The notes under the pieces are model-generated. The model had not been told where the DNA came from. It saw only the letters and a list, made by a program, of their open reading frames with translations, and searched no databases. DNA of 24,386 nt from a virus (lineage: Duplodnaviria > Caudoviricetes), in IMG/VR virus record IMGVR_UViG_3300036790_000144, positions 1 to 24,386 of that record, one strand, 5' to 3'. The position numbers and the translations under genes are program-made. Shown one piece after another: positions 1-24,386 of the stretch (within the stretch, counting starts at the first letter, position 1; each line of letters opens with the position of its first letter).

Positions 1-420
1 GAACTGTTCGCCAAGACGGTCGGCCGCTATCGCGGCGTGATCGAAGGTCCGCGGCCGATGCGCTCGCTGATGCCGGAGACGACGTCGGAATACGTCGCTG
101 AAGAGAGTGCCGGCGAGCGCTTCGCGTGTCCGTCGCGCGCGCTCGATCCGGCCGAGAAGCTTGTGCGCATCGGCAACCTCACGCTGACGACGAGGACGTG
201 GCCGTGCCAGCTGCCGGGCGAGGTCTGCATCTGCGCCGAGCGGCGCGATCGCTACATGCGCGCTTACGAAGCGGTGGCCAGCGCCGGCCGGCGCGCGCTG
301 ATGGCGGTGATTGCCGTCGCGGTGCGCTGCGAAGACATTCCGCCGCAGGACCTCGTTTACCTTAAAGCCGGATTGCAAGCAGCGGCGCGGTATCTTCACT
401 TGCGGGTCGCCGGCGACTGA
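1..420 (+). CDS. 5'-truncated hypothetical protein, possible late-gene regulator (C-terminus reminiscent of DUF6456/antiterminator-like proteins)
   Basis: Frame 1 is open from base 1 (ELFAKTVGRYRGVIEGP...) to TGA at 418-420. C-terminal pattern 'AVIAVAVRCED...LKAGLQAAARYL' and position upstream of a terminator and the terminase genes suggest the function, which is inference. Confidence 0.55.
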   Translation, partial: ELFAKTVGRYRGVIEGPRPMRSLMPETTSEYVAEESAGERFACPSRALDPAEKLVRIGNLTLTTRTWPCQLPGEVCICAERRDRYMRAYEAVASAGRRALMAVIAVAVRCEDIPPQDLVYLKAGLQAAARYLHLRVAGD

Positions 421-470
421 CGCAGTGTCATTAATGCAGGTTGGCCGAGTGCGCCTGATGAAGCACCGGC

Positions 471-507
471 GCCCCGCACCGCGACAGCGGTCGCGGGGCT
501 TTTTGTT
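471..507 (+). terminator. Intrinsic (rho-independent) terminator
   Basis: GCCCCGC-ACCGC-gaca-GCGGT-c-GCGGGGC stem with one bulge (471-499), followed by TTTTTGTT (500-507). Confidence 0.8.
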
Positions 508-518
508 GGAGGCGTCAC

Positions 519-794
519 GTGATCGACGTCGCCGGCGAGCTGTCGCACATCCTTGAGCTCGCGACCGCACTCAACAACACGCCCGGCGTCGATCGCCGCG
601 GCGGTCACGGCGCCTGGTACGAAGCGCGCGACCATATCGCGCGCTCGCTGGCGCGCTCGGTCGGTACAATCCGCAAATCGCTCGGCATCACTGCCGAGCC
701 GCAGCGCAGTTTCTGCAGCCGCCACGTCGATCTCGGCCTCGATGCCGTGCGCCAGGGCGGCCGCATCGTGCCGATCGAGCGGCGGCCGCGATAA
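519..794 (+). CDS. Hypothetical protein (91 aa)
   Basis: GGAGG at 508-512 precedes GTG 519; fills the gap between terminator and recombinase; no motif recognised. Confidence 0.55.
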   Translation: MIDVAGELSHILELATALNNTPGVDRRGGHGAWYEARDHIARSLARSVGTIRKSLGITAEPQRSFCSRHVDLGLDAVRQGGRIVPIERRPR

Positions 795-838
795 GAGTTT
801 CGTCGCCAATTGAGGGCGAGAAACTGGACGTGCCGGGC

Positions 839-890
839 GTCCGATAGCTGCCCCTATCGGACATCGCACCTGACCTGACTATCGGACATC
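839..890. promoter_or_regulatory. Putative tyrosine-recombinase core site plus accessory half-site
   Basis: Perfect inverted repeat GTCCGATAG-(CTGCCC)-CTATCGGAC at 839-862 (9-bp arms, 6-bp asymmetric spacer). CTATCGGACATC occurs at 854-865 and again at 879-890, ending 17 bp before the recombinase ATG. Confidence 0.7.
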
Positions 891-907
891 CGGCCGGGAG
901 CTCGGCG

Positions 908-1858
908 ATGGTCAACGAGCTCGTTCCGGCGGCCGAAAACGCCGAATTAATTGACGCCGCTCAAGCGGTTACCAAGTTCGCGGAAAACAGCAAAGCCGCC
1001 AACACGCGGCGCGCCTATGCCGCCGACTGGCGGCACTTCACCGCCTGGTGCGCCCGGATGAACCTGCCGGCGCTGCCGGCGCCGCCGGCAACGGTGGCGA
1101 TCTACCTCGGCGCGCTCGCCACCAACGGCATGAAGGTCAAGACGATCGAGCGGCGCTGCACGGCGATCCGTCACTTCCACAAACAAGCAGGGCTCGACAA
1201 TCCGGCGGACCATCCCGGCGTCAAGGCGACGCTCGAGGGGATTCGCCGTACGCTCGGCACCGCGCCGGCGAAGAAGGCGGCGCTGACCGCGGAGCTGGTC
1301 GCGAAAGCGATCAAGAGAATTCCGACAGATCTCGCAGGCCTGCGCGATCGCGCGCTGATCCTGCTCGGCTTCGCCGCGGCGCTCCGCCGCTCCGAGCTCA
1401 TCGGGCTCGATCACAGAGACATCGCGCGACACCCGAAGGGCCTCGTGCTGACGCTGCGGCGATCCAAAACCGACCAGGCCGGCGCCGGCACGCTCAAAGC
1501 GGTGCCGCACGGTCACAAACTCAAAGCCGTCGCCGCGCTCGATGCGTGGCTCGCGGCCGCGGCGATCTCTGAAGGACCGATCTTCCGCGGCGTGCGCGCC
1601 GGCAGCGTGTTTCCGGCGCGGCTCTGCGATCACCAGGTCGCGCGCATCGTCAAGAAGCGCGCTGCGCAGATCGGCCTCGATCCAACTTTGTTTGCCGGTC
1701 ACTCGCTGCGGTCCGGCTTCATCACCAGCGCGGCCGACGCCGGCGCCGAGCTCGCGGCGATCGCCAAGCACGCCGGCCACGCCAAGATCGACACCACGCT
1801 CGGCTATGTGCAGGTCGCCGACGCGTTCCGCGATCACTCCGGCAAGAAGTTTCTTTGA
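908..1858 (+). CDS. Tyrosine recombinase, Cre-like (N-terminal SAM-like core-binding domain plus catalytic domain), 316 aa
   Basis: 'NTRRAYAADWRHFTAWC' N-domain; catalytic set R (AALRRSEL), K (RRSKTDQ), HxxR (GHSLRSG), H (AGHA), Y (LGYV); no arm-binding extension. Confidence 0.93.
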   Translation: MVNELVPAAENAELIDAAQAVTKFAENSKAANTRRAYAADWRHFTAWCARMNLPALPAPPATVAIYLGALATNGMKVKTIERRCTAIRHFHKQAGLDNPADHPGVKATLEGIRRTLGTAPAKKAALTAELVAKAIKRIPTDLAGLRDRALILLGFAAALRRSELIGLDHRDIARHPKGLVLTLRRSKTDQAGAGTLKAVPHGHKLKAVAALDAWLAAAAISEGPIFRGVRAGSVFPARLCDHQVARIVKKRAAQIGLDPTLFAGHSLRSGFITSAADAGAELAAIAKHAGHAKIDTTLGYVQVADAFRDHSGKKFL

Positions 1859-1945
1859 TCCGCGATGGTTGGTTACAGGCCGATCGACTCGCGATAGCGG
1901 CGCCGCGCGGATGTACCGCGGCGCCGCAACCATTTCGAGGTTGCG

Positions 1946-2533
1946 ATGCCCGCGCTTAAAAATGCCAAGCACGAGGCGGTCGCGCAGGCGTTCATCGCCG
2001 ACAAAGAGCGGATCGGCTGGCGCGCCTACAAGCACGCGTTCCCGAATAGCTCGCGCCACGCGTCCGAGACGGCGTGGTCGCGGCTGCTGAAAACCGCGGA
2101 GTTTAAGGCGCGGATCGCGGCATTGCAGGACGCCGCTGCAGCGCGCGCCGTCGAGCTCGGCGTCATGAGCGCGCAGGAAGTGCTGCGCGAGCTCTCCAAG
2201 ATCGGCCGCGCCAACGTGTCCGATTACGTCCGGGTCACCAGCGAAGGCGATCCGGCGATCGATCTCTCCAAGCTGAGCCGCGACCAGGCGGCCGGCCTGG
2301 TGTCGGTCAGCGTCGAGGATTTCACCGACGGCCGCGGCGACGACGCCCGCGAGGTCAAGCGCGTCACCATTCGCCTCGGCGACAAACGCGGCGCGCTCCG
2401 CGATCTCGGCCAGCACCACAAGCTGTTCACGGAGCGCCTCGAGATCGATGACAAGAAAGGTCTCGCGGACAAGCTCGCCGCCGCGCGCCGCCGCGCCGCC
2501 GGCGTCCGCGACGGCAAAGCAAGATCCCGCTGA
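1946..2533 (+). CDS. terS: Terminase small subunit (195 aa)
   Basis: 'MPALKNAKHEAVAQAF...AY' HTH-like N-terminus, 'EVLRELSKIG' helix, 'IRLGDKRGALRDLGQHHKLFTER' C-terminal motif; directly upstream of TerL. Confidence 0.88.
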   Translation: MPALKNAKHEAVAQAFIADKERIGWRAYKHAFPNSSRHASETAWSRLLKTAEFKARIAALQDAAAARAVELGVMSAQEVLRELSKIGRANVSDYVRVTSEGDPAIDLSKLSRDQAAGLVSVSVEDFTDGRGDDAREVKRVTIRLGDKRGALRDLGQHHKLFTERLEIDDKKGLADKLAAARRRAAGVRDGKARSR

Positions 2534-4016
2534 GGAGCTGTTCGAACTGGCGGCGAGCTGCGCGCGCGATCCGCTGCGCTATGTGATGCTCGCCTATCCG
2601 TGGGGCGAGAAGGGCGGTCCGCTCGAGGACTTCGACGGCCCGGACCTCTGGCAGACCGAGATCCTGCGCTACATCCGCGACCACCTCGGCACCAAAGAGC
2701 CGGTCCGCGTTGCCATCGCCGGCGGCGTTGGCCCTGGTAAGACGGCGCTCGCGGCCTGGATCGCCGATTGGGGCATGACGACGTTTCCGGATTGCCGCGG
2801 GCGAGTCACCGCCAACACCGGCAAGCAGCTCACGATGTCGAGCTGGCCCGAGATTGCCAAGTGGCACAGCATGTCGCTGTTCGCCCCCTGGTTTCAGCTG
2901 CAGTCGCGCTCGCTGGTCTCGGCCGATCCGAAGCACCGGCAGAACTGGACGTTTGACGCCTTCACCTGGGAAGAGGCCAATCCCGAGACGATCCGCGGCT
3001 TCCACAACGCCGGCAAGCGCAGCATCACCATCAACGACGAGACCTCGGCGACGCCCGACGCGGTGCTGAGCGCGGAAGAGGGCTTTCTCTCCGACGAGGG
3101 CACCGAGCGCATCTGGCTGCTGCTCGGCAACCCGACGCGGCCGACCGGCTATTTCCGGGAATGCTTCCCGGGCGGGCTGCGGCATCAGCTTTGGAAGGCT
3201 TTCAACATCGACACGCGCCAGGCGCGGATGTCGAACAAGACGCAGATCAAAGAGTGGATCGACTTCTACGGGCTCGATCACGACTTCGTCCGCGTCAACG
3301 TGCTGTCGCAGTTTCCGCGCGCCAGCGCCACGCAATTCATCGCTTCCGATATCGTCACCGGGGCGGCGTCGCCCGAACGCGACCCGCCGGTGACGATCTA
3401 CGACCCGCTGGTGATCGGCGTCGACATTGCGGCTTACGGCGACGATCAGACGGTGATCCGCTTCCGCCGCGGCCGCGACGCGCGCACCATCCCGGCGCAG
3501 AAATATCGCGGCCTCGACATGATGCAGATCGCCGCCCGCATCGCCGAGGCCAACGAGCGGCATCGTCCCGATGCCATCTTCATCGACCAGGGCAACATGG
3601 GGCTTGGCGTCGTCGACCGCTGCCGCCAGCTGCAACTGCCGGTCTACGGCATCGACTTCGGCGCCGAGCCGGTCGGCGGCGATCCGACCGCGGCCTACTA
3701 CAATCGCCGCGCCGAGATGTACGGCAAGCTGCGCGACTGGCTGCCGCACGGCGCGATCGACGACGACCCCGAGCTCAAGTCCAACCTGACCGCGGTGCAG
3801 TACGGCTACAAGCTGCGCAACGGCCGCGACGCCATCCTGCTCGAGCGCAAGAAGGACATGAAGGCCCGCGGCCTGGCGTCGCCCGACGACGGCGATGCGC
3901 TGGCGTTGACCTTTGCTTTACCGGTTGCGCCCAGTGATCACACCGCGCAGCTGTCGCGGCGCGGCCGCGGCCACCAGGTGGACTACGATCCTTTCGCGGC
4001 GGGGTATCGGCGATGA
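2448..4016 (+). CDS. terL: Terminase large subunit (start codon uncertain)
   Basis: Walker A-like GGVGPGKT, Walker B-like ITINDE, 'LLGNPTR' motif, nuclease motifs 'IGVDIA..GDDQTVI', 'IFIDQG' and 'SPDDGDALALTF'; ends VDYDPFAAGYRR. Confidence 0.95.
   Translation: MTRKVSRTSSPPRAAAPPASATAKQDPAEELFELAASCARDPLRYVMLAYPWGEKGGPLEDFDGPDLWQTEILRYIRDHLGTKEPVRVAIAGGVGPGKTALAAWIADWGMTTFPDCRGRVTANTGKQLTMSSWPEIAKWHSMSLFAPWFQLQSRSLVSADPKHRQNWTFDAFTWEEANPETIRGFHNAGKRSITINDETSATPDAVLSAEEGFLSDEGTERIWLLLGNPTRPTGYFRECFPGGLRHQLWKAFNIDTRQARMSNKTQIKEWIDFYGLDHDFVRVNVLSQFPRASATQFIASDIVTGAASPERDPPVTIYDPLVIGVDIAAYGDDQTVIRFRRGRDARTIPAQKYRGLDMMQIAARIAEANERHRPDAIFIDQGNMGLGVVDRCRQLQLPVYGIDFGAEPVGGDPTAAYYNRRAEMYGKLRDWLPHGAIDDDPELKSNLTAVQYGYKLRNGRDAILLERKKDMKARGLASPDDGDALALTFALPVAPSDHTAQLSRRGRGHQVDYDPFAAGYRR
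3977..4016 (+). repeat. terL 3'-end repeat, copy 1 (VDYDPFAAGYRR-stop)
   Basis: ggtggactacgatcctttcgcggcggggtatcggcgatga; 30/40 nt identical to 4718-4757 by manual count. Confidence 0.85.
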
Positions 4017-4708
4017 ATGATGTTTGTTGCAGGGTGGGTGCCGGCTGGCTCTGCGAGGCCGCCGACGCGCCGGACCAATCCTGGATGAGCGATGCCTTCT
4101 GGGTACGCGCTAATGATCGCCTCGGCCATCGCACAACGGTGCCACACCGAACTGGCGTCATGCAGATCTATGACGCGGTTCGTTTCGTTAAAGCTGGCGA
4201 TCGCGTAAGACAGCTTTTCTACGGCGACCAATGGTGCGAGCCGGCTGAGATCGCGGGATTCGCTGCGCGCTACGGCACGCTCGACCCGGAACGAGCGCAG
4301 ACCTCGGTCTGTGTCCTCGATGCTCGGGGTGACGGGCCTTCTTTAACCTCGGCCTGGCTGATCGCGTGGGGTCCGCGTTCAATCTTTATGGTGACGCCTG
4401 ACGGCGAGCCGTCAGTCGGCGGCGGCGAGATGGCCCTCGTTGTTAGGGATTGGCGATTCGCAATCCGCATCGCCAACATCGGCCACGACGTTGCGGAAAT
4501 TACGCTGCTGGAGTTGCTCGATCGAGCGCTTCTGATGTTGCCTGAAGGGCGCCCGAGCTCGGTTCGCGTTGGCGCGCTTGATCCCGCAGCGTATCGTCCC
4601 GTCTTCTACATGAATGCCCGGCTGCGCCGGCTGCTTGGAGCCGATGATTTCCGTCATGTTTTTATCCGGGCAGTTGATCTTCGGGACGATGAGCAGCGCG
4701 TGACCTGA
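4013..4708 (+). CDS. Shortened paralog of the major capsid protein (231 aa)
   Basis: Collinear blocks match the MCP at 11515-12552: LFYGD/SFYGN, GFAARY/GLSARF, TSAWLIAWG/TSIWLCCWG, RDWRFAIRIANI/KNWQYFCRIANI, LLDRALLMLP/LMSKALYRMP, RPVFYMN/RPAFYWN, FRHVFIRAVD/FRGVPIRNCD. ATGA overlap with the terL stop. Confidence 0.85.
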   Translation: MNDVCCRVGAGWLCEAADAPDQSWMSDAFWVRANDRLGHRTTVPHRTGVMQIYDAVRFVKAGDRVRQLFYGDQWCEPAEIAGFAARYGTLDPERAQTSVCVLDARGDGPSLTSAWLIAWGPRSIFMVTPDGEPSVGGGEMALVVRDWRFAIRIANIGHDVAEITLLELLDRALLMLPEGRPSSVRVGALDPAAYRPVFYMNARLRRLLGADDFRHVFIRAVDLRDDEQRVT

Positions 4709-4717
4709 TGCGATCGC

Positions 4718-4757
4718 GGTGGACTATGACCCTTTTGCTCCAAGGTATCGGCGCTAG
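4718..4757 (+). repeat. terL 3'-end repeat, copy 2 (VDYDPFAPRYRR-stop), orphan fragment
   Basis: ggtggactatgacccttttgctccaaggtatcggcgctag; 10/12 residues identical to the TerL tail; in-frame TGA upstream at 4701-4703. Confidence 0.85.
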
Positions 4758-4772
4758 GCACGTGGGGCCACA

Positions 4773-4970
4773 ATGCTAGACGTCGTGCTGTTTTGTGGCG
4801 GGGTCATCATCAGCCAAGTCGGCGTTGCCGCCTGGGCGGTGTGCGCGCCGGGCTCGTTCATGGCGCATTATCTGCCGCGGCAAAAAGCGCTCGCCGACGC
4901 CGCTCGCGCGACGCGCTACGACCGCGCCGTCATCTATCGTCGGGGCAAGGCGCCTGAGGTGGTCGGCTGA
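4773..4970 (+). CDS. Small hypothetical protein with hydrophobic N-terminus (65 aa)
   Basis: 'VVLFCGGVIISQVGVAAWAVC' possible TM segment; TGATG coupling to the next ORF. Confidence 0.55.
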   Translation: MLDVVLFCGGVIISQVGVAAWAVCAPGSFMAHYLPRQKALADAARATRYDRAVIYRRGKAPEVVG

Positions 4971-5188
4971 TGCGGCCGCGCCCCGTCACTGACGACGAGA
5001 GTCCCGCGGTCGCCGCGCTGCGTCGCGCGATGAGCGCCGGAATTATCGCCACCGTGACCAGCGTGTCGATCGACGGCCTGGTGACCTTCGAATGGTGCGA
5101 CAATCAAGCGCCTGGCGGCATCGTGCGCGCCACGATGCACGAGGAGCTCGCCGACATGCTGTTCGAGGAGATCCGTTACCTGCAATGA
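4970..5188 (+). CDS. Hypothetical protein (72 aa)
   Basis: Coupled on both sides (TGATG at 4968-4972, ATGA at 5185-5188). Confidence 0.65.
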   Translation: MRPRPVTDDESPAVAALRRAMSAGIIATVTSVSIDGLVTFEWCDNQAPGGIVRATMHEELADMLFEEIRYLQ

Positions 5189-5859
5189 CCGACAAACCGA
5201 CGCGCCTCACCATCCGACTCGGCGAGGATGCGCGGACCTATTTGCAGGCTGAAGCTGCGAAGCGTGGCCTCGACGAGGCCGCCTTTGCGCGGATGCTGAT
5301 CTACGAGCGCATGAATGGTGCTGCTCCAATCGTTCCGAGCACCGCTCGCCGTTACGAGCTCGCTCACCCTGCGGTCGGCGGCGAGGTCAGCGACGCGACG
5401 CAGCCGCATCTCGGCGACGGTCGGGACGTCGACCTCGATGCCGCCGCCACTGACGCGGATCTCGCTGCCGCCGGCGAACCGCGCGCCGAAGAGTTCGAAG
5501 TCGAGGCGGATGCCGACGGCGGCAATCCGGAAGCGATCGCCACCTTCGACGCGCTGTTGGCGGCGGGGCCGAGTTTCCTCGACAGCCTGATTGCCGAACG
5601 CCGCGCGACCGTGCCGGCGCCGCAGCCGCGCTTGCCAATGCGCGCGCCGCAGCGCCAGCCGGCGATCGCGCCGCGCAACTACCGCGCCCAGCGCCGCGGG
5701 CCGCAGCAGGGCCTGCAGCCGTCCTACGGGCCCGGTTCGCTGACGCGGCCGCTCGGCGTCAACGAATACTCGATCGGCGACGTTCAATTCGGCGACGGCT
5801 CGCGCAATGTCGGCCGCCAGAACATGGGGCACTTCGGTGTCGGCCCGCGGCGGCGCTGA
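5185..5859 (+). CDS. Putative ribbon-helix-helix DNA-binding protein with long disordered tail (224 aa)
   Basis: Start reassigned to ATG 5185 (ATGA overlap). 'PTRLTIRLGEDARTYLQAEAAKRGLDEAAFARMLI' fits the Arc/CopG strand-helix-G-helix pattern. Confidence 0.7.
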   Translation: MTDKPTRLTIRLGEDARTYLQAEAAKRGLDEAAFARMLIYERMNGAAPIVPSTARRYELAHPAVGGEVSDATQPHLGDGRDVDLDAAATDADLAAAGEPRAEEFEVEADADGGNPEAIATFDALLAAGPSFLDSLIAERRATVPAPQPRLPMRAPQRQPAIAPRNYRAQRRGPQQGLQPSYGPGSLTRPLGVNEYSIGDVQFGDGSRNVGRQNMGHFGVGPRRR

Positions 5860-6078
5860 GTGAGCGAATTCGCCGGCTACCGCGATGCGGACACGCGCAA
5901 GCGCCTGGTCGCTTTCGTCGCCGGCCAGCGCGGCATGAGCGCGCAGAATGCCGAGCGCGAGCTGATGCGGCTCAACCATGTCGGCCTCGCTTACGTGCAC
6001 CAGGACATGGTCGGCGCCGAAGAGACGGCGCAAGTCGCGATCAGCGATTACGACCCGCTGGCGATCGGGAGGACCTGA
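5860..6078 (+). CDS. Hypothetical protein ending in a TerL-tail-like motif (72 aa)
   Basis: GTG abuts the upstream stop and TGA abuts the next ATG; ends VAISDYDPLAIGRT. Confidence 0.7.
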   Translation: MSEFAGYRDADTRKRLVAFVAGQRGMSAQNAERELMRLNHVGLAYVHQDMVGAEETAQVAISDYDPLAIGRT

Positions 6079-6342
6079 ATGCCGCGTTTCGAGTACCGCA
6101 TCGAAAGCTTCACGCATCCGCACGGCGTCCACAATCCGACGCCCTCGATCGCCGAGTTCCTGGCGCGGGTGAACGCGCTCGGCGCCGAGGGCTGGATGGT
6201 CATTCCCGCCAGCGGGTTTGCGCCGGGCATCGTGCTGCTCGTGCGCGAGTCGCGCGATGCGCCAGGGCCGAATTGGGACGAGATCGGCCGCATCGGCGGC
6301 GTCAGCGGCAAGCCGAAGCCGCCCGCTCCGGGAGACGCCTGA
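6079..6342 (+). CDS. DUF4177-like small protein (87 aa)
   Basis: 'FEYRI....VNALGAEGWMVI' matches the EYK...LN.LG.EGWELV pattern; GGAGGA upstream. Confidence 0.65.
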   Translation: MPRFEYRIESFTHPHGVHNPTPSIAEFLARVNALGAEGWMVIPASGFAPGIVLLVRESRDAPGPNWDEIGRIGGVSGKPKPPAPGDA

Positions 6343-6647
6343 TGGACCGCGCCACCTTCAAGTTGCTGATGGCGATCGGCGTGCTGCTCTATGGCGCGCT
6401 ATATCTGTGCGCCGTCGTGCTGCTCGGCCTGATCATGAGCGTGTGGCCGGCGTCGCTGCTCGCGGTTGCCGCGATGGGCGTGAGCTACCTCAGCTACATC
6501 GCGCAACTTTTCTGTCAGCACGATGCGCCAGCCGACACGCCGGTTGCGACGTCGCTTGCACTCTTGCTGGTGTGGCTATCGATGCTGCTCGGCGCCGGCG
6601 CCGGCCTAATGCTCCTCTTCGCCGAGGTCCCGTCATGGGCTTTCTGA
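6342..6647 (+). CDS. Small integral membrane protein (101 aa, about 3 TM segments)
   Basis: ATG 6342 in a TGATG overlap; three long hydrophobic runs. A holin or exclusion role cannot be established from sequence. Confidence 0.7.
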   Translation: MDRATFKLLMAIGVLLYGALYLCAVVLLGLIMSVWPASLLAVAAMGVSYLSYIAQLFCQHDAPADTPVATSLALLLVWLSMLLGAGAGLMLLFAEVPSWAF

Positions 6648-6862
6648 CGCCATCGATGCCGTCGAGCCCGCCGCCGCCGCCGGCGCCGCCGCCGGCCGCC
6701 AATCCGCCGACCTATGCCAATGCCGGCGTGCAGGCTGTCGGTGCCGCTGCCGCCAAGCGCGCCGCCGCGGCTTCGGGCTTCGGCGCCGACGGCACGATCC
6801 TGACTTCGCCCCAAGGCGCATCGCTCGCGCCGACGGCCGGCAAATCGCTGACGGGCCAGTGA
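6635..6862 (+). CDS. Small pre-portal virion-associated protein (75 aa)
   Basis: MGFLTPSMPSSPPPPPAPPP...GTILTSPQG...KSLTGQ: Pro-rich N-terminus and a TILT..G...K.L.G C-terminus typical of the small gene preceding the portal in this phage group. Confidence 0.75.
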   Translation: MGFLTPSMPSSPPPPPAPPPAANPPTYANAGVQAVGAAAAKRAAAASGFGADGTILTSPQGASLAPTAGKSLTGQ

Positions 6863-7005
6863 TGTACGTGTTCGATGTTTTCCGCTCCTGGAATGGTGCC
6901 GGCTACGTTTACGTGCGCCGAAATTGTGGGATGGAGTCCCTTGAAAAGAGGCTTTTCCCGACAATGGGTGACCCGCTTTACCGCATCCGCGCTTGGCCGA
7001 AGTAG
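6862..7005 (+). CDS. Small ORF absent from the ORF track (47 aa, MYVFDVFRSWNGAGYVYVRRNCGMESLEKRLFPTMGDPLYRIRAWPK)
   Basis: TGATG coupling at 6860-6864, TAG at 7003-7005, 6 nt before the portal ATG; fills the gap exactly. Confidence 0.5.
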   Translation: MYVFDVFRSWNGAGYVYVRRNCGMESLEKRLFPTMGDPLYRIRAWPK

Positions 7006-7011
7006 CCGGCC

Positions 7012-8871
7012 ATGCTGTTCGCCGATCGGATTGCGCGCTACGAGCGCGCCAGTCCGCTCCTGCTGGCGATGGAGTCGCCGACCGCTCCGGTCGAGCTCCG
7101 CTACGAGCGCGACAACCAGGATTGGGCGCAGACCCGCGAGCATCTCGAATCGCGCATGACGATGGCGCGCTCCTGGCGCTATTCGTTCCTCGAACATTGG
7201 TCGCTGTGTGCGCTCTACACCAATCCGCGGCGCTCGCTGTGGCTGAGCCAGGGCGGCGTCGACCAGCCGGTGCCGAACGCGATGGTGCGCGGCTCGCCGG
7301 TCAACCAGGCGATCGTCGACCCGACGCCGGTCTATGCGCTGCAGGTCTGCACCGCCGGGCTGACCAACGGCCTGATGTCGTCGTCGCGGCCATGGTTCAA
7401 GCTCAAGCCGGCGCTGTCCAACATCAAGATCGACCGCCAGGGCCAGCTCTGGTTCGAAGAGGTCGAGGACCGCGTCTATCGCGTGATGGCCGAGTCGAAT
7501 TTCTACGACTGCGGCGTGCAGATGTTCAAAGACCTGATCAGCTTCGCCACCTCGCCGATGCTGATCTACGAGGACGTCGAGAACATCATCAACTGCCAAG
7601 TCCCCGTCGTCGGCGAATACTTCCTGTTCATCGGCTCGAACTTCCGCGTCGAAGGCTTCTCGCGGCTCTATGTGCTGACGGTGTCGCAGCTGGTCGAGGA
7701 GTTCGGGCTCGACGATTGCCCGCCGCAGGTGAGCTCGCTGTGGGAGCAGAAGGGCGCCAGCCTCGACAAGGAATTCATCGTCGCCCACATGATCGAGCCG
7801 AACTTCGCCATCCAGCGCACTGGCGAGGCCAAGCCGGTCGGGCGGCTCAAGGGCAACTATACCTTCCGCGAGCATTTCTGGATCTACGGGCTCGCTTCGG
7901 CGAAGCCGCTCTCGGTGCGCGGCTTCCACGAACTGCCGTTCATCGCGCCGCGCTGGCAGGTCAACGGCAACGATCCCTACGGCACCGATTGCCCGGGCAT
8001 GGTCACGCTCGGCGACAACATGCAGCTGCAGATCGAGACCCGGCGCAAGGCCGAGCTGCTCGAGAAGATGGTGCGGCCGCCGCTCAACGCGCCGCCCGAA
8101 CTGAAGAACCAGCCGTCGTCGATCCTGCCCGGCCACGTCAATTACACCAACAACACCAGCAACGGCATGAAGCCGGTGTTCGAGGTCGACGCCCAGGCGC
8201 TGCCCGGCATCACCGCCGACCTCAAAGACATCCAGGCGCGCATCAAGAGCGGGTTCTTCAACGACCTGTTCCTGATGCTCGCCGAGGCGACCAAGGACAT
8301 GACGGCCTACGAGGTCGCGCAGCGCCAGCAGGAAAAGCTGCAGGTGCTCGGCCCGGTGATCGAGCGGTTCCAGAACGAGGGCGCTTCGCCGGCGATCCGG
8401 CGCATCGTCGCGGTGATGGCGCGCAAGCGCCTGTTGCCGCCGATGCCGCCGTCGCTGCGCGGCGTGCCGATCCATATCGAATACATCTCGATGCTGGCGA
8501 TGGCGCAGCGGGCGCTGAAAACTGCCGGCGCCGAACGCATGCTGGCGGTCACCGAGAAGGTGGCGCCGATGTATCCGGACGCGCCGGGGCTGATCAATTT
8601 CGAGAAGCTGCTGCGTAACTACAACGACGATCTCGGCAATTCGCTCGAGCTGATGAACGACGACAGCGCCTTTGCCGACTGGAAGGCCGCGCGCGCCAAG
8701 GCGCAGCAGGGCCAGCAGGCGCAGCAAGGCGCCACCGAAACCATTCCGGCGATGGCGGCCGCGGCGAAGGATTTAGGAACTGTTGACCTTGGCGGTGGTG
8801 TAAATGCCGCGCAGCTCATGGCCGGCGCCGCCGGCGGCAGTGGGGCTGCGCCACCGGCCGGGGGAATGTGA
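7012..8871 (+). CDS. Portal protein (head-to-tail connector), 619 aa
   Basis: 'GLMSSSRPWFKL', 'MAESNFY', 'PRWQVNGNDPYG', 'MTAYEVAQRQQEKLQVLGPVIER', 'IEYISMLAMAQR' are characteristic of T7 gp8/BPP-1-type connectors. Confidence 0.95.
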   Translation: MLFADRIARYERASPLLLAMESPTAPVELRYERDNQDWAQTREHLESRMTMARSWRYSFLEHWSLCALYTNPRRSLWLSQGGVDQPVPNAMVRGSPVNQAIVDPTPVYALQVCTAGLTNGLMSSSRPWFKLKPALSNIKIDRQGQLWFEEVEDRVYRVMAESNFYDCGVQMFKDLISFATSPMLIYEDVENIINCQVPVVGEYFLFIGSNFRVEGFSRLYVLTVSQLVEEFGLDDCPPQVSSLWEQKGASLDKEFIVAHMIEPNFAIQRTGEAKPVGRLKGNYTFREHFWIYGLASAKPLSVRGFHELPFIAPRWQVNGNDPYGTDCPGMVTLGDNMQLQIETRRKAELLEKMVRPPLNAPPELKNQPSSILPGHVNYTNNTSNGMKPVFEVDAQALPGITADLKDIQARIKSGFFNDLFLMLAEATKDMTAYEVAQRQQEKLQVLGPVIERFQNEGASPAIRRIVAVMARKRLLPPMPPSLRGVPIHIEYISMLAMAQRALKTAGAERMLAVTEKVAPMYPDAPGLINFEKLLRNYNDDLGNSLELMNDDSAFADWKAARAKAQQGQQAQQGATETIPAMAAAAKDLGTVDLGGGVNAAQLMAGAAGGSGAAPPAGGM

Positions 8872-9104
8872 TGCTCGCCGCCGACATCGCGCGCTGCCGC
8901 CATAGCATAATAGCGGTGGTGGTGGAGACGGTGGGATCGTGCGACCACTGCGGCTCGCTGATCGCCCTGCAGTGCATTCGCCATTTGGGCGGCCGCCGGT
9001 ATTATTTCCCGCGTTGCTCTGGCACCTCGCGGGGTCCGGGACATCCTGATCTTCACCCCGATCAGTTCCGTCAGGCCGCACCGGACGTCTGGGAAGAGAC
9101 GTGA
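8868..9104 (+). CDS. Hypothetical Cys/His-rich protein (78 aa; ATG 8871 is an alternative start)
   Basis: Overlaps the portal stop; contains CDHC plus additional Cys/His. Confidence 0.5.
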   Translation: MMLAADIARCRHSIIAVVVETVGSCDHCGSLIALQCIRHLGGRRYYFPRCSGTSRGPGHPDLHPDQFRQAAPDVWEET

Positions 9105-9220
9105 TCGCCGCGCCGCCGGATGTTGCGGTCTATCTGACGGCCGATCAAGCCGTCGACCTGGTCGGTTTGTTGGCGCTGGCGATCGCGCTCTGCATCGGCT
9201 GCCTTGGCGGAGGACATTGA
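9101..9220 (+). CDS. Small single-TM peptide absent from the ORF track (39 aa)
   Basis: GTGA overlap at 9101-9104 and TGATG overlap at 9218-9222; 'LVGLLALAIALCIGCLG' hydrophobic run. Confidence 0.5.
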   Translation: MIAAPPDVAVYLTADQAVDLVGLLALAIALCIGCLGGGH

Positions 9221-9426
9221 TGGCGTTTGGGAAGGGCGATCGGGTTCAGCTCAACGCCGACGGCGTGAAGCTCGATCCCGCCGGGAAACGCGGCCACGGC
9301 ACTGTGCGTGGACCCTCGCGCGGTGTCTTCGCGGCGGGCTGCTACATCGTGAAATGGGACAACCTAAAAACGCCGGCGTCGATCAGCGGCGGGTTTATCC
9401 GCCGGGAGGACCCGCAGAGTGGCTGA
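9220..9426 (+). CDS. Small SH3/KOW-like beta-barrel protein (68 aa)
   Basis: GGAGGA upstream; 'FGKGDRVQL...GTVRG...YIVKWD' pattern. Confidence 0.6.
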   Translation: MAFGKGDRVQLNADGVKLDPAGKRGHGTVRGPSRGVFAAGCYIVKWDNLKTPASISGGFIRREDPQSG

Positions 9427-9922
9427 GGACCGCCCGGACGCACCGGATCTCGATCCGGACTTCACGCCGCAGGAGAACATCGAGGCCGATCATCGCGGCT
9501 CGATTATGTTCGAATATGAGAGCTACGAGCGCGTGGTCGAGGGTCTCAAGCTGGCGTCCGACGGCGCGCGCAACATGGCCCGCTTCAACGAGCCGGATCT
9601 GTGGAACCCGCTGGCGCAGTTCTTCGACGCCCTGCGCAAGGCGATCGTGCAGCTCGCCGGCCTCGATCGCGGCGCCGACACGCGCGAGAGCGCCCAGCAA
9701 TGGGGCGGGACCGGCGTCACGCGTTCCGACGCGATGTCGCGCATCAGCAATGGCCTCAAAGGCGCCGCTTCGGCCGCCAACCAGATCGCCCAGGTGCAGC
9801 GCAAGGATCCGCGCTGGCTGCGCTACGCCATCCAGATCGACCGGCTGCGCGACAAGTCGCAACAGCTGGCGCTCGCCGGCTCGCCGCTTCTGGTCGACAG
9901 CGGCTGGGCGCGCCGGCACTGA
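9419..9922 (+). CDS. Hypothetical helical protein (167 aa)
   Basis: GGAGGA upstream of GTG 9419; strong G/C third-position bias; no family recognised. Confidence 0.75.
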   Translation: MAEDRPDAPDLDPDFTPQENIEADHRGSIMFEYESYERVVEGLKLASDGARNMARFNEPDLWNPLAQFFDALRKAIVQLAGLDRGADTRESAQQWGGTGVTRSDAMSRISNGLKGAASAANQIAQVQRKDPRWLRYAIQIDRLRDKSQQLALAGSPLLVDSGWARRH

Positions 9923-9949
9923 GCTTGATTAGCTAATATTGATCAGCTG

Positions 9950-10435
9950 ATGAGCGAAGCCGAGACGGCAGCGCCTGAGGACGAGCGCGCCGCGGCGCGT
10001 CGCGCCGGCGAGCCCGAGAATTGGGACGGCCAGGTTCTCGGCGAGCTGATGCGCACCTCGCAAGGGCGCCGTTTCGTCGAACGGTTTCTCGATTTCACCG
10101 GCTGCGGCCAGCGCATCTATCAGGGCGACGGCGACGCGCTCGGCGCGATGTGGCGCGATGGTCTCGCTGAAGCCGGCCGGTTTTGGGAGCAGCTGCTGCT
10201 GCACCATTGCCCGGATCTCTATTTGCGCATGGTGACCGAGCGCAAAGCCAGCATCGAACGCGCCAACAAGCGCACCGCGCGGCAAGAGGAACGCCGCAAC
10301 CCCAAGGAAGCGGCGCCGCTCACGGTGACGGGCGTCGAAGAGCTCGCGGACGAGCAAAGGCGCCAGGCTGAGGTCGACGCGGAGCAAGCCGCCCGCGCCG
10401 CCAACTCTGCCAAGCGAAAATCCAAAAAGGACTGA
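9950..10435 (+). CDS. Bbp19-like phage protein (161 aa)
   Basis: 'LMRTSQGRRFVERFL...G...RDG' motif and position between portal and scaffold. Confidence 0.7.
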   Translation: MSEAETAAPEDERAAARRAGEPENWDGQVLGELMRTSQGRRFVERFLDFTGCGQRIYQGDGDALGAMWRDGLAEAGRFWEQLLLHHCPDLYLRMVTERKASIERANKRTARQEERRNPKEAAPLTVTGVEELADEQRRQAEVDAEQAARAANSAKRKSKKD

Positions 10436-10438
10436 TCG

Positions 10439-11446
10439 ATGACGACTGCCACGGGAACACCGGGCGCGCAGACTGCGGCGCCCGGCGGCGAAGCTATGCC
10501 GGCTGCGGCACCGGGTCCGGCGCCTGGCGCCGGGTCTGGCGCTGCCGATGGCGCGGCCGCTGCGGCGCCTCCTGCAGCGGCCGCGCCTGCAGCCGACGCG
10601 GCTGTGGCAGCAGCTGCAGCACCGGCAGCAGCTGCCGCGCCCGCCGCGAGCGATGCGGCAAAACCTGCCGCGGATGCGGCGAAGCCGGCTGCCGATGCAA
10701 CGGCGGCGGCGAAAGATGCGCCGGCTGGCGGCAAGAACGAATTCACGCCGTCGCTGCTCGATGCAGCCGCGGCGACCGACAAGAAACCGGGCGGCGGCAA
10801 GACCGAGCCCGGCAAGGATGCCAAGGCGGGCGACGCAAAGCCCGGCGAAGCGAAGCCCGGCGAGGCCGTCAAGGCCGAGCCCGGCAAAGACGGCGCCCCC
10901 GGCGACACGCCACCGGCGCCGATCGAGTACGCCTTCAGCTATCCCGAAGGCGTGGATCCGGCCTCCGTCAACGCGGAGCGCATGACCCAATTCACCGGCG
11001 TTCTCAACGAAGGCCGCATGAAGCCTGAGCTCGGGCAAAAACTCCTCGACATGCACCTCTCCGAGGTGACCGAGGCAGCCAAGAAAATCGCGCAGAACCA
11101 ATGGGACGTCTTCAATCGCCAGCAGACCAACTGGCGCGAAGAGGTGATGTCCGATCCGCAGCTCGGCGGCGCCCGGCACCAGACCGCGGTCAAAGAGATC
11201 ATGAGCGTGGTCGACGCCTATGCCGGCACTGCCGATGAGCGAAAGGGTCTTCTGGACGCCTTCCGCGTCACCGGGATCGCCAACAACCCGCACTTCCTTC
11301 GGTTTCTGCACCGCGCCAGCGCCGACCTCGCTCGCGAGGCCGTCCCGCATCCGGCGCCACCGCCGCGCGCAGCTGCGCCGACGGGGCGCGAGCGCGGCTT
11401 GAACCGCTACGCGAAGACGACGCCCGCCGCCAACGGCGGACGCTGA
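10439..11446 (+). CDS. Capsid scaffolding/assembly protein (335 aa)
   Basis: Ala/Pro-rich disordered N-half; 'IEYAFSYPEG', 'WREEVMSDPQLGG', 'TGIANNPHFLRFLHR'; immediately upstream of the MCP. Confidence 0.85.
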   Translation: MTTATGTPGAQTAAPGGEAMPAAAPGPAPGAGSGAADGAAAAAPPAAAAPAADAAVAAAAAPAAAAAPAASDAAKPAADAAKPAADATAAAKDAPAGGKNEFTPSLLDAAAATDKKPGGGKTEPGKDAKAGDAKPGEAKPGEAVKAEPGKDGAPGDTPPAPIEYAFSYPEGVDPASVNAERMTQFTGVLNEGRMKPELGQKLLDMHLSEVTEAAKKIAQNQWDVFNRQQTNWREEVMSDPQLGGARHQTAVKEIMSVVDAYAGTADERKGLLDAFRVTGIANNPHFLRFLHRASADLAREAVPHPAPPPRAAAPTGRERGLNRYAKTTPAANGGR

Positions 11447-11514
11447 TCGCGCCAGCACAACAGCAACACGTCAGAGCACGCCCGCGCTCACCCGCGGCGT
11501 GACGGAGTATTTTC

Positions 11515-12552
11515 ATGTCCTATCTCACGCTTGCCGATTGGGCGCGCCGGGTCGGTCCCGACGGCTCGATCGACGACATCGCCGAGCTGCTCGCGCAGTC
11601 CAACGAGATTTTCGACGATCTTTTGATCCGCGAGGGCAACCAGGCGCTCGGTCACACCGGCATCGTGCGCACCGGCTTGCCGCAAGGCACCTGGCGCAAC
11701 TTCTACCAGGGCGTTGCCTTCACCAAGTCGACCACGGCCCAGGTCACCGACACCATCGGCGAGCTCGTCGCTTATTCGCGCGTCGATCGCTCGCTCGCCG
11801 AGCTCGACGGCCAGGTCGCCGAGCTGCGCTTGTCGGAGGACAACGCGCACGTCCAAGGCCTGTCGCAGCAGATGGCGACCACCTCGTTCTATGGCAACGA
11901 AGCGGTGACGCAGGCCCAGTTCACCGGGCTCTCCGCGCGCTTCAACACCATCTCGACTGCGAACGCGCAAAACGCGGTCAACGTGCTCAACGCCGGCGGG
12001 GCTGCCGCGGCCAACACTTCGATCTGGCTGTGCTGCTGGGGCGAGCAGACCGGCTTCGGCTTCTTCCCGAAGGCGTCGAAAGCGGGCCTCGTGTTCGAAG
12101 ACAAGGGCGACATCCGCCCGGGCTTCGACGCCAACAACCACGAGTTCGAAGCTTACACCTCGCTCTTCATGTGGAAGATGGGGGTCCACATCAAGAACTG
12201 GCAGTATTTCTGCCGCATCGCCAACATCGACACGACCACCGCTGGGCTGGCCGGTGCGACGCCGCCGGACCTGTTCGCGCTGATGAGCAAGGCGCTCTAC
12301 CGCATGCCGACGGCGGGCCGTCGCATGAGCGGCATCACCAAGACCGACGCGCCGAACCAGCCGACGCCGTCGGTGCGGCCGGCATTCTATTGGAACCGCA
12401 CGGCGGGCGAATACGGCGCCATCCAGGCGATTCGCGACAAGAACGTTCTGCTGCGCCCGACCGAGTACGACGGGCAGCCCATCCTTGAGTTCCGCGGTGT
12501 GCCTATCCGCAACTGCGATGCGCTGCTCAACAGCGAAGCCACCCTCTCGTAA
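11515..12552 (+). CDS. Major capsid protein, BPP-1 Bbp17-like (345 aa)
   Basis: 'LTLADWARR', 'ELLAQSNEI', 'VRTGLP..TWR', 'FYGN', 'TSIWL..WG', 'RIANID', 'FRGVPIR.CDALLNSEA'; GGAG upstream. Confidence 0.93.
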   Translation: MSYLTLADWARRVGPDGSIDDIAELLAQSNEIFDDLLIREGNQALGHTGIVRTGLPQGTWRNFYQGVAFTKSTTAQVTDTIGELVAYSRVDRSLAELDGQVAELRLSEDNAHVQGLSQQMATTSFYGNEAVTQAQFTGLSARFNTISTANAQNAVNVLNAGGAAAANTSIWLCCWGEQTGFGFFPKASKAGLVFEDKGDIRPGFDANNHEFEAYTSLFMWKMGVHIKNWQYFCRIANIDTTTAGLAGATPPDLFALMSKALYRMPTAGRRMSGITKTDAPNQPTPSVRPAFYWNRTAGEYGAIQAIRDKNVLLRPTEYDGQPILEFRGVPIRNCDALLNSEATLS

Positions 12553-12643
12553 CCGCCGGCGCGCGACCGACGAAACGAACCGCGCGGCGCCTAAAGCGCG
12601 CTGCGCGGCTTCGGCTCCGACGTCCTCCGCCAAGGAGACCACC

Positions 12644-13246
12644 ATGCAAACTGACATCAATCTTGTTTTTACCGGCGGCCTCACGGGCTCGGCGCAGGCG
12701 ATCACCAACGCCGCCGTGCGCTCCACCGGCATCCTCGATCTCGCCACCGGTCTGATGAACACCGGCACGACCTATGCCGCGTCGCCGCTCACCGGCGGCG
12801 CGTATTACAGCAACACCTCGCTGCTGTTCGGCGAAGATCTCGGCCCCGGCGCCATGCGGCTCCGGCTCGCCGCGATTCTCGGCGCCGCCTTCGTCGGCGG
12901 CACCTCGCTCAACCTCGCGATCCAGGGCGCGGTCGACGCGTCGGGCGGCGCCTACCCGGCCAACCTCTCCGGCCTGACCTGGACGACCTACGCGGAGACC
13001 GGCGCGATTCCCATCGCCGATCTCGGCGTCGCCCCGTCGGCTGGCGGCGACCCGTCGCAGAGCATCATCACGCTGCCGGATTGGCCGGACCGGCTGATCA
13101 AGACGGCGATGCCGCGCTTCATCTCGCTGCTCTACACCCCGGTCGGCACGTTCTCGGGCGGCACCATCGGCTTCGCCGGCGTGCTCGCGGGCAAGCCCGA
13201 CTTCAACGTCGGCAAATACCCGGGCGGCTTCTCGGTCGCGCCCTAA
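12644..13246 (+). CDS. Bbp16-like capsid cement/decoration protein (200 aa)
   Basis: AAGGAG then ATG 12644; 'MQTDINLVF...AQAIT....STGILDL' and 'PRFISLLYT..GTFSGGTI' beta-rich pattern; directly after the MCP. Confidence 0.8.
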   Translation: MQTDINLVFTGGLTGSAQAITNAAVRSTGILDLATGLMNTGTTYAASPLTGGAYYSNTSLLFGEDLGPGAMRLRLAAILGAAFVGGTSLNLAIQGAVDASGGAYPANLSGLTWTTYAETGAIPIADLGVAPSAGGDPSQSIITLPDWPDRLIKTAMPRFISLLYTPVGTFSGGTIGFAGVLAGKPDFNVGKYPGGFSVAP

Positions 13247-13303
13247 CGGCGCTGGTCGTTCGATTGCTACCGGCGCGACGATCGCCGCGCCGTTTTCGCT
13301 TCT
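13245..13303 (+). terminator. Possible terminator/attenuator after the cement gene
   Basis: AACGGCGC (13245-13252) pairs with GCGCCGTT (13287-13294), followed by TTCGCTTCT; the interior is long and irregular. Confidence 0.4.
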
Positions 13304-13321
13304 GAAAACGAGGAGGGCCTG

Positions 13322-14074
13322 ATGGCCAATCGGAAATCCGCCGCGGCCCGCACTGCGCCGGCTGCCGCGCGCGCGCCGGAGCGCGACGTCAAAGACACGA
13401 TGATCATGCAGCTGCAGAACCGGCTCGCGGACATGGAGCTGCGCATGAACACGCTCTCCGCCGGCGGCGGCATGGAATTGCTGCCGCCCGAGGAGATGCC
13501 GATCTTCGAAGTCGGGCCGGGCGGCTATTACTCGGCCGACGATTGCCTGTATCCCGAGGGCGTCATCATCGAGGACATCACCGGGCGCATGCCGCTCAAC
13601 GAGCAGCTGGTGCCGCTCAATGAGCCGGCCGAGGAGCGCTTCGAAATGTATCTGCGCTCGCTGCCGCAGCACGGCACGCCGAGCCACGAATTCGTGCTTC
13701 AGGCCGCGTTTGAGCAACTCGGCAATCTCGCCGGCAACACCGGCGATCGCGCCACCTTCTTCGCCCGCGTGCTCGAGGACGCCGCAAAGCTGCGCATGAC
13801 CAAGCTCGGCCTTTTGCCCGGCCAGGAAGTGCCGCGCGCGGCGTCGCCGCGCACCGCGGCCGAGCGCTCGCACGTGCCGATCATGTCGAACACGCGCGTG
13901 CGTCACGACGCCAATCCGCTCGGCCATGTGCCACAGGCGCCGCTCGCCCGCGGTCCGCTGCAGACGCGCATGCGGGCACCGGCGGCCGCGCCGACGCGCA
14001 AAGCCGCGCCGCCGATGGGCACCGTGGCGTCAACCAACATCGGCACCGCCGGGCAGGGCGTCACCGCCGGCTGA
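13322..14074 (+). CDS. Hypothetical phage protein (250 aa)
   Basis: AGGAGG upstream; folded-looking core 'YYSADDCLYPEGVII...PLNEPA'. Confidence 0.8.
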   Translation: MANRKSAAARTAPAAARAPERDVKDTMIMQLQNRLADMELRMNTLSAGGGMELLPPEEMPIFEVGPGGYYSADDCLYPEGVIIEDITGRMPLNEQLVPLNEPAEERFEMYLRSLPQHGTPSHEFVLQAAFEQLGNLAGNTGDRATFFARVLEDAAKLRMTKLGLLPGQEVPRAASPRTAAERSHVPIMSNTRVRHDANPLGHVPQAPLARGPLQTRMRAPAAAPTRKAAPPMGTVASTNIGTAGQGVTAG

Positions 14075-14141
14075 TCGCTCGGCGGCACAGCGGTTCGTTT
14101 CTTCCACCAGCAAGGGGCGCCGCGCAGGCGGCGAGGTTGTC

Positions 14142-14873
14142 ATGAAGCTCTTTAGATCTCTCGTCGTCGCGATCGCCGCCTATGCCTTGGCGGTCAACGG
14201 CGCGTTTGCGCAGTTCAATACGGTCGGCGGCTACGGCAGTCCGACCGTGCAGTCGCCCGGCAGCGCCACCATTTCGCCGCCGGCCTGGGCGCTCCATGCG
14301 CTCCATCCGCTCGACGACGGCACGCTGGGCTCCTATTCCCACGCGCTGGCGTCCGGCACCATGGCGGCCGCCCTGGCGTCGGGCTCGCCGGTGTTCTCGT
14401 TCCGCTACGGCGGGACCGGCGTCGCCGTCATCCGCCGCGTGCGCATTTCGTTGGCCGGCTCGTCGACGGCCTTCGCGGCCGGCACCGGTCAGCTGCAGAT
14501 GTTCGACGCGCGGTCGTTTAGCGCATCCGATTCCGGCGGCACGGCCGCGACGCTGACCGGCAACAACGGCAAGCTCCGCACCTCGTTCGCGACCACCGGC
14601 GTCGCCGACATGCGCGTCAGTTCGACCGCGACGTTGACCGCCGGCACGCGCACGCTCGACAGCGATCCGCTGGCGGCGATCGATCTCGCCGTCGGCACCA
14701 CGGCCAGCGTGCAGTACGCGGCCCCTTCCTTGGTTCTCTATGAGCCGAAAGCCGGCGAATATCCGCTGGTTCTCGCCAACAACGAGGGCTTTGTCATTCA
14801 GGCGACGGTTCCGGCGACCGGCACGTGGCAGTTCACGGTGCAGGTCGAGTGGGACGAACTTCCGGCGTTCTAA
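14142..14873 (+). CDS. Beta-rich protein with predicted Sec signal peptide (243 aa)
   Basis: GAGGT then ATG 14142; MKLFRS-LVVAIAAYALAVNG-AFA/Q is a canonical n/h/c signal; the mature part is Thr/Ser/Gly-rich and ends 'FTVQVEWDELPAF'. Confidence 0.75.
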   Translation: MKLFRSLVVAIAAYALAVNGAFAQFNTVGGYGSPTVQSPGSATISPPAWALHALHPLDDGTLGSYSHALASGTMAAALASGSPVFSFRYGGTGVAVIRRVRISLAGSSTAFAAGTGQLQMFDARSFSASDSGGTAATLTGNNGKLRTSFATTGVADMRVSSTATLTAGTRTLDSDPLAAIDLAVGTTASVQYAAPSLVLYEPKAGEYPLVLANNEGFVIQATVPATGTWQFTVQVEWDELPAF

Positions 14874-14888
14874 GCCGGGACACACCCG

Positions 14889-15125
14889 ATGCCGTGGCCG
14901 ACCGGCAAATCGTTCGCGGGTAGCCACAACAAGAAGCTGAAGGGCGCGGCCGCCGCCAAGGCCGCGCACCAGGCGACAGCGCTCGTCAACAAGGGCCTGC
15001 CCGAAGGCGAGGCGATCGCCATCGCCAACAAGACCGGCGACAAGGCGATGAGTGATGCGGACCGCATGAAGCGCCGCTACGGGCGCGAGTCGGCGACCAA
15101 GGCCGCAGCCAAGTCCTCCGCTTAA
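14889..15125 (+). CDS. Small basic protein, YdaT/ChaB-like N-terminus (78 aa)
   Basis: 'MPW...KAAHQATALVNKGLPEGEAIAIANK' resembles the MPW...ANALL..G..EG.AI.IA pattern; C-terminal SDADRMKRRYG. Confidence 0.7.
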   Translation: MPWPTGKSFAGSHNKKLKGAAAAKAAHQATALVNKGLPEGEAIAIANKTGDKAMSDADRMKRRYGRESATKAAAKSSA

Positions 15126-15174
15126 CCGGTTGTTGGTCCCGCGCGGGCTAAGCCGACGCCAGCGGAGGGACACC

Positions 15175-15540
15175 ATGTCAGCCAAAGACGATCTCATGAA
15201 CGGCGCCGCAACGGCGCCGGCGATTGAGCCGGCCAAGCAGGCCTTCATGGCCGATCCGGGCCTCGTCGCGCTCGCCGAACGCGTGCTCGCCGACGCCAAG
15301 AGCGGCGCGATTACTTCGATGGCCGTCGTTCTGTGCAACCGCACCGGCAACACGCAATGGCCGGCGCACGGCGTGCAGGCGACCGAGCTCTATCTCGGCG
15401 CCGGGCTGTTCCAACGCTCGATCGAGAACATCGTCACCGGCCGGGCCCAGAGCAACGCCTCGCGCCTGCAGCGGCTGTCGCCGGCCGACCAGGCCGCGGT
15501 CGCGGCGGCGCTCAAGAACGGCCCAGCGGGCAACGGCTGA
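15175..15540 (+). CDS. Hypothetical protein (121 aa)
   Basis: GGAGG then ATG 15175; 'LAERVLADAKSGAITSMAVV' helix-strand pattern common in small phage proteins. Confidence 0.75.
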   Translation: MSAKDDLMNGAATAPAIEPAKQAFMADPGLVALAERVLADAKSGAITSMAVVLCNRTGNTQWPAHGVQATELYLGAGLFQRSIENIVTGRAQSNASRLQRLSPADQAAVAAALKNGPAGNG

Positions 15541-15563
15541 TCTCGAGCACCGAGAGGGTTTCG

Positions 15564-15818
15564 ATGGCCACGCATTTCATACAGAAGGCCATCAAACACC
15601 CCGGCATCGAGAAAAAGCGCGCCGCCGAGCACGGCATCTCGACGCACGAGCAGCTCGAGCGCGACGCCAAGTCCGACGATCCGACGCTGCGCGGCCGCGG
15701 CGCACTCGGCCTGCGCTTCGAAAAGGGCGGCGACCTGCATCACGGCAGCAAACCGAAGAGCAAGACCAATGCCGAGCGCGCCGCGGCGCGCTACGGCAAG
15801 AAAGGCGCCGCGCGATGA
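15564..15818 (+). CDS. Small basic phage protein (84 aa)
   Basis: GAGGG upstream of ATG 15564; 'FIQKAIKHPG' resembles the WIQKAIK.PG small phage proteins; C-terminal TNAERAAARYG. Confidence 0.75.
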   Translation: MATHFIQKAIKHPGIEKKRAAEHGISTHEQLERDAKSDDPTLRGRGALGLRFEKGGDLHHGSKPKSKTNAERAAARYGKKGAAR

Positions 15819-16066
15819 CCAAGAAGAAATCCCGCTTCAAGAAGCCGAAGCCGAAGACAAAGCCGCCGGCGAAGGACAAGCAGCAGCAACAGAACGCCGC
15901 CGACCAGGCTGCGGTCGAAGCCGCGCTGTCCGGCGCCGCCGATCCCGGCAATGCCGGCGCGGCCGCGGCCGATCCCAACGCCGCCGGTTCGGCGCTCCCG
16001 CCCGCGAACGCGCCGATGACCAATACGGCGCGCATGGCCGGACGCTACGGCGCTTCGCAATCCTGA
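15815..16066 (+). CDS. Small disordered protein with Lys-rich N-terminus (83 aa)
   Basis: ATGA overlap; MTKKKSRFKKPKPKTKPP...; C-terminal TNTARMAGRYG. Confidence 0.7.
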   Translation: MTKKKSRFKKPKPKTKPPAKDKQQQQNAADQAAVEAALSGAADPGNAGAAAADPNAAGSALPPANAPMTNTARMAGRYGASQS

Positions 16067-16117
16067 CCGCGCCCGCGGTTTTCCTTTCCTAACAACGCAT
16101 CTCTGAGGAGACAGCCC

Positions 16118-16588
16118 ATGGCCGAGACCGCCGAGCGCGATCGCACCAAGCGTTACGAGAATTCACCGAAGGGCGCGAAGAAGCACGGCGCGGCCGAGGC
16201 GGGCGCCGCTGCTGCCGAGCACAAGGCGGCGGCGACCGCTGCGGCCGACAAGACGCCGCAACCCGACAATCCCGACAAGACCGGTAAGGTCGGCGCCGAT
16301 CCAGGCCCGGAAGGCGCGCACAACGCGACCTTCAGCGAGATGGCGACGCGGCACAAGCGCGAGCACGGCGACATGACCAAGCGCCACGGCGAGGAAGCCG
16401 CCCAGATGCACGAGCGCCACACCACCGAAGGGAAGGCGATGCACACGCGGCACGCCTCGGAGATGGAGGCGCACGTGACCAAGGCGACCGAGACCGCCGG
16501 CGCCGCGGCCAAGGCGGAAGCCACCGCCGGCTCGCCGAAAGAGCTCGGCTCCGAAAAGAGCGAAGGCAAAGCCGGCAGCAACGCCTGA
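16118..16588 (+). CDS. Hydrophilic protein with four 11-mer MxxRHxxE repeats (156 aa)
   Basis: GAGGAG upstream; repeats at 16340-16471. Confidence 0.8.
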   Translation: MAETAERDRTKRYENSPKGAKKHGAAEAGAAAAEHKAAATAAADKTPQPDNPDKTGKVGADPGPEGAHNATFSEMATRHKREHGDMTKRHGEEAAQMHERHTTEGKAMHTRHASEMEAHVTKATETAGAAAKAEATAGSPKELGSEKSEGKAGSNA

Positions 16589-16631
16589 CAGGCGCTCCCG
16601 GCATCACGATCAACAATCAAGGAGTTTTGTA

Positions 16632-17156
16632 ATGGCGAGTATCCGACTGATCGGTCAGCACCACACGGTGCACCACGCTGGCACGATCCTGGAAGTCACC
16701 GAGAGCGTCGCGGCCGCGGCCGCGAACCTGGCGCTGATCACGCTCGATCGCGCGCATGCGCTCGTCACCGGCGGTCACGCCGAATGGGTTGAGCATCCCA
16801 AGGAGCCGGAGGAGCTGCCGCCTGAAGATCCGGCGCCGAGCGCGCCGGCGGCCGCGGCCGCGGTTTCCGACGGCGAGCCGATTTCAGGTGGCACGACCGC
16901 TCCGAGCGACAACGCCGCGGAAGATCCTGCGCCGTTCGGGGAACCGGCGGTCGCAGAGGCTGATGCGCCCGCGGCAGAGCCGGCGCCCGACGCCGACGCG
17001 CCGGCCGATCCCAACGCCTTCCCGGTGCCGCAAACGGACGCGCCCGCGCCCGAGGCCGAGCGTGCAGCTGAGCCGGCTGCGGCGCAGCCCACCGAGCTCG
17101 CCGCCGCGCTACAGGCGGACGCCACCGCGCAAGCGGACGCCACCGCGCAAGCGTAA
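16632..17156 (+). CDS. Hypothetical protein with small N-domain and acidic Pro/Ala-rich tail (174 aa)
   Basis: AAGGAG upstream; 'AGTILEV...AHALVTGGHAEWV' small domain; low-complexity tail. Confidence 0.8.
   Translation: MASIRLIGQHHTVHHAGTILEVTESVAAAAANLALITLDRAHALVTGGHAEWVEHPKEPEELPPEDPAPSAPAAAAAVSDGEPISGGTTAPSDNAAEDPAPFGEPAVAEADAPAAEPAPDADAPADPNAFPVPQTDAPAPEAERAAEPAAAQPTELAAALQADATAQADATAQA
17115..17153 (+). repeat. 18-bp perfect tandem duplication (in frame, ADATAQ x2)
   Basis: gcggacgccaccgcgcaa at 17115-17132 and 17133-17150, then gcg. Confidence 0.85.
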
Positions 17157-17179
17157 GCGCCTTTCCATCCAGGCTGTGG

Positions 17180-17210
17180 CGGCCGCGCTCACGCGCGGCC
17201 GTTTTCGTTT
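17180..17210 (+). terminator. Intrinsic terminator
   Basis: CGGCCGCGC-tcac-GCGCGGCCG (9-bp stem) followed by TTTTCGTTT. Confidence 0.75.
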
Positions 17211-17236
17211 CTCACTTCGAGGGGAGATCCGCGCCG

Positions 17237-17647
17237 ATGGCTCATTTCGCCAAATTTGTTTCGCTCGCCCGCACGCCCGACGAGCTCAAGGCCGATGCCG
17301 AGAAGATGGGCATCGGCGGCTCGGTGCCGTCGAAGGTCGAGCAGCCGATCTACCCTTACGGCCTCTGCATCAACCTCGATGAGGAGACGATCAAGAAGCT
17401 CAAGCTCGACACCGACGACTGCGAGGTCGGCTCGACCATCCACATCTGCTGCATGGCGACCGTGACCGACTTCGGTCAGCGCAAGATGAATGACGGCGTC
17501 AATCGCCGCATCGAGCTGCAGATCACCGACCTCGCGCTAGAGAACGAGGACGAGGAGAACGCCCCGGCCTTCAGCAATCACAAGCGCATGAAGCAGCGCT
17601 ACGGCATCAAGTCCAGCGGGGATGAGGGCGAGGAGGACGAGGAGTGA
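17237..17647 (+). CDS. Capsid staple/cement-like protein (136 aa)
   Basis: 'YPYGLCINLDEETIKKL...VGSTIHI...ATV...RIELQITDLAL' matches the YP.GL.I.L...LQIT.. staple pattern of this phage group; acidic tail with SNHKRMKQRYG. Confidence 0.7.
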   Translation: MAHFAKFVSLARTPDELKADAEKMGIGGSVPSKVEQPIYPYGLCINLDEETIKKLKLDTDDCEVGSTIHICCMATVTDFGQRKMNDGVNRRIELQITDLALENEDEENAPAFSNHKRMKQRYGIKSSGDEGEEDEE

Positions 17648-17691
17648 TGGCGACGCTCGGGCTTTTCGGCGTTCGATAACGGAGAGCGGCT

Positions 17692-18504
17692 GTGACCTCT
17701 TCGCTCGGCCCGGTCGACCTGTGCAACCAGGCGCTGGCGATGATCGCGGCGCGTGCCAACATCACCTCGATCGCGCCGAGCGACGGCACCGTTGCCGGCG
17801 ACGCCTGTGCGCTGCTCTATCAGAGCACGGTCGACGCCTTTGCGCGCGCGGCACACTGGAATTGCCTGCGCTTCACCGCGCAGCTCTCGCTTCTCAAGGC
17901 GGCCAAGGGCACGCCGGAGAATATCAGCGGCACGACGCTGCCGCCGGCGCCGCCGCCGTGGCTCTATGAGTATGCGCTGCCGCCCGATTGCCTCAAGGCC
18001 CGTTTCCTGGTGCCGCTCTTGCCGCAGCAGGGCACATCGCCGCCGCTGACCACGGGCACCTCGCTGTTCACGCCGATCCGGGCCGGCGTGACCGCGCTGC
18101 CGTTCACCCCGGCGGTCGATCTCGACCAGAATGGCAACGAGATCGCGGTGCTGCTGACCAATCTCGGCGCGTTCTCCGGACCGCCGTCGCTGGTTTACAC
18201 GCGCCGCCTCCTCAATATCGGACTGTGGGACCCGCAGTTCTTCATGGGCGCCAAGGCCGCGCTCGGCAGCTGGCTCGTCATGCCCGTCAACGCGTCGGCC
18301 TCGATGCTCGGGCAGGCGATGGGCATCGCCAAGGCGACGCTCGACGCCGCGCGGCTTTCCGACGCCAACGAGGGGCCGCAATCGCAGGATCACGAGGCGG
18401 AATGGATCGCCGGGCGCTATGGCCGCCGCGGCGTCGGCCGCGCCGCCGGCCCGTTCGTCGCGCCCTGGGACAGCTTCGGCTTCCCGAACGGCGTCTTCTA
18501 CTAA
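17692..18504 (+). CDS. Tail adaptor / tail tubular protein A-like (270 aa)
   Basis: 'VDLCNQALAMI', 'HWNC', 'WLYEYALPPDCL', 'WDPQF', 'ARLSDANEG...EWIAGR'; precedes the nozzle gene. Confidence 0.85.
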   Translation: MTSSLGPVDLCNQALAMIAARANITSIAPSDGTVAGDACALLYQSTVDAFARAAHWNCLRFTAQLSLLKAAKGTPENISGTTLPPAPPPWLYEYALPPDCLKARFLVPLLPQQGTSPPLTTGTSLFTPIRAGVTALPFTPAVDLDQNGNEIAVLLTNLGAFSGPPSLVYTRRLLNIGLWDPQFFMGAKAALGSWLVMPVNASASMLGQAMGIAKATLDAARLSDANEGPQSQDHEAEWIAGRYGRRGVGRAAGPFVAPWDSFGFPNGVFY

Positions 18505-18516
18505 GCGCAGCCGACG

Positions 18517-21500
18517 ATGCCGATCACGCTCGCCAAGACGGCCTTCGGGTCGGGCGAGATCTCGCCGGCATTGTGGGCCCATGTCGACCTCGCCAAGTAC
18601 CAGGTCGGCGCCGCGACGCTGCGCAACTGTTTCGTGTCGGTGCGCGGTGGCGCCTATTCGCGGGCCGGCACGCTGTTCTGCGGCCAGGCCAGGCAACCGG
18701 CCTCGGCGGCGTCGACGGCGCCGCGCATCGTGCCGTTCCAGTTTCAGATCAGCCAGTCCTACATCATCGAGCTCGGCGACGGTTATGCGCGCTTCCTCGC
18801 CAACGGCGCCTACATCACCGAGGCCCCGCTCGCGGTCACCGCCGCGAGCAACGCCAATCCCTGCGCGTTGACGGTGCCCGGCAATGACTTTGCGGTCGGC
18901 GATTGGCTCGCCTGCGCCGATTTTACCGGCCTGACCGAGCTCAACGGCGAAACCGTCGTGGTCAGCGGGTTGAGCGGCTCTTCCTTCACCATCGCCGACG
19001 CCTTCGGCAATCCGATCAATTCGCTGGCCTACGGCAGCTACATGGGCGCCGGCATGGTGGCGCGCCTCTACACCGTGACGATGCCCTATGCGGCGATCGA
19101 CCTGCCGTATCTGAAGTGGGCGCAGTCGGCCGACGTCATGTCGCTGACGCTGGTCAATACCGCGACACTGACCGAATACCAGCCGGCCGATCTCGAGCGG
19201 CTGGCGAGCAACGATTGGACGCTCCTCGACACCACGTTCGCCACCGCGATCGCGGCGCCGGCGACCTGCAGCGCGACGCCGTCGACCACGCTGTCGTCGC
19301 TCTCGTCGACGGCCAACGCGCCGGCGGCGCAATATGCCTATGTCGCGACCGCGGTCGACGGCAACGGCGAGGAGAGCGTCGCCTCGGCGGTCGCCTACAC
19401 GCCGGCGAGCAATACCGCCGGCTCGGTCGACATCTCGGTGACGGCCGGTTCGGTCACGGTGACCTGCGCGGCGGTCGCCGGTGCGGTGAGCTACAACTTC
19501 TATCGCGCGCCGGCCGCGATCTGGAACACCGGTCCGAGCAGCGCCAACACGCCGGCGCTGGTGCCGATCTCCTCGTCGTTCGGCTTTGCCGGCTCCTCGG
19601 CCGGCCCGCAGTTCGTCGACGACAATATCGTTCCCGACTATTCGACGACGCCGCCGCTGCATCTCGATCCGTTCGCGCGCGGGCAGATCCTCATCCTCGG
19701 CACCATCACCGCGACCGGCACTTTCGCGCAGAGCACGACCACGGCCGCCATCGTGAGCGCCACCGGCGCGGGCGGAGTGGTGCTGCCCGTCGTGGTCGGC
19801 GGCACCGTCGTCGCCGGCATCGTGCAAAACCCGGGCGGCAGCTATGAGGCCGGCGACAAGGTCACCTTCGCCGACGCGACCAACGGCGGCGCCGGCAGCG
19901 CGCCGCTCAACATCGGGCCGCAAAGCGGCACCTATCCCGGGGTGGTGTCGTATTTCCAGGAACGGCGCGCCTATGCCGACAGCCTCAACAATCCGGACAG
20001 CTACTGGCTGACGCAGCCCGGCGCCTACACCAACATGGACGCGGCCAACCCGCCCGTCGACGACGATGCCGTCACCGGCAATCCCTGGGCGCAGCAGGTC
20101 AACGGCATCCAGTGGCTGGTCAACATGCCGACCGGGCTTCTGGTCGGTACCGGGCTTGACGCCTGGCTGCTCGAAGGCACCGGCGGCCCGTACACCGCGG
20201 TGACGCCGGCGAGCCAGGACGCCATCGCGCAGGAATCGAACGGCTTCTCGCCCACCGTGCCGCCGGTCAAGGTCAACTATCAGGCGCTGTTCGTGCAGGC
20301 GCTCGGTTCGATCGTGCGGGCGCTGAACTACAACTATTTCACCAACACCTATGCCGGCGAAGACCTCACCGTTCTCGCCAATCACCTGTTCGAGGGCCGC
20401 CAGATCCTGCAATGGGGCTGGGCGCGCGAGCCGTCCAAGGTGATGTGGCTGGTGCGCGACGACGGCATTCTGCTGTCACTCACCTATCTCAAGGAACAGG
20501 ACGTCATCGCCTGGGCGCGCCACGACACCAACGGCCAGGTGGTCAGCGTGGCGGTCGCTTCCGAGCCGCCGGTCGATGCCGTCTACATCGTGGTCAAGCG
20601 CTACATCGCCGGCAAAGGGGCCTATGGCTATTACGTCGAGCGCTTCGACAACCGGCTGTGGTTCAACGCCGAGAGCTGCTGGTGCGTCGATGCCGGGCTG
20701 TCGCTGCCGCTCGCCATGCCCGCGGCCGCGCTGTCGCCGGCTGCCGCAAGCGGCAACGGCGTCGCCTTCGAAGCCTCGGCCGCCATCTTCGACGGCGTCA
20801 CCGTCGGCGCCCCGGGCCAGGTCATCCGGGTCGGCGGCGGCAAGGCCACGGTGACGGAATTCGTGTCGCCGACGCAGGTCGTGGTCGACATCACGATGGC
20901 GATCACCGCTACGGTGCCGAATGACCCCAACGCGATGCCGGCAACGGCGCCCGCGGGGAATTGGAGCATCGGCACACCGGCCGCGAGCGTCTCCGGCCTC
21001 GGCCACCTCGAGGGGATGCAGGTGACGGGCTTGGCCGACGGCCAGGTCATCCCGCCGACCACCGTGGTGAACGGCACCATCGCGCTGCCGGCGGCCGCCA
21101 CCGCGGTGACGGTGGGCTTGGGCTTTCAGGCGCAGGTGCAGTCGCTGCCCTTGGAGATCCCGGGCGGCGGCAGCGTGCAGGGCAAGCGCAAGAAGACCCC
21201 GGGCGTCACGGTGCGGCTCGAAATGTCGCGCGGCGTCAAGCTCGGCTCCGACCAGCTCAATGCCTCGGAGCTCGAGAATTACGCCACCGCGGCCTGGGGC
21301 CAGCGTCCGTACGGCAAGATGATCGAGACCAAGCAGAGCCAGGCGCAGCTCGGGCCCGGCAGCTATCTGCCGCTGTTCACCGGCGACATCTTCACGCCGA
21401 TCGACAGCGACTGGAACCGGCCCGGCTGGGCGGCGGCGCCGTGCATGGTCGCGGCGCAGCAGGATTATCCGCTGCCGATGAATATTCTCGGCTTCTTCCC

Positions 21501-21546
21501 GAACGTCGTCGTCGGCGACTCGCACAACAAAGGCGATCCGTCGTGA
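18517..21546 (+). CDS. Tail nozzle / tail tubular protein B-like (1009 aa)
   Basis: 'FGSGEISPAL...DLAKY', 'AQSADVM', 'YPGVVSYFQERR', 'DLTVLANHLF', 'LTYLKEQDVIAWARHDT', 'GLGHLEG..V..LADG', 'QDYPLPMNI'. Confidence 0.9.
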   Translation: MPITLAKTAFGSGEISPALWAHVDLAKYQVGAATLRNCFVSVRGGAYSRAGTLFCGQARQPASAASTAPRIVPFQFQISQSYIIELGDGYARFLANGAYITEAPLAVTAASNANPCALTVPGNDFAVGDWLACADFTGLTELNGETVVVSGLSGSSFTIADAFGNPINSLAYGSYMGAGMVARLYTVTMPYAAIDLPYLKWAQSADVMSLTLVNTATLTEYQPADLERLASNDWTLLDTTFATAIAAPATCSATPSTTLSSLSSTANAPAAQYAYVATAVDGNGEESVASAVAYTPASNTAGSVDISVTAGSVTVTCAAVAGAVSYNFYRAPAAIWNTGPSSANTPALVPISSSFGFAGSSAGPQFVDDNIVPDYSTTPPLHLDPFARGQILILGTITATGTFAQSTTTAAIVSATGAGGVVLPVVVGGTVVAGIVQNPGGSYEAGDKVTFADATNGGAGSAPLNIGPQSGTYPGVVSYFQERRAYADSLNNPDSYWLTQPGAYTNMDAANPPVDDDAVTGNPWAQQVNGIQWLVNMPTGLLVGTGLDAWLLEGTGGPYTAVTPASQDAIAQESNGFSPTVPPVKVNYQALFVQALGSIVRALNYNYFTNTYAGEDLTVLANHLFEGRQILQWGWAREPSKVMWLVRDDGILLSLTYLKEQDVIAWARHDTNGQVVSVAVASEPPVDAVYIVVKRYIAGKGAYGYYVERFDNRLWFNAESCWCVDAGLSLPLAMPAAALSPAAASGNGVAFEASAAIFDGVTVGAPGQVIRVGGGKATVTEFVSPTQVVVDITMAITATVPNDPNAMPATAPAGNWSIGTPAASVSGLGHLEGMQVTGLADGQVIPPTTVVNGTIALPAAATAVTVGLGFQAQVQSLPLEIPGGGSVQGKRKKTPGVTVRLEMSRGVKLGSDQLNASELENYATAAWGQRPYGKMIETKQSQAQLGPGSYLPLFTGDIFTPIDSDWNRPGWAAAPCMVAAQQDYPLPMNILGFFPNVVVGDSHNKGDPS

Positions 21547-22046
21547 CGGCTGCCGAGACCATGGCGGCCAAGCCGCGCCCGGCTGCCAACCGACTCCGAA
21601 TGGTCACGGCGCGGATGGCGCACGTGTATCGTTTGGCTGCCAATATGCGCGACGAGGATTTGGCGACGGCAGCCAAGATCGGCCGCGACGCGCGGCTGGC
21701 GCTGCGGCTGTCCTACAAATCCTCGACGTTTTATCGCTGCGCCATCACCGACGGCGACGACGTGCTGGTGATGTGGGGCCTGTCCGGCGACGCGCTCAGC
21801 GATCACGGCTATCCCTGGATGATCACCTCGAAGGACGCCGCGCGGCTGCGGCTGCGGCTCCTGAAATTCGGGCGCCGCGAGCTGCGCCGCATGATGCGGC
21901 TGCGCCGTGTGCTGGTCGATTACGTCGCGCCCGACGATGCGCGCGCGGCGCGCTTTCTGGTCTTCCTCGGCTTTGTCCGCACCGACGACGGCCCGCGGCC
22001 GATGATCGGCGACGTCGCCTGGCACCGCTACGAACTCCGGAGGTAG
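21543..22046 (+). CDS. T7 gp13-like / acetyltransferase-fold protein (167 aa; ATG 21561 is an alternative start)
   Basis: GTGA overlap with the nozzle stop; 'LAANMRDED', 'MWG....GYPWMITS', 'LVDYV...ARFLVFLGF'; syntenic position. Confidence 0.75.
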   Translation: MTAAETMAAKPRPAANRLRMVTARMAHVYRLAANMRDEDLATAAKIGRDARLALRLSYKSSTFYRCAITDGDDVLVMWGLSGDALSDHGYPWMITSKDAARLRLRLLKFGRRELRRMMRLRRVLVDYVAPDDARAARFLVFLGFVRTDDGPRPMIGDVAWHRYELRR

Positions 22047-22048
22047 GC

Positions 22049-22576
22049 GTGGGTTTTGCTGCTCCCATCATGGCGATCGCCGGCATCGCCGGCGCCGGGA
22101 TCTCCGCCATGGGCGCCGAGCAAGCCGGGCAGGCGCAATCGGCCGACGCCGCCTATCAATCACAAGTGGCAAAAAATAACGCCGCGATCGCGCAGCAGAA
22201 CGAGAGCTGGGTGTCGGCCTCGGGCGCGTCGAAGGAAGCCGCCGAGGGCATGAAAACCCGCGCCGCGGTCGGCCAGATCAAGGCGGCGCAGGGCGCCAAC
22301 AATATCGATCCCAATACCGGAAGTGCAGCCGCGGTCTCCGCCGGCGCCGCCGAGATGGGCGATCTCGACGCCATGACGATCCGCTCCAACACGTCACGCG
22401 AGGCCTATGGCTATGCGGTGCAGAGCGAGAGCGACCAGGCCCAAAGCCAGCTCCTGGCGGCCGAGAGCTCGCAAGCCAGCGAGGGCGGCGATATCTCGGC
22501 GCTCGGCACGTTCCTCAACGGCGCATCGAGCGTCGGCTCGAAGTGGGCCTCGCTGCAGAACACGACCGGCAGCTAA
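22049..22576 (+). CDS. Internal virion (ejection) protein, T7 gp14-like (175 aa)
   Basis: GGAGGT then GTG 22049; Gly/Ala hydrophobic N-terminus; 'YQSQVAKNNA', 'GANNIDPNTGSA', 'DAMTIRSN..REAYGY'. Confidence 0.8.
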   Translation: MGFAAPIMAIAGIAGAGISAMGAEQAGQAQSADAAYQSQVAKNNAAIAQQNESWVSASGASKEAAEGMKTRAAVGQIKAAQGANNIDPNTGSAAAVSAGAAEMGDLDAMTIRSNTSREAYGYAVQSESDQAQSQLLAAESSQASEGGDISALGTFLNGASSVGSKWASLQNTTGS

Positions 22577-24386
22577 ATGGCGCGCCTCGACGTCGAGCAA
22601 TATCCATCGGTGGCGCCGACCGGCGCGCCCGGCGACGATTACCAGCACATCCAGACCTCGCCGGAGATGTTCGGCGGCGCGATCGCGCGCGGCGAGGAGA
22701 AGCTCGGCCAGGGCGTCGAGAACGTCGGCGAGGCCGGTCTCGAGACGCTGACCGCGCGGCAGGGGATGCTCAACGAGGTCCACGGCACCGAGATTGCCAA
22801 TTGGGCCGCGGACAGTCTCGGCAGCGCCTATGCTGATTTTTCGCAGCTGCAGGGCAAAGCGGCGCTAGACGGACTGCCGGCCTACCAGAAGCGACTCGAC
22901 GACATCCGGACGCAGGCGATGTCGCAGGCGCCGAGCCTGCAGGAAAGGGTGATGACGTCGCGCGCGCTGGAATATCTTGGCGGCCGTTACATCGGCATGG
23001 GCAGCTACTACGCCAAGACCCAGTTCACCGCCTACGCCAACAAGGTCGCGACCGACCAGCGTCAGAGTGCCGGCGCGCAGGCGCTGATCGCGGCTACGAC
23101 GGATGACCCGGACGCCGTCGGCCACATGAACGCGTCGCTCTATGCCAGCGACGACGCGGTGCGCAAATACGGCGAGCAGAGCCATTGGGACCAGGACACG
23201 ACCAATCAGGAGGTGGCGAAGAACCGCGGCGCCAACCTGAAGAGCATCGTCTCCGCGCTGGTCAACGACGGCAATCTCGACAAGGCCTCGATCATCTTCG
23301 GCGCCAACCGCGGCGCGATCGACGCGCAGAGCAATGCCGAGATCACGCGCATACTGAAGGCGCCGCTGACCGCGCGGCGGGTTTCGACGGCGGCGTCGCT
23401 CGCCACCGGCGCGCCGATCGACCCGTCGCACTTCGAGTGGACGGAAAAGTCCGCAGGGCTGCCGATCGGCTATATCGGCCGCACCATGACCGTCGAGAGC
23501 GGCATGGGTCACGTGCCCGATCGGCCAGGCAGCCAATATCAGGGCCCGGCGCAGTTCGGCGCCGCCGAGCGCGTGCAGTACGGCATCACCGATCCGCATT
23601 CGATCACGCAGAACGCGCAGGCGCTGGTGCAGGAGGCGGAGGCGAACGCGCCGCAGCTGACGAAGGTGCTCGGGCGGCCGCCGACGGCGGCGGAGCTCTA
23701 TCTCGCGCATCAGCAAGGTGCTGGCGGCGCGGTCGCGCAGCTGCGCAATCCCGACCGGCCGGCGTGGCAAAATCTAGCCGCAACGCCGGAGGGCCAGCGC
23801 AAGGGCGCCGCCTGGGCGCGTCAGGCCGTGTGGGGCAACATGCCCGCGAGCGCCAAGGCGCAATTCGGCTCGGTCGACAACGTAACCGGCGCCAATTTTG
23901 TCGGCGTCGTGAAAAACTTCTATGGCGCCGGCGGCGCCGCGGTCGCCGATACCGACGGCATCATCGATCGGCCGGCGGCGTACCAGCGCGCGCAAACGAT
24001 GTTCGGCGGCGATCCGATGTTCCAGCGCCAGGTCGAGAGCGAGATCGACCGCCGCTGGGGCGAGCAGCGCAAGACCTATGAGGAGCGCACCACCGCGATC
24101 TCGATGGCGATGCCGAACATCGTCTCGGCGATCGCCGACGGCCACCTCGAGGCCGAGAAGGACGTGCCACCGGATCTGGCGCTGCTCGGTCCCAAGGCGG
24201 CGACGGAGTGGCAGGAGAAAGTTTCCGCGGCGAAGGTGCTCGGCGCCCGCATCGGGCAGTTACCGATGGCGACGCCGGACCAGATCGGCGTCATGCGCGA
24301 TGAGCTCACGAACGGCATGGGCGAGACCTCGCCGCTCTACAAATACCAAAAGGATGCCGTCGCCGCTTACGACCACGCCGTCGCGG
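22577..24386 (+). CDS. Large internal virion (ejection) protein with lytic transglycosylase-like domain; runs off the 3' end and is absent from the ORF track
   Basis: TAAATG junction; MARLDVEQYPSVAP...; in-frame 'TMTVESG' (Glu codon 23495), 'QGPAQF' and 'ELYLAHQQGAGGA' (from 23693) are SLT-like motifs. Confidence 0.85.
   Translation, partial: MARLDVEQYPSVAPTGAPGDDYQHIQTSPEMFGGAIARGEEKLGQGVENVGEAGLETLTARQGMLNEVHGTEIANWAADSLGSAYADFSQLQGKAALDGLPAYQKRLDDIRTQAMSQAPSLQERVMTSRALEYLGGRYIGMGSYYAKTQFTAYANKVATDQRQSAGAQALIAATTDDPDAVGHMNASLYASDDAVRKYGEQSHWDQDTTNQEVAKNRGANLKSIVSALVNDGNLDKASIIFGANRGAIDAQSNAEITRILKAPLTARRVSTAASLATGAPIDPSHFEWTEKSAGLPIGYIGRTMTVESGMGHVPDRPGSQYQGPAQFGAAERVQYGITDPHSITQNAQALVQEAEANAPQLTKVLGRPPTAAELYLAHQQGAGGAVAQLRNPDRPAWQNLAATPEGQRKGAAWARQAVWGNMPASAKAQFGSVDNVTGANFVGVVKNFYGAGGAAVADTDGIIDRPAAYQRAQTMFGGDPMFQRQVESEIDRRWGEQRKTYEERTTAISMAMPNIVSAIADGHLEAEKDVPPDLALLGPKAATEWQEKVSAAKVLGARIGQLPMATPDQIGVMRDELTNGMGETSPLYKYQKDAVAAYDHAVA

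Follow-up and report, generated by a model that had tools for sequence, protein, structure and literature searches.

The HK97-type fold is, to our knowledge, almost always found as a shell builder. For phage BPP-1's major capsid protein (MCP), the passages available from PMC3863775 describe chainmail rings built by the E-loop and the P-domain, a loop (293-309) that lines the central channel of the capsomer, and an N-terminal loop that binds the cement protein. Capsid proteins are also read by host sensors: according to the passages available from the preprint 10.64898/2026.01.04.697583, Avs7, Avs8 and Avs10 bind the capsomer-forming A-domain face of monomeric MCP, Avs7 makes only surface contacts to the P-domain as well as the E-loop, and MCP binding clamps the Avs sensor and leads to its activation. 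The same passages state that the Avs sensors recognize the conserved MCP core and leave extensions unbound, and they describe CapRel and Lit as reading short sequence motifs; they do not establish that capsids of BPP-1 topology are read. Competition with a structural trigger is a known anti-defense mode, as passages of PMC11087589 describe for DSAD1.

Here, we describe a reduced paralogue of such a capsid protein (mini-MCP, or mini) encoded in a phage that has its own full-length MCP. The window (the whole stretch of DNA analyzed, 24,386 bases) is an entire virus record that encodes an integrase, terS, terL, a portal, a likely scaffold, a BPP-1/epsilon15-type MCP and tail genes, and the sequencing runs that match it are soil metagenomes. 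The features discussed below are:

2448..4016, + strand: terL (terminase large subunit), upstream of the mini-MCP and overlapping its start
3977..4016, + strand: first copy of the flanking repeat, the functional terL 3' end (VDYDPF..YRR, stop)
4013..4708, + strand: mini-MCP (reduced capsid-protein paralogue), 231 aa; alternative start GTG 4034
4017..4967, + strand: strain-variable 951-bp cassette holding the mini-MCP, the terL-end relic and a 65-aa ORF
4718..4757, + strand: second terL 3' end, a relic in the same frame and with the same stop, differences mostly synonymous
4773..4970, + strand: 65-aa ORF in the cassette, which matches no known family
7012..8871, + strand: portal (head-tail connector)
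10439..11446, + strand: likely scaffold (phrog_458 match, with its role taken from gene position)
11515..12552, + strand: resident full-length MCP, BPP-1/epsilon15 gp7 type

Reading frame, homology and codon use of the mini-MCP

The mini-MCP frame is open from ATG 4013 to TGA 4708, 231 codons without a stop as originally predicted, and its ATG overlaps the terL stop codon (ATGA); the database gene call starts at GTG 4034 and gives 224 aa. The proposed homology to the MCP of the same window was borne out by three significant matches, to Pfam PF20911 GP7 (87.4 bits, E 1e-24, cut-off 27), to phrog_212 major head protein (E 3e-6) and, by BLASTP, to the resident MCP at 11515-12552 (28% over 170 columns, E 7e-13). 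The PDB chains 8cjz, 3j4u and 3j40 were matched as well (E 8e-24 to 9e-21), and the score against the full-length equivalog NCBIfam NF045672 was below its cut-off (43.9 vs 75 bits).

Third codon positions had been described as more A/T-rich than in the flanking genes. In agreement with this, we found the mini-MCP has the lowest GC3 (0.66) and CAI (0.40) of the 22 correctly framed genes of the window (one mis-framed gene row was left out), compared with 0.77-0.91 and 0.52-0.79, respectively, for the others. The same trend holds in all five carriers with a co-resident MCP, where the GC3 values of mini and MCP are 0.66 and 0.89, 0.70 and 0.80, 0.62 and 0.80, 0.68 and 0.80, and 0.44 and 0.68.

Two other explanations of the gene itself were rejected. 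The mini frame is open from 3938, in the -1 frame relative to terL, which raised a terL-mini frameshift fusion; no slippery heptamer was seen by eye in 3938-4013, and other minis follow other genes. An assembly artefact was rejected since a contig from run X1 spans the region with no difference (this contig may be the record's own source) and since two 151-nt records of run X2 match the mini gene exactly.

The original prediction took the mini-MCP to be foreign to the resident MCP, and this holds: the two share 30-31% identity on shared columns, and the resident MCP ranks only 64th of 74 and 90th of 112 full-length MCPs in closeness to the mini. The 'family-typical words' cited for a foreign origin failed, since H[RK]TT[VI] occurs in 0, VRDWR in 3 and [FY]YMN in 11 of the 94 other minis; being rare there, they leave the foreign origin to rest on other evidence. 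In the five carriers, the co-resident MCP ranks 90, 56, 30, 5 and 29 among the 112, and mini and co-resident MCP do not track each other (rho -0.22, 10 non-independent pairs). Judged from sequence, the mini is thus no closer to the MCP of its own phage than to those of others, and on the rank and the lack of tracking we rejected a recent duplication of the resident MCP. Such independence is what would be expected if the partner of the mini is not the phage's own capsid.

The mini family and its predicted structure

Sequence searches gave 170 proteins, namely 45 full-length MCPs (325-365 aa), 2 longer proteins and 123 shorter ones. Of the 123, 94 were retained; the 29 left out were near-duplicates (4), fragments (11), pieces of full MCPs (13) and one protein with a C-terminal extension. 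These 94 further minis are 198-266 aa long, and three deletions are common to all: the GH-FYG spacing is 28-47 aa (vs 75-82 in the 45 full MCPs), the WG-DW spacing 20-37 aa (vs 51-64) and the FY-IR spacing 14-39 aa (vs 39-58). For the window mini, the spacings are 31, 27 and 20 aa vs 79, 53 and 40 in the resident MCP, corresponding to losses of 48, 26 and 20 aa, with about 17 residues of uncertain register retained within the GH-FYG loss. The window mini is likewise without the N-arm helix and a 6-aa loop. Hence, the deletions proposed originally, about four internal segments, are real, but the first two are better read as one 48-aa loss, and the losses of the N-arm helix and the 6-aa loop had not been listed.

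Median identity is 34% among minis vs 46% among sampled MCPs. A single branch separates the 95 minis, without exception, from 74 full MCPs (FastTree support 0.999, 186 shared columns), and the same branch has 95/87 in IQ-TREE with 25 minis, 25 full MCPs and one intermediate. The trees are unrooted, and that the minis descend from MCPs is an assumption based on their reliance on phages that bear an MCP. Synonymous sites are saturated in the 21 mini pairs from 7 loci (pS 0.68-0.92, pN 0.33-0.56), rough omega is 0.13-0.37 in the 6 pairs with finite dS, and no stops occur; all 7 DNA-level copies are open over the available stretch (one is cut by a contig end). The search for homologs with the same deletions and the dN/dS analysis that had been suggested as checks therefore yielded about a hundred relatives under purifying selection, a pattern other than that of a pseudogene. 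The window mini is a member of an old, widespread family, neither a one-off nor a recent or decaying copy.

The invariant residues of the minis are mostly those of the MCP core (S169, W175, D228, R234, N237, Y292 and E341). At several positions, such as MCP columns W38, T145, D147, A151, Q152 and A154, conservation is higher in minis than in sampled MCPs; full MCPs from the carriers' own clade also commonly have the T.D...AQ.A..V.D motif.

The family was also sought in other collections. Among GenBank phages, no mini-level match was present in the 30 listed of 70 records, and those listed had 23-29% identity, typical of full MCPs; none was present in the 17 matching plasmid records, and one N-terminal motif scan of GTDB genomes gave 11 stretches with 0 minis. 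Motif scans gave 2 minis in 13 metagenome stretches and, in IMG/VR, minis in 2 of 11 and 3 of 87 loci and in 0 loci of the other scans. Since the motif scans detect only part of the family, absence of minis from the scanned sets does not follow. ESM Atlas gave no usable match to the mini, PADLOC matched 0 of 7 proteins, the small-share runs X3 and X4 gave no usable piece of the mini gene, and the 8000 candidates included no longer, fused forms (weak evidence).

The model of the mini-MCP, with a 95-row alignment as input, has a pLDDT of 92.5 and a pTM of 0.89. Superposed on BPP-1 Bbp17 (3j4u), as had been proposed, it gave Z 22.9 and an rmsd of 2.1 A over 196 residues (next chain Z 7.3), and the Foldseek matches agree (3j4u, 8cjz and 3j40). 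We mapped the deletions through the sequence alignment of the resident MCP to 3j4u and the secondary structure of both models. Relative to the model of the resident MCP, the predicted mini is without an N-arm helix (6-22). Within 57-115, the E-loop is gone along with roughly two thirds of the spine helix, and the long hairpin of the P-domain (192-218) and a short loop (244-249) are missing as well; a further loop that is lost (306-325) corresponds by the 3j4u alignment to BPP-1 loop 293-309. The longest N-terminal helix is predicted to have 10 residues (61-70) in the mini vs 26 (101-126) in the resident MCP. The model keeps the A-domain sheet of five strands and the helices that go with it, the segment following the spine helix and the BPP order of elements. 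These models and the alignment bear out the assignment of the missing parts to the E-loop, part of the spine helix and protruding hairpins. Since the lattice elements are absent from the predicted anatomy, we infer that the mini is a compact capsid core that would be unable to form a shell. When two resident MCPs and the mini were predicted as a complex, the score was 0.00, which has no bearing either way.

Position, optional presence and expression context

We found the mini at eight loci, in all of them in the virion operon of related podophages and on the strand of the virion genes, at six different positions. It lies behind terL in the window; directly behind the portal in L122 and L136; in the interval from portal to scaffold, flanked by other genes, in L117 and L186; ahead of a homologue of window gene 17692 in L184; behind a homologue of tail gene 18517 in L091; and behind a T7 gp14-like gene in L090, where it is cut by the contig end. 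Its start overlaps the upstream stop codon at 5 of the 8 loci. The carriers encode terminase, portal, scaffold and MCP, and a full MCP accompanies the mini in all five contigs that contain the head region; the full MCP of carriers lies behind the scaffold. The head module of L117 has two reduced paralogues besides the MCP; the one of 285 aa has lost the E-loop tip and the centre loop and kept the spine helix and the P hairpin, and it branches between minis and full MCPs (IQ-TREE). It may represent an intermediate stage of stepwise reduction, subject to the caution that long branches call for.

A scan for one promoter type found no + strand sigma-70-like promoter in 3700-5300 (weak evidence), and no RNA run was among the runs listed as matching the window. 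Because the mini is coupled inside the virion operon, we infer that it would be expressed late, together with the carrier MCP, by translational coupling.

The mini is an accessory gene, since the sister genome L111 and six near-complete relatives have none. In L111, whose identity to the window is about 97% in the left flank and 91% in the right one, 205 other bases replace window positions 4017-4967. The main strain of run X2 has the same 205-base replacement at depth 64, and the two records of that run that match the mini exactly correspond to a depth of about 3; L111 and run X2 are possibly not independent. All six relatives that are at least 94% complete and were found by terL or MCP have the MCP only. 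Within flanks of up to 10 kb, 4 of 129 distinct MCP-bearing loci have a mini, and it was the mini by which each of these 4 had been located; of the loci found through the MCP, 0 have one within the same flanks. The mini family is rare. As is typical of a moron, the gene sits in a lower-G+C insert between conserved genes (GC3 0.66; sister genome without the insert).

Behind the mini lies a relic terL 3' end that the original prediction lacked: 36 nt are 81% alike between 3977-4012 and 4718-4753, 5 of the 7 changed sense codons are synonymous (counted by hand) and the stop is kept. Because the changes are mostly synonymous and the stop is retained, this sequence suggests that two functional terL ends were joined by recombination between related phages; hence, the relic is likely a recombination scar.

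Candidate functions and comparison with known systems

We propose that the mini-MCP acts as a decoy for host sensors of capsid protein, most likely those of the A-domain-binding Avs7/8/10 type, a reading that we favor tentatively and at less than even confidence. The mini would be made late in infection alongside the virion genes and, staying unassembled, would persist as a free subunit while the true MCP is consumed. It could then occupy A-domain-reading sensors without firing them; with the E-loop and P-domain contacts missing, a bound sensor would not be switched on, which would amount to competitive inhibition. Avs7/8/10 appear to fit this idea better than CapRel or Lit, because the former wrap the A-domain and the latter read short motifs. 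The mini looks like a conflict gene, as it appears to be late, unable to assemble, optional, mobile and uncoupled from the carrier's own MCP. In its fullest form, the proposal is that an ancient capsid paralogue family was pared stepwise to the core that sensors read and so became a trigger-derived decoy, made from the late operon, that jams capsid-sensing defenses; this is possible, though short of probable. Several points stand against the decoy. A core-only monomer could equally trigger Avs sensors, since these read the core and ignore extensions; the lost centre loop may be part of the A-domain surface that sensors read; and expression may be low, given codon use poorer than that of the co-resident MCP in all five carriers, which would be a handicap for a stoichiometric decoy.

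The other role raised originally, a dominant-negative inhibitor of head assembly, appears weakened, because the mini lies in the carrier's virion operon, overlaps upstream stop codons and would be made with the carrier's own MCP. In its version as an inter-element weapon, which we consider rather unlikely, the mini would enter or cap the capsomers of a rival phage, or soak up the redirecting proteins of a satellite or a rival's scaffold, with the carrier capsid insensitive. The A-domain wedge that packs capsomers is retained in the model, and the patchy, mobile distribution and the lack of tracking of the carrier MCP fit a conflict gene, but the spine and P-domain surfaces, the usual scaffold binding sites, are lost. 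From its coupled place in the operon, and without a promoter of the type scanned for nearby (a weak point), the mini would probably not protect a lysogen and would encounter the carrier's own MCP before that of a rival. Capsid homologues that derail the head assembly of another element do exist, as passages of PMC8569155 describe for Ccm, but according to these passages Ccm keeps its N-arm, E-loop and spine helix and joins the shell; Rcm (PMC12409344) is a further precedent. Recruitment of the capsid core for an unrelated job, with a host protein, a nucleic acid or a small molecule as partner, or as a sensor trigger that aborts the infections of rivals, is unlikely. The positions more conserved in minis than in MCPs (W38, T145 and others) may mark a new surface and the minis diverge faster than MCPs, but most invariant residues belong to the MCP core, the shared motif also occurs in the MCPs of the carriers' clade, and no catalytic constellation or fusion was seen (weak evidence); a sensor trigger in the phage's own late operon would harm the carrier.

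A role as an optional morphogenesis helper is quite unlikely, be it as a chaperone or brake by which capsid subunits stay soluble or as a minor component of the virion close to the portal or tail. The mini is always in the virion operon, adjoins the portal at 2 of the 8 loci and lies in the portal-scaffold interval at 2 more, and L117 carries two reduced paralogues with the MCP in its head module; however, the gene is dispensable in near-identical and in complete relatives, varies in position, does not follow the co-resident MCP in sequence, and has lost the N-arm and E-loop, which make the lattice and cement contacts. A decaying capsid-gene duplicate without function would explain the low GC3 and CAI and the adjacent recombination scar, but it is extremely improbable for this copy and is refuted at the family level: about 100 open-frame relatives with a median identity of 34% share the same deletions and have saturated synonymous sites, the model is confident and compact, and all 7 DNA-level copies are open, though protein databases favor open frames.

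The minis are a natural, conserved, core-only version of a capsid protein, of roughly 220 residues and in about a hundred divergent copies, which databases label as capsid or hypothetical proteins. If the decoy reading is true, this would be an anti-defense protein made from the trigger itself and a tool for separating binding from activation in capsid-sensing systems (Avs7/8/10, Thoeris and CapRel). If assembly interference is true, it would be a weapon of phage against phage or of phage against satellite. Either way, structural work gains a soluble minimal capsid core in the mini, and together with the L117 intermediate the minis form a series of a capsid protein losing its lattice arms.

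We found no description of a family of reduced capsid paralogues in phages in the full-text literature covered, which excludes most subscription journals. In the parts available, the anti-defense database preprint 10.1101/2025.06.06.658234 has 0 occurrences of 'capsid' and no capsid-derived decoy, and the 2026 review PMC13728456 likewise has no such decoy. The family is real and apparently undescribed, a variant of the repurposed capsid homologue.

The closest described proteins are the MCPs of the BPP-1 Bbp17, epsilon15 gp7 and Carin1 type (PF20911, NF045672; 3j4u, 3j40 and 8cjz), with clear homology and the same core fold. The mini is about 110 aa shorter than the Bbp17 and gp7 MCPs, without the N-arm helix, E-loop, most of the spine helix, P hairpin and centre loop; its model shows no extended E-loop, 7-turn spine helix, three-stranded P-domain sheet or N-arm of the kind that a BPP-1-type MCP has. 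The BPP-1-type MCP is a single gene directly behind the scaffold, whereas the mini occurs at six positions and coexists with a full MCP. Hence, the mini does not belong under the label of major capsid protein, because it fails the family tests of full length, lattice elements and gene position. The T4 vertex protein gp24, which we take to be a capsid paralogue beside the main capsid gene as the mini is, is a fixed structural gene with the full fold, whereas the mini is optional, mobile and reduced. Ccm of SaPIbov5 is, in the passages available from PMC8569155, likewise a divergent capsid homologue (24% to the helper CP) and not the main shell protein; there, it is satellite-encoded, has the whole HK97 fold and forms the shell pentamers. 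Unlike Ccm, the mini is encoded by a phage, has lost its lattice elements and occurs beside the carrier's own MCP. With competitive anti-defense proteins, the mini shares one trait, that of an accessory, strain-variable phage gene. DSAD1, an inhibitor of DSR2, competes with the structural trigger for the sensor site in the passages available from PMC11087589, which is the mode proposed for the mini. These passages describe an overlapping site and not descent from the trigger, whereas the mini, with a proposed anti-defense role, is paralogous to the trigger itself.

Variable intervals and gene order in the operon

We found that the terL-portal interval (window 4017-6650) and the portal-scaffold interval (8874-9427) are variable hot spots. 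At the site of the window's cassette for the mini (the reduced capsid-protein paralogue), the sister phage L111, which has no mini, carries a tandem pair of paralogues of window ORF 4970-5188 (L111:8514-8940; 42% and 97% alike to that ORF). Further segments, around window 5315-5445, 6143-6331 and 8874-9427, are replaced relative to L111 and to soil metagenome run X2. In addition, the window gene at 5185-5859 lies behind terL, and its counterpart in a related locus (L112:9060-9704) lies ahead of it. These opposite positions also point to shuffling of genes in the operon.

The 72-aa product of window ORF 5860-6078 has a C-terminal DYDPL motif that resembles the DYDPF end of terL, and its homologue at L112:11533-11745 also has a DYDPL-type ending. 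We speculate that the DYDPL ending could be a docking motif in common, or could imitate the tail of the terminase.

Integrase and terminase genes

A tyrosine integrase gene (window 908-1858) is located immediately 5' of terS on the same strand, as it is in L111; a site directly upstream of terS is unusual for an integrase. In two mini carriers, L122 (4564-7000) and L117 (3854-5911), the terminase gene is split in two pieces. In L122, a long insert that by eye resembles an intein interrupts the first piece, and an HNH-like ORF accompanies it on the other strand. Additional HNH-like ORFs flank the portal and MCP (major capsid protein) genes.

Additional capsid paralogue and the resident MCP

The L117 genome has three capsid-fold genes. 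Its second capsid paralogue (L117:8380-9237, 285 aa) shares a head module with the mini and the full MCP; the E-loop tip and centre loop are gone, the spine helix and P hairpin are retained, and in the tree it falls between the minis and the full MCPs.

The resident MCP (window 11515-12552) has an A-domain insertion at residues 268-284, and a 15-17-aa insertion of this kind is also found in many MCPs of mini-carrying phages. In contrast, BPP-1 and epsilon15 lack this insertion.
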